From Patescibacteria group bacterium (GTDB taxonomy: Bacteria > Patescibacteriota > Patescibacteriia > UBA10025 > JAHIVO01): a stretch of DNA of 64,000 nucleotides. The stretch covers positions 2,628-66,627 of the forward strand of contig JAZDEZ010000003.1 in assembly GCA_043808365.1 (NCBI GenBank), in the 5' to 3' direction. The position numbers and the translations under genes were made by a program. Numbering within the stretch: the stretch's first letter is position 1; each line of letters starts with the position of its first letter. The notes under the pieces were generated by a model. It did no database searches. It was not told where the DNA came from and saw nothing but the letters and a program-made list of their open reading frames with translations. This document shows positions 1 to 64,000 of the stretch, piece by piece.

Positions 1-203
1 TGTTTCGATTTTTATTAGGTAATCTTAGACTATATACCCCATTGCTGTCAATCTGTCACCTTGTATATTATTACCCAATTTTCTAAATAGGCGAATTCAA
101 CCAAAGATTATCTACTTCATCACTGAATCCAAATAGTCAAACAATCTCGAAATATAAATAATTTTTTTTATCACATAAAAGAACTAAATTCTGTTTTAAG
201 AAA

Positions 204-938
204 CTACTTAAGCCAACTAATTTTCTTCCATCCGTGAACATGAAAAAAATATTCTAATAAGCAAAAGGATGTTAAAATACCATAGTGTATGCTAGTCAAT
301 AATTTTATCGAGGAGGCCTCTTTGAAGTATTTTGCATTAACGGAAATTTCGCTAATCCGGAATTTTTTAACTATTGACTGGATTAAAACCTGACTGTCAA
401 AAACAAAACCATCAGAATTATTACTAAACTTTACTGAATGTAAAACCTTTGCCGAGTATGCGCGATACCCTGTATGGTATTCAGAAAGATTTTGGTGTAA
501 AATAAAATTTTCCATCCAGGTTAAAAACCTATTACCGACATATTTCCAAAATGGCATGCCATTCTTGACTGCTTGCTTATTACTGATCCGAGATCCTAAA
601 ACTATATCAGCATTACCATTAATAATCGGCTGGATTAATTCCGGTATTTTCTGGGGATCATATTGATAGTCTGGATGAAGCATCACGATTATATCTACAT
701 CACGCTTCAATGCCGCATCATAACATGTTTTTTGGTTTGCCCCATACCCTAAATTGTGTGAATGAACAATTGTTTCAATGCCTAAACGTTGGGCAATACT
801 GACTGTATTGTCATTACTATAATCATCTACCAAAATTACATTTTTTTGAAAATACTCGGGAATTGCTTTAAATGTTTTTTCCAATGTTTGCGCTGCATTA
901 TATGCAGGGAGTATTAAAATAACCTTAAATGTTTTCAT
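204..938 (-). CDS. Family 2 glycosyltransferase (polyprenyl-phosphate sugar synthase-like, ArnC/DPM1 type)
   Basis: 244-aa ORF. It has the N-terminal ILPAYN...ILVDDYSNDNT and HPDYQYDP motifs typical of GT-A/GT2 enzymes. It overlaps the upstream membrane GT by 14 nt and is very AT-rich. Confidence 0.8.
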   Translation of the reverse strand: MKTFKVILILPAYNAAQTLEKTFKAIPEYFQKNVILVDDYSNDNTVSIAQRLGIETIVHSHNLGYGANQKTCYDAALKRDVDIIVMLHPDYQYDPQKIPELIQPIINGNADIVLGSRISNKQAVKNGMPFWKYVGNRFLTWMENFILHQNLSEYHTGYRAYSAKVLHSVKFSNNSDGFVFDSQVLIQSIVKKFRISEISVNAKYFKEASSIKLLTSIHYGILTSFCLLEYFFHVHGWKKISWLK

Positions 939-2595
939 AATTAACCTTATAAATTACTACCGAGGAATTTGTATACACTCGGTTAATTATTTTTTCATTT
1001 GCTAATCCACTTAAACAATTATTATTGATTTGGTTCCCTTCGTAACGTGAATAATAAATATAATCAATTTTATTCTTTATCAGAAATTGAACTCGATCGG
1101 AATCTTTGGTAGTTGTGCTAAAAAACTGCTTAACTTCAGTAAATTTTTTTAACTCATCAATGGTTTGCGCCCAATGCCCAAGATAAACCTTAATACTAGA
1201 AAATCTAGGAATGAAACTTCCCATCATTTCAGATGATAAAACAATTTGACCAGCGTAACCCTGAACATTAAACCAACGCATTCCTATGATTAAATCTGTC
1301 TCCAAGTAATATGGGAATCCGCCTGTTGCTATCGCTTTTAAATTATGAGAATATATGATCAAATTGGAAATTGAAGATAAGAATAAAATTATTATAATAA
1401 TGGTAAAAAAATACATTCGTTTAATCCAACTTGCTTTCCAACGCACTAATTCTTGAATCTCAAGCCTATTAAATAAATCTAAAAAAAAGTATGAAGCAAG
1501 CATAACTATAGGGATAATGGCCCCCATAATTAGTCTCCGCTGAAAAGAAAAGGGAATATAAATTATTATTAATGATGATATTGCCCAAAGTAAAATAAAA
1601 TAATATGAGCGCTCCCTTTTTTTAAAAATAATATTTGCGCCAAGTATTGCAAAAAATAAAATTAATCCAAACCCACTAATGATATATAGAATGTTGTCCG
1701 TTGGCATTAACGTTTGATTATGCCTACGCAGCACCGGGTCGATAAGTTGAATAATCAAGTCATATATTAATGGTAGAATTGGCGGAAGAAAAATAAACAA
1801 TAGTTTTTTCAATTGCTTCCTAAATAATTTGAAAATTATTACATACAAACCAAGTACAATGTATGCGGTTATTAAATCATAAGGATGTATTAAGGCTAAT
1901 AAAAAACCAACAAAACCTGCATACTTGGCCAATTTATAATCATATAAATTTTCATCTGTCAAAGACCTTAGCGCAAAGATAAAAAACCATAATAACAATG
2001 AAATGGCAATCGAAAATATAAACGGCCAGGATAATGACTGGAAAATGGTGGTTTCAGTTAATCGTAAATCAATTGATCGCCAACCAATAAACCATCCGAA
2101 ACCTGACCCCAAACTAACAAATATAAAAGTTAAGGCTCTTTGAATTGATGATTTGATAAAATAAGATAAAAACTTATAAATTGAAAATAAAAGAAAAAAA
2201 TCTGCAACAATGATTAACAACAACCATATAAATATTACGGGAATCAAAGTTAGCTTGACAACTAAACCAACTAGTAAAAAAATTGGATGAAACAAATATC
2301 TCGCAGAAAACTCTGATGTATATTGGTCTTGAAAAAAGAAATGCCCCTCCTGAGCTTGTCGTACCCAAGTAAAGTAGCTATTGGTATCTTGATATGAGGC
2401 CGTAGTAATATAAGTGAATTGCTTACCAGACGGGGTTGCCAGGACACCAAGAAAATATGGTAATAAGACTATACCTATACAAAAACAACACCAGATGACT
2501 ACAAATAATAACTCACGGTGTTTGATTGGATATGCTATCATATATATAGTATACCTATAAAAAGTCAATAATAAAAGCGGATGAATTAAATTCAC
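925..2595 (-). CDS. Polytopic membrane protein, probable GT-C type glycosyltransferase (ArnT/PMT-like)
   Basis: 556-aa ORF with about a dozen hydrophobic helices followed by a soluble C-terminal domain. It is paired and overlapping with a GT2. The call is based on architecture only; there is no motif-level proof. Confidence 0.5.
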   Translation of the reverse strand: MNLIHPLLLLTFYRYTIYMIAYPIKHRELLFVVIWCCFCIGIVLLPYFLGVLATPSGKQFTYITTASYQDTNSYFTWVRQAQEGHFFFQDQYTSEFSARYLFHPIFLLVGLVVKLTLIPVIFIWLLLIIVADFFLLFSIYKFLSYFIKSSIQRALTFIFVSLGSGFGWFIGWRSIDLRLTETTIFQSLSWPFIFSIAISLLLWFFIFALRSLTDENLYDYKLAKYAGFVGFLLALIHPYDLITAYIVLGLYVIIFKLFRKQLKKLLFIFLPPILPLIYDLIIQLIDPVLRRHNQTLMPTDNILYIISGFGLILFFAILGANIIFKKRERSYYFILLWAISSLIIIYIPFSFQRRLIMGAIIPIVMLASYFFLDLFNRLEIQELVRWKASWIKRMYFFTIIIIILFLSSISNLIIYSHNLKAIATGGFPYYLETDLIIGMRWFNVQGYAGQIVLSSEMMGSFIPRFSSIKVYLGHWAQTIDELKKFTEVKQFFSTTTKDSDRVQFLIKNKIDYIYYSRYEGNQINNNCLSGLANEKIINRVYTNSSVVIYKVNYENI

Positions 2596-2622
2596 CCGCT
2601 TATTTGATAATAGATATCCTCC

Positions 2623-4440
2623 TCAAAGAACAACAGCGATGTTATAGCTACGACTGTTATCTGAATAATACGAGTCGCTCACCATCGCCTGAACACGGAA
2701 ACGCGAACCTTCCATCTCGACCATGGAACCATACGCAATGATGCCTTCAGGGCAAATAAAATGCTGGCCAGTAGTTACTTTGGCGTCCCCGGTGATCAAG
2801 TACACAAGGGCGCCAAACGGGATTGGGAGTCGGTAGCGTTGATACACAAGGTTTGTCTCATCTGCCGGAATCATCGGACGCCGTGGGTTAGAAGAACTTC
2901 CATTAGCATTAACTTCATACCCTCCCAAATTGATTTGATTATTGGTAGTTAAGCTAAGCTTATTTGTAAATTCTCCAATTTCAACCCAGGTACTTGATGT
3001 GGCCATTACCGTTTTAACCTCAGACGCTCCCCCATTCGCCGGAGCGAACTGGGGCTGGACCGGTGGCATCTGCTGAACAGGTGTCGAAGTAGGAATGGCT
3101 GCCAGCACACCAGGTTTTGGTGTACCCAACCATCCAGCTTTGACTGGCCAAGGGCCTTTTTCGTCCATAAATCGCTTAAAATATACCATGTCAGCGTCGG
3201 TCGACTTACCGTCACCATTTACATCAGCGAACCGCCGATCAGCCCGCGGGAAGACCAACGAATCCGTCAATCCGTCCTGCAAGAATCGGAGATCAACCGT
3301 ATCGGGCCGTGAATTATTGTTTACGTCCCAATAGTACTTGGCGTCTGTCCGGAAGGAATAGATACCAACGGCGTCATACCCGTAATCCTTGGTCTGATAC
3401 TCGAGTGAGGTCTTCATATCAGCCGGGACAAATATGGTAAACGCCAAGAGCCCGATAAAGGCGAATAAATTCCCGACCGTCATGCTATTCAGTACCTTGC
3501 GGATCCAAACGGTTTTGATTCCGGCACAGGCAAGCGCAAGAATCACGAAAATGACCGACAGGTAGTGGACAGGGATTTCCCAGGCCTTAAACATGATGGC
3601 ATACACCATCAAGCTCAGGGGCCAGAACAACGCCTTGATGTTACTCAACGCGTAATCCTTTATGGATAACCAGCGTCTTTCAGTGATGAATTGTGACTGT
3701 TTGTCGGCTGAGTTCACGTTAGCCACGTCTTTTTTCCTAAAAGTGGAAAAATATCGCGCAATGACGTAAATCGGCCATAACAGGGCGGCTAGCATGCTGA
3801 CACTTACGAAGATCGTGAAAATGCAAAACGCTATCACCCAGAAATGCCATCCGAAATAACAGGGCACTAGTGCTATACTACCGAGCGCAAATGCACTGAG
3901 CAGTGGAACGACAAAAACGTGTGCCATGTGCATGCTGATTGACCAGATAAAAATGATCACCAACGCAACAAACAATAGCGCTAATCCCGGTAGTCCTGCT
4001 ATAACAACAAGCCAGGCGCCTAAAGAAATCGAGATGCCCGCGATGCACAAGATAATCAACGACCGGTAAAGATGGTGATAATTCCTGAGCCTGCGAGCCG
4101 CCATGACCACGAGTGGTTCATTCTGCGCCTGAGTAAATGGCGTCCAGTTCTGGAGACCGGTCTGTACCTGTCCCCAGTTTTCAGTAATCCACCCCCACAG
4201 CGCGGCACTGCGGTCGAGCACGATACTGAGCACCGCAGCAAAAACTCCAATAAAGGAGTAACTGCGGTTGACAGCGGCTGAGATGCCGATGATCGCAAAC
4301 AAGTCTTCGACCCGTTTGATGGGTGTTTCATGGACCGCTTCGTCAAACGATTTGATCCATTCACCGATTTTTTTGAAAAAACTTTTCGGTTTCTTCACTG
4401 CGACTGGAGTCGCTCCATTTTTTTCTAATATATCCGACAT
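2623..4440 (-). CDS. Polytopic membrane protein with dockerin/EF-hand-like Ca loop and C-terminal PA-IL/LecA-like lectin module
   Basis: 605-aa ORF with about 9 TM helices. The external tail contains DVNGDGKSTDADMVYFKRF (a dockerin-type loop). The terminal segment PFGALVYLITGD...SDSYYSDNSRSYNIAV resembles LecA-type lectins from memory. Confidence 0.55.
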   Translation of the reverse strand: MSDILEKNGATPVAVKKPKSFFKKIGEWIKSFDEAVHETPIKRVEDLFAIIGISAAVNRSYSFIGVFAAVLSIVLDRSAALWGWITENWGQVQTGLQNWTPFTQAQNEPLVVMAARRLRNYHHLYRSLIILCIAGISISLGAWLVVIAGLPGLALLFVALVIIFIWSISMHMAHVFVVPLLSAFALGSIALVPCYFGWHFWVIAFCIFTIFVSVSMLAALLWPIYVIARYFSTFRKKDVANVNSADKQSQFITERRWLSIKDYALSNIKALFWPLSLMVYAIMFKAWEIPVHYLSVIFVILALACAGIKTVWIRKVLNSMTVGNLFAFIGLLAFTIFVPADMKTSLEYQTKDYGYDAVGIYSFRTDAKYYWDVNNNSRPDTVDLRFLQDGLTDSLVFPRADRRFADVNGDGKSTDADMVYFKRFMDEKGPWPVKAGWLGTPKPGVLAAIPTSTPVQQMPPVQPQFAPANGGASEVKTVMATSSTWVEIGEFTNKLSLTTNNQINLGGYEVNANGSSSNPRRPMIPADETNLVYQRYRLPIPFGALVYLITGDAKVTTGQHFICPEGIIAYGSMVEMEGSRFRVQAMVSDSYYSDNSRSYNIAVVL

Positions 4441-4450
4441 AACTAATCTC

Positions 4451-5461
4451 CTATTTGGACTCTTCGGGAATCAAACCAGCCAGGGCTTCAAAAATCGGAG
4501 CCGCCCATCTGGTTCTAGGGTTGCGTTTCACTTTTTTCACGGCGTCAGTTGTGAGCCGTCTGCCAGCCTTAATGTCACTCTGCCGTGTTTTTTCACGGTT
4601 CGCCAGAAATCGATCAATTCGGCTGCTGGTTTCCCCGACAATGGTTTTCCCCTTCTCTTGGGCAGTGGCTGATCGGCCAAATATCCCAGCCACAAAATCC
4701 ATCAGCTTCGGATACACTCCGAGCCGGCGCCGCTGGGACTCAGGATCCATACTAGCACCACTATCGAAATCTTCCTTCTTGAAATGCGACACCGTTTCCA
4801 GGACCGCATCGCGTTCTTCATCGCTTGACGAATCACCGAGCGCACTCAACACCCACTTGGCGTGTTCACCGGCCTTGCGGATATTCTCATACGCCTTGTC
4901 CTTAGTGGACTTGGAGACTTTCGCTTTGACGCCGCGTTCCTTTAACTTAGACTCAACACCTAAGTAATCCAGGAACTTTTCGACGTCCATGGCTTCGGTC
5001 TCTATCGCCACGTTGGTGAGCGCGTCGTCCTGGAGCGTGTCCAGATACTGGCACACAAAAAGTTTCACAACATCTGAAGTTTTTTCTAAGAGTTCTCTCA
5101 GGTGGGATGATTTCTTGGCATCCTTCATCTTATGGATCTTTGCCAGGACTTTCAGTTCGATATCAGCAGTGCCATTTTTCTGTTGGTCACCGCCATTTTT
5201 TCTTTTAGTCATGTCTTCTGTACCTCCACCAATAGCTCCGACAAACTGTGTGCCGAACTCTTGGAGAGCGCCGTCAACAGCTGCCCGAACTTCAGGATTT
5301 TTGATTGCATCCGTCCATTCCCGGCCTGCAGAGAGCACAAACTGGCCGATTTCTTTCGTAGGATTAAACCCGCGATTGAATGCGCCATCCCTGTGCCGTC
5401 GCGCAATACTGATCCCGTAACGGATCAAACTGCCGAGAATCCGGTTCTGATCTTGTGCCAT
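4451..5461 (-). CDS. Hypothetical protein, highly charged and helical, with no recognisable motif
   Basis: 336-aa ORF. It lies 10 nt upstream of the 605-aa gene and 3 nt after the stop of the small ORF. Codon composition matches its neighbours. Confidence 0.6.
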   Translation of the reverse strand: MAQDQNRILGSLIRYGISIARRHRDGAFNRGFNPTKEIGQFVLSAGREWTDAIKNPEVRAAVDGALQEFGTQFVGAIGGGTEDMTKRKNGGDQQKNGTADIELKVLAKIHKMKDAKKSSHLRELLEKTSDVVKLFVCQYLDTLQDDALTNVAIETEAMDVEKFLDYLGVESKLKERGVKAKVSKSTKDKAYENIRKAGEHAKWVLSALGDSSSDEERDAVLETVSHFKKEDFDSGASMDPESQRRRLGVYPKLMDFVAGIFGRSATAQEKGKTIVGETSSRIDRFLANREKTRQSDIKAGRRLTTDAVKKVKRNPRTRWAAPIFEALAGLIPEESK

Positions 5462-5464
5462 AGC

Positions 5465-5626
5465 CTAAACCCCTTTCGTGGATCGTGCTATGTACCACTT
5501 GAGCACATACTGGTTAACCATTTGCCCACCTCCCATACTGTGAGGCGGATGAATTGTATAAGGATTTGGTAACGGTGCCCTTATTCGCACCATCGGAAGA
5601 TTAAACTTCCGACCATGATTTTTCAT
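5465..5626 (-). CDS. Small hypothetical protein (53 aa), first gene of the operon
   Basis: The ORF is below the track cutoff. AAGGAG lies 8 nt upstream of the ATG at 5626. The stop is 3 nt before the next start codon. Confidence 0.4.
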   Translation of the reverse strand: MKNHGRKFNLPMVRIRAPLPNPYTIHPPHSMGGGQMVNQYVLKWYIARSTKGV

Positions 5627-5776
5627 GAGGATTACTCCTTTTCCGCGCCCATTGGGCGGTGGACTTTTAGGTTATTGGATACAATTTCTATTGTTTCCGA
5701 GTTTAAGTTGTCAAAGATCATTGCTGATCTCAGACTACGGTTTTTTGCATAAAATAGCATCCGACCATAGCCGGTC

Positions 5777-5805
5777 ATCCTAGTATATATTTACCGTTCT
5801 GTCAA
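5777..5805 (-). promoter_or_regulatory. Predicted promoter TTGACA-N17-TAGGAT
   Basis: The hexamers were read on the minus strand: -35 at 5800-5805 and -10 at 5777-5782. They sit about 145 nt upstream of the 53-aa ORF. Confidence 0.4.
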
Positions 5806-5868
5806 GGGTAGATATCAACACCCCTCCATCCACAGTTCCTAAATAAAAAATGTCTGAACAATTGGTTT

Positions 5869-5894
5869 TATTCGTAAATTAATATATATTCGTA
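5869..5894 (-). promoter_or_regulatory. Two copies of the TACGAATA motif (plus-strand TATTCGTA), 18 nt apart
   Basis: Exact octamers at 5869-5876 and 5887-5894. They fall directly after the csrA terminator and upstream of the promoter. The same module occurs at 9362-9406 and 9907-9934. Confidence 0.45.
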
Positions 5895-5895
5895 T

Positions 5896-5929
5896 ACAAA
5901 AAAATCCCCCGTATTCCTACGAGGGATTG
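5896..5929 (-). terminator. Intrinsic terminator after csrA
   Basis: On the minus strand, the hairpin UCCCUC-guaggaauac-GGGGGA is followed by a U7 run. Confidence 0.6.
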
Positions 5930-5963
5930 AAGCATGCCGGCAAAAAATTGCCAGCAAAGAGCA

Positions 5964-6227
5964 TTAATCTCCAGAAGATGCCGCAGAATCGCCGGTACTC
6001 CCCATTCTTTTCAGCTTGATCATCTTGATAGCATCAGCTAACGTAATCCCGGCCGCTCTGCGATCCTCCTCCCGGATCTTGACGTAAATCTCCTCCCGAT
6101 GGACAGCCACTTGCGTTGGCGCCTCAATTCCTATTCGAACCTGGCGGCCGTAGATGCCAACAACCGATATCTTGATGTCATCGCCAATGGTTATCGACTC
6201 CCCTAACTTCCGTGTTAGAATTAACAT
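5964..6227 (-). CDS. csrA: Carbon storage regulator CsrA
   Basis: [37 protein letters not shown]...VHREEIY is near-canonical CsrA/RsmA. AAGGAG lies 6 nt upstream of the ATG at 6227. The ORF-track start at 6248 is a TTG extension. Confidence 0.9.
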
Positions 6228-6306
6228 TTCTATCTCCTTAAAGAACAATTTTCAAGAAAAAACAGCGTTAGGGTAATATAACAGGTATGTATAATTTATG
6301 CAAATA

Positions 6307-7167
6307 TTACTTTATCACGATACTATTCCCGTCAGCAGTCATTATGATGTCCTGCCCAATATCAGTCCGGAATATCCAGCTTCCAACATTTTCCAAACGC
6401 TTAATAGTTGAAAGATGCGGATGCCCATACGAGTTGCCCGCACCTACGGACAGTACCGCGTACTGTGGATGCACGGCACGTAAAAACTCCAGCGACGACG
6501 AATACCGGCTGCCGTGATGTCCGACTTTTAATACGTCACTGCGGAGTTTTATATTTCGGCGATCCAGTAGTGCCTGCTCAACTTCTTCTGGCGCATCGCC
6601 GGTAAAAAGGAATGAAGTATTCTGATAAACCAGCCGGCTGACCACCGAGGTTTTGTTCAAATCCTTGACTCCGGCGACTGACTCATAACTTATCGGATAC
6701 AAAATATCCATAGTCACGTCACCGAACGCGTATGTCTTTCCGGCTGCCACAATGCGGACAGGAATATTTTTTCGTACACTCACGTCCTGCCAGGCCGCGC
6801 AGCCAGGCGATGCGTCGCCCACGCCGCTCCAGATAACCTGTCCGACATCATACCGATCAAGTACGGCGGCCAGTCCCCCGACGTGGTCGGCGTGGCAGTG
6901 GGTCAGGACAACCAGGTCGATTTGCCGGTCATAAAACGGCAAAGTCTTCCCTAATTTGGACAAGACCGCCGTATCCGGCCCGGCATCGATCAGGATGTTC
7001 TGATGTGACGGCGTACGGATAAGCGCGCTGTCGCCCTGGCCGACGTCGAAGAATATAACGCGTAAATCAGTTTCACGCTGGTTATGGAAATAAATGCCGG
7101 CCAAAACGGCTCCGGCGGCGCACGCCCCAATTAACCAAATAATCAGTTTGGCGCGTTTTGATTTCAT
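6307..7167 (-). CDS. comEC: ComEC C-terminal metallo-beta-lactamase domain protein (separate ORF)
   Basis: 286 aa. It has an N-terminal TM helix, then FFDVGQGDSALI and THCHADHVGG MBL motifs. Its start overlaps the upstream ComEC ORF by 4 nt (ATGA). Confidence 0.85.
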   Translation of the reverse strand: MKSKRAKLIIWLIGACAAGAVLAGIYFHNQRETDLRVIFFDVGQGDSALIRTPSHQNILIDAGPDTAVLSKLGKTLPFYDRQIDLVVLTHCHADHVGGLAAVLDRYDVGQVIWSGVGDASPGCAAWQDVSVRKNIPVRIVAAGKTYAFGDVTMDILYPISYESVAGVKDLNKTSVVSRLVYQNTSFLFTGDAPEEVEQALLDRRNIKLRSDVLKVGHHGSRYSSSLEFLRAVHPQYAVLSVGAGNSYGHPHLSTIKRLENVGSWIFRTDIGQDIIMTADGNSIVIK

Positions 7168-8663
7168 GCGGCTTTTTTCTGTCTGTGCTTATAAAAAATA
7201 ATACCCAGGGTCATTATGGCATACCACGCGACCAGCCAAATCCATGACATGCGGCGGAAAGCAATAGACGCAAAATCAAATCCGGAAAAAAATTCCGTGA
7301 CCGCCACGATATACCTCAGTATCAATCCGACAAACCAGCCCGCCACCGACCCCAGCGGCAGCCACGCTAATGCCAGCACCACGGCGCCGAATCCCAGCCC
7401 CATAGTCAGCGGGATAACCGGTACGATCAGCAGATTAACCAGCGGCGCTACTATGGACAAACGTCCAAACTGGTAGGCGATGAGCGGTGCCGTAAAAAAG
7501 ATGGCCGACATCGTTGCGGCCAGCGTAGTGCTCAGCCACCCGGGAACCAGCCGGTGCGAAAACCATCTTTCAAAAACCGGCGATAGATATACCAGCCCGA
7601 GCGTGGCCAAAAACGACAGCTGAAAACCGGCGTCGAACGACAGTATCCGCGGGTTTATCACCACCATGCAGGTCGCGGCAAACACCAGGACGTTGGTGAT
7701 CCTGCTTAACCGCCCAAGTTCGCGCCCCAATAGCACCAATCCTCCCATTATGCCCGCGCGCACTGCTGATGCTTGGGCGCCGGTCATGACCACGAAAATC
7801 CCGATACACAAACACGACACCCAAAAACTCATCCGCCGTGGCAGCGCCATCCGCTGAGTCAACGCGGATAAAGCCATGGCTATAATGGTAATGTTGAAAC
7901 CGGACAGGGCTACGATATGCGTGATGCCGGTGCGGTTGAAACCGGTCATGAGGTCCGGTGGCATGGCTTTTTTCGCGCCAAGCAAGATGCCTCCTAAAAG
8001 CGAAGAAAAAGGTTCAGCCGCTATCTCTTGCATCGCCAGAATAAGACGATTTTTTATATCAAAAAGACCGGCCATGATCCAGCTGCCATACCCCTCACCG
8101 CGCATCAACACCGACTGGGGCCGATAACAAACTGAATGGATTTCATATCGGGACAAATACGCTTCATAATCAAAAATCCGGCCAGAGCCGTCGTCCAGTG
8201 CGATCTGGCCGGGTGTGGCGATCTCGCAGGAAATTTCTAAAAGGTCGCCATAGTGATAGCTTGGATAGGTCGGCACGGTCACCAGAACTCGGCCGGACGC
8301 GTTTTCAGCATCCGTCCGCGACGTTTCAATGGATAATTTAACGCTGTCTTGCCGCACGTCAGGCTCGTCTGCCACCACACCTAAAAAACGAGTGGCGCTA
8401 CCGTTGTAGAAATCAATATCTTCCGGCGTCGGGGCGCGCCCGCTAAGCTGATACCGAAAAACTCCGCAGACAAACAATACTACGCAAACACAGATAATGC
8501 GGACAATCATCCGCGGCCAGAAAACAAACAGCAAGACCGCCGCCAACCCGATTATCAACGCGCATAGCCACCAGGGCCAGATACCAACCGGACCAACTCC
8601 AATACCGGCACAAATACTAAGGCATATCAGAAGGAATGTCTTTGATTTGGTAAATATCAGCAT
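7164..8663 (-). CDS. comEC: ComEC/Rec2 DNA internalisation channel, N-terminal OB-like domain plus competence TM domain
   Basis: 499 aa with multi-TM topology. The region GITHIVALSGFNI...LSFLAT is typical of the competence domain. It lacks the MBL domain, which the next ORF encodes. Confidence 0.85.
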   Translation of the reverse strand: MLIFTKSKTFLLICLSICAGIGVGPVGIWPWWLCALIIGLAAVLLFVFWPRMIVRIICVCVVLFVCGVFRYQLSGRAPTPEDIDFYNGSATRFLGVVADEPDVRQDSVKLSIETSRTDAENASGRVLVTVPTYPSYHYGDLLEISCEIATPGQIALDDGSGRIFDYEAYLSRYEIHSVCYRPQSVLMRGEGYGSWIMAGLFDIKNRLILAMQEIAAEPFSSLLGGILLGAKKAMPPDLMTGFNRTGITHIVALSGFNITIIAMALSALTQRMALPRRMSFWVSCLCIGIFVVMTGAQASAVRAGIMGGLVLLGRELGRLSRITNVLVFAATCMVVINPRILSFDAGFQLSFLATLGLVYLSPVFERWFSHRLVPGWLSTTLAATMSAIFFTAPLIAYQFGRLSIVAPLVNLLIVPVIPLTMGLGFGAVVLALAWLPLGSVAGWFVGLILRYIVAVTEFFSGFDFASIAFRRMSWIWLVAWYAIMTLGIIFYKHRQKKAA

Positions 8664-9256
8664 AATGAAGTGTTAACGAATATTTCCGAATGGTCGTCCA
8701 TAAAATAATTTCTGGCGCTGGAAAACGGGTAGTCAGTTGCCTGCATCACCAGACCGGCCCGGCGCGGATTATCATGGATGTAGGCAAGTTTCTCTAATAA
8801 CTTTTTTTCAGAATAAATGTTGAAATCGTAAAATGAAGGTTGCCAGATTTTTTCGGTCCCAGGGGTATGAACGTGACCTCGGTTAATCCATCTATAAGCT
8901 TTGGGTAGCCGCGAGCCCGCGCTCGCGGCGGAAGAGGGCGAAAGCGAGGGCTTTCGCCTACCCGTCTTCATATAATTTATAATCTCCTTGGCTGAATGCC
9001 CTTTGATTGCCTGTACAATTTTGGATATCGTCAATCCCTTATGTTCATCCGCATCCCACCAAACAATCAAATGCAGATGGTCAGGCATCAGGCAATAACC
9101 AACCACCCTGAATCCCAATTTCTGGCGGTAAAACTCGATATCCTTCAGAACAATCCCACAACATTTCTCATCTATAAAAAGTGGTTTATTCTTAAAGGTC
9201 TTGGTTGTCACAAAATGGGCCTGACCCGCTATATTGAATTTTGGCAACCTAGCCAT
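8657..9256 (-). CDS. IS200-like / REP-associated Y1 (HUH) tyrosine transposase (RAYT-like)
   Basis: 199 aa. It has the HUH motif in YCLMPDHLHLIVWW and a C-terminal LAYIHDNPRRAGLV helix carrying the candidate catalytic Tyr. It overlaps the comEC start by 7 nt. Confidence 0.8.
   Translation of the reverse strand: MARLPKFNIAGQAHFVTTKTFKNKPLFIDEKCCGIVLKDIEFYRQKLGFRVVGYCLMPDHLHLIVWWDADEHKGLTISKIVQAIKGHSAKEIINYMKTGRRKPSLSPSSAASAGSRLPKAYRWINRGHVHTPGTEKIWQPSFYDFNIYSEKKLLEKLAYIHDNPRRAGLVMQATDYPFSSARNYFMDDHSEIFVNTSLC
8903..8963. repeat. REPIN-like element: two inverted GGGTAG-hairpin units inside the transposase ORF
   Basis: The sequence is GGGTAG-CCGCGAGC-ccgc-GCTCGCGG ... GGCGAAAGC-gagg-GCTTTCGCC-TACCC. 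Each strand therefore reads 5-prime GGGTAG followed by an 8-9 bp stem with a CCNC loop. It is translated in frame as GRRKPSLSPSSAASAGSRLP. Confidence 0.6.
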
Positions 9257-9266
9257 AAAACAAAAA

Positions 9267-9289
9267 CCTTCCGCGAATTAACGGGAAGG
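9267..9289 (-). promoter_or_regulatory. Leader hairpin sequestering the SD-like GGAAGG of the transposase
   Basis: On the minus strand, CCUUCC-11 nt-GGAAGG ends 10 nt before the ATG at 9256. IS200 tnpA is known to be repressed by an RBS-occluding stem-loop. Confidence 0.4.
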
Positions 9290-9300
9290 TTGATGTTTAC

Positions 9301-9328
9301 AGCCTAGCACACTCACTCGCTATGTCAA
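9301..9328 (-). promoter_or_regulatory. Predicted promoter TTGACA-N16-TAGGCT
   Basis: Hexamers at 9323-9328 and 9301-9306 on the minus strand, upstream of the transposase. Confidence 0.35.
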
Positions 9329-9361
9329 ATGCAAAAGACTGGCCAACTGACCTCACGCATG

Positions 9362-9406
9362 TATTCGTATTATTTAAATAGTATTCGTAAAAATATAATA
9401 TTCGTA
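9362..9406 (-). promoter_or_regulatory. Three copies of the TACGAATA motif
   Basis: Exact TATTCGTA at 9362, 9382 and 9399 on the plus strand. They lie directly downstream (minus sense) of the terminator at 9409-9439. Confidence 0.45.
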
Positions 9407-9408
9407 AT

Positions 9409-9439
9409 AATAAAAGCGGAGATCACGTGTATCTCCGCC
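9409..9439 (-). terminator. Intrinsic terminator after the 74-aa ORF
   Basis: GCGGAGAT-acacgtg-ATCTCCGC followed by UUUUAUUAUU on the minus strand. Confidence 0.65.
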
Positions 9440-9453
9440 TATAAATATGGTGA

Positions 9454-9678
9454 CTACCCACCGAGGTGAGGCGAATTCTGATCCCGTGACGGCATGAAAA
9501 AATTATTGCCGTCAACCTGCCTGACGAATATACCTGGCGAAGCACTGCTCTCGATGAGAGCCAGATTTCCTGACATGGATGTTATTGTGCCCTTGGCGTT
9601 TTCGCCATCGATGCCAGCTGGGAAGTTTACCACCTTCCCTGGTGTGAAACTCGGCATTCGGGTTTTATCACCGCTCAT
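9454..9678 (-). CDS. Hypothetical small protein (74 aa)
   Basis: The ORF is bracketed by its own predicted promoter and terminator. No motif was recognised. Confidence 0.4.
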   Translation of the reverse strand: MSGDKTRMPSFTPGKVVNFPAGIDGENAKGTITSMSGNLALIESSASPGIFVRQVDGNNFFMPSRDQNSPHLGG

Positions 9679-9833
9679 ATTATCCCCTCAATCTACTCTG
9701 ACTGTGTGAGGTTAAATTGTTAAAAGTACAAGCATCCTAGCCTGCCAAGTCGAAAATAATTTAACGCCTGTCCTATGCCTCCTTTCCTTTTCGGCGCTTG
9801 AATTAATTCAAACTTGAAAGGTTAACTATTACC

Positions 9834-9862
9834 ATTCTACCTATCCTTGCCAAAAATGTCAA
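9834..9862 (-). promoter_or_regulatory. Predicted promoter TTGACA-N17-TAGAAT
   Basis: Hexamers at 9857-9862 and 9834-9839 on the minus strand. Confidence 0.4.
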
Positions 9863-9906
9863 GCGCTGTATCTAAAAATATGTTTGGTCAAACGGTTAAA
9901 TCCATG

Positions 9907-9934
9907 TATTCGTATTGTCATTAATATATTCGTA
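9907..9934 (-). promoter_or_regulatory. Two copies of the TACGAATA motif
   Basis: Exact TATTCGTA at 9907 and 9927. The flanks UUUUAUUAUUACGAAUAU and AAUACGAAUACAUG are shared with the 9362-9406 module. Confidence 0.45.
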
Positions 9935-9939
9935 ATAAT

Positions 9940-9970
9940 AAAAAACCGCCGCTGTGTTTCAAGCGACGGC
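9940..9970 (-). terminator. Intrinsic terminator after glmS
   Basis: A 7-bp stem CCGUCGC/GCGGCGG with a U6 tail on the minus strand. Confidence 0.6.
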
Positions 9971-9996
9971 TATTGATCAATAATATGACAGTGCCC

Positions 9997-11979
9997 TCAT
10001 TCAACTGTCACAGATTTAGCCAGATTGCGGGGTTTATCAGGATCAAAGCCTTTCAGGACAGCCACTTCATATGCCAAAAGCTGCAGTACGATCATTATCA
10101 GAATAGGTGTCAGATGTCCGACAGTTTTTGGAATCTCAATTACCCATTCTGCTAAACGGCGAATTTCAGTATCACCTGTACTGACGACGGCGATGATGCG
10201 GCCGTGTCGGGCTGCAACCTCCTTGGCGTTAGAAACAATCTTCTCATACGTTAATGACTTTTCAACGTCCTGGGGAGCGATAATAACGACAGGCATATTC
10301 GTGTCAATCAAGGCGATCGGGCCGTGTTTCATTTCCGCAGCTGAATACCCTTCTGCATGGATGTAGGAAATTTCTTTCATCTTCAAGGCTGCTTCAAAAG
10401 CAGATGCATACAGATATCCTCGGCCAAGGAAAAGAAAGTTCGGCAGCCGCCAAAATATCCTGGCAATTTTCTGGACAATCCCCTGCGGTTGGCTAAGCAC
10501 ATGTGGGATCGGGAATCCGAGCCACCGGAGGCACGTCAAGAACTTTGCGTACAACCCAGTGGGACAGCGATCTGTCCGAACCATAGGGTACACTTGGTTG
10601 ATTACCCGTTTCACATTGGCCGGTAATTCCAAAAGTTCATCAACGATTTTATCGAAATCAGCGTCGGAAATCCTGGGTTGACCGTTTGGCAACGGCTGAC
10701 GTTCATCCATAAACTTGGATAGGCCAAGATTTAAGATTGATAACGCCACTACCTGACATGTAAATGACTTCGTCGATGCGACGCCGATTTCCGGTCCGGC
10801 ATGCATATAGATGCCGCCATCTACCATGCGAGCGATAGATGAACCGACTACATTCACGATACCGAAGGTGTATGCCCCCATTTCTTTTGCCAGTTTGAGG
10901 CCGGCCTTTGTGTCCTCCGTCTCGCCTGACTGTGAAATAGCGATGCATAAGGTATTCGGCGGCAAGAAAGGATCACGATACCGAAATTCAGACGCCTGTT
11001 CACAAGTAACCGTGATCCGTAAAATTCGCTCCATCAATATGGCAGCGATAAGACCGGCGTGCCATGATGTGCCGCAAGCCAGGATTTTGATTGAATCGAT
11101 CCGAGGCATGCTTTCAGGGAACCCGTTCTCCAAACAACGCAAATGGACACTGTGCACGCCCGACCGTACCCGTCCAGCCAGCGTACGGATGATTGCTTCT
11201 GGTTGTTCAAAGATTTCCTTGAGCATGAAGTGGTCGTACCCTTCTTTCTCGATCATGTCGAGAGTCAGATTCACTTCCACGATCCGTGCATCCACCCGTT
11301 CATTGTTCAGAGTAGTAATACTGTTCGTATCAGGAGTGATAGACGCTATTTCTCCATCTTCGAGATATACCAATTTATTGGTATGCCCAATGATAGCGGA
11401 TGCGTCAGAAGCGACGAAATATTCGCCAATACCCTGACCGATGACGAGCGGGGATCCTTTACGTGCCGCGACAATGAGGCCAGGTTGAGCCGTAGACTCA
11501 ACAGCGATCCCATACGTACCGTCAACCATCAGCAATGCCTGCCGAACGGCTTCGGTAAGGTCGCCATGGTACATGTAACCTATGAGTAGCGCCAGAATAG
11601 CTGAGTCATTCTCGCCAGCATACGAAACACCACGGTCTGTCAGCCAGGCTTTTAGTGTCCCGTCATTTTCTATAATGCCATTATGGACAAGGGCAATAGT
11701 GCCATCATCGCTAAGATGGGGATGACAGTTTACTTCGTTTGGCTCACCATGGGTGGCCCAGCGGGTGTGTGCAATTCCATATGTACTAGAATTGCTGTTG
11801 ATGTTGAGTTTTTCACTTAAGGCCGCAATCTTGCCAACAGATTTGCGCAACCAAAAGCCCTCGCTAGAGACTAAGGCAATCCCGGCTGAGTCATAACCGC
11901 GGTATTCCAGACGTTTCAGGCCATCCATGAGGATGGGCAAGGCCTGACGTCGACCGACATACCCAATTATTCCGCACAT
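9997..11979 (-). CDS. glmS: Glutamine--fructose-6-phosphate aminotransferase
   Basis: 660 aa with the MCGIIGY N-terminal nucleophile and a C-terminal ...LKMKEISYIHAEGY...KPRNLAKSVTVE. It is about 50 aa longer than E. coli GlmS as I recall it. Confidence 0.95.
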   Translation of the reverse strand: MCGIIGYVGRRQALPILMDGLKRLEYRGYDSAGIALVSSEGFWLRKSVGKIAALSEKLNINSNSSTYGIAHTRWATHGEPNEVNCHPHLSDDGTIALVHNGIIENDGTLKAWLTDRGVSYAGENDSAILALLIGYMYHGDLTEAVRQALLMVDGTYGIAVESTAQPGLIVAARKGSPLVIGQGIGEYFVASDASAIIGHTNKLVYLEDGEIASITPDTNSITTLNNERVDARIVEVNLTLDMIEKEGYDHFMLKEIFEQPEAIIRTLAGRVRSGVHSVHLRCLENGFPESMPRIDSIKILACGTSWHAGLIAAILMERILRITVTCEQASEFRYRDPFLPPNTLCIAISQSGETEDTKAGLKLAKEMGAYTFGIVNVVGSSIARMVDGGIYMHAGPEIGVASTKSFTCQVVALSILNLGLSKFMDERQPLPNGQPRISDADFDKIVDELLELPANVKRVINQVYPMVRTDRCPTGLYAKFLTCLRWLGFPIPHVLSQPQGIVQKIARIFWRLPNFLFLGRGYLYASAFEAALKMKEISYIHAEGYSAAEMKHGPIALIDTNMPVVIIAPQDVEKSLTYEKIVSNAKEVAARHGRIIAVVSTGDTEIRRLAEWVIEIPKTVGHLTPILIMIVLQLLAYEVAVLKGFDPDKPRNLAKSVTVE

Positions 11980-12028
11980 ACGTGCCTCCTATTCTTGATA
12001 TATTGTTCATGAACTATTTTTCTATTTT

Positions 12029-12772
12029 TTACGGAAGCGCGTTCCATAAATATTCAAAAATCATTTTGTTTGTCTGGTATAGGCCTGGATCAGCGATAAT
12101 CATGCCGATCGGCTGTTTATCCTTGTCCAATGAAATCAAGCCTAATTTCTTTTGGTAAATGATCATATACGTCGGCGAGCCTTCGGTTTTAGTCAGCCAC
12201 TTTCGTTCATCGAGTCCCCATAGTTGTCCGCCAGAACCGAGGGCAATTACTTTACAGCGGATTTTACGCTTGACTCGCTCTTTTGCGAAATTCGGGAAAC
12301 CTTCGTACAAATGCTGTCGGATATCAGAAGCCGAATATACATAATACTCTTTTTCGTTCGTTTCCGACATGACATCAAGCACATCGCTTAAAACAGTTTT
12401 AATGCCCTTGGCTCCCTGGTAGTACTTGACTACCGGCTTATCCTCGGCGCGGTCGTACACCGATTTCAATTCCGGAATAATCGATTCAACCGCTGTTTTT
12501 GATTCTTCCAGCTCGTGGATCCGGTCATGGAGAAATTTTTTAAGTTTTTCCGGATCCTCAGCCAGAAAATATTGGCGCTTATCCTGATGGTAATAACTGG
12601 CCAAGCCACGTTTTATTAAAAACTTCAGAATATCATAAGTCGTGCCCCGGTTTACCTGAGCCGCGGCTGCCAATGTCCGAACAGAAGAAGGCCCAGCATT
12701 CAGTAACGCCAGGTATATTTGGGCTTCCTTATCAGACAAGCCTAATTGTTTGAGTATTGCCGCGAATGACAT
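12029..12772 (-). CDS. TrmB-family transcriptional regulator
   Basis: The N-terminal winged HTH LGLSDKEAQIYLALLNAGPSSVRTLAAAAQVNRGTTYDILKFLIKRGL is typical of TrmB-like regulators. Confidence 0.75.
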   Translation of the reverse strand: MSFAAILKQLGLSDKEAQIYLALLNAGPSSVRTLAAAAQVNRGTTYDILKFLIKRGLASYYHQDKRQYFLAEDPEKLKKFLHDRIHELEESKTAVESIIPELKSVYDRAEDKPVVKYYQGAKGIKTVLSDVLDVMSETNEKEYYVYSASDIRQHLYEGFPNFAKERVKRKIRCKVIALGSGGQLWGLDERKWLTKTEGSPTYMIIYQKKLGLISLDKDKQPIGMIIADPGLYQTNKMIFEYLWNALP

Positions 12773-12868
12773 AGGTATGCATTAACTGCTTAGATTATAC
12801 CAGTATATGCCTGGTAGCATTTTTGTCAATTTATTTTCTACAATAAAACGCATAAATGATAATTAATA

Positions 12869-12880
12869 GCTAATATTAGC
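12869..12880. promoter_or_regulatory. Perfect 12-bp palindrome GCTAATATTAGC upstream of the TrmB-like gene
   Basis: The sequence is self-complementary and lies about 100 nt upstream of the regulator start. It is a candidate operator. Confidence 0.25.
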
Positions 12881-12902
12881 ATAATATAATATTATAAACT
12901 GT

Positions 12903-12932
12903 CAAAAAAAATAAGCCTTCCCATGGCTTATT
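12903..12932 (-). terminator. Intrinsic terminator after prfB
   Basis: ATAAGCC-augggaa-GGCTTAT followed by U8 on the minus strand. Confidence 0.7.
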
Positions 12933-12950
12933 TACTTATATAGTAAATAA

Positions 12951-14045
12951 CTAATTCTTACTGCTTCGCAAATACGATTCTATAAACTCCATAATGTTCC
13001 CGTCCAGCACTTTATCAACATCCTGCACCTCGAATTTTGTCCGATGATCTTTGACCATCTTATAAGGCTGGAGAACATACGAGCGGACCTGGTTGCCCCA
13101 GGCTGCTTCTTGATAGGCGCCGCGCAGTTCTCTTTTTTCCTTCTGCTGCTCCTCCAAATACCGGGCATGCAGCTTGGCCCTGAGGATTTTCAAGGCAGTT
13201 TCCTTGTTCTGCATCTGCGAGCGTTCATTCTGGCACGAAACAGTCAACCCAGTAGGTATATGAACGATACGAATTGCTGAGTACGTCGTATTCACCGACT
13301 GGCCGCCATGACCGGATGCCGTAGACGTCTCAATCCGCAATTCCTTGTCATCAATCTTCACTTCACTGATTTCTTCCAGCACCGGCAATACTTCCACCAA
13401 AGCAAATGAAGTGTGGCGCATTTTTTCCGCATCAAACGGCGAAATTCTGACCAAACGATGCACTCCCGCTTCAGCCTTCAAATAGCCATACGCGTATCGG
13501 CCGATTACTTCCATGGTGACGCTCTTGATCCCCGCTTCATTGCCCATGGACTTGTCCACGACTTTCACCAGCCACCCTTGGCGCTCGCAGAACCGTACAT
13601 ACATCCGTAACAGCATCGATGCCCAATCCTGGGCATCCACGCCGCCGGTCCCGGCATGAATTGCCACAATGGCATGATAAGCGTCATATTTGCCTGCCAG
13701 CATGATAAAAAACTCCAAGGATTGGAATTGGCCGGATAATTCTTCGCCACGTTTGGTAATTTCCGACTTTAGGGATTGCTCTCCTTCATGGTCCGAGGCG
13801 GACGCCAGCTCAATCAAATCACGCACCTCTTGGGCAATCTGGCTCCACTTGTCCAGGTCCTTCTTAAGTTCGTCGTGTTCTTGGGATTTTATTTTTGCCG
13901 CGGCCGGGTCATTCCAAAAATCCGACTTAGCCATGGCCATCTCAAGAAGCTTAAGCTTTTCACGAGTCTGGTCCAACTTCAAAATTGCCCAGGTACGGGA
14001 TATTTTTTCGCGCAAATCAATCAATTCGCCGATTAGTTCCTTCAT
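12951..14045 (-). CDS. prfB: Peptide chain release factor 2
   Basis: 364 aa with the SPF tripeptide (RISPFDA) and GGQ (SGHGGQSVN). The frame is continuous, with no internal in-frame TGA frameshift site. Confidence 0.95.
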   Translation of the reverse strand: MKELIGELIDLREKISRTWAILKLDQTREKLKLLEMAMAKSDFWNDPAAAKIKSQEHDELKKDLDKWSQIAQEVRDLIELASASDHEGEQSLKSEITKRGEELSGQFQSLEFFIMLAGKYDAYHAIVAIHAGTGGVDAQDWASMLLRMYVRFCERQGWLVKVVDKSMGNEAGIKSVTMEVIGRYAYGYLKAEAGVHRLVRISPFDAEKMRHTSFALVEVLPVLEEISEVKIDDKELRIETSTASGHGGQSVNTTYSAIRIVHIPTGLTVSCQNERSQMQNKETALKILRAKLHARYLEEQQKEKRELRGAYQEAAWGNQVRSYVLQPYKMVKDHRTKFEVQDVDKVLDGNIMEFIESYLRSSKN

Positions 14046-14130
14046 ATTCGTGACTATATTGTATCGTACAAAAGCTTTTCAGACAAACCCAAAAAAACCA
14101 CGCCAATGAGTATGGGATTATTAATAATTT

Positions 14131-14583
14131 TCAGGCGGCCTGCTTCTGGGTTTCCATTTCCTGCTGGGCTTTGAGGCCTTTTACGAACGCTTCATAAAAC
14201 TTCTGCACCGGACCGCCTGACATACGCGTATGGTCAAAAATTGTTTCAATAAATTCATGCTTTAGTTTTTTATTTTCATGACATTGCCTGACTTCGGACA
14301 ACAGCTCTTCTAATAAACCGTCAATATCAGCAATACCTGCGGATCGCAACACATCTTTTAATGATCTGATTATTTCCGTGAGTTTTGGACTGGCGGCTTC
14401 AATTTTCATTACTGTCCAGCCCTCGGCCTGGTACATCTTCATGTACTTATACAACGTTTCAAAATCATGCCGTCGAGTTTCGATGAGTTCACGGTCAATC
14501 TTTACTTCTTCCGGTGTTTTTGGAACATCGGGCAGCTTTTCCGGCGGTACGGATTGTGGAGCTGACTCAAGGTGATCATTCAT
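14131..14583 (-). CDS. Hypothetical protein (150 aa, acidic, helical)
   Basis: The ORF ends 14 nt upstream of the htrA-like start. No motif was recognised. Confidence 0.5.
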   Translation of the reverse strand: MNDHLESAPQSVPPEKLPDVPKTPEEVKIDRELIETRRHDFETLYKYMKMYQAEGWTVMKIEAASPKLTEIIRSLKDVLRSAGIADIDGLLEELLSEVRQCHENKKLKHEFIETIFDHTRMSGGPVQKFYEAFVKGLKAQQEMETQKQAA

Positions 14584-14597
14584 AAAGTTAAAAATAG

Positions 14598-15935
14598 TTA
14601 TTTAGCCTGCTCTAATTTCGCTGACACGGTCTTTTCGGTTCCGGCGTGGGATATTTTCAAGGTCACGCTATCACCAACGTTATATTTCTGCAACTCAGTG
14701 GCCAACGAATGGTCTTCGCTGATTTTCTGGCCATTCACCTCCAGGATGATGTCGTTCTCCACGATCCCGGCCTTGTCCGCCGGACTGCCGGGGATGACGG
14801 CAAATTCCGTTTGGTCATCGCCGCGGACAACCATCGCGCCATAATCTACGCTCAGCTTATTTTTTTCGGCCACATCACCGTTGATGATGACATATCGCAC
14901 GCCCAGGTATGGCCGGATAATAGTGCCGTTTTTCTTTACGCTTTCCACCGCATTTTTTACCTGGTTGATTGGGATGGCAAAACCGACCAATTGGCCCGAA
15001 CTATTGACAGCCGTATTGATGCCTACCACCTGTCCGGCCAAATCCAATAGCGGCCCGCCAGAATTACCAGAGTTGATCGCGGCATCCGTCTGGATGATAT
15101 CCTGGAGCGTCTCGGACTGGCCGGAGCCATCGCCGGCTGTGACTGTCCGTGATAGTCCAGATACGACCCCCTTAGTAACCGTATTCTGATACTGACCGAG
15201 CGCATTGCCAATGGCTATCACTGTTTGGCCGATTTGCAGCGCACTGGAATCGCCCAGCGTTAAAGTCGGCAAATCCTTCGCGTCAATCTTAACAATCGCC
15301 ACGTCATTGAACGGGTCAGTGGCTAAAACTTTGGCGCTGTATTTCTTGCCGTCATTCATGACCACGGTATATTCAGCGTCAGTAGTGCTGACCACGTGCT
15401 TATTCGTCATGATCATGCCATCCGACGAAATAATGAAACCGCTGCCGGCCCCGACCTCCTGCTGGCCCTGGGGCGGCGTGCCAAAATTGAACATGCCGAA
15501 CGGGAAAAGATCCGCCCCGGAGTTAGAATAAATTTTGCTCAAATCCTGGGTAATGACGATGCTGACTACGGCTGGACTGGACTTTTTCACCACGTCGATA
15601 GTGGCGGAATCTTCCGTCACCGACAAAGTCTGTGGAGTTATTGTACTGGCAGAAGTTACTGACGGAGTACTGTTGCGGCCGAGAATATTTTTTTGCACCC
15701 AGGATGAAACCGTGGAATCGGAGCTGGCCCACGCGCCAAATACCAAACCAGAAACCGCTCCGACCAGGATGCTTATTATTAATACGCCGATCGCTAAATT
15801 TCGCAGTTGACTGAAGGTCACCAGAGCTTCAGCCGCTGGTGGCTGGGGCAACGGGCCAGTGGAATTTGCGTTTCTGACTCCACGGCCATTACGCATTGAG
15901 CTTGATTCTGAAGATAAAGGTTCTTTCTTTTCCAT
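14598..15935 (-). CDS. htrA: HtrA/DegP-family serine protease with PDZ domain
   Basis: 445 aa with a TM anchor. It carries the trypsin-like catalytic motifs TNKHV, DVAIVKI and GNSGGPLLD, and a C-terminal PDZ-like segment. Confidence 0.9.
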   Translation of the reverse strand: MEKKEPLSSESSSMRNGRGVRNANSTGPLPQPPAAEALVTFSQLRNLAIGVLIISILVGAVSGLVFGAWASSDSTVSSWVQKNILGRNSTPSVTSASTITPQTLSVTEDSATIDVVKKSSPAVVSIVITQDLSKIYSNSGADLFPFGMFNFGTPPQGQQEVGAGSGFIISSDGMIMTNKHVVSTTDAEYTVVMNDGKKYSAKVLATDPFNDVAIVKIDAKDLPTLTLGDSSALQIGQTVIAIGNALGQYQNTVTKGVVSGLSRTVTAGDGSGQSETLQDIIQTDAAINSGNSGGPLLDLAGQVVGINTAVNSSGQLVGFAIPINQVKNAVESVKKNGTIIRPYLGVRYVIINGDVAEKNKLSVDYGAMVVRGDDQTEFAVIPGSPADKAGIVENDIILEVNGQKISEDHSLATELQKYNVGDSVTLKISHAGTEKTVSAKLEQAK

Positions 15936-15972
15936 ACTTTTTAATATTGATAAAATATATTATTATGATAAA

Positions 15973-16001
15973 ATTATCCAGATTTACATAAGGCATGTCA
16001 A
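15973..16001 (-). promoter_or_regulatory. Predicted promoter TTGACA-N17-GATAAT
   Basis: Hexamers at 15996-16001 and 15973-15978 on the minus strand, upstream of the htrA-like gene. Confidence 0.4.
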
Positions 16002-16005
16002 CCCA

Positions 16006-16075
16006 TTCGGCTCGCCTCGCGGCGAAGCGGGCGCCGCTCAGGGTTGATACTGAGCGCCGCCGAAGTATCAAGCTC
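16006..16075. repeat. GC-rich multi-hairpin intergenic element
   Basis: It contains nested and competing inverted repeats: TTGATACT/AGTATCAA, GGCGCTCAG/CTGAGCGGCGCC and TCGCC/GGCGA. It sits in otherwise AT-rich spacer DNA. Confidence 0.45.
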
Positions 16076-16109
16076 GTTCCTAAACACTAGTACACCGGGG
16101 CGCGCCTTT

Positions 16110-17036
16110 TTATTTCAATAATGTTTCCAAAGACACGATGCCATACCCCTGGCTTTTCAATTGAGCCACCAAATCCGGCACTATCTCCGCCGTGACCGAA
16201 TTACTGGCCTGCATAAGAATGATCGCGCCAGGCACGGCATTGTTCAGCACGCGGTCTTTTGATTGGGCTGCCGTGTAGTCTGACGACCAGTCCAGCGCGT
16301 CCACGGTCCAGGTGATCGGGCAATACCCGGCCTGTTTGACCGCGGCCACCACGTCAGCATCCGCTTCTCCATAAGGCGGCCGGAAAAAAGGTTTTGTTGA
16401 TTGGCCCGTGGCCTGGCCGATGGCCTGGTCTGCTTTTGACAATTGTTCCGCAATGCCTGAAGCCGGCAGATCATTGAAACGCGGATGGCTATAACTGAGA
16501 TTATAGACGGGAAAACCGTCATCGCTTATTTTCTTGATCATGGAGGAATTTAATTCGGCCACGTCACCACGGGCAAAAAACTCGGCGGTGACTTGGGCAG
16601 TTTTCAGGCCGTCCAGGACTGCCTGGATCTCCCCTTCCTTGGCCGTCCCGACATTGAAAGTCAGCGCGACCTGCTTCTGATCCGCTGACCCGCGCGACAT
16701 GACTTTCGTGCACGTCTCCAGGCTGAAACCGCTCGTCGATGCGGCGATGTTCACATTCACGTTAGCATCACTATTTATATTAGCAGGCGCGTTCGTATTA
16801 CCATTTGTATTGGAGTTTTGGTTTGTCGTATTCGTATTGGTATCAGCATTCGTACTGCTCAGTACCGCGTTGTCATTCGGCAAGGTCAGGGTCGGCGCCG
16901 GTTGATTGGAAAATATCGACCGTCCAATCAAAAAAACCACAAAAATGATGCCGCCGATAATCAGTATCCTGGTCCAATTAAACGCGGATCTTTCCCCGCG
17001 GGGGCGAAAACGCTGGTAGTGCTGATAATTTGCCAT
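16110..17036 (-). CDS. Polysaccharide (peptidoglycan/chitooligosaccharide) deacetylase, NodB-homology domain
   Basis: 308 aa with a TM anchor and an N/T-rich linker. These are followed by ALTFNVG...FFARG...LSYSHPRF...RPPYG motifs of the NodB family. Confidence 0.85.
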   Translation of the reverse strand: MANYQHYQRFRPRGERSAFNWTRILIIGGIIFVVFLIGRSIFSNQPAPTLTLPNDNAVLSSTNADTNTNTTNQNSNTNGNTNAPANINSDANVNVNIAASTSGFSLETCTKVMSRGSADQKQVALTFNVGTAKEGEIQAVLDGLKTAQVTAEFFARGDVAELNSSMIKKISDDGFPVYNLSYSHPRFNDLPASGIAEQLSKADQAIGQATGQSTKPFFRPPYGEADADVVAAVKQAGYCPITWTVDALDWSSDYTAAQSKDRVLNNAVPGAIILMQASNSVTAEIVPDLVAQLKSQGYGIVSLETLLK

Positions 17037-17091
17037 ATAAATCGTCTCCTTTCATCTCCATTATAACGTGATGCGCGTAAATAATAAAGAC

Positions 17092-17120
17092 ACAAAAAAT
17101 GCCGCCTATCTACGGCATTT
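17092..17120 (-). terminator. Intrinsic terminator closing the cobO operon
   Basis: ATGCCG-uagauagg-CGGCAU followed by a U6 run on the minus strand. Confidence 0.65.
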
Positions 17121-17133
17121 CTCTGTCGCGCTA

Positions 17134-17673
17134 TTAGATAAGCTGCGTTACTGCCTTTGACTCACTGCGTTTTCTCAACACATATCTGGCCACCTCAAAA
17201 ACTCCGAAAAATACCGTGACATAAAAAATATCCCCAAAAAACGTGTTCCGATAAAATGGGATGGCCATGATATAGCTCTGCACCAGACCAGCCAATGTTT
17301 TGCTGTAGAGCGGGGTGAATGCCCACACGGCAAAATTCGTAACAATATAAAACAGGACTGACCCGGCCACGGTGCCGGCCACGATCCGGCCGATATTTTT
17401 ATTCTGCCGCACCCACCAGCCAATCATGCCGACGAGCGCATAACATCCCCAAGTGAATAAAATGAGGCTGTGCCAGCCAATGATTGAGTCAGTCACGATC
17501 ATGGCCGCGAGCGGAATCAATACTCCCCACCGTGAACGGATATGCGTCCCGCAAAACAGCGCCAATGCGCCAACCGGAATGAAATTATACGGGTGCGGGA
17601 CCAAGCGCATGAGCACGGTTGCCATCACAAAAATAAGCACTGTTATACCGACGAACCATTGCTTATTTTTCAT
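17134..17673 (-). CDS. Small integral membrane protein (5-6 TM), candidate vitamin/B12 uptake component by context
   Basis: 179 aa. The N-terminal ...RLVPHPYNFIPVGALALFCG resembles solitary ECF S-component-like families as I remember them. The functional assignment comes only from operon context. Confidence 0.45.
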   Translation of the reverse strand: MKNKQWFVGITVLIFVMATVLMRLVPHPYNFIPVGALALFCGTHIRSRWGVLIPLAAMIVTDSIIGWHSLILFTWGCYALVGMIGWWVRQNKNIGRIVAGTVAGSVLFYIVTNFAVWAFTPLYSKTLAGLVQSYIMAIPFYRNTFFGDIFYVTVFFGVFEVARYVLRKRSESKAVTQLI

Positions 17674-17692
17674 ATGTTATTTTTGTGATTTA

Positions 17693-18202
17693 TTAAAACA
17701 GACTGGCTTCAAATTTGAATTCTATGGCATCCCCTGGCTGGACAATCTGTTTATCCACGGCCACTGTGGCCGCTTGTCCATTGACATAATAAGACCAGTA
17801 CTTATTGTCCTGCCCGCCTGACAGATCTCCGATGGCATTGACCAATACACCCATCTCACCATAATCTTTCGTATCCAATACCAGGCCATAGACTTGCGTT
17901 GCCTTGGTCAGGGCGTCGAGCACGGTCCCACTAGTCGGTACGCTTAATTCAACACTGACCGTATTACCGTCACTGCGCGCGATAGTAACTTTTGCATTCA
18001 CCACATTCACGCCAGCTACCTTTCCAATAATTGTGCCTTGGCTGCCGACCGCAACCTGGATTTTAGCGGCATGCATATCCTGCACGGCAATTGCCTTCCC
18101 TGTGGAATAGCTGGATATTCCTAAAGCAGTCAGCATGATGACGGCAAAACTCACTGAGATGCTGGCAAACCACCAATGAAATTCCGGTTTGTTGCTTTTC
18201 AT
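17693..18202 (-). CDS. Membrane-anchored DUF4430-like (transcobalamin beta-domain-like) protein
   Basis: 169 aa with an N-terminal anchor. The C-terminal ...NKYWSYYVNGQAATVAVDKQIVQPGDAIEFKF matches my recollection of DUF4430. It lies between cobO and the membrane protein. Confidence 0.55.
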   Translation of the reverse strand: MKSNKPEFHWWFASISVSFAVIMLTALGISSYSTGKAIAVQDMHAAKIQVAVGSQGTIIGKVAGVNVVNAKVTIARSDGNTVSVELSVPTSGTVLDALTKATQVYGLVLDTKDYGEMGVLVNAIGDLSGGQDNKYWSYYVNGQAATVAVDKQIVQPGDAIEFKFEASLF

Positions 18203-18216
18203 ACGTTTATAATAAG

Positions 18217-18762
18217 TTAATAATCAATAGAGGGCCTGGCGAGAATTCCCCGATTATACGGATGCTTGATCATCTTGATTTCCGAAACGTAATCGGCCAA
18301 TTGTATAATCTTAGCCGGTGCCTGCCGTCCTGTCAAAACCAGTTCGACGCGGTCAGGCTTTTTTTTGATGAGGCCAGCCACCGAATCTGCCGTCAACAAT
18401 TTTTCGCCTATAGCCACATTGATTTCATCAAGTATGATTAGGTCTTGGCGGCCCGATCTAATCGCTGTTTTTACATAACCAAAGGCTTTCTGAGCCGCTT
18501 TCCGGTGGGCTTCGAAAGGCTTCCGGTCGCCCATAATCTTTATGAATCCCTGGCCAAACGACTTTATGGTTAAATACGGTTTCAGTTTATCGGCAATATT
18601 TAATTCGCCGGAACGCCAGGGACCCTTGATGAACTGGACCATCAGCACCTTTTTTTTATAACTTATCGCCCGCAACGCCAATCCGAGGGCCGCCGTGGTC
18701 TTGCCTTTGCCATGGCCCGTATAAACATGCACCAAACCTCTGTCTATCTTTTTAAATTTCAT
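18217..18762 (-). CDS. cobO: ATP:cob(I)alamin adenosyltransferase (CobO/BtuR type)
   Basis: 181 aa. It has the P-loop YTGHGKGKTTAALGLALRA, the QFIKG motif, and ILDE plus VLTGR. Confidence 0.9.
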   Translation of the reverse strand: MKFKKIDRGLVHVYTGHGKGKTTAALGLALRAISYKKKVLMVQFIKGPWRSGELNIADKLKPYLTIKSFGQGFIKIMGDRKPFEAHRKAAQKAFGYVKTAIRSGRQDLIILDEINVAIGEKLLTADSVAGLIKKKPDRVELVLTGRQAPAKIIQLADYVSEIKMIKHPYNRGILARPSIDY

Positions 18763-18785
18763 ATCATCTCAGCAATATGATTTGT

Positions 18786-18930
18786 TGCGCCGAGGCCACG
18801 GGTTATACCGCGCCCGCCCCGCACCATTGGCGGGGCAGTCGGGCGGGAGGTCCCGGGCCGAGGCACCCGCTAAGGGAATAAGAGCGATGAGGCCGAAGTC
18901 CTGACCAAAGGGAGGGACGAGCCGTAGGTG
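18786..18930. repeat. GC-rich structured element, member of a two-copy family (see 51071-51160)
   Basis: It shares the blocks CGAGGCCACGGGT, CCCGGGCCGAG, GCT..GGGAA and GATGA with the 51.1-kb copy. It contains the extended hairpin CGCCCG-CCCCGC...GCGGGG-CAGT-CGGGCG. Confidence 0.55.
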
Positions 18931-18943
18931 TTCTCTCATGATA

Positions 18944-21241
18944 TTATCCGAGGCTGCAGGCAGAAAATCCGCATTTCGGGCAGACGGAGCATCCCTCCTT
19001 TATTTCCATGTTTGTCTTGCATTCCGGGCACACTTCAATGACATGACTGCGCCGGGCCGCGCCGGCCGCCGGCACTGGCTCCCGTTCACTCGCTATTTTC
19101 ACGGTCGGTACCGCCGCCCCGCTGCGTAAATCGTCATAATTGTAACTGAACGATTTTTTTGATTCTTTGTGCTTGACCGAGCCGATATTGAGGACCTGGA
19201 CATCACGCGACCGGTCGCGGTAAATAGTCACGCCTTTACAGCCCTGACGGTACGCCAGCATGTACACCTCTTCCACGTCTTCTACTTTGGCGTCATTCGG
19301 GAAATTGACCGTCTTTGACACGGCATTATCCGTGTATTTCTGGTAAACAGCCTGCATCTTCAGATGCCACTCCGGAGTGATGTCATGCGAGACGACAAAC
19401 AGTCTCTGCCATTTGGCTGGCACCTCGTCCATGCCCTGCACGCCGCCATGTTCAGCGATCTTCTTCATCAGTTCCTCGCTGTAAAAACCTTCGCGCCGAG
19501 CCACATATTCAAACAATGGATTGACTTCAATGAGTTCATTGTCATCCATGACATTGCGGACATACGATATGGCGAACAGCGGCTCGATGCCGGACGAACA
19601 TCCGGCAATGATGCTGATGGTACCGGTCGGGGCGATTGTATTGGTGGTGGCATTGCGCATTTTCGGCGCGTCAGGCTGGTCATATATACTGCCCTCAAAA
19701 TTTGGGAATTGCCCGCGGTCGCGCGCTAGATCGCGGGACATCTGCTTTGATTCATCGGCGATAAATTTCATAACCTTTTCCCCAAGGTCTACCGCTTCTT
19801 GGCTGTCATACGGGACGCCCAATACGATCAGCAAATCGGCCCAACCCATCACTCCCAGTCCGATCTTACGGTTGTCATGCACCATCTGGGTAATCTGCGG
19901 CAGCGGATAATGGCTCATATCAATGACATTATCCAAAAAATGGATGGCCATGCGGATCGTCGCGCGCATCTTTTCCCAGTCAATTTCCACTGGCTCGCCA
20001 ATGGAAAAATCTCCCCGGACCATCTTGGCTAAGTTCAACGAACCTAAGTTGCACGCTTCAAACGGCAGTAACGGCTGCTCACCGCACGGATTCGTGGCTT
20101 CCATGTCGCCGACTTTCGGCGTCGGGTTATCGCGGTTGATGCGGTCGATAAAAACAATGCCGGGATCGCCGTTTTTCCAGGCCAGCGTGACGATCAGGTC
20201 GAACACCTTGCGCGCGTTCAGCCGGTCCACGACCGTCTTGTCCTTGGGGTTCAACAGGTCGTAATCAGTGTTTTGCTCGACCGCGATCATGAAATCCTCA
20301 GTCACGGCCACCGAAATGTTGAAATTATTCAGTCGGTCATTATTTTCCTTGGCAGTGATAAATTCCAAAATATCCGGATGGTCCACCCGCAGGATGCCCA
20401 TATTGGCTCCGCGCCGGGTACCGCCCTGCTTGATGGTTTCCGTGGCCGCGTCAAATACGGTCATAAACGACACCGGACCGGAGGCGACGCCTTTGGTGGA
20501 CATGACCCGGTCATTCTTCGGCCGGAGGCGGGAAAACGAGAAACCAGTCCCGCCGCCTGTTTTATGGACCAAGGCCGTCCATTTGACCGCGTCAAAAATT
20601 TCTTCCATGGAATCGCCGACAGGCAATACGAAACACGCGGCGAGCTGTTGGAGCTCTTTGCCCGCATTCATCAAGGTCGGGGAATTCGGGACAAACTCCA
20701 GACGGGAAAGCATTTTATAAAATTCATCCTCTGTGGTCGCGACATCAACTTTTTGATTCAGCAGGGAATCGTACCGCGCATCAGCTTGGGCAATGTTGCC
20801 AGCCACGCGCCGGAACATTTGCGGCGGCGTTTCGATCACCTTGCCGTTTGGATCCTTGCGCAGGTACCGCTTGGACAGGACCCGCAAAGAATTGACGGTC
20901 AAATTCGTATCCAGCTCCGGCAAACCCAAATATGATCCTTTCGCCTCGCGGATCTTCTGGTGCTCTTTCCGATATAATATATAGGCTTTGGCCAATTGTA
21001 TCTGTTTTTCCTTGATCAGCACCTCTTCGACAATATCCTGGATTTGCTCAACTGTCGGGATGGTGGTGCTGTCATACTTCTTCTCGAGAATACTGACGAC
21101 TTTTTTGCTCAATTTTTCCGCGAGCGGCTGGTCCTCCTGTTGGATTGAAACTGTCGCCTTATAGATGGCATTAGCGACTTTTTGCTGGTCGAACTCCACG
21201 ACAGTTCCCGCCCGTTTGCGAATCTTGTTTATTTTTACCAT
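18944..21241 (-). CDS. nrdJ: Class II (adenosylcobalamin-dependent) ribonucleotide reductase
   Basis: 765 aa with an N-terminal ATP-cone, the TNPCGEQPLLPFEACNLGSLNL active-site loop and a C-terminal CPEC...CPKC zinc ribbon. No small subunit gene is nearby. Confidence 0.88.
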   Translation of the reverse strand: MVKINKIRKRAGTVVEFDQQKVANAIYKATVSIQQEDQPLAEKLSKKVVSILEKKYDSTTIPTVEQIQDIVEEVLIKEKQIQLAKAYILYRKEHQKIREAKGSYLGLPELDTNLTVNSLRVLSKRYLRKDPNGKVIETPPQMFRRVAGNIAQADARYDSLLNQKVDVATTEDEFYKMLSRLEFVPNSPTLMNAGKELQQLAACFVLPVGDSMEEIFDAVKWTALVHKTGGGTGFSFSRLRPKNDRVMSTKGVASGPVSFMTVFDAATETIKQGGTRRGANMGILRVDHPDILEFITAKENNDRLNNFNISVAVTEDFMIAVEQNTDYDLLNPKDKTVVDRLNARKVFDLIVTLAWKNGDPGIVFIDRINRDNPTPKVGDMEATNPCGEQPLLPFEACNLGSLNLAKMVRGDFSIGEPVEIDWEKMRATIRMAIHFLDNVIDMSHYPLPQITQMVHDNRKIGLGVMGWADLLIVLGVPYDSQEAVDLGEKVMKFIADESKQMSRDLARDRGQFPNFEGSIYDQPDAPKMRNATTNTIAPTGTISIIAGCSSGIEPLFAISYVRNVMDDNELIEVNPLFEYVARREGFYSEELMKKIAEHGGVQGMDEVPAKWQRLFVVSHDITPEWHLKMQAVYQKYTDNAVSKTVNFPNDAKVEDVEEVYMLAYRQGCKGVTIYRDRSRDVQVLNIGSVKHKESKKSFSYNYDDLRSGAAVPTVKIASEREPVPAAGAARRSHVIEVCPECKTNMEIKEGCSVCPKCGFSACSLG

Positions 21242-21259
21242 ACTATCTTCAATTAGTAT

Positions 21260-21730
21260 TTATTTTCTTTTCTTGCCCCGGCTGCCGATCAGCTTGCGGA
21301 GCTCACGCTGGAACGTTCGCGCGTCCTTGAATGACCGGTTCACCGAGGCAAATCGGATATAGGCGACCTCGTCCTTCTTCTTCAGTTGCTTCATGATGAT
21401 TTCGCCGATCTGGCCGCTTTTTATCTCGTCATGGCCGATCATCTGGATATCGCGCTCAACCTGGCTGACCAGGCGCTTAAACTCGTCCTGGGTGATCGGC
21501 CGCTTTTCAAATGATTTTTTCAGCCCGGATTCCAATTTATCCTTATCGTACGGCTCACGGCGGCCATCCCGCTTGATAACCGTCAAATTCAGAATTTCCG
21601 CTGACTCATAGGTAGAAAAACGAAAGCCGCACCGCAGGCACTGGCGCCGGCGCCGAATGGCCATGGCGTCATTAACTAGGCGGGAATCACTTACCTTAGT
21701 GTCCGCATGATGGCAAGCCGGGCATTTCAT
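21260..21730 (-). CDS. nrdR: Transcriptional repressor NrdR
   Basis: The MKCPACHH...CLRCGFRFSTYE zinc ribbon plus an ATP-cone. It lies directly upstream of nrdJ. Confidence 0.95.
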   Translation of the reverse strand: MKCPACHHADTKVSDSRLVNDAMAIRRRRQCLRCGFRFSTYESAEILNLTVIKRDGRREPYDKDKLESGLKKSFEKRPITQDEFKRLVSQVERDIQMIGHDEIKSGQIGEIIMKQLKKKDEVAYIRFASVNRSFKDARTFQRELRKLIGSRGKKRK

Positions 21731-21742
21731 AATATCAACATG

Positions 21743-21772
21743 TAGTATGTCTACTAAACAGTATGCTACTAA
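21743..21772 (-). promoter_or_regulatory. Tandem palindromic boxes (candidate NrdR operators) overlapping a TTGACT-N17-CATACT promoter
   Basis: On the plus strand, GTAGTATGTCTAC and AGTATGCTACT are a direct repeat of AGTATG(T)CTACTAAA with centres 16 nt apart. They lie within 45 nt of the nrdR ATG. Confidence 0.3.
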
Positions 21773-21947
21773 ATACAGGCGTAGTCAAATAGGCAAGATT
21801 AGCTGAAAATGCCAATCATGTGGATAACTAGCCTATATTTCAATTTTCGTATTTCTGCTGGCAATGGCCAGCCGCCAAAATACAGCCGCAACTGACGATT
21901 TTGGTTATACGCTCGATCGACTGTCCTAGACGGACGGCCTATCCCGG

Positions 21948-23147
21948 CTACATCATTTTCTTCCGGATAAACGCGGGAATCTCCAAATCATCTTCGTCAG
22001 TCCTGGTCGGCTCTTTCTTTGGAGGCGGCGCGGCTGGGGGCGACATATAGGACGGCCTGGCTTCCGGCGCTGATTTTATTTTATTCGCTGAAAAAATAGT
22101 CTTCGGCTCTTCGCGTTCGACCATGCCGCCGTAATTCATCGGCCTGATCTTTTTCAATAATTTCTGCTTGCCGCCAAAACCGGTGGCCACTACGGTAATC
22201 TTCACCTGATCTTTCATGGTCTCATCAATGACGGCGCCGAATATCACTCGCGCGTTGGGATCCGCGGAGGCAGTAATGATCCGGGCCGCCTCATTTACCT
22301 CGTACATGCCCAGATCAGGCCCGCCAGTCACCGTAAAGAGTATGCCTTTGGCGCCCTCAATGGACAATTCAAGCAATGGGCTGTCGATCGCGGCTTTGGC
22401 CGCGTCAATGGCCCGATTTTCTCCAGAGCCTTGGCCGATGCCCATCAGCGCCGAACCGGCGCTTTCCATGATCGACCGCACATCCGCAAAATCAACGTTA
22501 ATGAGTCCAGGCACGGTAATCAGGTCTGAAATGCCCTGGACGCCCTGACGCAAAACCTCATCAACCGTCTGGAACGCGTCAAGCAAGGATGTCTTCTTAT
22601 CTATGATCTGCAAAATCCGATCATTCGGGATGGTAATGATCGTATCAACCTTTTCCGCCAATTCCGCCAAACCAGATTCCGCGATACCCTTGCGCTGGGC
22701 GCCTTCGAACGAAAATGGCTTGGTGACTACCGCCACCGTGAGCGCTCCGACGTCCTTGGCGATATCCGCGATCAATGGCGAGGCGCCCGTACCGGTACCG
22801 CCGCCCATGCCGCAGGTGATAAAAATCATGTCTGACCCCTTCAATATATCATGAATTTCGTCCTGGTCCTCTTCAGCCGCTTTACGGCCGATTTCCGAAT
22901 CCATCCCCGCGCCCAGACCACGGGTGGTGGTTTTGCCGATATGGAGCTTATGAGGGGCTTTCGAATGGTGCAAGGCCTGCGCATCGGTATTAATGGCGAT
23001 AAACTCCACGCCGCGTATCTTCGTGCTGATCATGCGGTCAATGGCCGCGCCGCCCGATCCGCCCACCCCCACGACTTTTATCTTGGCAAACGTCTCAATA
23101 TCCGGTTTTATTTCCATAGTATTCCGATTTGAATGGTAATTTTTCAT
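21948..23147 (-). CDS. ftsZ: Cell division protein FtsZ
   Basis: It has the GGGTGTG tubulin signature ([14 protein letters not shown]), the NTDAQAL motif and the C-terminal [12 protein letters not shown] peptide. Confidence 0.97.
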
Positions 23148-23167
23148 TTAATAATTGCCCTCCCCCG

Positions 23168-24421
23168 TTACGGCATTAAGGATTTAAACCATTGCTTCAT
23201 TTTCGAAGTCACTTCCTTGGCAGACGAAAAATGCGGCATTTTCAGCCCGCGGCCGCCGCTCTTTTTCTCCGATAATCCCGCGCCCCAATATAACAGTCCG
23301 ATCGCCGTCGAATAATTCACGTCATTCACCTTATCAACGGCAGTAGACGCTAAATTAAGCGGATAACCAAGCGACGCCGGTAATTTAAACTCTCTTTTCG
23401 CCACCTCAACCAGGCCGGGCAGTTTCGCGCCGCCCCCGGTGATAATCACGCCGGCCGGCAGCAATCCGGCTCGGTCGATTTTCTGCAATTCCTTGTCAGC
23501 CATCTTGAATATTTCCTCGCAACGCGCTTCGATGATCTCGGCAATATGCCGGCGGGATACCACCCCTTCTTCGCGTGAATCTATCTCGCCGAGGTTTATC
23601 TCCTCGCGCTTATTGACATCGTCCGGCAATGCCGTGCCATATTCAATCTTAATTTTTTCGGCCAAATCTATCGACGTCCGCAAACCGATCGCGATGTCGT
23701 TCGTGATATGGCTTGATCCAACGGGCAAAATGGCCGTGTGCAGCACGTCACCCTCCTCGAAAACGAGCAAGCTTGTCGTCGAACCGCCGATATTCAGCAG
23801 AGCGACGCCCAGATCCCGCTGCTTTTTTGTCAGGACGGATTCGGCTGAAGCCAAGACGCCCAGGACAAGGTCATTGATATCGATGCCCGTCCGATAAATG
23901 CATTTCGTGATATTTTTCACCTGGGAAGACAAGCCCTGGATAATTTGGGCATCCACTTCGAGCCGGATGCCAGTCATGCCGACCGGATCCTTGATCCCCT
24001 TCTGGTTGTCCACGGTAAAGCTCCGCGGAATGACATGGAGGATTTCATAATTCGGGGGGGTGGCCACTGCTTGCGCCGCTTCAATCACGCGTTCCACGTC
24101 TTCCTCGCGCACCTCGCCGTCTGATTTGGATACGGCAATGACCCCATGGCTTTCTTGGGCGGTAATATGGCTGCCATTGATGCCCACATACGCGTGCTCA
24201 ACCGGGATTCCGGTCATGCGCTCAGCCTTCTCGAGGGTCGCGGATATGGAAGAAACGGCATCTTCGATGCTGGTAATCGCTCCTTTGCTCACTCCCTCAG
24301 CCGGATGCTCAGCGGCTCCCAGCACATGAATTTTATTGTCATGCTGGTTGGCCTGCCCGACCACAATCCGAATCGTAGTTGACCCGATATCAAGTCCAGT
24401 TATGATTTCTTCTTTTGCCAT
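23168..24421 (-). CDS. ftsA: Cell division protein FtsA
   Basis: 417 aa with an actin-like fold (GLDIGSTTIR, NIGGSTT, ITGGGA). It lies directly upstream of ftsZ. Confidence 0.95.
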   Translation of the reverse strand: MAKEEIITGLDIGSTTIRIVVGQANQHDNKIHVLGAAEHPAEGVSKGAITSIEDAVSSISATLEKAERMTGIPVEHAYVGINGSHITAQESHGVIAVSKSDGEVREEDVERVIEAAQAVATPPNYEILHVIPRSFTVDNQKGIKDPVGMTGIRLEVDAQIIQGLSSQVKNITKCIYRTGIDINDLVLGVLASAESVLTKKQRDLGVALLNIGGSTTSLLVFEEGDVLHTAILPVGSSHITNDIAIGLRTSIDLAEKIKIEYGTALPDDVNKREEINLGEIDSREEGVVSRRHIAEIIEARCEEIFKMADKELQKIDRAGLLPAGVIITGGGAKLPGLVEVAKREFKLPASLGYPLNLASTAVDKVNDVNYSTAIGLLYWGAGLSEKKSGGRGLKMPHFSSAKEVTSKMKQWFKSLMP

Positions 24422-24586
24422 ATATTATAATAAACGAAAGTCCGACTGGCACCCCTGCTCGCTACCCGACATGACTGTTATGGAGCGCCGCGCATTTACC
24501 CATATTATAAAGGATTTACAGTTAATTTGCAAAAGGCTGGCAAACGGTAATAGTTTAGCTGGTTTGGCGGCTGATTCGTGGGAACA

Positions 24587-24952
24587 CTAGCAAACAAAAT
24601 ACGGGATAAATATCAATAAGCCGATGGCAATCGCCCCAATCGCGGCGACTAAAACCGCGGCGGCCATGACATCCTTGATGACTTCGACGTACATATGGAT
24701 CCGGGGACTGAGAATATCCGCGACTTTCTCAAAAATCGTGTTCAGGAGCTCCAAAACAAGGACAAACATCATGATCATCAGCAAAATTATCGCTTGCCAG
24801 AGCGTCACCTCGAAATAGACCATCAGAATAATGACCAGCAGGCTGGCCAGCAGATGGAACCTGATGCTCTGCTCATTCTTTATGGCATACCAAAAACCGC
24901 GGCCGGCGTAACGGAAACTTTTTACGAACTTGTGCAAATCGATTATTGGCAT
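24587..24952 (-). CDS. dgkA: Diacylglycerol/undecaprenol kinase DgkA family
   Basis: 121 aa with three TM helices and the ELLNTIFE motif. Confidence 0.85.
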   Translation of the reverse strand: MPIIDLHKFVKSFRYAGRGFWYAIKNEQSIRFHLLASLLVIILMVYFEVTLWQAIILLMIMMFVLVLELLNTIFEKVADILSPRIHMYVEVIKDVMAAAVLVAAIGAIAIGLLIFIPYFVC

Positions 24953-24961
24953 AGGATGTGA

Positions 24962-25405
24962 TTACCGTGCGTGTAATTCATACGCGCGCCAGATGCGTTT
25001 GGCCAAACCTCGCATGCGCCGCGCGTCGGACTTATTGATATGATCATACCCAATCAAATGGAGCCACCCATGAATGAGCAAGGCGGCCACTTCATCGGTA
25101 AATGGATGGAGCAGCTCCCGGGCCTGCCGCCGAGTTTGCGGAACTGCGATGACGATTTCTCCGATATACCCGCGCGTTAAAAAAATTGGCTTTGCGTCAC
25201 GCTCTGGAAAAGAAAGTACGTCAGTCGGGCGATCGATATGCCGATACTGGCGATTCAGTCTACGGCTGACTGCGTCTGCCACGAAAGCGACTGATACGCC
25301 CGCGTGGCGATAACGCGGCACTGCCGCGGCAGCCGCGGCCATGACGCGCTTTACCAGCCCGTGCGGGATGCTTGGATACCGAGTGTGATTTATCTGCACC
25401 CGCAT
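24962..25405 (-). CDS. ybeY: rRNA maturation endoribonuclease YbeY
   Basis: It has the HGWLHLIGYDH zinc-binding motif and is 147 aa long. Confidence 0.9.
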   Translation of the reverse strand: MRVQINHTRYPSIPHGLVKRVMAAAAAAVPRYRHAGVSVAFVADAVSRRLNRQYRHIDRPTDVLSFPERDAKPIFLTRGYIGEIVIAVPQTRRQARELLHPFTDEVAALLIHGWLHLIGYDHINKSDARRMRGLAKRIWRAYELHAR

Positions 25406-26577
25406 TAGAGGCGATTTGTCGCGGAATTTAAATTGCTGTTTGTGTTTGATGAATTGATATTCGTATTGGTGTTGGTGTTGGCATTTGTATTAAGGTTTGT
25501 ATTCATATTTGTGTTTGTGTTTGAATTCCTGTTGGCATTCAGATTTGTCGAGGTGTTGGTATTGATCGGTACGACGCCGATCTTGAAGCTGCGGAACATC
25601 ATCTGGAAGACCGTCTTGTAGTTTGCCTGGCTGAGGATATTGATATTGTAATTAATCAGGTACACGCGGCTGCCGCTCACGAAATACGCGGTCAAGCCGT
25701 CAATGCTCAAAACACCCGATAACGTCCGGTCCCAATTGGTGACGCTCGTGATTTTCGACGAATCAATGCCTGGCGACTGGGTCAGGTACCAGTCGCGAGC
25801 CGACAACCCAGCGGGATTTTCCTGGACGCTGGCTTCGACAAACTCCCCGCTGGCAGTAAACATCTTGCCGCGCGTATTCTGCGGATCATCCGACAGGGCC
25901 CATGCCCCCGGATAGAGTATGGAATACCCGTACGTATTGTCATAGTACGTCTTGATTGACGGGTTCGCTTCAATCTTGCCCGTGCCATTCGGATTATACC
26001 CCCCGCCGGCTTCCAAACCGTCCGAGTAGCCGTCGCCGTCAGTATCGGCTTTAGCCGGATTGGTGCTGAACAGCGTCTCTTCGACATCGGTCAATCCGTC
26101 GCTGTCGCTGTCCTGGCTGGATACCACCGGCGCGACATTGGCATTAACTGCTGTATTGGCATTATTGACGTTTATTACCGGGAATAAATTCGTATTGCCG
26201 GAAATATTACTATTGATATTTTTATTCACGTTGGCTGCGATATTGATATTGCTATTCCCATTGCCGCTGCTGTTCGAGTTTGTGCTGGAGTTTTTATTCT
26301 GGTTGCCAGCGGCATTGCTGTTCTCGTTCTGGTTGGCGACAGCGGTATTTTGGTTGCCATTCGTGTTTGCGGCAGGGCCGAATTTTTTATAGGCCAGGTA
26401 GCCGGCCACGCCGAGAATGGCCGCCACCAATCCGACAATCAGCCATAATAAAAGGCGCGAACCGCCGCCCGACGAGCCACGGTCGTCGACATGGAATTTG
26501 GCCGGCATGGTATACATCCTGACCGGCTGGCTTGATATCGGCTGGCTGGTTTGCGGGGGCGGCGGAGTAAATGCCAT
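25405..26577 (-). CDS. Membrane-anchored envelope protein with N/T-rich low-complexity tracts and thrombospondin type-3 (TSP3) Ca-binding repeats
   Basis: 390 aa with a TM anchor (LLLWLIVGLVAAILGVAGYLAY). It contains DSDSDGLTDVEE...KADTDGDGYSDGLE and Asn/Thr-rich runs at both ends. Confidence 0.7.
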   Translation of the reverse strand: MAFTPPPPQTSQPISSQPVRMYTMPAKFHVDDRGSSGGGSRLLLWLIVGLVAAILGVAGYLAYKKFGPAANTNGNQNTAVANQNENSNAAGNQNKNSSTNSNSSGNGNSNINIAANVNKNINSNISGNTNLFPVINVNNANTAVNANVAPVVSSQDSDSDGLTDVEETLFSTNPAKADTDGDGYSDGLEAGGGYNPNGTGKIEANPSIKTYYDNTYGYSILYPGAWALSDDPQNTRGKMFTASGEFVEASVQENPAGLSARDWYLTQSPGIDSSKITSVTNWDRTLSGVLSIDGLTAYFVSGSRVYLINYNINILSQANYKTVFQMMFRSFKIGVVPINTNTSTNLNANRNSNTNTNMNTNLNTNANTNTNTNINSSNTNSNLNSATNRL

Positions 26578-26590
26578 AAAATAAATATCC

Positions 26591-27214
26591 TTATTGATTC
26601 GTATTAGCTATCGCGTTGGTTAAATCGTATAACTTCCCCTCACCGAGAGGATTGTACCCATTCCTCACTTCCGTACCGTCGTCCTGGCCGTCGCCGTCCG
26701 AATCCGGCTTCAACGGGTCTGTCTTGTAGACCTTAGCCTCTTCCCGGTCAAAAAGGCCGTCGCCGTCAGAATCGGCTTTGCTGGTATCCGTGCCTATTTT
26801 TTGCTCATCCGCGTCGGTCAGGCCGTCGCCGTCAGTATCGGCAACAACTGCGTTAACTGCGTTTACCGTGGAAACATTCACGGGCACGGCCGTGTCATTG
26901 CCGCTCGCGCCCGATTGGGCGGGCGTCGTCTGGGGCGCGGAATCGGCGGTATCTTTAGTAAACAATCCGCCGCGCCACGCGGCCAGCGCTCCGGCAGCCA
27001 GCAGGACAACTGCCAGCGCGATACCGGCCGCCATAAAACGCCGATTGCCAAAAAACACTCTGCCGCCGGCCCCTGCGGACGAGGCCGCTGGCAAGGGCCT
27101 GGTCGGCGGCGCTGAATTCGATCCGCGCCCAGCCATCCCTCCGGCAGGTTTTTTTACGCCGGCGCGGTCCGTGGCCTCAAAAATATCCTCTATTTTTTTC
27201 GGAGCGTTTGCCAT
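26591..27214 (-). CDS. Membrane-anchored TSP3-repeat protein
   Basis: 207 aa with a TM anchor, then four DxDxDG-type repeats (DTDGDGLTD, DSDGDGLFD, DSDGDGQDD). Confidence 0.7.
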   Translation of the reverse strand: MANAPKKIEDIFEATDRAGVKKPAGGMAGRGSNSAPPTRPLPAASSAGAGGRVFFGNRRFMAAGIALAVVLLAAGALAAWRGGLFTKDTADSAPQTTPAQSGASGNDTAVPVNVSTVNAVNAVVADTDGDGLTDADEQKIGTDTSKADSDGDGLFDREEAKVYKTDPLKPDSDGDGQDDGTEVRNGYNPLGEGKLYDLTNAIANTNQ

Positions 27215-27308
27215 AAACAGGTGTGATTAAAAAACAGCTGAAATACATCCTGCCAACTACGGACGTCTCACCACCCAAGGTGCAGGCGCTATTTTTTGAA
27301 ACTCAGCC

Positions 27309-28559
27309 CTACTGACAGACGCAGGTCGTCTTGGTAGTAGTTACGTTTACCGTGATTAACGGGCTGTTAGACGAACTGGCGGCGTCGTAGGCAATGGCGT
27401 AGACGCTTTTCGGGGTGGTGGTGGTCAATGGCAACGAACAGACCAGCACCTCACCAATCTTACAAATAGGTGTCGCCGTAAAACCCGCTATCAACGGGAT
27501 AATACTCGCGGCCACAGCCATGGTGGCATTGATCGATTTTCCGTTTGCCACGGCCGTGCTGAATGCCCCGCCGCCAGCCATGCTGTAAAGCTCCAGCTTG
27601 GTTACAGCGAGGTCATCTTCCGCGTGCACCGAAAATTGGACAGTATCGGTGCTGGCGAAGGTGCTGCCGGTCGCGGGCGCGGTAATATTAACGTTAAAAG
27701 GGGGTCCGGCAGGCGTAATATTGACGGTGACCAGGCGGGTCGCCGCGGCCGTCAGGCCCGCCCCATTATGCGCGACTGCCCTCAAGGTATAGCTTCCATT
27801 GGCCACGCCGCTGAGATTGAACACCCAGGTGTAATTATGGCTGCCGGCCGGCTGGTCAAAAAATTGCGTGTCGCGCGGAGCCGCCTCGGTATCGAGATAA
27901 AATTCCACTTTAGCGACCGCGCTTTCGGCATCCGCGGCGTTTGCCGTTACCGAATAGCTGGCCGCGGAGATTGCGGCTCCATCCGCCGCCGGAGAGGTAA
28001 TGGAAATTACCGGCGCAGTGGTATCGGTCGGAGCGGTGTTCGTGTTTGCGTTCGTAAAAGAATTAATCGTGCTGATGTTGGTATTAGTTGGGATGGTACC
28101 GACGGTCGGGTCACCGACGGTCAGGTCACCGCCGGACTGGCTCGCCGGGTTGCCCAGCCGGTCGGACATCTTCAGGGTGAGCGCGTACACGCCACCCGCG
28201 GTGCCCCCCGCGTTCCAGGAGCCGCCGAACGTCTCATCACCCGCCGCGCCGTCGGCGTTCCTCCCGTAGTCATACATCATGACGCGGGCGACGACCGCGC
28301 CACCGGGCTTGGCCAGCTCGACGAACACGGACTCCACGCCGGACACGTCGGTCACCCGCGCGGTGAAGGTAACCGTCCCGTTCTTGGCCACCTGCGTGGC
28401 GCTCAGGTTCAGGTGGCCCACCACGGCCGGCCCGGCAGAGGGCGCCACCTCGAAGGTCGGCTTGGCGTCTTCGGCGCGCACCGCGATATAGGAAGCAAGC
28501 GACAGCCCGACCGCGAGCGCCGCTCCGAGAAATACCTTCTGTTTTGTGTTCATACGCAT
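27309..28559 (-). CDS. Secreted protein with tandem Ig-like (bacterial Ig) domains
   Basis: 416 aa with a signal peptide ending ...AVRAED. It has repeated beta-rich modules (KVEFYLD..., GSYTLRAVAHNGAG). The fold assignment is by pattern only. Confidence 0.6.
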   Translation of the reverse strand: MRMNTKQKVFLGAALAVGLSLASYIAVRAEDAKPTFEVAPSAGPAVVGHLNLSATQVAKNGTVTFTARVTDVSGVESVFVELAKPGGAVVARVMMYDYGRNADGAAGDETFGGSWNAGGTAGGVYALTLKMSDRLGNPASQSGGDLTVGDPTVGTIPTNTNISTINSFTNANTNTAPTDTTAPVISITSPAADGAAISAASYSVTANAADAESAVAKVEFYLDTEAAPRDTQFFDQPAGSHNYTWVFNLSGVANGSYTLRAVAHNGAGLTAAATRLVTVNITPAGPPFNVNITAPATGSTFASTDTVQFSVHAEDDLAVTKLELYSMAGGGAFSTAVANGKSINATMAVAASIIPLIAGFTATPICKIGEVLVCSLPLTTTTPKSVYAIAYDAASSSNSPLITVNVTTTKTTCVCQ

Positions 28560-28645
28560 AAAATTACTATTAATGCTTATAATTTACCGTTAGTATACAA
28601 CATTATTGGCTTTTTTTGTATAAATTTTTCAAAAACTTCCTAGCT

Positions 28646-28739
28646 ACTTTTCCGCCAAAGGCGGATCAGCCTCTGGCTGAAGTGGCGTAACCAGCTGCCT
28701 GACTTGCGCCCGAGGCGCATCCGCTTCCCGCGGAAAAGT
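28646..28739. repeat. 94-nt array of four short GC hairpins bounded by a 10-bp inverted repeat
   Basis: The termini are ACTTTTCCGC...GCGGAAAAGT. The internal hairpins are TCCGCC-aaa-GGCGGA, TCAGCC-tct-GGCTGA, GCGCC-cga-GGCGC and CCGC-ttcc-(c)GCGG. The first 19 nt recur exactly at 43861-43879. Confidence 0.55.
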
Positions 28740-28781
28740 CAATTAGAAGAATTTAAACTGAAGTCAGTGTCCCCGACTGAA

Positions 28782-29018
28782 CTACTCATTCGCGTCCTGC
28801 TTCGCGGCCAAATAATCCAATACGTCCTGATCCGTGATTTTGCCCGGACCCGAGGGGTTATAGCCCCTGGCCGCTTCTTCGCCGTCGCTGAAACCGTCAG
28901 CGTCCGTGTTGGGATTGTTTGGGTCTGTTGCGTAAATCCCGAATTCTTCCCAGTCGTCAAGCCCGTCGCCGTCCGTGTCTTTCTTGGCCGGATCGGTTTT
29001 GATCAGGTCCGCGCCCAT
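28782..29018 (-). CDS. TSP3-repeat fragment without signal peptide or anchor (possible gene remnant)
   Basis: 78 aa from the ATG at 29018, containing DTDGDGLDD and NTDADGFSDGEE repeats. There is no N-terminal hydrophobic segment, unlike the paralogs. Confidence 0.4.
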   Translation of the reverse strand: MGADLIKTDPAKKDTDGDGLDDWEEFGIYATDPNNPNTDADGFSDGEEAARGYNPSGPGKITDQDVLDYLAAKQDANE

Positions 29019-29129
29019 CAATTATAATATGAAGCTTGGTTCGTGCTATATAGTATAGCCTATTTCCGTACTCTTCAGTACTCGCCGCGCAGACGGCTAC
29101 GGCGCCTGTAGCGAATCTCGCCCCGACTC

Positions 29130-32100
29130 CTATTGGCAGTAATATTTCAAAACCATTACAAGACCTGCACCCGGGAGATCACCAGTATTCACCCAGCTAT
29201 TTCCGTTGTCTGTCGTCCTAAAAACCTCGCCAAGCGGTTGAGTTCCAGCGAAGATCGATCCATCGCTGGCTTGGAGGAGGGAAAAGACACGTGTAGCACC
29301 CGGGAGATTACCAGTATTCACCCAGCTATTTCCGTTGTCTGTTGACCTGAAAACATCACCAACCGGATCAGTTCCAGCGTAGATCGACCCATCGCTGGCT
29401 TGGAGGAGGGAATAGACCTTCTGTGCAAACGGGAGATCACCAGTATTCACCCAGCTATTTCCGTTGTCTGTCGTCCTAAAAACATCGCCACTCAATCTAG
29501 TTCCAGCGTAGATCGACCCATCGCTGGCTTGGAGGAGGGAATGGACCCCAGTTTGACCCAGGAGCTCACCAGTATTCACCCAGCTATTTCCGTTGTCTGT
29601 CGACCTGAAAACATCGCCAAACCATTCAGTTCCAGCGTAGAGCGACCCATCGCTGGCTTGGAGGAGGGAATGGACCTTACTTGCACCCAGGAGCTCACCA
29701 GTATTTACCCAGTTATTTCCGTTGTCTGTCGACCTGAAAACATCGCCTCCTACCAAACCAGTTCCAGCGTAGATCGACCCATCGCTGGCTCGGATAAGTT
29801 TATAGTACTCCTGTGCACCCGAGATATTACCAATATCAAACCAGGTACCTCCATTGTTTATTGTCCCCCGAATTAATGACGTTTCACCTCCGCCGAGGAT
29901 CCACCCATTACTGGCTTGGATGAGGGAAAGAACTGTACCTGCACCAATGGGACTACCACCATTACTATTAGTCCAGCTATTTCCGTTATCTGTCGACCTG
30001 AAAACAAAGCCTTCAAAAGTTCCGGCGTATATAGAACACACGGGATTGATAACAAAGGTCAATATCCGGGTTGCCACTGCCGCACAAGGGGCATTACCTA
30101 CAGCTGTAAAGGTAACAGTGTAAATACCGGTGGTTGGCGTGCCGGAATACTCGCCGGTTCCGGTGTTGAGCGTGAGGCCTGGGACTGAACCCGCGGTAAT
30201 TGCCCAGGTGAGTGGCTCGGTGCCGGTGCGGGCGATGACGTAAGAATAGGCAGTACCAGAACTGGCGGCAGGGGGAAATTGGGGAATAATGGCGGCATTG
30301 GCGCAGCACCCGCCAGTCGTCGCATTGCAAATTGGAGTAATGACGGGGCAGGCCGCGCAAAGAGCTCCACCCGTGCCGCATTGAGCGTTGCTTTGACTGG
30401 CATAAGGCACGCAGGTTCCCCCAGCGGTACAGCAGCCACCAGGACAGGTGGCCGGGCTGCACGCGGGGGCCACGCAAGACCCATTGCTTAGGTCGCAAGT
30501 AGTAGTTGGAGCACCGCACGCGGCGCAGGCCAATCCATTTGGTCCGCATTGAGCGTTGCTTTGACTGGCATAAGGCACGCAGGTTCCCCCAGCGGTACAG
30601 CAGCCACCAGGACAGGTGGCCGGGCTGCACGCGGGGGCCACACACACGCCCGCATTGCAGGTTTGACCAGCGGGGCAGGCCACGCAAACAGCGGAATTCA
30701 AACCGCATTGAGCAACGGTCGACGGAGTGCAGGTAGTGCCATTGCAACAGCCGGCGCAGGTAGTGGGCAAGCAATCAGTGTCTCGGCAACGGTTACAGCC
30801 GACTGGACAATAGCCATCAATCGTGCTGCACGCAGCTGCATTAATGTCAATGTTATAATTTATTGGCGCGGAATCCCCGCAGGCGTTGGACGCTGTAACG
30901 CCTATGCCGGCCTTAAATCCCATGTTGAGCGGAGTGCCCGAGAATCGACCGGTGCCGGTATCGAAGGTAATGTTGAAGGTCGACAGCGACGGCGCTCCCG
31001 TATTAATCGACCAATTTGTCGGATAATTGCTGGCCCGCAACGTGGCAGTAAATGCCTGGGCCTGCCTAACGGTGATCGTATGAGTGGCTGGAATATACCA
31101 ATTGAACAGCCCAGTCAATGTGACGCCGGTCTCGTCAATGACTGGAGGGTGCAGGCATTCCACGCACTCAATATTTTCCAGCTCGCTGGCATTGCCATTT
31201 ATATCCTGGGCCACGATATCCACGAAGTACGGGTCGTTCGCGGTCGATGTCCACGTGCCTTCATATACGCCGTTTTTTTCGTCACCGGAAATCCTACCCA
31301 AGTTGATGATGATGATGTTGACATTAGATTCATCGGGACTCTGAATCAAAGCTTTCGGCCCGTTCAGAGGAGTCGTGTCAACTCCTTCGCTATCAGCCAG
31401 CCTGACCTGGATGGTAAAGCTCGTTCCGGCAATCCCGGAGCACGGCGTGGCCGCCGCGTCAGTAATAACCGGCCCGCCCAGGCCGCGGATATTGTATTTC
31501 CGCTCAATACTGGTGCTGCGGTTGCCGCGGGCGTCCAGCGCGTCCACCTGGAACGAATGCCAACCGCTAGAGATGTTTGCCGTATTGACCGTCCATACCC
31601 AGCCGCCCAGGTCGCCTGCCAGCACCGTGCGCATCAGCACATGGTCCCGATAAAAATTCACGCGGTTGACCCCATAATCATCCTGCGCGTCAACCGCCAG
31701 AGTAATAGGATTGGTAACCACCGAAATATTGTCGTCTGGCGTCGGCGGGATAAACGCGACTGTCGGCGCCTGGCTGTCATCCCAAGCCACGTCTATCGGG
31801 ATAAAAAGAGTTGACGCGGAGACATTCCCGGAGTCGTCATAGGCGTACGCCGCCACCCGATGCCCGGCGCAGGTCAGGCCGGCTTGGCAGGCGGCATCCT
31901 CGTTGCATTGGACGCCGGAGCCGACGGCAACCGCGCAAGTGTCGCCTGACTGCGGGCAATCGCTGTCGCTGACGCAGGCCTGCAGGCCGGCTTGGCAATG
32001 GCTGGCGCAGATTCCCCTCATCAGGCCGGCCGTGCTCCAGCTCCAATTCCAAGTGTTCAGGGCGCACGTATCTGGCGCCGTACACTCACTGTCATTCGCG

Positions 32101-35100
32101 CAGGCAGTACCAGCACTGGCGCAATATCCCGGCTGATGGATGGCATTGCTCCTGAACAGCCCATCCACGTAAAACTTCACTTCAGCCACCGATTTATTGT
32201 CAGTGGCCGTCACCGGCACATTGACCGTACCGCTCCGCAAGCAAATGTTGTCCCCTGGCGGTGCTAAGCTATCAAGGCAAGCGGCCATATTTGACTGGGA
32301 ACAGATGGCATTGAAATCACAGATGCCATTATTGGGACAGGGATTAATGTAATCACAGGGGCCGTTTGGCGCGTCACGGCACGTGCCCTGCCCGCACATT
32401 CCCCCGACTTCATTGAACACCACCGTCGGCGCCACCGATTCAAGGTTATCGACATTGACAGTGATCGACGTGGATCCAGTCCAGCCGCCGCTGTCAGTGG
32501 CTATGGCTGAAATGGCATACGCGCCATTAGGCACAGTGGTAGAGTCCCACGGCGGGGCAAATGAACAGCTAAGCGTCGACGTCGTATTTCCGCCACAGCT
32601 ATAACTGTCCACCACGATCGCACTCGCGCTGTCCCTCACTTCCAGGTCGACGCTTTGCACTGCCCGATTATCAGTCGCCAGCGCGTTGATCTGCACGCCA
32701 TTGCTGATTGTCGCCCGTACCCGGACAATCCGGGCGTTCATAATATCGGTAATATACAGGTTATTGCCATTCAGAACCACGTCAGTGGGTTGGTTAAGTT
32801 GGGACAGCCTATCCCCCGCCGTGCCGGTCTCGCCGAAGACATGGACTAATTTCGTCAGGTCTGTATCCATGGCCACAATTTCATGATTGTCCCGATTAGC
32901 TATATAAATAGTGTTGCCAGCCACGTCCAAACCGATTGGTATGTTTAAATCGAGCGTCGTTAAACTTTTAATTAACACCAAATCCGGGCTGTATTTGTCT
33001 ACGCTGCGGGAATTATAACGGGTAATATAAATATTCCCGGCTGAATCCAAATCTATACCGCCGATATCTCCCGTAGGAACACTATAGTATTTTTCAGTCA
33101 ACCCGCTAGTCGGATTAAAAATGACTAATATGCGGAATCTAATGACAGCGATTATTTTTCCGTCGGCCGCGCCAACGGCATGGGTAATGCTGCCGGTCAT
33201 CCAGCCCGGGATCGGCACGCCGCCGATAACGCCTGGAATTTCATATACCGCCTTAGGCGGGTCGCCGGGCTTGGCATCTGCCGCGTAACGGACTACCCGA
33301 CGGCCAAGGGGTGGCGTATAGGTAACCAGCATGTCGCCATTCGACTTGTCCTGCCGCACCCAATAAATATGGCCATTACCTTCGCTTAAATCTAATGGTG
33401 ATGGTAGTGGAAATTCTAATGTCGAAATGGGGGTATTTGCCGTGAGATTGCTGTCATACCGGTTGATCGACGAAATGAAGCCCGGTCGGTAGTCTATCCA
33501 GAACAGGGATCCGGAATTAGTCGCCTCAATGCTATTCGCGCCGGCCGCGGCCGCCGCCTTGTCAGGGCTATACGTTACGTTGCGGTTTGACACGGTCGCG
33601 CCATTCGCCGGCGCGGTGATCGTCACGAACGGCCGCGTCGTGTCCGGCTGGCTGGTGTTGTCGACGCGGATGGCGTAGTCCTGGTCCGTCTGGTTGCCCG
33701 CGTTGTCAAAAGCCCGGACGCGGACCGTATGGCTGCCGTCGGCATACCGCGTGGTGTCGAAATTCCAGCTCCAGCTGGCATTGTCCGTATCCGTAAAGGT
33801 GCGTATGCCGTCCACGTAAAATTCAACCTGGTTGACGCCTGATCCGGCATCAGACACCGTCACGTCCAAAGCCCGCGTGCCGCTCACCGTGGTCGTGGCA
33901 TCCTTAATGAGCGAATCAACGCTGTCTATGACCGGGCCGGCATGGTCCGCCGCGGTGCCGCTGACATTAAAATCATAATTAAAGCACGGACATTCCGCTA
34001 TGGGCGTCCAAATAGCAGGCGCTGCGCATGTAGTTCGGGTGGTAAATTGGGCATCAGAACAATACCCGAAATCTTCCACGCAATAATCCTGTCCCACATT
34101 GTCCCCAAGGAACCAGTCTCCGGCGTTGTTGATATGCGCACCTTCCAGATGGGCAAACAGGCTCGCGTTATTGCCGGCCGCGTTGCTCATATACTGGTAG
34201 ACGAATGAATCAGCCGGGCACTGGTACTTTTTCACCGTGTCATTCCAGCAGGTATTCTGGTCATACCCGCCTGCCTGGCTGCATAATGTCGGCGGAGCGG
34301 CTGCGACGAACTTGTCGATCGGGTCGCCGGGCAAATCACCGCCGACGGCCGCGCCGAGCGTATCCTGCCAGGAGGGCCATTTGGAGGTGGTGAGCATCTT
34401 CACGTACGAGCCGCCTTCCAGTTTCGGGAATGACCCTTTGTCAGTGCGGTATTTCAATAACTTGTCATAGATGGCCGACAGGTCAGTCACCCTCTGCATG
34501 TCGCGCTGGACATCCTCTTTTTGATACTGGTACAGGTTGACGCTGAACTCCCAATTATTGATCATCCGGTTGTATATCTCGACGGTATCTTCGGCCGCGC
34601 CCTCATTATACGAAATCAGGTAAATGTTCGGATAGAGCGGGTCGCCGTCATTCGTCCCGGACGGATTCCAGGCGGCGACATAGACGCTCCGGCCGGCCCG
34701 GACCGCCCCGTAGCCGTCCACCTGCAAATCTTGCGGTTGTGGCGCGGCCGGCCCGAACTGGCTGAAATACCATTCGCGGGCGGACTGGTTCCCCTCATTC
34801 TCATAGACGCGGATGCCGATAGCGTCGTCAGAAGACGCGTCGCGCCGCAAGAAGAAAAATTCCCTGATCAGCTCATTCTTTTCGTTGTCCGAGACATAGC
34901 TGCCTGGTTTGACAATGACGCTTGCTGGCCTGACTAATTGTGGTAGGTTGCCAGGCTCACGGCAATATGACACGGAAAAGTTCGTAACATTATCAACGTA
35001 CTGGGACGCGTCAAAATCCGGCGCCAGCGCGTTTGGCCAGGGCTTTTCGCAGGAATTGACCGTCACCCGCGCTGATGAGGTCTTTGGCCCAGTGAAAAAA

Positions 35101-38100
35101 TTCGGCACAGCCTCCACCCTGACCGTGGTCCGGCCGTTTTTCGGCTGGGCTGTTAATCCTTGATTAACATTTGTATGCAGTGTTTCGTCAATCTTGACGA
35201 TAGTCCCATCCCCGGTTGACCAATTATATGTCGCTCCGACACCGTGGCCATATTTATCCAGTGCACGTACGACTGCCCAATGCTGATTGCCAAGCACTGC
35301 TCCTGGAGACATGTCATCCGCGCATGTGTCCGTGAAACAATTATAATTATCTTGAAGCGGGGATAGAATCAAAGGAGCTCCTTGCCTTATAAAATGCCAG
35401 TGAAATGAGTCAATCGCGCAGACGGTGGCTGAAATGCTGATTGGCCACGTCCACTGCTGATTGCCGCCTGCCCAGGCAATGCCTTTAGCGCTCCGGATCA
35501 GATCTCTGTTGAGCGTAATCCTGACATCGTGGCCGGCAACGAAAACGATTTTCGGCGAAATAATGAACCCATTTACCGCGCGCGTAACGGATACGTCTAA
35601 ATCAACCCCGGTATCATCGTCCACCATAAATACCGAGGTCCCGGGGATGACTGAAGCAATGTCGATAGGCTGGTCAAATGTAAACTCGAAAACATTATTC
35701 AAACACATTAAACTGTTCGGCGGCACGGGGACGGCCGGAGCCACGCTGATGAACTGCGGCCTGGCATAGCAGCAGGTATTTTTCCCGCAGGCGATCGTGC
35801 CAGTCCCGTCATCGCATTGGACATCGCCCGGCGCGGGATTTGCCGCGTCATACGAACAGCCGCAGTAGAGGCCACGCTCATCGCCAGTGCAGGCATCCTG
35901 GTCGGGCGTGCATTTCAAACCGCCGAGGTTAACCTGCGGATCCTCATTATTTCCGTCATTATCCACATCGGGGTCGCAACAGGATATGCATGGTGAAGCA
36001 GCGGCAGGGTCAGGGGCAACATACAAGCGGCTATTGATTGCCGGCGAACCCAGTCCAGTCGGCCACAAATGGCCAACCGGGTCGATGCATCGGTAATCAC
36101 CAGTTCCTGAAACAGTCGGTCCGAGCTGGCACAAACCAGCCGCCTGATGCTCTGCGCTATCCAGTTTACACGGATCCCCCGGCCCGCCGGTACTGCATAC
36201 GGCCAGCGGCTGGCAGATCTTTGCATGGACCAGACTGCTGTAGGCGCAGCAGCCGGTCCCGCATTGAGCGGAATTATCGCACGTTATGCCGAATGTCAGG
36301 CTGTTTGACGCGCAATATCCAACGCCGCTCTGTACGGCGACATTCGCCGGTCCAGTGATGGCTGTACCGGGTACCGTCACTCCGCTAAATAATTTTCCCG
36401 TCCCGTCATCCTTACCGTCTGCCGCGTCAACTAACCCGCCGCCGTCCTCGGTGAATTGGGCTTTGACTACCGGCCAAGCGCCGTTTAACGTGAAATTATA
36501 ACCATCAAATGAGGTCTGACTCCCATTTTTACCGGACGAGGGATTGATCGAACATATTCCCGGCACGCCGGTACCTGGCACGGGAATTCCGATTCCACAG
36601 GTACTATTAACTTCAAACACTGTGCCATATATACCTGGATCTGACACCAATCCATCGCTAGTTTGCATATAAACAGCCATGATCTGTGAAACAATAGGCG
36701 GTACAAGAATGTCGGGCGGCACTGTCGTGATAATCTGGCTATCGGTCCAGGGCTTGGGGCAGAAAAATATGCTTTCAAAGGTGTCAAAAAGCACCTTGCT
36801 GACCCCGGCCACATACGGCCCGAAATAACACCCCTCGATGGTCACGGTCGTACCGGGCTGTCCGGCATTCGGACTCATTACGCCGCTGGTTGGAGAAATT
36901 TTTTTGGTGACTGGCGTACATTTGTCTTTGGCAATATTACAGACACTGCCCGGACAGGCGGCAGCACAGACTCCGGGGTTGAACGCGCACGCATCAAGAG
37001 ATACGCGCAGTCTCGCCTGGCCGGTCTTGCCCTCGGTAGCCGCGCTGATAATAGTCTGCCCGACGCTCAGGGCCGTGGCCGTCCTCTGATATGGCGGTTG
37101 AGGAGGCACTTGCGCAAGAGTCGCCACTGGTAAATTTGACGAAGCCCAAGTCCAGGCGTAACTCAACGGGTTCATGAACATGCATGCCGGTCCGAGCGGC
37201 AATGAACTGTATACTTGAGTCGAGCCTGGAGCTGGGTCAATTTCCGTCAATATCGTAGTGCCTGGGGGCGAGACTAGCACTTGCGTCACCGGGCAGGCGG
37301 CCGTGCCGACCTGCGTTTTTACTACCCACTGGTAATCAGCGCTCATCTTCACGTTGCCTGGCGGCGCGCTCCGGACTTCTTTGCTGATAATTACTTTATA
37401 ATAATGGTTATCAGTCAAATTCGCCGGCGGAGCAAAAGTGAAGCTCACGTTATTTGGCGGCGCGTACGTGGTGAAATTCGCCGCCGGGATGACGATTTCA
37501 TTCGTCGTCGCGCAGGCGGCAGTATTATCAGTGCAATCATAAAGCTTGATATTTGCGTTAGATAGCGTCCCATTATCCATTTGGACATCAGCGCCGGTAC
37601 TATTTACGAAATTCGCCCCAAAAACTGCGTTCAAACAAACGTTAGTAGTTCCTTTGTACGGGTTAGGAGACGGGATTGCCGCGGGTAAACACGCGCCGCC
37701 CGGACAGTCGCCCGGGTCATTACAGCTCTTGCCGACATTCGCCCCGCCGACACATAAGAAACTGCACGTCCGGCTTTCCTTCACTCTCGGTACGCCGCCG
37801 CAGGGCACGTCAAATGGCATGGCATTGCTGGCGCCATTAGCATTCGTGAGGTTCACTTTATAGTCTTCGGCGTTATCAAGATTTGGCACAACGGCTCTGA
37901 CCGTATCCACCGGATTATTCCATGAACCGGCGACCGGCGCGACGGAAAACGGCGCCGCCAGCCCAAGACGGAAGCCGACACTATAGGGTCCCGCCCCGGC
38001 TATGTTCTCACCGCTCAACGTTACGGTCGTGCCCTGTGTCCCACAAATCGGATTGACCTGGCATAGTCCTGGTCCGGCCGTTTCATTCGTATATATGAAA

Positions 38101-40313
38101 TTTGATAAATTACTATATGTACCATCGGATTTTTCCACCTGTATGGCTACTTCTGGCGATAAGCCTATGCAACTCACCCAATCGCCAGCGCATGCCACCG
38201 GGACGAGGCCAAGCAGATCCGGCACCTTAATAATGACATACCGGTCTGTCCACGTGGCGTCGCATGGCGGGTTTGGCGGAAATAACGCCTGCACCCTCGC
38301 GCCTGTTATCCGATGTCGGAACCATACCCGGCTCGAACCGGCGACATAATCGCCAAAACCGGCATTGCTGTCGCTCCGCTTGAAAATGGTCACGTACTGG
38401 CCGATGCCGCCGTGCGGCTGATCATTGAGACCGGATACGGCGCCGATCTGCGGGCTGGTCACGTCAAAATCAGACGCGTTGCTGTCCGTCACGCATCTGC
38501 CGCCCGGGCAAGCAGACGGCGGACAGGACTTGTTATCGTCTGCCCCGCCTTCGCAGACACCAGGAGAAATACTGACCACTACTCCCCCGTCCTTAGCGCC
38601 ATTGGATGGGATAATATCCCCATAGTTTCTCGGCCCGCCCGGGATCCTGGTTTGGATGGCCGAACCAGTCCAGGAAACATTACAATCTTGATCCGGCCAA
38701 TAATTTCCGTTGAAGCAATTCAATACGTCTGATACTTCCCGCGGAAAAGTCACATTTCCGGTAATGCCGAAATTAGTGCCGGTAATCTGCGTGTAGGGCA
38801 GCGGGTCGGTATATTTGCCGTCTGCCGGATTTATGCCGGTGATCTCTGGAATGCATCTCGTATTGGTCGTATCGGTGTCAGTCGTGAAGCTCCAAGGCAC
38901 GGTTTCATTCGGCGGGTTTGGCAACGGCTGGTTATTGACAGCCATGAAATTATCCCCGCCAGCCGTGCCATCATCCGCGCCATTATAATTGCCGTCCAGG
39001 TGATTATAACAAACGTCCATGATGCCATCAGTATTATAGGTCCACGTACCGCCACAGGTATTAACACAATCAGATTTGGTAATACAGCCTGGGCCAGGGA
39101 TGGAACAGGTCCCGCCCGGCGTGCCTGCCCTAAGCGTAATGTCATGTAATGTATTCGGTGCCAGCGGTGACGCCGGCCTGGTGGAGAATGATGAAACATT
39201 CGGATAGGATATTTTTCCTAGTACTAGTACCGTAGGCACGGGGTTTTGCAACAAAACCGTAGTGGCGTTTATTGAGGACACCCGCATCTTTTGGGAGAAA
39301 ATCGACTGGATCGGCGTCATCAGGCAAATGCCAGCGTCATCGTCGGTCGGATAAATTTTAGTGACAGTTGGTGGTGTGGTAAGTGTCGTGGTACCGGTGG
39401 TAAATGTCCAAATTTCCGGCACGGTTACCCGCGGCGAAGGGGCATCTTCCGTCACTCCAGCGCGAATTTCCGCGCGGTAGGTGGTGCTGGGCAAATAATC
39501 AGCATCCGGTAAAAATTCCAACAATGTATGGTCGGCAGCCACCACTTGCCAGACGCCGGCTACTTCACCACCCACGCACGCACCGGCCGTACAGACTCCT
39601 GAAAAACATTCACTCGCGCCACCACAGAGTACGGCGTCACCCTTAGTTGCCGCGTCCACATACAGCCCGACATTGCCTGGTACGGATGTCACTAAAAAGT
39701 CGCCATTATATATTACCTGAATAATACTGCACAGCGGCACATTAACCTCCCCATAGCTCGGATCGATCCATGTCTTACGGAACGTATCCGTACTGCCGCC
39801 GGCACAGCCAGGAATCAAAGGATTATAAATAGTATATCCGGTGCCCGCGGCGTTGCATTCATAACAGTGGTTCACGTCAGGCGGCGGTCCTGGACTGCAA
39901 ATAACTGCACCCGGACCGTTGATGATGTCATTTAAGCGGCCAATGATGAACGTTACGATCGCCCAGGCCAGCATGATGATGACCAGCCCGATGACCGCGT
40001 CCCGCAGGATGCGTTTGGCTTTCTTGATTTTCTCCTCATTGCCGGCCGCGGTCAGCCACACGAAGCCGCCGTACATGATGATAATGACCGCCACCAGGCC
40101 GAGCAGCCCGAGCGCCCACTGGAGGATTTTGATGATGGTGGATTCCAGATCAGCCGTGCCCAGTCCGAGCGTACTGCCGAGGCCGCTGTCAACGGTGACG
40201 GCCAAAGTCGGCGAGGTGGTGAGCCAGAGCGTAAACGCCAATAATCCGGCTAGCGCCAAAAAGCCGAATAGCGCACCCAGGAAAAATGTTTTTTTGTTTG
40301 TACGCGCCCTCAT
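29130..40313 (-). CDS. Giant (3727 aa) cell-surface protein: T4SS-pilin-like two-helix anchor + IPT/TIG-like, Ig-like, NHL-like, Cys-rich and BNR/Asp-box propeller modules
   Basis: An uninterrupted 11.2-kb ORF. The N-terminus (IIKILQWALGLLGLVAVIIIMYGGFVWLTAAGNEEKIKKAKRIL...AVIGLVIIMLAWAIVTF) matches the TrbC/VirB2-like pilin domain common at N-termini of CPR surface proteins. There are at least 4 IPT/TIG-like segments (e.g. INPADGKYT...ITGTNF). NHL-like repeats (IYITRYNSRSVDKY, IYIANRDNHEIVAMD, LYITDIMNARIVRV) fall near 32.7-33.5 kb. Ig-like modules carry VEFYVDG motifs. Cys-rich repeats lie at 30.3-30.8 kb. Seven C-terminal SxDxGxxW blades complete the protein. Confidence 0.9.
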   Translation of the reverse strand: MRARTNKKTFFLGALFGFLALAGLLAFTLWLTTSPTLAVTVDSGLGSTLGLGTADLESTIIKILQWALGLLGLVAVIIIMYGGFVWLTAAGNEEKIKKAKRILRDAVIGLVIIMLAWAIVTFIIGRLNDIINGPGAVICSPGPPPDVNHCYECNAAGTGYTIYNPLIPGCAGGSTDTFRKTWIDPSYGEVNVPLCSIIQVIYNGDFLVTSVPGNVGLYVDAATKGDAVLCGGASECFSGVCTAGACVGGEVAGVWQVVAADHTLLEFLPDADYLPSTTYRAEIRAGVTEDAPSPRVTVPEIWTFTTGTTTLTTPPTVTKIYPTDDDAGICLMTPIQSIFSQKMRVSSINATTVLLQNPVPTVLVLGKISYPNVSSFSTRPASPLAPNTLHDITLRAGTPGGTCSIPGPGCITKSDCVNTCGGTWTYNTDGIMDVCYNHLDGNYNGADDGTAGGDNFMAVNNQPLPNPPNETVPWSFTTDTDTTNTRCIPEITGINPADGKYTDPLPYTQITGTNFGITGNVTFPREVSDVLNCFNGNYWPDQDCNVSWTGSAIQTRIPGGPRNYGDIIPSNGAKDGGVVVSISPGVCEGGADDNKSCPPSACPGGRCVTDSNASDFDVTSPQIGAVSGLNDQPHGGIGQYVTIFKRSDSNAGFGDYVAGSSRVWFRHRITGARVQALFPPNPPCDATWTDRYVIIKVPDLLGLVPVACAGDWVSCIGLSPEVAIQVEKSDGTYSNLSNFIYTNETAGPGLCQVNPICGTQGTTVTLSGENIAGAGPYSVGFRLGLAAPFSVAPVAGSWNNPVDTVRAVVPNLDNAEDYKVNLTNANGASNAMPFDVPCGGVPRVKESRTCSFLCVGGANVGKSCNDPGDCPGGACLPAAIPSPNPYKGTTNVCLNAVFGANFVNSTGADVQMDNGTLSNANIKLYDCTDNTAACATTNEIVIPAANFTTYAPPNNVSFTFAPPANLTDNHYYKVIISKEVRSAPPGNVKMSADYQWVVKTQVGTAACPVTQVLVSPPGTTILTEIDPAPGSTQVYSSLPLGPACMFMNPLSYAWTWASSNLPVATLAQVPPQPPYQRTATALSVGQTIISAATEGKTGQARLRVSLDACAFNPGVCAAACPGSVCNIAKDKCTPVTKKISPTSGVMSPNAGQPGTTVTIEGCYFGPYVAGVSKVLFDTFESIFFCPKPWTDSQIITTVPPDILVPPIVSQIMAVYMQTSDGLVSDPGIYGTVFEVNSTCGIGIPVPGTGVPGICSINPSSGKNGSQTSFDGYNFTLNGAWPVVKAQFTEDGGGLVDAADGKDDGTGKLFSGVTVPGTAITGPANVAVQSGVGYCASNSLTFGITCDNSAQCGTGCCAYSSLVHAKICQPLAVCSTGGPGDPCKLDSAEHQAAGLCQLGPTVSGTGDYRCIDPVGHLWPTGLGSPAINSRLYVAPDPAAASPCISCCDPDVDNDGNNEDPQVNLGGLKCTPDQDACTGDERGLYCGCSYDAANPAPGDVQCDDGTGTIACGKNTCCYARPQFISVAPAVPVPPNSLMCLNNVFEFTFDQPIDIASVIPGTSVFMVDDDTGVDLDVSVTRAVNGFIISPKIVFVAGHDVRITLNRDLIRSAKGIAWAGGNQQWTWPISISATVCAIDSFHWHFIRQGAPLILSPLQDNYNCFTDTCADDMSPGAVLGNQHWAVVRALDKYGHGVGATYNWSTGDGTIVKIDETLHTNVNQGLTAQPKNGRTTVRVEAVPNFFTGPKTSSARVTVNSCEKPWPNALAPDFDASQYVDNVTNFSVSYCREPGNLPQLVRPASVIVKPGSYVSDNEKNELIREFFFLRRDASSDDAIGIRVYENEGNQSAREWYFSQFGPAAPQPQDLQVDGYGAVRAGRSVYVAAWNPSGTNDGDPLYPNIYLISYNEGAAEDTVEIYNRMINNWEFSVNLYQYQKEDVQRDMQRVTDLSAIYDKLLKYRTDKGSFPKLEGGSYVKMLTTSKWPSWQDTLGAAVGGDLPGDPIDKFVAAAPPTLCSQAGGYDQNTCWNDTVKKYQCPADSFVYQYMSNAAGNNASLFAHLEGAHINNAGDWFLGDNVGQDYCVEDFGYCSDAQFTTRTTCAAPAIWTPIAECPCFNYDFNVSGTAADHAGPVIDSVDSLIKDATTTVSGTRALDVTVSDAGSGVNQVEFYVDGIRTFTDTDNASWSWNFDTTRYADGSHTVRVRAFDNAGNQTDQDYAIRVDNTSQPDTTRPFVTITAPANGATVSNRNVTYSPDKAAAAAGANSIEATNSGSLFWIDYRPGFISSINRYDSNLTANTPISTLEFPLPSPLDLSEGNGHIYWVRQDKSNGDMLVTYTPPLGRRVVRYAADAKPGDPPKAVYEIPGVIGGVPIPGWMTGSITHAVGAADGKIIAVIRFRILVIFNPTSGLTEKYYSVPTGDIGGIDLDSAGNIYITRYNSRSVDKYSPDLVLIKSLTTLDLNIPIGLDVAGNTIYIANRDNHEIVAMDTDLTKLVHVFGETGTAGDRLSQLNQPTDVVLNGNNLYITDIMNARIVRVRATISNGVQINALATDNRAVQSVDLEVRDSASAIVVDSYSCGGNTTSTLSCSFAPPWDSTTVPNGAYAISAIATDSGGWTGSTSITVNVDNLESVAPTVVFNEVGGMCGQGTCRDAPNGPCDYINPCPNNGICDFNAICSQSNMAACLDSLAPPGDNICLRSGTVNVPVTATDNKSVAEVKFYVDGLFRSNAIHQPGYCASAGTACANDSECTAPDTCALNTWNWSWSTAGLMRGICASHCQAGLQACVSDSDCPQSGDTCAVAVGSGVQCNEDAACQAGLTCAGHRVAAYAYDDSGNVSASTLFIPIDVAWDDSQAPTVAFIPPTPDDNISVVTNPITLAVDAQDDYGVNRVNFYRDHVLMRTVLAGDLGGWVWTVNTANISSGWHSFQVDALDARGNRSTSIERKYNIRGLGGPVITDAAATPCSGIAGTSFTIQVRLADSEGVDTTPLNGPKALIQSPDESNVNIIIINLGRISGDEKNGVYEGTWTSTANDPYFVDIVAQDINGNASELENIECVECLHPPVIDETGVTLTGLFNWYIPATHTITVRQAQAFTATLRASNYPTNWSINTGAPSLSTFNITFDTGTGRFSGTPLNMGFKAGIGVTASNACGDSAPINYNIDINAAACSTIDGYCPVGCNRCRDTDCLPTTCAGCCNGTTCTPSTVAQCGLNSAVCVACPAGQTCNAGVCVAPACSPATCPGGCCTAGGTCVPYASQSNAQCGPNGLACAACGAPTTTCDLSNGSCVAPACSPATCPGGCCTAGGTCVPYASQSNAQCGTGGALCAACPVITPICNATTGGCCANAAIIPQFPPAASSGTAYSYVIARTGTEPLTWAITAGSVPGLTLNTGTGEYSGTPTTGIYTVTFTAVGNAPCAAVATRILTFVINPVCSIYAGTFEGFVFRSTDNGNSWTNSNGGSPIGAGTVLSLIQASNGWILGGGETSLIRGTINNGGTWFDIGNISGAQEYYKLIRASDGSIYAGTGLVGGDVFRSTDNGNNWVNTGELLGASKVHSLLQASDGSLYAGTEWFGDVFRSTDNGNSWVNTGELLGQTGVHSLLQASDGSIYAGTRLSGDVFRTTDNGNSWVNTGDLPFAQKVYSLLQASDGSIYAGTDPVGDVFRSTDNGNSWVNTGNLPGATRVFSLLQASDGSIFAGTQPLGEVFRTTDNGNSWVNTGDLPGAGLVMVLKYYCQ
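29133..30050 (-). repeat. 129-bp (43-aa) tandem coding repeats, about 7 units (BNR/Asp-box blades)
   Basis: The unit marker ACCCAGCTAT recurs at 29191, 29320, 29449, 29578 and 29707, an exact 129-nt period. The protein unit is GDVFRSTDNGNSWVNTG...LLQASDGS.YAGT. Confidence 0.85.
30376..30641 (-). repeat. Perfect 98-nt direct duplication (168-nt period) inside the giant gene
   Basis: 30376-30473 is identical to 30544-30641. Both encode the duplicated CVAPACSPATCPGGCCTAGGTCVPYASQSNAQCG. Confidence 0.9.
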
Positions 40314-40343
40314 GTTATTACGCGTATATTTTTATGTAAGTGT

Positions 40344-40793
40344 TTAGGGGTTGCCTAACGCTTCCTGCACGGCCCGGCTGACCGTTTGGCCGTCTGACCG
40401 GCCGGCGACCTTGGCCATGGCCGCTTTCATCACCAGCCCGAAATTTTTTTCATTTTCTCCAGACGCGGCTACTGCCTCTTGGACAATCTTTTTGATCTCC
40501 TCGGCGGATAGCCGCTGCGGCAGATATTTTTCGATAAGACGCAGTTCTTTCGTCTCCTTGTCAGCCAATTCCGGCCGGCCGCCGGCCGTGAACGCCGCAG
40601 ACGCTTCGCGGCGCTGTTTGGCCTGGGCCTGGAGGACTTTCACCGCGTCCGCTTCGGGCAATTCTTTCGTCCGCTTGGCGATGGCCGCGTTGTGGATGGC
40701 GCTTTTCAGCATCCGGAGCGCGGACAGCGAAAACCCGTCCTGCCCGCGCATGGCCTTCTTGATATCCTCGGTTATTATGGATTCAGTCGACAC
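40344..40793 (-). CDS. yqeY: GatB/YqeY domain protein
   Basis: 149 aa. The pattern IKKAMRGQD...LSALRMLKSAI...EIKKIVQEAV...NFGLVMKAAMAKVAGRSDG is typical of YqeY. Confidence 0.85.
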   Translation of the reverse strand: MSTESIITEDIKKAMRGQDGFSLSALRMLKSAIHNAAIAKRTKELPEADAVKVLQAQAKQRREASAAFTAGGRPELADKETKELRLIEKYLPQRLSAEEIKKIVQEAVAASGENEKNFGLVMKAAMAKVAGRSDGQTVSRAVQEALGNP

Positions 40794-40805
40794 GGCAAAA
40801 ATATG

Positions 40806-41090
40806 TTATCGTACGCGAGCTTGCAGCAGTTTTTTTATGGTACCGCGCTTGTTCGGGCGTTTCGGATCAATGAAATCATCCAGCTTGCCGATCTTGCGCA
40901 AAAATTCTTTCTTTTCCATGATCAGTTTCCGCCTGGCCGCGACTTCGCGCATTTCCAGCTTGGTTTTTTTGGATGAATAAAAACGGCCGCGCTTCGCGCG
41001 CAACAGGACGCCGCTGGCCTGCACTCTTTTCGTGAACCGCCTCAATAGGCTTTCCGGCGACTCGCCTTCTTTTCTTCTGACTTCTACCAT
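40806..41090 (-). CDS. rpsU: 30S ribosomal protein S21 (C-terminally extended)
   Basis: MVEVRRKEGESPESLLRRFTKRVQASGVLLRAKRGRFY matches the bS21 core. Confidence 0.88.
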   Translation of the reverse strand: MVEVRRKEGESPESLLRRFTKRVQASGVLLRAKRGRFYSSKKTKLEMREVAARRKLIMEKKEFLRKIGKLDDFIDPKRPNKRGTIKKLLQARVR

Positions 41091-41284
41091 GTGAGAAATT
41101 CACCTCCCCAATGATGTTTCATGCCCGTGTATTTTTCTAAAAACAACGCCTCTGGGCATGTATTAATGATAATCAAATAATACGAAAAAACTAGGTTTAA
41201 TATAACACAGAAAACAGTCTTTTGTCAAAATAGGCTATATATATGGATACGCCTTAATACCCAAATCGCCCTTTTAAGCTAATA

Positions 41285-41623
41285 TTACGCTAAACTATGC
41301 AATTTCTTGCCGCCTAACATATGTATATGAAGGTGGGGCACCACCTGGCCGCCGTCTGGTCCGCAATTAACCACCAGTTTATAGCCAGATTCCAGTCCAT
41401 GGGTAACGGCCAACTCCTTGGCCCGCAATACCATCGCGCCAAGAAGCTGTTGGTGGCGCGGCTTCAATTCATTGAGGGATGAGATGTGCTCTTTGCTGAT
41501 AATCAGCAGATGGACGGGAGCCTGCGGATGGATGTCTCTTATCACAAAAAAACTTTCGGACTCATGGATGAGTTCTGCTTGAATTTTTTTTTGCGCTATC
41601 TGGCAAAAAATACAGTCTGCCAT
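41285..41623 (-). CDS. HIT-family (histidine triad) nucleotide hydrolase
   Basis: It has CIFCQI, an N-terminal zinc-like motif, and the HLHIHMLGG histidine triad. Confidence 0.9.
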   Translation of the reverse strand: MADCIFCQIAQKKIQAELIHESESFFVIRDIHPQAPVHLLIISKEHISSLNELKPRHQQLLGAMVLRAKELAVTHGLESGYKLVVNCGPDGGQVVPHLHIHMLGGKKLHSLA

Positions 41624-41629
41624 ATGAGC

Positions 41630-43024
41630 TTAGATCGGCAGCTTGGTCATGGGATCGTCCCCGGAGGGTGGCTGGTCCAATGTTATGCTGCGGTGGTTAT
41701 GATTTGAAGCGATGACGTTATTTTTTGCCAGGCGCTTATGGATTTCTGGAATTATTTTTTGGAAATCAACAGTTTCCTGGATGCCGTTCTCCATGTCGCG
41801 GATCAGGATCGTGCCGTCCAGCATTTCCTTCGGGCCGAGGATGAGCGCGTATTTCACGCCCAGCTTATTCGCCATTTCCATTTGCGGCTTGATGCCGTCT
41901 TTTGAGAATGTCTCAGCCACGCGCAATCCGTCCCGGCGGAGATCCTCGAAAAGGCGGAGGGCTTTTTTCCTGGCCGCATCGCCGAGCTGGGCGACAAAAA
42001 CCTCCGGCGCAGCGGGCACCCCGACTTTGATGTCCCGGGCCTTGATCTCGTTGATCAGGCGTTCAATGCCGGCGGCGAAACCGATCGCCGGGGTCGGCTG
42101 CCCCCCAAGCTGTTTTACCAAGACATCATAACGTCCGCCGCCGCAAAGGGCGCTCGGGTTGCCGGCATTCTCCCCTTCGACTACCGGCCAGATCTCAAAC
42201 GCCGTGCCGGTATAATAATCCAAACCCCGGACTAGGCGTGAATTGAGGACATACGGGATTTCGAGCCCGTCCAGATGCTCCAGCACCTTCACAAAATGCG
42301 CGTGACAAGCTTCACATAAAAAATCAACGGTCTGCGGCGCATCCTGGGCGAGGAGCTGGCAATCCGGCGCTTTGCAGTCAAGCAGGCGCAATGGATTTTT
42401 TTGCATCCGGCGTCTGCAGTCTTCACACAGCGCGTTCTTGCGGCTGCGGTAATATTCGTTCAAGGCTTTTTTATACGACTCGCGGCAGGTCGGGCAGCCG
42501 ACGCTGTTTACCTGCAAAGACACCGGCAAGCCAATTTCATTCATGAAACTGTACGCCAGCATCATCAACTGCGCGTCAATGACCGGATGGCTGTCCCCGA
42601 GCACCTCAAACCCAAACTGGTAGAACTGGCGGTACCGGCCGGCTTGAGGCCGGTCATACCGGAAAAACGGCCCAAAATAATACAATTTGACCGGCTGCGG
42701 ACGGTTCAGCATCCCATGTTCAATATAGGCGCGGACCACGCCGGCTGTCCCTTCTGGCCGGAGCGACACGGAATCATTGCTCTTGTCCAGGAAGGAGTAC
42801 ATTTCTTTCTCAACCACGTCGGTTTCCTGGCCAATTGACCGGACAAAAAGCGATGTCTCCTCCAGGGTTGGCGTATCAATACGGCCAAAACCGTATGTTT
42901 GCGCGGCCTGGTCAATGCGCTGGCGGATAAAATCCCAAAAACGCTGATCCTCCGGCAAGATGTCCTTCATGCCGCGGAGAAGTTGCGGGAGTTTCTTAGG
43001 CTTGTCCGCTGATTTTTTATTCAT
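41630..43024 (-). CDS. hisS: Histidine--tRNA ligase
   Basis: Class II aaRS motifs are present (LRGMKDILP, LRPEGTAG, FRYDRPQAGRYRQF, GGGRYD). I place the start at the ATG at 43024 (MNKKSADKP). The ORF-track start at 43150 would overlap lepB by 125 nt. Confidence 0.93.
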   Translation of the reverse strand: MNKKSADKPKKLPQLLRGMKDILPEDQRFWDFIRQRIDQAAQTYGFGRIDTPTLEETSLFVRSIGQETDVVEKEMYSFLDKSNDSVSLRPEGTAGVVRAYIEHGMLNRPQPVKLYYFGPFFRYDRPQAGRYRQFYQFGFEVLGDSHPVIDAQLMMLAYSFMNEIGLPVSLQVNSVGCPTCRESYKKALNEYYRSRKNALCEDCRRRMQKNPLRLLDCKAPDCQLLAQDAPQTVDFLCEACHAHFVKVLEHLDGLEIPYVLNSRLVRGLDYYTGTAFEIWPVVEGENAGNPSALCGGGRYDVLVKQLGGQPTPAIGFAAGIERLINEIKARDIKVGVPAAPEVFVAQLGDAARKKALRLFEDLRRDGLRVAETFSKDGIKPQMEMANKLGVKYALILGPKEMLDGTILIRDMENGIQETVDFQKIIPEIHKRLAKNNVIASNHNHRSITLDQPPSGDDPMTKLPI

Positions 43025-43025
43025 G

Positions 43026-43688
43026 TTATTGTATTGATAAATTGTAGATTGGACTGACAAAATGCTGGAACTCGGAAAACGGATAGACGCGCAGCCACGC
43101 CCGGCCGACGATATCCTGGCTGGGGAGCGAACCAAAGATGCGGGAATCAAGGCTGACGGACCGGTTATCGCCCATGACGAAATACTGATCGCTCGGCACC
43201 GATGTCGCGGCCAAATTATTTGTAATCGTACCCTCGGCTAAATATGATTCCGAGAGAATGATGCCGTCAGGGAATTGGTCATTGATTATTTTCACTTCGC
43301 CGTTCGTTGATTCGACCGTCTCACCCGGCAGTCCGATGATCCGCTTAATGAAAAACTCACTGGTCCGGTTCGGATTGCGCATGACGACAACGTCGCCGCG
43401 CTGGGGTTCGGTAAAGCGATAAGTGATTTCATCAATGATCAAATACTCATTGTCATGAAAATTCGGCTCCATGGAGGCGCCGCGCACGTAAAACGGCTGG
43501 AACAGGAAATACCGGATTGGGATGATGATGACCAGGGCGATCAGGACGATCTTGACCAATTCTAGAATAAAACTGCGCGGTGATTCGGCAAAAGACGGCG
43601 AGGCCGGCTTGGTAGGCTTTTGTTCCTGCCTGACCTCCTGCTTCGCTTTTTTATTGTCTATGTCGTAATCGCTGATAGTCAATCTCAT
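43026..43688 (-). CDS. lepB: Signal peptidase I
   Basis: 220 aa with a TM anchor, the catalytic GASMEP (Ser) box, RGDVVV, and GDNRSVSLDSR. Confidence 0.9.
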   Translation of the reverse strand: MRLTISDYDIDNKKAKQEVRQEQKPTKPASPSFAESPRSFILELVKIVLIALVIIIPIRYFLFQPFYVRGASMEPNFHDNEYLIIDEITYRFTEPQRGDVVVMRNPNRTSEFFIKRIIGLPGETVESTNGEVKIINDQFPDGIILSESYLAEGTITNNLAATSVPSDQYFVMGDNRSVSLDSRIFGSLPSQDIVGRAWLRVYPFSEFQHFVSPIYNLSIQ

Positions 43689-43698
43689 GGTATTGGTA

Positions 43699-43809
43699 TT
43701 AATTAGACGGCGAGGTGAAATGCGAAAAATCCTTGAACGGCCATACCCGCAGCCAGGCTCGGCCGATTATTTGTTTTTTCGTAACCACCCGCTGATAAAC
43801 GCATGATAA
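43699..43809 (-). pseudogene. Remnant of a second signal peptidase I gene (C-terminal ~25 aa only)
   Basis: The minus-strand frame reads ...VVTKKQIIGRAWLRVWPFKDFSHFTSPSN*. This parallels the intact LepB C-terminus QDIVGRAWLRVYPFSEFQHFVSP. An upstream in-frame stop lies at 43810-43812. Confidence 0.6.
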
Positions 43810-43844
43810 TTATTTTATTCTATTCCATCCAAATTATATTCATG

Positions 43845-44033
43845 ATGGACGATGATGGAGTTTCCGCCAAAGGCGGATCCGCCCTCATTAAATAAAAATC
43901 ATATCGGTGGGCGGAGAACCTATGACCTCGGCAATGTGAATGCCGCGCTCTAACCAACCCCGACGTATAGTCGGGGCTCCGACCGTAGCGTCGGAGCTGA
44001 TTCCCTACATATCAATTAAATGGACGATGATGG
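43845..44033. repeat. Segment bounded by 14-bp direct repeats ATGGACGATGATGG next to tRNA-Val
   Basis: Exact copies lie at 43845-43858 and 44020-44033. Between them are a copy of the TCCGCC-aaa-GGCGGA hairpin (43861-43879), a partial tRNA-Val and two hairpins (43958-43976, 43977-43996). A CTAC at 44005-44008 reads GTAG on the minus strand. Confidence 0.7.
43906..43958 (-). pseudogene. Partial tRNA-Val duplicate (D-loop to T-stem, truncated T-arm)
   Basis: 43916-43958 is identical over 43 nt to 44060-44102 of the intact tRNA. The 3-prime acceptor-like CGCCCACC is retained. The 5-prime acceptor, D-stem and half of the T-arm are missing. Confidence 0.7.
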
Positions 44034-44039
44034 CGCGTC

Positions 44040-44116
44040 TGGTGGGCGCGATAGGAGTTGAACCTATGACCTCGGCAATGTGAATGCCGCGCTCTAACCA
44101 ACTGAGCTACGCGCCC
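44040..44116 (-). tRNA. tRNA-Val (anticodon CAC), CCA encoded
   Basis: The minus strand reads GGGCGCG-TA-GCTC-AGTTGGTTA-GAGC-G-CGGCA-TTCACAT-TGCCG-AGGTC-ATAGG-TTCAACT-CCTAT-CGCGCCC-A-CCA. The cloverleaf folds cleanly by hand. Confidence 0.92.
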
Positions 44117-44165
44117 AAATAAACAACTCCAAGGTACTTTCATGATAGGCGCAACAAGTAGAAGC

Positions 44166-44194
44166 ATTATATCACAAAAAAGGCCATAAATCAA
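44166..44194 (-). promoter_or_regulatory. Predicted promoter TTGATT-N17-TATAAT (extended -10 TGTGATATAAT) for tRNA-Val
   Basis: Hexamers at 44189-44194 and 44166-44171 on the minus strand. Confidence 0.45.
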
Positions 44195-44248
44195 CTATTC
44201 TGACAGTATAAGCATTTATATAAGTATTGGCAACATTCTGCCTGAGAC

Positions 44249-44965
44249 CTATTTTTTCGTTTGGGATTTCAGCTTAAGCACCCGCCAAAAGCTTTCAAAC
44301 ATGATTTTAACGCTGAATTTTGACTGGCCGGCCCGGCGTTCAAGGAAAACAATCGGTATTTCTACGACACTAAAGCCTGCTTTTAGCGCCCGATACGTCA
44401 CTTCGATCTGGAAATTGTACCCGTTTGACTCTACCGTATCCAAATCCAGGCGTTCGAGTACGCGACGGTGAAAACATTTATACCCACCGGTCAGGTCAGT
44501 GACGCCGACTCCGAGAATGAGCTTGATCGTCCAATTCGCACACCAGCTGATCGCATGGCGCATCCAGCTCCAGTTCTCCACTCCGCCTCCCGCGATGTAC
44601 CGCGAGCCAAGGACTAAATCAGCTCCCCGCGCTTTCGATAAAAACCCAGGGATATATTTCGACTGGTGGGAAAAATCCGCATCCATCTCAAAAATGTATT
44701 CTGCCTCAGGATCAGCTAATGCGGCATGGAAACCGGCGATATAGGCGCGTCCTAAACCGGCTTTTTTCTGACGATGGAGGACCGTTATCCGATTGTCGGC
44801 ACGTGACAACTCATCGGCTACGCGGCCGGTGCCATCAGGCGAATTGTCGTCAACGACAATGACTCGCAGATCTTGCGCGCCAATCCCAAAAATACCGCGG
44901 ATGATGCCTGGCAGGTTCTCGCGCTCGTTATAGGTCGGCAGAATGATGACAATTTTTTGATTCAT
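44249..44965 (-). CDS. Polyprenol-phosphate mannose/glucose synthase-like GT2 (DPM1/Ppm1 type)
   Basis: 238 aa with IILPTYNERENL, VVDDNSPDGT and EMDADFSH motifs. Confidence 0.85.
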   Translation of the reverse strand: MNQKIVIILPTYNERENLPGIIRGIFGIGAQDLRVIVVDDNSPDGTGRVADELSRADNRITVLHRQKKAGLGRAYIAGFHAALADPEAEYIFEMDADFSHQSKYIPGFLSKARGADLVLGSRYIAGGGVENWSWMRHAISWCANWTIKLILGVGVTDLTGGYKCFHRRVLERLDLDTVESNGYNFQIEVTYRALKAGFSVVEIPIVFLERRAGQSKFSVKIMFESFWRVLKLKSQTKK

Positions 44966-45140
44966 AATTCCTACTAGTAGTATATCTCATAATTACTCCT
45001 TTTGGCCAACAAAACCGCCCCCAGGGCATTATGGCGCGCCTTTGACTTATCATCAGCCTTCTATTATAATTTTACCAGATACTCGGCCTGATTACCGTCA
45101 ATTTTTATTTATTTCCCTATTAAATCTTCTTAAATCCCAC

Positions 45141-46652
45141 ATGCCTGATTTTCGTCCCAATAAATTAGAAGCTGAGCCGGCTGACTCCGCCCCAATAAAG
45201 ATTGACGCCAGCGTTTACCGGTCGGCCCAGATGCCCGCGCAAAAAACACACCTGCTCCGCTGGACGTTAATTTTAGCAGCCGTCATCATCACGATCGGCC
45301 TGGCATTCGGCATAAAATTCATCTCTGCCATCAACAGCACTAACGCCACCTCCGGAAAAAAAATCAGCTTTTTTCAACAGCTCTCGCATCTCGTTTCCAG
45401 TCCAACGGAACAGCTGAAAGGCGGGAGCGAAGACCGGATAAACATCATCCTGGCTGGCATCGGCGGAGCCGGGCATGACGGGGCATATCTCACTGATACG
45501 CTCATCCTGGTCAGCGTCAAACCGTCAACTAATGAAATCGCCACCATCTCCATCCCTCGCGACCTGGTGGTAGATTTCCCGAAATACGGCTGGCGTAAAA
45601 TAAATAATGCCCTGGCCTTTGGCGCAGAAATGGATTATCCGGGCGGCGGAGAAGCACTCCTGTCGAAAGTCGTCGGCGACGTGACCGGACTCCCGATCCA
45701 TTATTACGCCCGGATAGATTTTGAGGGCTTCCGTAAAGCGATTAATGACCTCGGCGGCATTGACGTATATATAGATAATGCTTTTACCGATGCCAACTAT
45801 CCAAATTACAGCTACGGATACCAGACCATCAGCTTCAAAAAAGGCTGGGAGCGCATGAATGGCGAGCGCGCCCTGCAATTCGCCCGTTCCCGCCATGGTT
45901 GCTGCGGCGAAGGATCGGATTTCGCCCGGTCGAAAAGGCAGCAAAAAATACTCCTGGCCGTAAAAAATAAGTTTTTTTCCATTAATTCCGTGGCTAACCC
46001 GTCATCCATTATTTCCGTTCTTGACGATATCGGCACCCATAATCAGACAAACATGGAAGCGTGGGAAATGGCACGGTTTGCCAAGATTGCCAAGGATATC
46101 AATAAAGACAATATCATTAACATGGTGCTGGACAACAGTACGCGCGGACTCCTCGTCTCAGACACCGGAGCTGACGGGGCCTATATCCTCCGGCCGAAAG
46201 ATGACGACTACTCTGCCATACGATCCATGGCAGTGAATATTTTCTACACCGGCCAAATCATGCGTGAACAAGCCGGCATTGAAATTCAAAACGGCACGAC
46301 GCAGACCGGATTGGCCGGCAAAACAGCCGACCGGCTGTCCGCCATGAGTTACGACATTGTCAAAATTGCCAACGCCGCGTCGCCGGAGCCCGTTACCCAA
46401 ACAGTTATCTACGACTTATCCGGCGGCACAAAGCCATATACTCTGGCCGGACTGAAAAAAAATCTAAACGCCGAATTGTCCGCTACGCCGCCGGCCAGCT
46501 ATCTGAACGTAAACAGCACCGCCTATACAAACGAAAACCGCAATACTAACGCGGCAGAACCAATCGACATCCTCATCATCGTCGGACCTGACCAGTCGGC
46601 CGCAACGTCTCCGATTGGCCAAACCTCAGTTACGAACCGTTCCACTCTGTAA
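45141..46652 (+). CDS. LytR-CpsA-Psr (LCP) family cell-envelope polymer transferase
   Basis: It has a TM anchor, then RINIILAGIGGAGHDGAYLTDTLILVSV...ISIPRDL and ALQFARSRH motifs. I chose the ATG at 45141. The ORF-track start at 45042 is a TTG, so the start is uncertain. Confidence 0.85.
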   Translation: MPDFRPNKLEAEPADSAPIKIDASVYRSAQMPAQKTHLLRWTLILAAVIITIGLAFGIKFISAINSTNATSGKKISFFQQLSHLVSSPTEQLKGGSEDRINIILAGIGGAGHDGAYLTDTLILVSVKPSTNEIATISIPRDLVVDFPKYGWRKINNALAFGAEMDYPGGGEALLSKVVGDVTGLPIHYYARIDFEGFRKAINDLGGIDVYIDNAFTDANYPNYSYGYQTISFKKGWERMNGERALQFARSRHGCCGEGSDFARSKRQQKILLAVKNKFFSINSVANPSSIISVLDDIGTHNQTNMEAWEMARFAKIAKDINKDNIINMVLDNSTRGLLVSDTGADGAYILRPKDDDYSAIRSMAVNIFYTGQIMREQAGIEIQNGTTQTGLAGKTADRLSAMSYDIVKIANAASPEPVTQTVIYDLSGGTKPYTLAGLKKNLNAELSATPPASYLNVNSTAYTNENRNTNAAEPIDILIIVGPDQSAATSPIGQTSVTNRSTL

Positions 46653-47980
46653 TGATTATGAAAAATTCTTTGCCGCGCGTAGTGCTGGCTGGCCGCACCA
46701 ATGCCGGCAAATCAACTTTGTTTAACACGCTGGCTGGCTTTAAGCATTCCATCGTCTCCACGATCCCCGGCACGACCCGGGACCTGAATGCTGCAACCAT
46801 CACCTGGCGCGGATGCAGTTTTGAGATAGTTGATTCAGGGGGTCTCGACGCGGCCGCGATCGGGCAGATTGAGCAAAAAGTGCAGGCCAAAGCGCACGAC
46901 GCGCTCCTGCAGGCGGACGTGATAATTATTGTCATTGACAGCCAGCAGGGGCTGACTGCCATTGATTTCGCGATCGCCAATAACCTTAAAAAGACAAAAA
47001 CACCGATTATCCTGGCCGCTAACAAGGCGGATAATACCCGGCATAAGCAGCGGCTTGACCCAGACCTGTACAAATTGGGATTAGGCGAACCGCATGCGCT
47101 TTCCGGGCTGAATGGGACTGGCACCGGCGATCTGCTGGATGTGGTGGTGAATTTGCTGGAAACAACAGATTACCAGCCGATGACAAGCTATACGCGAGTC
47201 TCCATCATCGGCAAGACCAACGTGGGGAAATCGTCCCTCATTAACGCATTACTAGGACGCGACTGGGCCATCACGAGCCATTTGCCGCACACAACGCGCG
47301 AACCACGCGATACGACTGTCCAATTCGACGGAAAAAATATTACCCTAGTCGATACCGCCGGGTTGCGCAAACACGAAGCGAAGGCCGGACCGATCGAAAA
47401 AATCAGTGCCGCAAAAACCCTGCACGCGATACGGCGGTCGGATATTTCCCTGTTCGTCACTGACGCCACGACCGCTTTGTCCAGCCAAGACTTAGCCATT
47501 GCCCACCTCGCGCTCGAAAGCCGTAATGGTATAATCATAGTAGTCAACAAATGGGACGCAATTCCGGACAAAACCCCAAAAACCATCAATGTTTTCATCA
47601 ACCGGTACCAGCATTATCTGCCCTGGCTGCCATGGGCCCCCATCATCTTCATTTCAGCGGCAGAGAAACAGCGCGTCCATGACTTATTAAAACTGATCGT
47701 GTCCGTACAGCAAGCGCGGGCCCAACGCCTGTCCCCTGGAAGCCTGGCAGAAATTATTTCACATATTGCCTTGCCGCGCGGCCGGGTCTCCAACCATCCG
47801 GCCACCAAACTGACCGGGCTGGCCCAAACCGATACGTGCCCGCCGACATTCCTGCTTTCCACCAACCGGCGCGGCCCGATCAACAAGGCAGTCATCAACC
47901 TGGTAGAAAAGCAGCTGCGCGCGGAACATGATCTCAACGGCACGCCGATTATCATCAATGTCCAGAAAAAAAACCAATAA
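46652..47980 (+). CDS. der: Ribosome-associated GTPase Der/EngA
   Basis: It has two tandem G domains (GRTNAGKSTLFN and GKTNVGKSSLIN, each with DTAG/NKxD) plus a KH-like C-terminus. The start overlaps the LCP stop codon. Confidence 0.95.
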   Translation: MIMKNSLPRVVLAGRTNAGKSTLFNTLAGFKHSIVSTIPGTTRDLNAATITWRGCSFEIVDSGGLDAAAIGQIEQKVQAKAHDALLQADVIIIVIDSQQGLTAIDFAIANNLKKTKTPIILAANKADNTRHKQRLDPDLYKLGLGEPHALSGLNGTGTGDLLDVVVNLLETTDYQPMTSYTRVSIIGKTNVGKSSLINALLGRDWAITSHLPHTTREPRDTTVQFDGKNITLVDTAGLRKHEAKAGPIEKISAAKTLHAIRRSDISLFVTDATTALSSQDLAIAHLALESRNGIIIVVNKWDAIPDKTPKTINVFINRYQHYLPWLPWAPIIFISAAEKQRVHDLLKLIVSVQQARAQRLSPGSLAEIISHIALPRGRVSNHPATKLTGLAQTDTCPPTFLLSTNRRGPINKAVINLVEKQLRAEHDLNGTPIIINVQKKNQ

Positions 47981-48067
47981 TAGTAAATCAAATATCAAAA
48001 TGCAAAAATCAAATACCTCGTTTCTTTATTTTAATTTTTGAAATTTGATTTTTTTATCTTTAGAAAT

Positions 48068-48601
48068 ATGATCCTCATCGTCGGCCTGGGAAATCCCGGC
48101 AAAGAATATCGAGACACCCGACACAATCTTGGCACAGTGGCCATTGAACCGTTCAGCGCCGATTACGAAAACAAATTCGACTCCCTTATTTCGAAATTCA
48201 ATGGCCAGGACGCGCTGATCGCCCTCCCCCAAACGTACATGAACGAATCTGGCCGGGCGGTAGCCGCGATTAAAAACTTTTACAAAATAACAGAGGAAAA
48301 TATCTGGGTCGCGCATGATGATGTTGATTTGCCCCTGGGAACGATCCGGGTCAGCCACAATGCATCAGCGGCCGGGCACCGCGGCGTCCAATCAATCATT
48401 GACCACATGGGCACGCAAAACTTCTGGCGCATCCGCTTGGGCATCGGGCGACCTGCGGGGAACATACCGACCGATGCGTATGTTCTTCAAAAGTTTACAC
48501 AGGAAGAATTGGAAAAAATCCCATCCTTCGTAAAAAAAACCGATGACGCCATTGCGCGTTTTTTGAGCAACGGTATTTCCGAGGAAACAATTCAAATATA
48601 A
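48068..48601 (+). CDS. pth: Peptidyl-tRNA hydrolase
   Basis: MILIVGLGNPGKEYRDTRHNLG and HDDVDLPLG motifs. The start was taken at the ATG at 48068. Confidence 0.95.
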   Translation: MILIVGLGNPGKEYRDTRHNLGTVAIEPFSADYENKFDSLISKFNGQDALIALPQTYMNESGRAVAAIKNFYKITEENIWVAHDDVDLPLGTIRVSHNASAAGHRGVQSIIDHMGTQNFWRIRLGIGRPAGNIPTDAYVLQKFTQEELEKIPSFVKKTDDAIARFLSNGISEETIQI

Positions 48602-48607
48602 AACAGT

Positions 48608-49681
48608 ATGGACACACAAGAAAAATTAGCGGTGGACAAAATTTTGCGGCTCGTGGCTGAACAAAAAGCGTCCGACCTGCACTTGATGATCGGCAGCCAT
48701 CCGGTCATCCGCATGAACAATAAACTGATCACGCTCGAGGACGAGAAAATCATCACCCGCGAATTCATGAGCGGGTTCATGCAAAGCGTCCTTGACCCGG
48801 ACCAACTGGCAATCTTGGAAAAAAACAAGGAAGTCGTCCTCGCTTACCAGTTCCAGAAACAAACTCGGTTCCGCATCAACGTCTTCCACCAAAAAGGGCA
48901 AATAGCCGCCTATCTGCGGCTCATCGGCAACACGATCTTGCCGCTCCGTTCCCTGGGTCTGCCTCCGATATTGGAATCAATGGCGGAACTGAAGAAAGGG
49001 CTGTTGATTTTCAGCGGATCATTCGGCTCCGGCAAGACCACGACGTCCGCTTCCCTGCTCGACCATATCAACCGGACCCGCTCCACCTACATGCTGACCG
49101 TGGAAAAACCGATCGAATACCTGTTCAACAACCAAAAAAGCATCATTGAGCAGCGGGAAGTGGGCCGCGACACCATCAGCTTTGAACAGGCATTGGCCTA
49201 TGTGACGCAAGAAGACGTGGATATCGTTTTCATATCCGAATTGTCAACACCGGCAGTCACCCGCCAGGTGATGAACATCGCCACGTCAGGCCGCCTGGTG
49301 ATTGCCAACCTGGAGGCGGATACCATCATAAAAACATTGGAACTCGTCATCACTAGTTTTCCGAAAGACGAGCAGCAACAGATACGCGATCAATTAGCCG
49401 CTAACCTGGCCGGCATCGTCTGCCAGCGCTTGGTCCCTCGGGTCGGCGGCGGGCAGGTGGCAGTTGCGGAAATCATGACTTCCACTCCGCCCATCCAGTC
49501 GCTCATCAAGGAGGGTTCCTTGTTCCAGATAAACAATATCATCCTAACGTCACGCGCCGAGGGCATGGTATCGCTCGACTGGTCTTTGGCCGAGCTGGTC
49601 AAGACGAATGAGGTGTTGCTTGAAGACGCGCTGCGATACGCCAGCGATCCCCAGCAGTTGCGCTATATGCTAAGAGCGTAA
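48608..49681 (+). CDS. pilT: PilT-like type IV pilus retraction ATPase with non-canonical Asp and His boxes
   Basis: 357 aa with Walker A GSFGSGKTTT, a PilT-like length and the C-terminal GGGQVAVAEIM...IQSLIKEG. GEMRD is replaced by SELST and GHLVxxTLHT by GRLVIANLEA. Confidence 0.8.
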   Translation: MDTQEKLAVDKILRLVAEQKASDLHLMIGSHPVIRMNNKLITLEDEKIITREFMSGFMQSVLDPDQLAILEKNKEVVLAYQFQKQTRFRINVFHQKGQIAAYLRLIGNTILPLRSLGLPPILESMAELKKGLLIFSGSFGSGKTTTSASLLDHINRTRSTYMLTVEKPIEYLFNNQKSIIEQREVGRDTISFEQALAYVTQEDVDIVFISELSTPAVTRQVMNIATSGRLVIANLEADTIIKTLELVITSFPKDEQQQIRDQLAANLAGIVCQRLVPRVGGGQVAVAEIMTSTPPIQSLIKEGSLFQINNIILTSRAEGMVSLDWSLAELVKTNEVLLEDALRYASDPQQLRYMLRA

Positions 49682-49686
49682 ATACT

Positions 49687-50748
49687 ATGGCATTATTCAA
49701 TAAAAAAAATGAGGGTCTCGTCGGCATAGATTTTGGATCCGGCGCGATCAAGGTGGTTGAGCTTATCAACCATGCCGGAATGGCCGCATTGGTGACTTAT
49801 GGCATTGGCGTCAAAGACCGCGTAATGGTAAAAACCGACGCGAGGCGCAACCAGCACGCCACTATCGAACAGTTACTGCACATCCTCAAAGAATCACGCG
49901 TCAACACCAAACGGGTCGTGGCGGCCTTGCCCGCTGTCAATGTCTTTACGACGGTGATCGCCATGCCGCAAATGCCTAAAAATGAAATTGAGGCCGCCAT
50001 CCGGTGGGAAGCGAAAAAAATGGTTCCTTTGCCACTGGATAAAATGGCAATTGATTGGCATCCAGTCCCTGTTGACCTTGAGGATCCAAAGGAAAAAAAT
50101 AACTTCAAAATAATAATGACCGCCGCTCCATCAGACGTCATAGAGGGTTACTTGTCCATGATGAAAATCGCCGGACTGCAGCTGGTTGGGCTGGAAACCG
50201 AAGCCACGGCTTTGCGGCGGTCGTTGCTCCCAACCGCTCATGGGTGCCATCTGCTCCTGGACATGGGCGCGTCCACCTCAAACGTCATAATCTTTAACCA
50301 TGGACTGCCGGTCGTGACGCGGAATATCGACGCAGGCGGCGAGGCCATCAACCATAACATTGCTAATGCCATGAACATTTCCTTGGATCGGGCCGCCCAA
50401 TTCCGCGACGATGTCGGGCTGCCGGCAGATGGGTTCGCTTCACATCCGGTCCACCACGCGATTATTTTTGTCATTGACAACCTTATTATCCAGGAACTCA
50501 CGCGCGTGCTGAACACGTACCTCATGGGCGGCGGCCGCCCGATTGATCAGATCACGATTGCCGGCGGGTGCAGCCATATAAAAAATCTGGACGCCTACCT
50601 GGCTAGCCGGACAAAAATAAAGACAGTCATCGGCAACCCATGGCAAGAAGTCAATTTCCACCCTGAGTTAAAACCGGCCATTGACAAATTCGCCCCCCAA
50701 TTGGCCGTGGCCATCGGATTGGCCTTGAATGTAAAAAACCTACCGTAA
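49687..50748 (+). CDS. pilM: Type IV pilus assembly protein PilM (actin-like ATPase)
   Basis: 353 aa with GIDFGSGAIKVVEL and LLLDMGASTSNV phosphate-binding motifs. It follows pilT. Confidence 0.8.
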   Translation: MALFNKKNEGLVGIDFGSGAIKVVELINHAGMAALVTYGIGVKDRVMVKTDARRNQHATIEQLLHILKESRVNTKRVVAALPAVNVFTTVIAMPQMPKNEIEAAIRWEAKKMVPLPLDKMAIDWHPVPVDLEDPKEKNNFKIIMTAAPSDVIEGYLSMMKIAGLQLVGLETEATALRRSLLPTAHGCHLLLDMGASTSNVIIFNHGLPVVTRNIDAGGEAINHNIANAMNISLDRAAQFRDDVGLPADGFASHPVHHAIIFVIDNLIIQELTRVLNTYLMGGGRPIDQITIAGGCSHIKNLDAYLASRTKIKTVIGNPWQEVNFHPELKPAIDKFAPQLAVAIGLALNVKNLP

Positions 50749-50818
50749 CCTTGACGTCCGCCAGCCAGGCGTGTATATTGGTAAATCAAAACCAAGCTCT
50801 TTTTTTATGGAGGTTTTC

Positions 50819-50998
50819 ATGCCATATACGGTAACCGTGGATCCCCTAGCAGGAGGAAATGGCTGGTGCATAAAGCTCAATGGCGAAATTGCACGAAATA
50901 TCATTTCAGCCAGTGCGCCGATCATTACGAAATCTGACCTGCAAGGCGTGACATACGAACACGAGAGCCAGACATACCATATCCCTTGGCCGGCATAA
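50819..50998 (+). CDS. Small hypothetical protein (59 aa)
   Basis: GGAGG lies 5 nt upstream of the ATG at 50819. It is preceded by TTGACG-N17-TATATT at 50752-50780 and followed by a GC hairpin plus a T-run. Confidence 0.4.
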   Translation: MPYTVTVDPLAGGNGWCIKLNGEIARNIISASAPIITKSDLQGVTYEHESQTYHIPWPA

Positions 50999-51070
50999 TA
51001 AACCAGCCAATCAGCCTCAATAACCCTGCTCGCATCTTGCCGGCCGGGTTTTTTATTTGAAGCAAATCAT

Positions 51071-51160
51071 CGCGAGGCCACGGGTCTTGCGGGCCCCGGG
51101 CCGAGCGATACAGCTTTGGGAAAGGATGTGATGAAGGGACACCTTCGGTTTCCCTTCATG
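51071..51160. repeat. GC-rich structured element, second member of the family at 18786-18930
   Basis: It has the same closing helix, GGCC-A-CGGG / CCCGGGCC, with a 10-nt loop here in place of the long inserted hairpin at 18.8 kb. This is followed by GCT..GGGAA, GATGA and a UUCG-capped hairpin GAAGGGA...UCCCUUC. Confidence 0.55.
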
Positions 51161-51165
51161 AATTA

Positions 51166-51299
51166 AAAAACCCACTTTACTGCCGCCAAGCGCAAGGTTT
51201 CACAGAAGAATCTGCAACACCTTAACTCATGGTTACTGACGAGACGTAGGAGGGGTTGTCTCATGGTCACCGCTTGGAACGGCAGTAAAGTGGGTTTTT
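51166..51299. ncRNA. 134-nt element closed by a 27-bp stem (candidate structured RNA or MITE)
   Basis: AAAAACCCACTTTACTGCCG+CCAAGCG (51166-51192) pairs with CGCTTGG-aa-CGGCAGTAAAGTGGGTTTTT (51271-51299). The interior has two further hairpins and a direct repeat CTCATGGT(T/C)AC. Confidence 0.4.
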
Positions 51300-51314
51300 A
51301 CCGCAGTTGGCCAC

Positions 51315-51343
51315 TTGCCAAAATTCGAAAAATACGTTAATAT
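51315..51343 (+). promoter_or_regulatory. Predicted promoter TTGCCA-N17-TAATAT upstream of mfd
   Basis: The hexamers were read on the plus strand, with a leader of about 150 nt to the mfd start. Confidence 0.4.
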
Positions 51344-51494
51344 GGAATAGTAGCAAACTAGCCCACCCCTGTCAATACCTTTTACGGCAAGCCAGGGAGC
51401 GGACTTTGCCGTTCACACTTCGGCTTTACGATCAGTGTAATCCTGAGCTATATCGAAGGATTTACCGGCCTTTCAAAATATTAAATAAAATACC

Positions 51495-54400
51495 GTGCCT
51501 GTCACCCAGTCCAGCCATACTGGCATGGCCGACTTTGTCAAAGAGTCCACCGAACAGCTGCAAACTAAAAAAACAGTCAGCCTAGCCGGCCTCCCGCACC
51601 TCGCGGCCCAAACCTATTACGCCACCATCCATCCCTTCGTTTCAGAAAGGGTCGTTTTGTGGCTGACGACGACAAATGAATCCGCGTCAGTGGAGAGGTT
51701 GCTGTCCTATTGGCATAAAATATTCAAAATCAACGTGCCGGTGTGGCCATTGGAGGATATTAATCCCTTGCGCGCCAAGCAACTGGCTGATCTACAGCCC
51801 CAAATCGTCGTTGCCAGCTACCGGCAGCTTAATGAAAAATTACCATCCTTAAATTCAAATGGACAGCACGTCATGACGCTGACTGTCGGCGACAATCTCA
51901 CGCCATCATCATTATCACAAAAACTCATTGATTTTAATTATGAATTTACCGGCCAGGCCAGCCAGAGCGGTTTTTTTGCCAGGCGCGGCGGCGTGGTGGA
52001 CATCTACCCAATCAACTCCGACCGGCCGATCCGGCTGGAATTTTCTGACCGCCAGATCATCAGCCTGCGCGCCTTCAACCCCATCAATAAACGCGCCGGT
52101 GAAGCTTTGCCAGCCTGCCAAATCGTCGCGGTAAAATTCCGCTCCAACACCGGCCGGACGACGTTTTCCACCTACCTGGAAACTATCCAAAACCCGCTCA
52201 TTATTTATCGCGACCAAGAGGAAGCCACCGGCGAGCTGCCGACCTGGCGGGCTATGGAAGAAAAGCTCGAGACGTATCAGCGCCTGGTATTCCATGATTT
52301 CCACAAGGGCTCAATACATGTGCATTTCGAGCACGCTCCCCGGTACCGGCAAAACTTCGGAAAACTAGTGACGGATTTGCGTGATTTGGCAAAAGACAAC
52401 TGGCAAATTGCCATAGCCTCGAACCGACCGAAAGAACTGCAGCAAATGCTGAAGGAAAAGAAGGCTGGCGACATGCCCGTAACCTGGTGGCCTTTTATCC
52501 ACGAACTGGAAGGATTCCAAAACTGCCAGGCCAAACTCCTCTTGCTCACGGACAAGGAAATATTCGGCGAGCAGAACCTCAAACACGAATCCCCGCGCCA
52601 CCGGGTGGACCAGGCGTTTATCATGGGCATGAAGCCGGGCGATTATATCGTCCATTTGGATCACGGAATCGGACGGTTTGTCAGTATGACAAAAAATATC
52701 GTCGAAAGCATCACCCGTGAATATTTCGTCCTCCAATATGCCGAGGGCGACAAGCTCTATATTCCTGTCGAAACGGCCGATAAAATCTCTAAATATATCG
52801 GCATTGCCCACCCTAAGCTGCACCGCCTCTCAGGCGGACAGTGGTACCAGCTCACCCGCAAGGTGAAACAGGAAGCGAAAATCCTGGCCCAGGAACTTCT
52901 CAAAATCTACGCCAAACGGGAGCTCATCAAAATTCAGCCCTGCGTTAAACCTTTGCCCGAAGAGATTGAATTGTCAAAATCATTCCCCTATCAGGAAACG
53001 GCGGACCAGGCTAAAGCGATTAACGACGTCGAGTCCGATATGCGCCGCGAAACGCCGATGGACCGCCTGATCTGCGGCGACGTCGGGTTCGGAAAAACTG
53101 AAGTCGCTGTCCGGGCGGCATTCAAAGCGGCTATGAACAAAAAACAGGTCGCCCTGCTGTCGCCAACCACCATCCTGACCCAGCAACACTATGACACCTT
53201 TACCGAGCGGCTGAAAAAGTTCCCGGTGAAAATAGGCATCCTGTCCCGTTTTGAATCTCCAAAAGAGCAGGCCCAAACCATTGCCGGCATGAAAGGCGGT
53301 ACTGTCGACATCGTAGTCGGCACGCACCGCCTGTTATCCAATGACGTGAGCTTCAAAAATCTCGGATTGATAATCATCGATGAAGAGCAGCGGTTCGGCG
53401 TCAAGGCAAAAGAAAGATTAAAGGCCTTGCGCACGCAATCCCACATCCTCACCCTGACTGCCACGCCGATACCGCGCACGTTGAATATCGCGCTTTCCGG
53501 CGTCCGCGATGTCAGTATCATTGAAACGCCGCCGGAAGGCAGGCTGCCGATCAACACGTTAATCGAACCCTACTCGCAGGAGCTGGTCCAAAAATCCGTG
53601 ACTGAAGAGCTCAAACGCGGCGGCCAGGTCTACTATCTCCATAATAAAGTGGAGACAATCGCATTTGCGGCAAAGGGGATATCCCAGATGGTGCCGAACA
53701 GCCGCATCGGCATTGCCCACGGACGCCTGCCGGAAAAAGACCTGGCAAAAGCCATGGCAGATTTTGACACCGGCCAGACAAATATACTGGTCTGCTCAAC
53801 CATCATCGAGAACGGCTTAGACCTGCCGAACGTCAACACTCTCATCGTCGATAATGCGACAAACTTCGGGCTGGCTCAACTCTACCAGCTGCGCGGCCGG
53901 ATCGGACGCGGCAGCCGGCAGGCCCACGCGTATTTTCTCTACCATCGGAAAAAATTAATAAGCAATGCCAAAAAAAGGCTCCAAGCCCTGATGGAAGCAA
54001 AAAAGCTCGGCAGCGGATTCCAGCTGGCCCTCCGGGACCTGGAAATCCGCGGTGCCGGCAATATCCTCGGCAAGGAACAGCATGGGAAAGTATCCGCAAT
54101 CGGCCTCTCGTTATATACGCGGTTATTGGCCCAGGCAATTGAGGAGCTAAAATTCGGAAAAATTCAGGAACCTGTGCGGGATATATTGATTGACCTGCCG
54201 ATGGAAGCGTATATCCCGCAGTCATTCCTCCCGGAAGAGGAGCGCCTGATCCTGTACCAACAGCTGGCCGGCATCATGAACATGAATGAGCTCCTCGAGA
54301 TGCGCGATAAGATGATCCGATCGAGATCCCGCGAAGAGCAGCAGCATTTCCCGCCACAACTGCTGAATTTATTCGAAATACTCGAAGTCCGCATCCTCGC

Positions 54401-54659
54401 CCAAAAAACCGACATCTCGCACATTGACACGACCTGGTCCACCGACCAGGCGGGGCATAAAATCCAGAAATTGATCATAAAATTCCTCTACCCATTAAAG
54501 CCGGAGCCTCTGGCCAGGCTGCTGCAAAAAAATACCGATTGGCAGTTTACTGACGACTCGATCAAGATCGACCTGGCCAAACTCGGCGCTAAATGGCTTG
54601 ATGAGCTGAAAAAAGCCATCAAGAATTTCCAGCACCAAAATACCAACGCAAAAAAATAG
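51495..54659 (+). CDS. mfd: Transcription-repair coupling factor Mfd
   Basis: 1054 aa with a CarD-like RNAP-interacting region (YIVHLDHGIGRF), SF2 helicase motifs (GDVGFGKTEVA, IIDEEQRFG) and TRG/TD7 regions. The start is uncertain (GTG at 51495 versus ATG at 51525). Confidence 0.92.
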   Translation: MPVTQSSHTGMADFVKESTEQLQTKKTVSLAGLPHLAAQTYYATIHPFVSERVVLWLTTTNESASVERLLSYWHKIFKINVPVWPLEDINPLRAKQLADLQPQIVVASYRQLNEKLPSLNSNGQHVMTLTVGDNLTPSSLSQKLIDFNYEFTGQASQSGFFARRGGVVDIYPINSDRPIRLEFSDRQIISLRAFNPINKRAGEALPACQIVAVKFRSNTGRTTFSTYLETIQNPLIIYRDQEEATGELPTWRAMEEKLETYQRLVFHDFHKGSIHVHFEHAPRYRQNFGKLVTDLRDLAKDNWQIAIASNRPKELQQMLKEKKAGDMPVTWWPFIHELEGFQNCQAKLLLLTDKEIFGEQNLKHESPRHRVDQAFIMGMKPGDYIVHLDHGIGRFVSMTKNIVESITREYFVLQYAEGDKLYIPVETADKISKYIGIAHPKLHRLSGGQWYQLTRKVKQEAKILAQELLKIYAKRELIKIQPCVKPLPEEIELSKSFPYQETADQAKAINDVESDMRRETPMDRLICGDVGFGKTEVAVRAAFKAAMNKKQVALLSPTTILTQQHYDTFTERLKKFPVKIGILSRFESPKEQAQTIAGMKGGTVDIVVGTHRLLSNDVSFKNLGLIIIDEEQRFGVKAKERLKALRTQSHILTLTATPIPRTLNIALSGVRDVSIIETPPEGRLPINTLIEPYSQELVQKSVTEELKRGGQVYYLHNKVETIAFAAKGISQMVPNSRIGIAHGRLPEKDLAKAMADFDTGQTNILVCSTIIENGLDLPNVNTLIVDNATNFGLAQLYQLRGRIGRGSRQAHAYFLYHRKKLISNAKKRLQALMEAKKLGSGFQLALRDLEIRGAGNILGKEQHGKVSAIGLSLYTRLLAQAIEELKFGKIQEPVRDILIDLPMEAYIPQSFLPEEERLILYQQLAGIMNMNELLEMRDKMIRSRSREEQQHFPPQLLNLFEILEVRILAQKTDISHIDTTWSTDQAGHKIQKLIIKFLYPLKPEPLARLLQKNTDWQFTDDSIKIDLAKLGAKWLDELKKAIKNFQHQNTNAKK

Positions 54660-54699
54660 GGCGTGGAATGTGTTTCCGACGCCCCGTGTCTGATGCTGA

Positions 54700-54894
54700 C
54701 TACCCGTCAAGCTTTTTTGATCGCGATTGAAAGCGATCATCAATTTTTTGCCGATGCTTAGTTCGCGCAAGCACCTGCCGTGCCTTTTCCTGCCGGCTGA
54801 TTTCTGATTCATTTCGACTGCCGCATTCCTGACACTCAGTGTCATTAGTACATAAATACGCACCGCAACCTGAACAACGCATCCATCTTCCCAT
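54700..54894 (-). CDS. Small zinc-ribbon protein (64 aa) with basic tail
   Basis: It begins MGRWMRCSGCGAYLCTNDTECQECGS. AGGAGG lies 6 nt upstream of the ATG at 54894. The ORF-track N-terminal extension is rejected. Confidence 0.5.
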   Translation of the reverse strand: MGRWMRCSGCGAYLCTNDTECQECGSRNESEISRQEKARQVLARTKHRQKIDDRFQSRSKKLDG

Positions 54895-54896
54895 TT

Positions 54897-55049
54897 TTAC
54901 CTCCTTATAGGCGTGCGGGCATAACGCCATAACAATGGAAACCACCAGGCCATAATCAGGGTGGCAACCAATGAAATACACAAGCCAATAATTACATATA
55001 TCACAACAAATAGCACGTACAAGATCTGCATTACTCGATATCGTATCAT
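54897..55049 (-). CDS. Small single-TM peptide (50 aa)
   Basis: The sequence is MIRYRVMQILYVLFVVIYVIIGLCISLVATLIMAWWFPLLWRYARTPIRR. Its last codons (AGG AGG TAA) form the SD of the zinc-ribbon ORF. It is below the ORF-track cutoff. Confidence 0.35.
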   Translation of the reverse strand: MIRYRVMQILYVLFVVIYVIIGLCISLVATLIMAWWFPLLWRYARTPIRR

Positions 55050-55100
55050 GCTTGACTCCGATCTATTTATAAAGGTCTATGTTCTCATTTTCTAACTTAA

Positions 55101-55128
55101 TAGTCTACCAAAACTGCCTATTTTGTCA
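55101..55128 (-). promoter_or_regulatory. Predicted promoter TTGACA-N16-TAGACT
   Basis: Hexamers at 55123-55128 and 55101-55106 on the minus strand, upstream of the small-peptide/zinc-ribbon pair. Confidence 0.4.
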
Positions 55129-55277
55129 AGTCCAAACGGTAAAACCATCGGGAACTTCCAGCGCTAAAAACTACTCTACAAAAAAATCCGCCGGCATTCG
55201 TCAGCGGATATTCGGCGGGTAGGAAGTCCGGCCGTCTTTTGAGATGATTTCAGCCGGTTATCCAGCTGAAAAATGTG

Positions 55278-55631
55278 TCATGAATGCAAACAGTCTTCTA
55301 TGGCTCGTTGTAAGTCCATCGGCCCGTATCCCTTAGCTAAAAAGTGGATGGAATTTTTTTGAGCCGTATCGGCATATTTGAGTTCACTGCTCATTAGGAA
55401 TATCGGCTGTTCAGGGTCTTGTTCTAAAATGGAACGAGCGAGAGTAAAACCGTCCATGCCCGGCATTTCAACATCACTGATCACGAGAGCGAATTCACCG
55501 ACGATAAATTTTTCGAGAGCCTCCTGGCCAGATCCGGCCGCCACGATTTCAGTAAGACCCAATTCATTAAGCGAGTAAATGAGCACCTCTCGGGCGCCAC
55601 GAACATCATCAACAATCAGTATTTTTTTCAT
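55278..55631 (-). CDS. Stand-alone response-regulator receiver domain (CheY-like)
   Basis: 117 aa with the acidic pocket IVDD, the phospho-acceptor context LVISDVEMPGMDG, and a conserved K in FLAKG. There is no output domain and no kinase nearby. Confidence 0.85.
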   Translation of the reverse strand: MKKILIVDDVRGAREVLIYSLNELGLTEIVAAGSGQEALEKFIVGEFALVISDVEMPGMDGFTLARSILEQDPEQPIFLMSSELKYADTAQKNSIHFLAKGYGPMDLQRAIEDCLHS

Positions 55632-55674
55632 ATATCCTCCTTTGCGGATTGGAAGGAAAGGTACCTTTTAAATA

Positions 55675-55703
55675 AATCTAACAAAACAGACAACCCATGT
55701 CAA
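55675..55703 (-). promoter_or_regulatory. Predicted promoter TTGACA-N17-TAGATT
   Basis: Hexamers at 55698-55703 and 55675-55680 on the minus strand, upstream of the receiver gene. Confidence 0.4.
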
Positions 55704-55796
55704 GTCACTTTACAAAACAAATAATAACCATTAGATAGGAAGAAGCTACCACGCCGAAATAGAACGTTATACCGCACAACTGCCGGTCGTGAATGA

Positions 55797-55836
55797 ATTA
55801 AAAATGCCCTTCACCGCGAAATAGCGAAGGGCATTA
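55797..55836 (-). terminator. Intrinsic terminator after the Nudix-like gene
   Basis: AATGCCCTTC-13 nt-GAAGGGCATT followed by U5 on the minus strand. Confidence 0.65.
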
Positions 55837-55861
55837 ACAATGAACGTTCGGTCAGTGGTCG

Positions 55862-56398
55862 TCAACGTGTTTTGAAGTACGCCACTGCCATAGGGATGAT
55901 CCATTGAATATGATGATCAACCACGTCGGCGGGCAATGCATCGACCGAAACCCACTCACCGCCGACTGGCTCGTCTTTCAACTTAGCCAGATAGATGCGA
56001 GAATTAAACCATCCCCGCTTTTCGTGGCAGAAAACTTCATCAACGTAGACAAAGTCACTGACAGGAACATGAAAATCTTGTTCCCCGATTCGGCGCATGA
56101 CATCGACCGGTTTTTCACCCGCACGAAGAATACTCCCCGGTGAATGCAGCATGTCCGGATAGGCCGCATCCTGAGGAGAACGACGGGTGAGAAACACCTC
56201 AATCCTTACGTCGCGTTCACGAAGGACGACAGCCTCAATGGCCACCGATGGAACGAGCCGGGCGATAGCGCCGTAGAGTTCCGGAGAATATGGTCCGGAC
56301 GGGTCAATTGATTGCAATACCTGCAATACATCCCGAGAAACTGTTTGAAAACCCACTGTAAACTCCTTTGATAAAGGGCGATTTTTCGATTTATCCAT
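55862..56398 (-). CDS. Hypothetical protein, possibly a degenerate Nudix-fold hydrolase
   Basis: 178 aa. The segment GSILRAGEKPVDVMRRIGEQDF loosely fits the E-x7-R...E part of a Nudix box. The match is weak. Confidence 0.4.
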   Translation of the reverse strand: MDKSKNRPLSKEFTVGFQTVSRDVLQVLQSIDPSGPYSPELYGAIARLVPSVAIEAVVLRERDVRIEVFLTRRSPQDAAYPDMLHSPGSILRAGEKPVDVMRRIGEQDFHVPVSDFVYVDEVFCHEKRGWFNSRIYLAKLKDEPVGGEWVSVDALPADVVDHHIQWIIPMAVAYFKTR

Positions 56399-56560
56399 TA
56401 ACCGGATATAATAGCAGAATCATGAAAAAAGTCAATCCCCTTGCCAAAAAAAGTGCCGTATCATACAATACACACACAAGACCTTCCCATAAACGAAAGG
56501 TCTTGTTTTTATAAACACTTTTTTAGAGCAATAATCAACCGCTAATAATCTATGGCATTA

Positions 56561-56615
56561 ATAACCAATATCCAATCAACAATTTCCAATGAAATCCCAA
56601 TGTCAAATTTCCGAA
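56561..56615 (+). repeat. Left arm of CCAAT-repeat inverted flank around the four-helix-bundle gene
   Basis: Four CCAAT units at 56565, 56572, 56586 and 56597. The blocks AATATCCAAT, CCAATGAA and TCAAATTTCC have nested complements in the right arm. Confidence 0.6.
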
Positions 56616-56977
56616 TAGAAAATAAAAAATTTGATCTTGAAGAAAGGACAATGAAGTTCGGCCGATCAGTTATAGCACTTACCAAAAAAGTTTATGAATC
56701 TTCCGTTACAAGGCCGTTGATAACCCAATTGGTTCGGTCAGCCACAAGTATTGGAGCAAATTACTGCGAGGCGGATAATGCCGAATCAAGAAAGGATTTT
56801 AAGCATAAAATCAGTATTTGCCGCAAGGAATCCAAGGAAACCAAACATTGGTTGAATATGCTTATGGAGGCAGTACCGGCGCATCATCAAGATTTGAAGG
56901 TTTTATTGCAAGAAGCTACCGAATTGACATTAATTTTCAACGCAATCGTTAATTCAACTATTAGTAATTCACATTAG
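56600..56977 (+). CDS. Four-helix-bundle protein (23S rRNA intervening-sequence protein family, the family that includes DGR Avd)
   Basis: LEERTMKFGRSVIALTKKV...QLVRSATSIGANYCEADNAESRKDFKHKISICRKESKETKHWLNML is the family signature. The start was taken at the ATG at 56600. Confidence 0.85.
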   Translation: MSNFRIENKKFDLEERTMKFGRSVIALTKKVYESSVTRPLITQLVRSATSIGANYCEADNAESRKDFKHKISICRKESKETKHWLNMLMEAVPAHHQDLKVLLQEATELTLIFNAIVNSTISNSH

Positions 56978-57032
56978 TCATTGGACATTTGATCATTCAT
57001 TGGGTATTGGATATTCGGGAATTGGATATTAA
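56975..57032 (+). repeat. Right arm of the inverted flank (ATTGG repeats)
   Basis: Four ATTGG units at 56980, 56999, 57006 and 57021. GGACATTTGA, TTCATTGG and ATTGGATATT pair in nested order with the left arm. Confidence 0.6.
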
Positions 57033-57050
57033 TTAAAATTATGTTTCACA

Positions 57051-58169
57051 ATGTCGAATAATAAAACTTTATCTGAACACACGCAATCTGATCTACCATA
57101 CTGGATCGCCTGGTCTCATGTTGAATCAATCGGCCCGCAGAAATTCAAGCTGCTCAATGCTTATTTCCCCAGCATGGAAGCGGCCTGGCACTCAGGCCGG
57201 TACGATCTTAAACAATCCGGATTAAGCGACAAGGATATCATTACTTTTTCCGCTCGCCGGGATGAACTTGACCCCGCGCAATTATTTGAAAAAATTCAGA
57301 AGCTGAATATTTCCATAATTACTGTTATTGATGCCGCGTATCCGCGCCGGCTCAAGGAAATCCACTCTCCGCCCAGCGTACTCTACGTAAAAGGCACATT
57401 GCCCGCTCATTTAGACTTGGCCTTGGCAGTGGTTGGTACGCGCAAGACATCGCCCTATGGCCGGACCATCACTCCCACCCTGGTAGGCGCTTTGGCCCGG
57501 ACCGGGGTGATTATCGTATCAGGACTGGCGTTAGGCATCGATGCCCTATCCCACCAGGCAGCGGTTGATGCGGGCGGCCAGACCATTGCCGTCCTGGGAT
57601 GCGGGTTGGATGAAATATATCCGGTTTCTAACCGGCATTTGGCTGATGAAATAACCGCGCATGGCGGGGCGATCGTATCCGAATACCCGCCTGGCACCCG
57701 GCCATTACGCCAGCACTTCCCGGCCCGCAACCGGATCATTTCCGGCCTGTCCCGCGGTGTACTGGTTATTGAAGGCAGCGAAGACTCCGGATCGCTCATT
57801 ACAGCCCGGTGCGCGATTGACCAGAACCGTGAAGTATTGGCCGTACCGGGCAATATCATGTCAAAAACGTCCGCTGGGCCTAATAACCTGATAAAAATGG
57901 GCGCCAAGGCCGTTACCTCCACAGAAGACATATTGGCGGCTTTAGACTTGGAATTAGCCGAGCAGTTCAGGGAAAATTCCGCCATCATCCCCGCTTCGCC
58001 CGATGAAGAAAAATTACTGGGGTGCATCGGGCATGAGCCGGTGCACATTGACGAAATTATCCAGAAGAGTAAACTGAACACCAGTATCATCAATTCCACG
58101 CTGACCATGATGGAAATGAAAGGAATCGTCCGTCACCTTGGCGGAATGTATTACGTTCGCTCACGCTAA
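57051..58169 (+). CDS. dprA: DNA processing protein DprA (Smf)
   Basis: 372 aa with the Rossmann-like core VVGTRKTSPYG...IVSGLALGIDALSHQAA...GGQTIAVLGCGLD...FPARNRIISGLS and a C-terminal winged-helix segment. Confidence 0.92.
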   Translation: MSNNKTLSEHTQSDLPYWIAWSHVESIGPQKFKLLNAYFPSMEAAWHSGRYDLKQSGLSDKDIITFSARRDELDPAQLFEKIQKLNISIITVIDAAYPRRLKEIHSPPSVLYVKGTLPAHLDLALAVVGTRKTSPYGRTITPTLVGALARTGVIIVSGLALGIDALSHQAAVDAGGQTIAVLGCGLDEIYPVSNRHLADEITAHGGAIVSEYPPGTRPLRQHFPARNRIISGLSRGVLVIEGSEDSGSLITARCAIDQNREVLAVPGNIMSKTSAGPNNLIKMGAKAVTSTEDILAALDLELAEQFRENSAIIPASPDEEKLLGCIGHEPVHIDEIIQKSKLNTSIINSTLTMMEMKGIVRHLGGMYYVRSR

Positions 58170-58316
58170 TTATCGCCAATGATCTCTAATGATCGCGAAA
58201 AACGCGAATGATATGGCTCAACTGATATATCCTGAACTCAGTTATAAATTGATGTCATTAATTTTCAGAGAGGATAGGTTAGAATATAAACGCATAATAA
58301 ATAATAGCCTCTGAAT

Positions 58317-58367
58317 ATTCGCGATAAACATTAGCGAAAATTCGCGTAAATTTGCGAATATTAGCGA
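58317..58367 (+). promoter_or_regulatory. Five phased ATTNGCGW repeats immediately upstream of topA
   Basis: ATTCGCGA, ATTAGCGA, ATTCGCGT, ATTTGCGA and ATTAGCGA start at 58317, 58330, 58340, 58350 and 58360. The last four have exact 10-nt spacing. The final copy ends 5 nt before the ATG. Confidence 0.5.
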
Positions 58368-58372
58368 TCCCT

Positions 58373-60652
58373 ATGGCAAAAAAAGAACTCATAATAGTTG
58401 AGTCACCCACTAAAGCAAAAACTATCTCCCGCTTCCTCGGGAGCAAGTTTCACGTGGAGGCGTCTTTCGGGCATATCCGCGACCTGCCGCGCTCAAAAAT
58501 GGGCGTGGATACCGAGCATGATTTCCAGCCGCAATACGTCATTCCGCGCGACAAACAGAAGACGCTGACTAAATTGCGGAAGCTGGCCCTCTCGTCCACA
58601 ACCATCTATTTCGCGACTGACGAAGACCGCGAAGGCGAAGCCATCTCCTGGCATCTCCTAGAATCATTCAAGACTGACAAGAAAAACGTGAAAAAGCCCG
58701 TTGATCCGGCGGCGATAGACGCCAAGGCGAAAAGGATCGTATTCCATGAAATAACGGAAAAAGCGATCAATGAAGCACTGAAAAATCCGCGCCAATTGGA
58801 CATGCACCTGGTGGATGCCCAACAAGCACGACGAGTTTTAGATCGGCTCGTTGGCTACGAACTGTCGCCTTTCCTCTGGAAAAAGGTGGCCAAAGGCCTA
58901 TCAGCCGGCCGCGTGCAATCCGTAGCGCTCAAGTTAATCGTTGAACGCCAGCGGGAAATTGACGCGTTCAAGCCGGAAGAATACTGGACAATTGAAGCCG
59001 TGTTCCACAAGCAAAAAGGCGAAGCCGTGGACATCAAGGCCAAATTATACAAAGATTCTGGCAAATCCCTGGAAAAATTCGCCATAAAAAACGATAAGGA
59101 AGCAAACGCCCTGCTAAAAAAACTGGCAGACGCGAAATATTCCGTGGCCGACGTGCAGGCCAAGGTGTCAAAAAAAAATCCCCCGTCGCCGTTCACCACT
59201 TCGACATTGCAGCAGGAAGCCAACCGGCGCTTCGGCTTCTCGGCCAGGCAAACGATGATGCTGGCCCAGCAATTATACGAAGGCGTGGACCTGGGCAACA
59301 ACCGCCGTGAAGGCTTGATCACGTACATGCGCACAGATTCACTCAACCTGTCAGATAAATTCTTGAATGAATCAAAAGAATTCCTCATAAAATCTTTTGG
59401 CGCGCCGTACTCTTTAACAGAACCGCGCCAATTCAAAGCCAAATCAAAACTGGCCCAGGAAGCGCATGAAGCCATCCGGCCGACCGAAGTCGTGAATTCG
59501 CCCGAGGCAGTGCGGACATTTCTTGACCCAAGACAATTTAAACTGTATGAATTGGTTTGGCAGCGCGCCGTGGCCGGCCAAATGCCCGAGGCCATCATGA
59601 ATAACGTAGTTATCGACATTAATGACGGTTCAAACACCTACACGTTCCGCGCGACCGGCTCGACCATCAAATTCGACGGCTTCATGAAGGTCTATAACCT
59701 GGTCAAAGAAAACGCGGTGCCGGCCGTCGAAGCCGGCGAACCGCTCGACGCGAAAACCATCGAACCGCTCCAGCATTTTACCGAACCGCCGGCGCAATAT
59801 TCAGAGGCTGGGCTGGTCCACGCGCTGGAAGAACGCGACATTGGCCGGCCATCCACCTACGCGCCGACCATCGCTACGCTTATCGAAAGGAATTACGTGA
59901 ACAAGGAACAGGGCCGCCTGAAACCCACGGAAATCGGCGGCCATGTCTGCGACGTACTGACCGAGCATTTTCCGGTTATTATGGACTATAAATTCACCGC
60001 CCATATGGAAAACGATCTTGATTCAATCGCTGGCGGAGCCAAGCAATGGGTGCCGGTGATCCGGGAATTTTACGACCCTTTTAAAAAAAATCTTATGAAA
60101 AAGCACGAGGAGGTGGCAAAATCTGAAATCACGTCAGATGTCGTCTGCGACAAGTGCGGCCAGCCCATGGTCATCAAGATGAGCCGGTTCGGCAAATTCC
60201 TCGCCTGCACCGGATATCCGGAATGCCGGAACACCAAACCGCTCGACCAGAATGGCGCCGTCATGGAGCATCCGCCGGAGCACCAGACGGACGAAAAATG
60301 CGACAAGTGCGGATCGCCCTTTGTATTGAAGCACGGGCGGTTCGGGCCGTTCTTCGCCTGTTCGGCCTATCCGAAATGCAAAAACATAAAAAACATCCAG
60401 CAGAAAACCGGCGTCACCTGCCCGCAATGCAACCAGGGCGATATCGTAGTCAAGCGCTCAAAGCAGGGGCGTACATTCTATTCGTGCAACCGCTATCCGG
60501 AATGCAAATTCGCCCTCTGGTCAAAACCAACCGGCGAGAAATGCCCGACCTGCGGCTCGCTCCTCGTCTACGCTGCCGGCGGCAAGGCACGTTGCTCCAA
60601 TAAGGAATGTAAATTTGAAAAAATCACCGATACCCAGAAAACCGATGAATAA
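58373..60652 (+). CDS. topA: DNA topoisomerase I
   Basis: It has a Toprim N-terminus (LIIVESPTKAKTI), the active-site region GLITYMRTDS and four C-terminal CxxC...CxxC zinc ribbons. The start was taken at the ATG at 58373. Confidence 0.96.
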   Translation: MAKKELIIVESPTKAKTISRFLGSKFHVEASFGHIRDLPRSKMGVDTEHDFQPQYVIPRDKQKTLTKLRKLALSSTTIYFATDEDREGEAISWHLLESFKTDKKNVKKPVDPAAIDAKAKRIVFHEITEKAINEALKNPRQLDMHLVDAQQARRVLDRLVGYELSPFLWKKVAKGLSAGRVQSVALKLIVERQREIDAFKPEEYWTIEAVFHKQKGEAVDIKAKLYKDSGKSLEKFAIKNDKEANALLKKLADAKYSVADVQAKVSKKNPPSPFTTSTLQQEANRRFGFSARQTMMLAQQLYEGVDLGNNRREGLITYMRTDSLNLSDKFLNESKEFLIKSFGAPYSLTEPRQFKAKSKLAQEAHEAIRPTEVVNSPEAVRTFLDPRQFKLYELVWQRAVAGQMPEAIMNNVVIDINDGSNTYTFRATGSTIKFDGFMKVYNLVKENAVPAVEAGEPLDAKTIEPLQHFTEPPAQYSEAGLVHALEERDIGRPSTYAPTIATLIERNYVNKEQGRLKPTEIGGHVCDVLTEHFPVIMDYKFTAHMENDLDSIAGGAKQWVPVIREFYDPFKKNLMKKHEEVAKSEITSDVVCDKCGQPMVIKMSRFGKFLACTGYPECRNTKPLDQNGAVMEHPPEHQTDEKCDKCGSPFVLKHGRFGPFFACSAYPKCKNIKNIQQKTGVTCPQCNQGDIVVKRSKQGRTFYSCNRYPECKFALWSKPTGEKCPTCGSLLVYAAGGKARCSNKECKFEKITDTQKTDE

Positions 60653-61592
60653 AATTCTCGTCACCGGCGCAGCCGGACAGGTTGGCTCGGCATTAGTGCC
60701 TGCCTTGCAAAAAAAATTCGGCTCTGATGATGTCATTGCCGGAATCTTAAAAAACACTGCCCTGAGTTACCAGGCCCGAATAGAGTATTTAGATACGACA
60801 GACAAGGCTTCATTGAGAAACGCGATACAAAAACACGGCATTTCCATCATCTGTCACCTCGCCGGCATGCTGTCAGCGGCCAGTGAAAAAGAACCTGACC
60901 GATCATGGCGCGTGAACTTTGACGGGCTAAAAAATGTCCTCGATGTTGCCCGGGACATGAACATTTCAAAAATTTTCTGGCCCAGTTCAATCGCCGCATT
61001 CGGCCCGAATACACCCAGGGACAACGCTCCCCAGTCGACCATCCTTGAGCCGTCCACCATCTATGGCGCGGCCAAGGTAGCCGGTGAATTGCTGTGCAAC
61101 TATTACCGCCACCGGTACAAACTCGATGTGCGCAGCCTGCGGTATCCCGGCCTGATCAGTCACGCCGCTCCGCCGTCAGACGGTACGACGGAATACTCAA
61201 TCTCCATGTTTTATGCCGCTTTGCAACACCAGCCGTTCATCTGCTTCCTCGCGTCAGACACCGCCCTGCCCATGATGTACATGGATGACGCGGTCAAGGC
61301 GACGATCGATCTCATGGAAGCTAATCCGGACACATTGACGGTCCGCACCAGCTATAATATCACAGCTTTCAGTTTTACTCCGGCTGAATTAGCAAGCCTG
61401 ATCAAACAAGAAATCGCTGATTTCCAGATTACGTACCAGCCTGATTTCCACCAAGCCATTGCCGACTCCTGGCCAACCAGCATTGACGATTCGCGGGCTC
61501 AGCAAGATTGGGGCTGGCAACCGGCCTTTGACCTGGAAGAGATGACTAAAGACATGTTTCTGAATCTGAAAAAAAAGCTCAACATCAAATAG
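60645..61592 (+). CDS. tdh: Extended-SDR NAD-dependent L-threonine 3-dehydrogenase-like epimerase/dehydratase
   Basis: ILVTGAAGQVGS, the catalytic YGAAK and ...LPMMYMDDAV...IADSWPTSIDDS...DWGW match SDR-type TDH as I remember it. The start at 60645 overlaps the topA stop by 8 nt. Confidence 0.75.
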   Translation: MNKILVTGAAGQVGSALVPALQKKFGSDDVIAGILKNTALSYQARIEYLDTTDKASLRNAIQKHGISIICHLAGMLSAASEKEPDRSWRVNFDGLKNVLDVARDMNISKIFWPSSIAAFGPNTPRDNAPQSTILEPSTIYGAAKVAGELLCNYYRHRYKLDVRSLRYPGLISHAAPPSDGTTEYSISMFYAALQHQPFICFLASDTALPMMYMDDAVKATIDLMEANPDTLTVRTSYNITAFSFTPAELASLIKQEIADFQITYQPDFHQAIADSWPTSIDDSRAQQDWGWQPAFDLEEMTKDMFLNLKKKLNIK

Positions 61593-61607
61593 CGCAAGCA
61601 AACAAAT

Positions 61608-61632
61608 CGAGACGATACACAGTCTCGTTTTA
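61608..61632. terminator. Bidirectional terminator between convergent genes
   Basis: CGAGAC-gatacaca-GTCTCG flanked by A/T runs on both sides. Confidence 0.55.
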
Positions 61633-63759
61633 TTATTTTTTATTATCAGCAGACCCATTTTCGCTGGCCGAAATCTGCTGATTAATCTCAACAAGTAGCT
61701 GGAGGATAGTCTGGTCGTCTGGTTTGATGCGCCGCGCCTCTTCCAATGATTTTTTAGCGCCGCTAATGTCCCCTTGCGCTTGCAAAGCATAGGCGATATT
61801 CACGTCAGCCAGGTAAAAATCCTTTTGTAACGATTTTGCCGTATTAAAATTTTTTATTGCCCCGTCCAATAGGGGCGGCGACAATTTTTTTATCTCTTCA
61901 TTTGTCGATTGGGCGTCTGCCTGAGCCTGCACGAGCATGGAGCGGCCAAGGTTCAAGAACGCCAGAGGATTTGTCGGCTCCAATTCAGTTAGCCGGGCGT
62001 AAGCATTCATGGCTAATTGGTCAGCATTGCCAATGAGGTTTCGCAGGTTGTCGTATAGCGCCGCGGTCTGTTCATATACTATGGCGTTATTCTGACCCGC
62101 TGGCCGAGCTTGCTTGAGGGCATCAACGGCTTTTTGCACTTCTTCTTTAATAGCATCCTGACGCGCGTCAGTCTTTGCCGCTTCCAGCTGAGCCGCAGTC
62201 GCGTAGCCTTGCGCCAACGCCACCCAATACCCGGGCTCGTGGGGATTATATGCCGTTGCCCGTACAAGCAATTTTTCAATTTCACCGACTGCGCTTTGCC
62301 GTTGAATCAATTCACCGGCCCGATAATAATAATAGTCAGCCAACCAATATCGGACGCTGAAATATCCGGAAGTTAACGCAACAACGCTGACGATGGCCAC
62401 ACTGGCCAAAACGGCAAACCAGGCAAAACCATAAGTCTTTATCGCGACTTTTTTTTCTTTAAACTCTTCCGGCTGAACCATGCGGCAGTGCAGCCCCAGC
62501 CATAGCCACCACAAAAAGCAAAGAATAAAATTAAACGGGGTCAAAAAGTAAACCATTACCAGTGCCAGCCAAACCATCAGAACGGTTATGGACCAAACCC
62601 ATTGATTATTTCCGCTTTGCCAATCAGCATAAAACTTTTTTGCGACTCGTGCCAAAAACCAGACGGCTAATGCCAATTGGATAACGACAAATCCGGCTCC
62701 CAGTTGAGCCAACTGGCCCCACCATTCACTGCCGGACTTATTGAAACGGATGCTGGCGAGCGGCGTATTATTGAAACTAGCCGGCCGATACCGCTGGAAA
62801 TCATCCGCGAATGTCTGCGGCCCAGTGCCCCAGACCGGCGAATGGCTCAGGCTGCGCCAGGCAATGGCCGCGGAAGAACGCTGGTCCAGGACAAGCGTCG
62901 TACTCATTTTGACGTGCGTTAACTGAGGGATATTGACCACGAGCGCCAATGCCAAAAGGACAATGGCAACCAATGGAATGGCAATTTCCCACTTGCTGAA
63001 TGATTTAGCGTGCCATGATATTGCTATGGAAAAAACGAATAAACCAACCAGCAAAATATATACAGCCAACGGTTTGCCGGATAGTATCACCAGGGCTAAA
63101 TGCACAAAAGCCGAACCGCCAAAAAATATTTTCCAATATCGGCTGCTATTTTGCCATAATAAAGATATTGCGACTAAACAAAATAACGAGGCGACGATGG
63201 CTGCAGTGATTGACGAGGCAGCGGCCAGATTAAAACGAATATCATGAGTGATGCCCCATGGCAGTGCGTATAGTCCATAACTTTGCAAAATGCCCAATCC
63301 AGAAACGAAAGTTACGGATACTGCCAGCGCTTTGACGATCCACTGCCAATCGTCTCGGTGCCTGGTAGTACCAATAAGCGTAAAAAAGAAAAGCAGAAAC
63401 GCGATTAGACTTGCGGCATTCCCGCTAAAGGCCCCTCCCGTTCCGGACAGGCTCGCGTAATGATCAGATGAAAAAATCACGCTGGCCAGCACGCACACGG
63501 ACATTCCCACGGCTAACCATAGGGCTTTATGAGAGAAAAACCTGATCTCGCGCCGGCTGATCCAGCCGGCCATAGTCAGTACCGCCGCAACAAATACCGC
63601 CAAAACAAAAACAATCGTCTTATTGAGTTCCTGAGGAAAACTACCAACCGGCAGGAAAAATATTGGAGCCAAACAAATAAGAAATCGAACTATCCAGCGC
63701 ATTGCCCGCGGCTCCTCCTGAGCATGAAATCCCATAAATCGACGGATGATTGCCAACAT
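61633..63759 (-). CDS. Polytopic membrane protein with C-terminal TPR repeats (O-antigen ligase/polymerase-like)
   Basis: 708 aa with about 12 TM helices, then TPR-like helical repeats (AYALQAQGDISGAKKSLEEARRIKPDD). The family assignment is by architecture. Confidence 0.55.
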   Translation of the reverse strand: MLAIIRRFMGFHAQEEPRAMRWIVRFLICLAPIFFLPVGSFPQELNKTIVFVLAVFVAAVLTMAGWISRREIRFFSHKALWLAVGMSVCVLASVIFSSDHYASLSGTGGAFSGNAASLIAFLLFFFTLIGTTRHRDDWQWIVKALAVSVTFVSGLGILQSYGLYALPWGITHDIRFNLAAASSITAAIVASLFCLVAISLLWQNSSRYWKIFFGGSAFVHLALVILSGKPLAVYILLVGLFVFSIAISWHAKSFSKWEIAIPLVAIVLLALALVVNIPQLTHVKMSTTLVLDQRSSAAIAWRSLSHSPVWGTGPQTFADDFQRYRPASFNNTPLASIRFNKSGSEWWGQLAQLGAGFVVIQLALAVWFLARVAKKFYADWQSGNNQWVWSITVLMVWLALVMVYFLTPFNFILCFLWWLWLGLHCRMVQPEEFKEKKVAIKTYGFAWFAVLASVAIVSVVALTSGYFSVRYWLADYYYYRAGELIQRQSAVGEIEKLLVRATAYNPHEPGYWVALAQGYATAAQLEAAKTDARQDAIKEEVQKAVDALKQARPAGQNNAIVYEQTAALYDNLRNLIGNADQLAMNAYARLTELEPTNPLAFLNLGRSMLVQAQADAQSTNEEIKKLSPPLLDGAIKNFNTAKSLQKDFYLADVNIAYALQAQGDISGAKKSLEEARRIKPDDQTILQLLVEINQQISASENGSADNKK

Positions 63760-63765
63760 GAAAAT

Positions 63766-64000
63766 TTATTCAGTAATTTTCCTGACTATTGCCTGAAACT
63801 CCTCAGCAGAATAATAATGGACCGTAATGGTGCCGCGCTTTCCCTTGCGCCTGATTTCAACCTTAGTGCCTAATGCGGCCTGAAGCGCGTCCTCTTTCTC
63901 AAGAATATTCGGATCTTTTGAACGGCGCGAATGCTGGCGCACTGAAACGCGCCTGGCCTGCGATTCCGCCACCCTGACTGACAGTCCGCTCTTCAAAATT
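63766..64000 (-). CDS. parB: ParB/Spo0J C-terminal portion (truncated by window edge)
   Basis: LEKEDALQAALGTKVEIRRKGKRGTITVHYYSAEEFQAIVRKI resembles the ParB dimerisation C-terminus. The ORF runs off the window. Confidence 0.55.
   Translation of the reverse strand, partial: ILKSGLSVRVAESQARRVSVRQHSRRSKDPNILEKEDALQAALGTKVEIRRKGKRGTITVHYYSAEEFQAIVRKITE

Follow-up and report, generated by a model that had tools for sequence, protein, structure and literature searches.

A REPIN-like pair of GGGTAG-footed hairpins carried in frame within a RAYT gene of Patescibacteria

A 64,000-nt stretch of DNA from a Patescibacteria group bacterium (hereafter the window) contains a gene for a REP-associated tyrosine transposase (RAYT) whose coding sequence includes two inverted REP-like hairpins. 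The hairpin pair at 8903-8963 is confirmed as a genuine feature; its parts and the surrounding elements are listed in Table 1. We consider it probable that this gene is a functional RAYT of its clade and carries the clade's own REP doublet in its coding sequence, that the enzyme recognises, cuts and disperses such units, and that the copy within the gene is tolerated. From the comparisons described below we infer the binding and cleavage of the hairpins by the window RAYT, their dispersal and the reason why the pair persists in the gene.

The initial annotation had taken the gene product for a RAYT-like Y1 transposase, and profile and structure searches bear this out. The protein scores 102.4 bits against the NCBIfam equivalog NF047646 (REP_Tyr_transpos, cut-off 80) and falls below the cut-off of NF033573 (transpos_IS200, 22.7 bits vs 55); Pfam Y1_Tnp also matches. 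Its best PDB match, by sequence and by fold, is 4ER8, the E. coli TnpAREP with a bound REP hairpin: a fold search with an AF2 model (pTM 0.78) returned 4er8_A first (E = 6.6e-9, TM 0.74 on target). H60-L-H62, W138-Q139 and Y159-IHD-N163-P164 are kept across alignments of 37 and 46 homologues. In both homologue alignments (A1 and A2) H62 and N163 are invariant and H60 and Y159 nearly so; P164 never varies in A1 and rarely in A2.

The window holds a single RAYT copy. The order GlmS, small ORF, RAYT, ComEC is shared with a related locus, L087, which suggests vertical descent of the gene. As dS between the window gene and this syntenic orthologue is saturated, we report pN and pS and not dN/dS. 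The gene core is under purifying selection (pN 0.175, pS 0.76). A separate observation is that the hairpin pair is retained as perfect hairpins beyond synonymous-site saturation.

Table 1. Features of the RAYT gene and its hairpin pair (positions in the window)
Feature	Position	Strand	Basis or details
RAYT (REP-associated tyrosine transposase, HUH/Y1) gene, intact, 199 aa	8657-9256	-	ORF list, NCBIfam, Pfam, 4ER8 match
Catalytic tyrosine codon, Y159 of AYIHDNP	8780-8782	-	gta, reverse complement TAC
Type-specific cassette tail K119-K136, KAYRWINRGHVHTPGTEK, no hairpin	8849-8902	-	absent from short homologues
REPIN-like doublet of 61 nt, coding for G99-P118: a pair of inverted REP units with GGGTAG feet	8903-8963	.	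sequence, repeat finder, folding
REP unit 2 (hp2)	8903-8929	+	foot GGGTAG 8903-8908, stem GCCGCGAGC/GCTCGCGGC, loop CCGC
Spacer between hp1 and hp2, 7 nt	8930-8936	.	sequence
REP unit 1 (hp1)	8937-8963	-	foot GGGTAG 8963-8958, stem GGCGAAAGC/GCTTTCGCC, loop CCTC
HUH motif codons H60-L61-H62	9071-9079	-	atgcagatg, reverse complement CAT CTG CAT
Leader hairpin around Shine-Dalgarno-like GGAAGG and start codon region	9249-9307	-	repeat finder, folding

The two inverted hairpins described at first reading, each with GGGTAG on its own strand, were recovered with the repeat finder as perfect 9-bp stems. The arms of hp1 (GGCGAAAGC) lie at 8937-8945/8950-8958, around a loop read as GAGG on the plus strand and CCTC on the minus strand, and those of hp2 (GCCGCGAGC) at 8908-8916/8921-8929. 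The foot of hp1 is on the coding strand and that of hp2 on the template strand. The two halves of the doublet are 81% complementary to each other (21-nt arms, 17/21); each unit folds separately in the minimum-energy structure of the window doublet, and a long single-hairpin form is predicted for the related loci L083 and L001. The region is more stable than its shuffles (DNA z = -4.4, RNA z = -4.2; 0/200 shuffles as stable) and reaches 70% GC, against about 40% elsewhere in the gene. The ORF does read through the pair, as had been noted, and translates it as TGRRKPSLSPSSAASAGSRLPK.

In the window we counted 9 distinct perfect hairpins (stem of at least 8 bp, loop of 3-7 nt), of which only hp1 and hp2 lie side by side, are rich in GC and carry GGGTAG feet. 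By itself, GGGTAG shows no enrichment (13 observed vs 15.7 expected), and the signal therefore lies in the combination of foot and hairpin geometry. No further GGGTAG-footed doublet was found elsewhere in the 64 kb, nor any REP unit within 1 kb of the RAYT gene outside its ORF. Two other GGGTAG occurrences were rejected as REPs: that at 8727-8732 is the antisense of conserved D-Y-P codons, and that at 9454-9459 has no hairpin. A sub-threshold match to the Rfam RAGATH-1 hammerhead over 8935-8998 (24.7 bits vs 56.3, E = 0.15) was taken as chance because the stretch is rich in hairpins.

The initial annotation had pointed to the DNA of this segment in homologues as the place where its reading could fail; that DNA is palindromic, with compensatory stem changes, and not non-palindromic. 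An in-gene pair in the same loop, at the same frame and codon position, occurs in 10 of 11 protein-anchored Patescibacteria RAYT relatives. The hp2 stem covaries, being GCTGCGAGC/GCTCGCAGC in L081 and GACGCGAGC/GCTCGCGTC in L083, and the spacer ranges from 7 to 12 nt with no conserved sequence. A small set of 16 distinct in-gene units was drawn from genes identified through protein similarity alone. Pairing holds in 99.2% of its cells, and 7 of the 8 pairs change on both sides. The same set gives 44 compensatory cells vs 12.9 in shuffles (0/500), and registers slid along the units leave 29-43% of cells paired. The outcome is repeated in a 40-unit set, which was selected for pairing. As judged by these sequence comparisons, the in-gene pair is clade-wide and long-maintained, and not a recent private insertion.

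These data bear on whether the symmetry of the DNA could be incidental, that is, whether the segment is an insertion kept for its protein or a chance palindrome, or else whether a repeat has turned the gene into a pseudogene, an option that the first reading had left open. The peptide GRRKPSLSP...SEGSRLP recurs across many homologues, which would fit an insertion kept for its protein. Yet the hairpins fall into types, A to D, that encode unrelated peptides on one identical 27-nt DNA geometry, the same DNA is found in non-coding spacers and in other frames of other genes, and none of the 200 shuffles folds equally well. Inactivation is contradicted by the intact ORF, the conserved catalytic residues and the purifying selection on the core. 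We hold this whole group of explanations to be very improbable.

Other RAYT loci show different arrangements. In L092 there is no internal pair, and classical GTAG REPs flank the gene instead; REPs near the RAYT gene are also present in some relatives (L089, L081, L092). A scan of viral contigs found no relatives of the window RAYT. A scan of genome contigs with protein alignment gave, among the matches listed, mostly distant RAYTs from other phyla; many of these loci carry classical flanking REPs, and none of the distant RAYT loci from the matches listed has an in-gene pair in the loop between helix αC and strand β4. L081 contains three RAYT paralogues inside 2.9 kb. The idea that two short Y1 ORFs in L081 are gene copies broken at the doublet was rejected by alignment. 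The first belongs to a full-length paralogue in which a nonsense codon falls four codons past the pair. The second is what is left of an N-terminal part, joined at its hp2 foot to the leader of the next RAYT, and only this fragment hints at recombination at a REP.

Mismatches in the stems bear on which strand folds. Counted on the GGGTAG strand, they comprise 12 G·T vs 1 A·C (p = 0.0017), an excess which points to folding of single-stranded DNA and not of mRNA. Three of the four in-gene wobbles belong to hp2; since the foot strand of this unit is complementary to the message, they would be A·C in a transcript. The GGGTAG foot is moreover unpaired, inverted, and identical in intergenic copies that look non-transcribed and lie in either orientation. 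These features weigh against an element acting at the mRNA level, in which transcript hairpins would regulate the transposase message through translation, pausing or decay and the likeness to REPs would be secondary. The mRNA strand does fold stably (-41.9 kcal/mol, z = -4.2), REPs are known to stabilise or attenuate transcripts (PMC3733652), and the same gene has a leader hairpin that putatively limits its expression. Taken together, we find a role of the pair in the message improbable.

In IS200, a leader stem-loop sequesters the ribosome-binding site of the transposase, and the initial annotation had proposed the same for the window gene. The hairpin itself is present (arms 9249-9272/9284-9307, core AACCUUCC...GGAAGGUU, z = -3.6) and, as in IS200, encloses a Shine-Dalgarno-like GGAAGG immediately before the start codon. 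The likeness to IS200 is known here from sequence. The hairpin is kept only in the syntenic L087, and because a U-tract comes after it, it could equally be a terminator or an attenuator.

To place the pair in the protein, the window sequence was compared with homologues and with the AF2 model. The region between AKEIINYMK and KIWQPSFYD, first estimated to be about 30 aa longer than usual, is ~36-40 aa longer than in the short homologues P0062, P0063, P0066 and P0085. Alignment and model put the insertion after helix 77-98 and before the W138 strand, that is, in the αC-β4 loop. Residues 101-115 have pLDDT <50, whereas the core has 92-97, and the peptide encoded by the doublet is modelled as a low-confidence loop from helix αC to strand β4; the tail that follows it has pLDDT 51-57. 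Doublet and tail form a cassette which, compared with L087, gives pN 0.50 and pS 0.59 (pN/pS about 0.86). Unlike the core, the cassette is thus not under purifying selection, and these ratios indicate near-neutral evolution. That the insertion is tolerated, one of the outcomes envisaged at the start, is supported, since the loop has low pLDDT and the core is under purifying selection.

The cassette exists in alternative forms. The tail motif Y.W.N.G.VHT pairs with type A hairpins and YP.RRMSEQ with type B, and hairpin type and tail motif always co-occur. On a neighbour-joining tree of the masked protein, built without support values, the cassette types are interleaved, and the window gene (type A) and its syntenic orthologue L087 (type B) differ chiefly in the cassette. 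The cassette type thus appears to change between close relatives. A search by eye for a frameshift or inversion relating the type A and type B tails gave nothing convincing.

Alternatively, doublet and tail may be a co-opted functional cassette and not a passenger. They could be an autoregulatory site, in line with the self-regulation suggested at first reading, at which the RAYT binds or cuts the hairpins of its own gene as single-stranded DNA; a protected master copy that holds element and enzyme together; or a module of substrate and specificity loop that is exchanged whole. Several observations favour co-option: the pair stays at the same codon in the relatives despite saturated synonymous sites, hairpin type and tail go together invariably, the types are interleaved on the tree, and the αC-β4 loop is reported to be close to where 4ER8 recognises the REP (PMC6006769). 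However, the cassette peptide is of low confidence in the model and evolves near-neutrally, simple co-inheritance also predicts the linkage of tail and hairpin, the tree has no support values, and L092 has flanking REPs with no internal pair. We regard co-option as unlikely. A more specific and speculative form, in which doublet and tail would be one exchangeable cassette encoding both the substrate and the adjoining enzyme loop, so that lock and key are swapped together and the in-gene copy serves as the protected master of a very small REPIN population in a streamlined genome, we consider rather doubtful.

Copies outside RAYT genes support the favoured reading of a tolerated doublet dispersed by its enzyme. 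Among exact hp1 matches in metagenome contigs, 17 of 33 lie outside RAYT genes, and most of these are full doublets in AT-rich spacers; the identical hp1 27-mer was seen in 19 places across loci, inside and outside RAYT genes. Because hp1 was the bait of the metagenome scan, both its conservation and the proportion of genic to extragenic copies carry a bias. Two exact hp1 copies are present on a related 697-kb contig, the in-gene one at ~46.8 kb and an extragenic one at ~316.8 kb, with identical stems. In-frame doublets are also present in a QueA-like ORF and an MBL-hydrolase-like ORF of related genomes, both named from sequence motifs only. This evidence for dispersed copies comes from related genomes; from the window's own genome 64 kb were covered, with one doublet. 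As copy numbers in the relatives are far below those of classical REPIN populations, active dispersal of doublets may be rare or extinct.

Each REP unit is a fixed 27-nt module in which GGGTA is followed by a hairpin, its stem and loop measuring 9 bp and 4 nt or 8 bp and 6 nt; the stem begins with the G that ends the foot. We propose the following mechanism. By analogy with E. coli TnpAREP (4ER8), the RAYT would recognise each unit as a single-stranded DNA hairpin, one per strand, and would cut and rejoin DNA at the units. This activity would have given rise to the doublets that related genomes contain, scattered at low copy, in spacers between genes and within further genes. At the DNA level the copy in the RAYT gene would stay intact while its type is exchanged between close relatives, and it would be tolerated because it falls in a disordered surface loop (αC-β4) and is read in a frame in which the foot's TAG is not a codon.

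E. coli REPs number in the hundreds. They are extragenic, flank the gene and have longer, imperfect stems, whereas the window units are in-gene with perfect stems. The window protein resembles E. coli TnpAREP (4ER8) in its fold and in its W-Q and Y...NP motifs, and the substrate logic is alike: a GTAG foot 5' of a single-stranded DNA hairpin there, GGGTAG-hairpins here. In sequence alignment, the αC-β4 loop of the E. coli enzyme is only a few residues long, in contrast to the extended loop of the window protein. Of the residues reported to contact GTAG, the window protein keeps W and Q but lacks H101 and R104, as judged by eye from the Fig. S11 legend of PMC6006769.

The arrangement also recalls the REPINs of Pseudomonas fluorescens SBW25, which are inverted REPs with a short spacer, associated with a single-copy, vertically inherited RAYT (Bertels and Rainey 2011, PMC3116915). 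The window units, 8903-8929 (+) and 8937-8963 (-), are likewise inverted around 7 nt. However, classical REPINs are extragenic, with near-identical arms and large populations (PMC3116915), whereas here the stems differ, copies are very few and one is genic. Intragenic GTAG/CGTC REPs and Rickettsia palindromic elements are known as in-frame insertions, often dimers encoding 20-30 aa (Di Nocera et al. 2013, PMC3733652). The QueA-like and MBL-hydrolase-like copies resemble these insertions, which are sporadic and lineage-specific (PMC3733652), in contrast to the RAYT insertion, clade-wide at one codon.

The closest precedent is subclass 2.4 (RAYT group 4), for which Quentin et al. 2018 (PMC6006769) describe in-frame REPs within tnpAREP genes and view the insertion as a peripheral loop. 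According to that paper, its members have a median length of about 194 aa, close to the 199 aa of the window protein, and the window REP is likewise in frame between HUH and Y. The motifs differ: NH[IFV]H / WQ / YIxNNP in Table 1 of PMC6006769, DHLH / WQ / YIHDNP in the window. The consensus of the Patescibacteria clade is DHLH and YIHxNP, a few members having NHLH or YIHNNP. The variable insertion of subclass 2.4 is placed at β3-αC by the Fig. S7 legend (PMC6006769), in contrast to αC-β4 in the window. Its REPs are of the 'long' or 'double foot' kind and are found beside the gene as well (~1 kb), whereas the window units are short, 27-nt and none lies within 1 kb of the gene; its hosts are Cyanobacteria, Bacteroidetes and others, here Patescibacteria (PMC6006769). 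Covariation, strand asymmetry and cassette switching are not reported for subclass 2.4 in the available part of the paper.

An in-frame REP inside tnpAREP is therefore already published for subclass 2.4 (PMC6006769), there in a different loop and with other motifs, and the value of the present case is comparative and experimental, not conceptual. In the literature searched we found no report on REP/RAYT biology in Patescibacteria, to which this clade extends it. Among transposases and mobile elements that persist together by vertical inheritance in bacteria, RAYTs and REPINs have been studied best, and the clade offers a compact case for asking how enzyme and element stay matched: tiny genomes, very low copy number, one copy of the element inside the enzyme gene, and exchange of type.

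The ORF carrying the hairpin pair (199 aa) is a REP-associated tyrosine transposase (RAYT, or TnpAREP) gene. Its product scored 102.4 bits with the NCBIfam equivalog for these enzymes (cut-off 80) and 22.7 bits with the IS200 transposase model, below the threshold of 55; Pfam Y1_Tnp also matched. A sequence search of the PDB returned E. coli TnpAREP (4ER8) as the sole relative, and 4er8_A was also the best fold match (TM 0.74 on target) of the AlphaFold2 model (pTM 0.78). The HUH motif (H60-L-H62), W138-Q139 and Y159-x3-N163-P164 are all present and are conserved across homologues. Family score, structural relative and motifs thus agree with the RAYT-type Y1 transposase of the initial annotation. 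P0001, a 99% identical protein encoded on a 68.6-kb contig of a MAG listed at NCBI as ‘Patescibacteria group bacterium’, is 184 aa long and begins at residue 16 of the window ORF. The first 15 residues of the latter correspond to a conserved N-terminal stretch in homologues, which makes the longer ORF the preferable gene model.

The pair reads GGGTAG-CCGCGAGC-CCGC-GCTCGCGG-C, a 7-nt spacer, then GGCGAAAGC-GAGG-GCTTTCGCC-TACCC. Both stems are perfect (9 bp, 4-nt loops) and GGGTAG forms the 5′ foot of each hairpin, each on its own strand. The doublet region has a GC content of 70% (versus ~40% for the gene), folds with z of about −4.3 as DNA or RNA (0 of 200 shuffles as good) and is translated in frame into G99-P118. 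The inverted GGGTAG-hairpin pair first noticed in frame within the transposase ORF was confirmed in sequence, folding and frame, and it is real and non-random. No foot-plus-hairpin unit other than this pair was found across the 64-kb window.

An insertion in the same loop occurs in homologues at 41–70% identity, all from Patescibacteria-type metagenome contigs; short homologues (~156 aa) are without it. When relatives’ DNA was fetched for genes picked by protein similarity only, two GGGTAG-footed hairpins were found in 10 of the 11 genes (window counted), beginning at one common codon position and read in one common frame (G-R...). The pair is a clade feature, not a private insertion. A single 27-nt geometry fits every unit (GGGTA plus 9/4/9 or 8/6/8 stem-loop-stem). 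The stems are wholly different from type to type: GGCGAAAGC (hp1) and GCCGCGAGC (hp2) in type A, GGCGAGGTC and GCCCGGGTC in type B, with GTCGAGGC, GACGGGGC, GGCAAGGC and more in further types. The encoded peptides are unrelated between types (GRRKPSLSP, GRRGPLTSP, GRQGFYALP, GSRGVSAST).

Covariation was assessed on 16 distinct units from these protein-anchored genes. In this set 99.2% of cells were paired, versus 29–43% in registers slid out of place, and 7 of 8 pairs had changed on both sides. Compensatory cells numbered 44, compared with 12.9 ± 2.7 in shuffles, none of 500 reaching the observed value. A 40-unit set gave agreeing covariation, but its units were selected for pairing. The constraint on the doublet acts on nucleic-acid structure, not on the peptide: the segment recurs in relatives, and its DNA there is palindromic with compensatory stems, the opposite of the non-palindromic DNA that the initial annotation named as a refutation.

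Other arrangements were observed in the same loop. In L091, the in-gene units are in reverse order (hairpin-CTACCC, ~32 nt, then GGGTAG-hairpin), which looks like retention of two half-elements or of the site where two doublets meet. L104 and the proteins P0023, P0024, P0018 and P0026 have extra or mixed hairpins (type A pair plus type B hp2) or added peptide repeats; L104 and L119 look frameshifted. This loop may be a hotspot of repeated insertion or rearrangement.

A folded single strand tolerates G·T, and the opposite strand shows the same change as A·C. Over all footed units in which 6 or more of the 8 pairs were Watson-Crick, mismatches read on the GGGTAG strand were 12 G·T versus 1 A·C (binomial p = 0.0017, on small numbers), the lone A·C coming from a doubtful unit. 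This excess indicates selection of each unit on the strand that bears its foot. It speaks against an element acting only in the mRNA, since the foot strand of the in-gene hp2, which holds 3 of the 4 wobbles among in-gene copies, is antisense to the mRNA. The counts, although small, favour single-stranded DNA as the functional form, one unit per strand, the form in which E. coli TnpAREP (4ER8) binds REPs.

For pN/pS, the window gene was compared with its syntenic orthologue L087, where the order GlmS, small ORF, RAYT, ComEC is the same. The core (codons 1–97 and 137–199) gave pN 0.175 and pS 0.76 (saturated), and the inserted cassette (codons 98–136) pN 0.50 and pS 0.59. In the AlphaFold2 model, the insert sits between helix 77–98 (αC) and the W138 strand (β4); pLDDT is 92–97 in the core, 43–57 over residues 101–130 and <50 over 101–115. 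Purifying selection acts on the enzyme; the insert, from low pLDDT together with these ratios, behaves as an unconstrained surface loop, in line with the earlier option of a tolerated insertion. Because synonymous sites are saturated, two perfect 9-bp stems in both orthologues are not unselected remnants of a single ancient insertion but have been maintained or renewed.

The doublet is of type A in the window and of type B in L087, nucleotide identity being 70–85% over most of the gene and leader (lower in a few 30-nt windows) and 25–50% across 8849–8937. In a neighbour-joining tree of cassette-masked proteins, without support values and therefore indicative only, types A–D intermingle and several nearest pairs are of unlike type. 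Each type has its own non-hairpin tail (Y.W.N.G.VHT for A, YP.RRMSEQ for B). Since extragenic copies are without this tail, RAYT alleles or paralogues would be a more likely source of the cassette than an extragenic doublet. Three paralogues of two types lie inside 2.9 kb in L081. One is an N-terminal fragment with type D hairpins, fused at its hp2 foot to the 17-nt leader of the gene that follows. The other two are of type A, one intact and one full-length (87% nt identity) and interrupted by a nonsense codon four codons past the doublet. The ComEC 5′ flank and upstream small ORF are ~25–65% identical to L087, below the RAYT gene and leader (window 8640–9354); this higher likeness could reflect stronger constraint or more recent exchange.

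Coordinates of the features (window unless a relative’s locus, L, is named)
Feature	Position	Strand	Remark
RAYT ORF	8657-9256	minus	199 aa
N-terminal 15 residues	9212-9256		MARLPKFNIAGQAHF
hp1	8937-8963	minus
hp2	8903-8929	plus
Type-specific tail	8849-8902
ComEC-like gene	7164-8663	minus
RAYT-ComEC overlap	8657-8663		7 nt
Direct repeats	9361-9407		three copies
Terminator-like hairpin	9414-9440	minus	T-rich tail
L081, RAYT paralogues	9594-12456
L081, single REP unit	~9594-9620		just upstream
L091, reversed units	10293-10383
L104, extra/mixed hairpins	347-535
L093, doublet in QueA-like ORF	335-400		antisense orientation; named by motifs only
L111, doublet in MBL-fold hydrolase-like ORF	1129-1235		frame GG GTA GGC; named by motifs only; extra nested GC-rich insertion in hp2 loop
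L107, GAGTAG family	1513-1645
L123, GAGTAG family	6220, 12492
L100, double-foot palindrome	2342-2366

The metagenomes were scanned with the hp1 pattern common to types A and B, giving 33 exact matches in 32 stretches, 16 within RAYT genes and 17 outside, a ratio biased by the bait. Most of the 17 are full doublets (GGGTAG-hp1-spacer-hp2-CTACCC) located in AT-rich intergenic spacers. In Ga0172379_10000003 (697 kb), the two stems of the in-gene copy (~46.8 kb) recur in an extragenic doublet (~316.8 kb) with another spacer. Two more doublets lie in frame in other ORFs, in other frames or opposite orientation relative to the RAYT copy. In L092, whose gene is without an internal pair, three GTAG REPs flank it in the classical REPtron layout; in L089 and L081 a unit or doublet lies right upstream of the start codon. 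As a control, 78 distant RAYT loci of other phyla, among the matches listed, were run through the same scanner; many had flanking REPs and none an in-gene pair in this loop. The clade has a dispersed, very low-copy REP-doublet family, to which the in-gene pair belongs.

The same contigs also contain another GTAG-footed family, with shorter units (GAGTAG-AGAC-TTTA-GTCTCT and relatives), and in L107 a type B doublet is nested between two of its inverted units. Within the distant RAYT-like ORF of L100 (26% identity) there is a perfect palindrome, GTAG-AGAGACGCAA-AATT-TTGCGTCTCT-CTAC, similar to the double-foot REPs known from subclass 2.4.

Upstream of the start codon lies a leader hairpin, AACCUUCC-(11 nt)-GGAAGGUU (z = −3.6), almost identical in L087 and absent from the other relatives, whose genes have other contexts. 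Its 3′ arm is a Shine-Dalgarno-like GGAAGG, 10 nt before AUG, and IS200-type leader control is possible by analogy; because UUUUUGUUUU comes right after it, a role of the hairpin as terminator or attenuator is also conceivable. The upstream small gene ends in an intrinsic-terminator-like hairpin (GCGGAGAT...ATCTCCGC), so transcription of the RAYT probably starts at a promoter of its own or requires read-through of two hairpins. Within the AT-rich DNA between the two, three direct copies of (G/A)TATTCGTA, ~17–21 nt apart and not conserved in L087, may mark a promoter or operator region. The overlap of the RAYT stop region with the ComEC-like gene start (4 nt in L087) suggests that the genes for a single-stranded-DNA enzyme and a DNA-uptake channel are co-transcribed or translationally coupled. 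Other relatives have the RAYT right after UvrD, or near MgsA/RarA-like and EamA genes.

REPs in genes are already published: in frame within tnpAREP genes of subclass 2.4 (Quentin et al. 2018, PMC6006769), and as intragenic GTAG REPs, frequently dimeric and coding for 20–30 aa (Di Nocera et al. 2013, PMC3733652). By the description of Quentin et al., the present clade lies outside subclass 2.4: its motifs are DHLH and YIHxNP rather than NH[IFV]H and YIxNNP, its insertion is αC-β4 rather than β3-αC, its REPs are short 27-nt units rather than long or ‘double foot’, and no REPs flank the window gene, whereas those of subclass 2.4 lie within ~1 kb. The literature searched contained no link of REPs or RAYTs with Patescibacteria. 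Against that literature, the phylum, the loop, the clade-wide retention with covariation, the strand asymmetry and the type switching appear new.

We consider it quite probable that the RAYT gene bears the clade’s own REP doublet, which a disordered loop would tolerate and which would be maintained in the form of single-stranded-DNA hairpins; the initial interpretation, a RAYT with its own REP-like pair in frame, was essentially right. In subclasses 2.2 and 2.6, the αC-β4 loop is near the REP-recognition region, according to PMC6006769. It is possible that the in-gene doublet has been co-opted, be it for autoregulation, as a master copy or as a specificity cassette.
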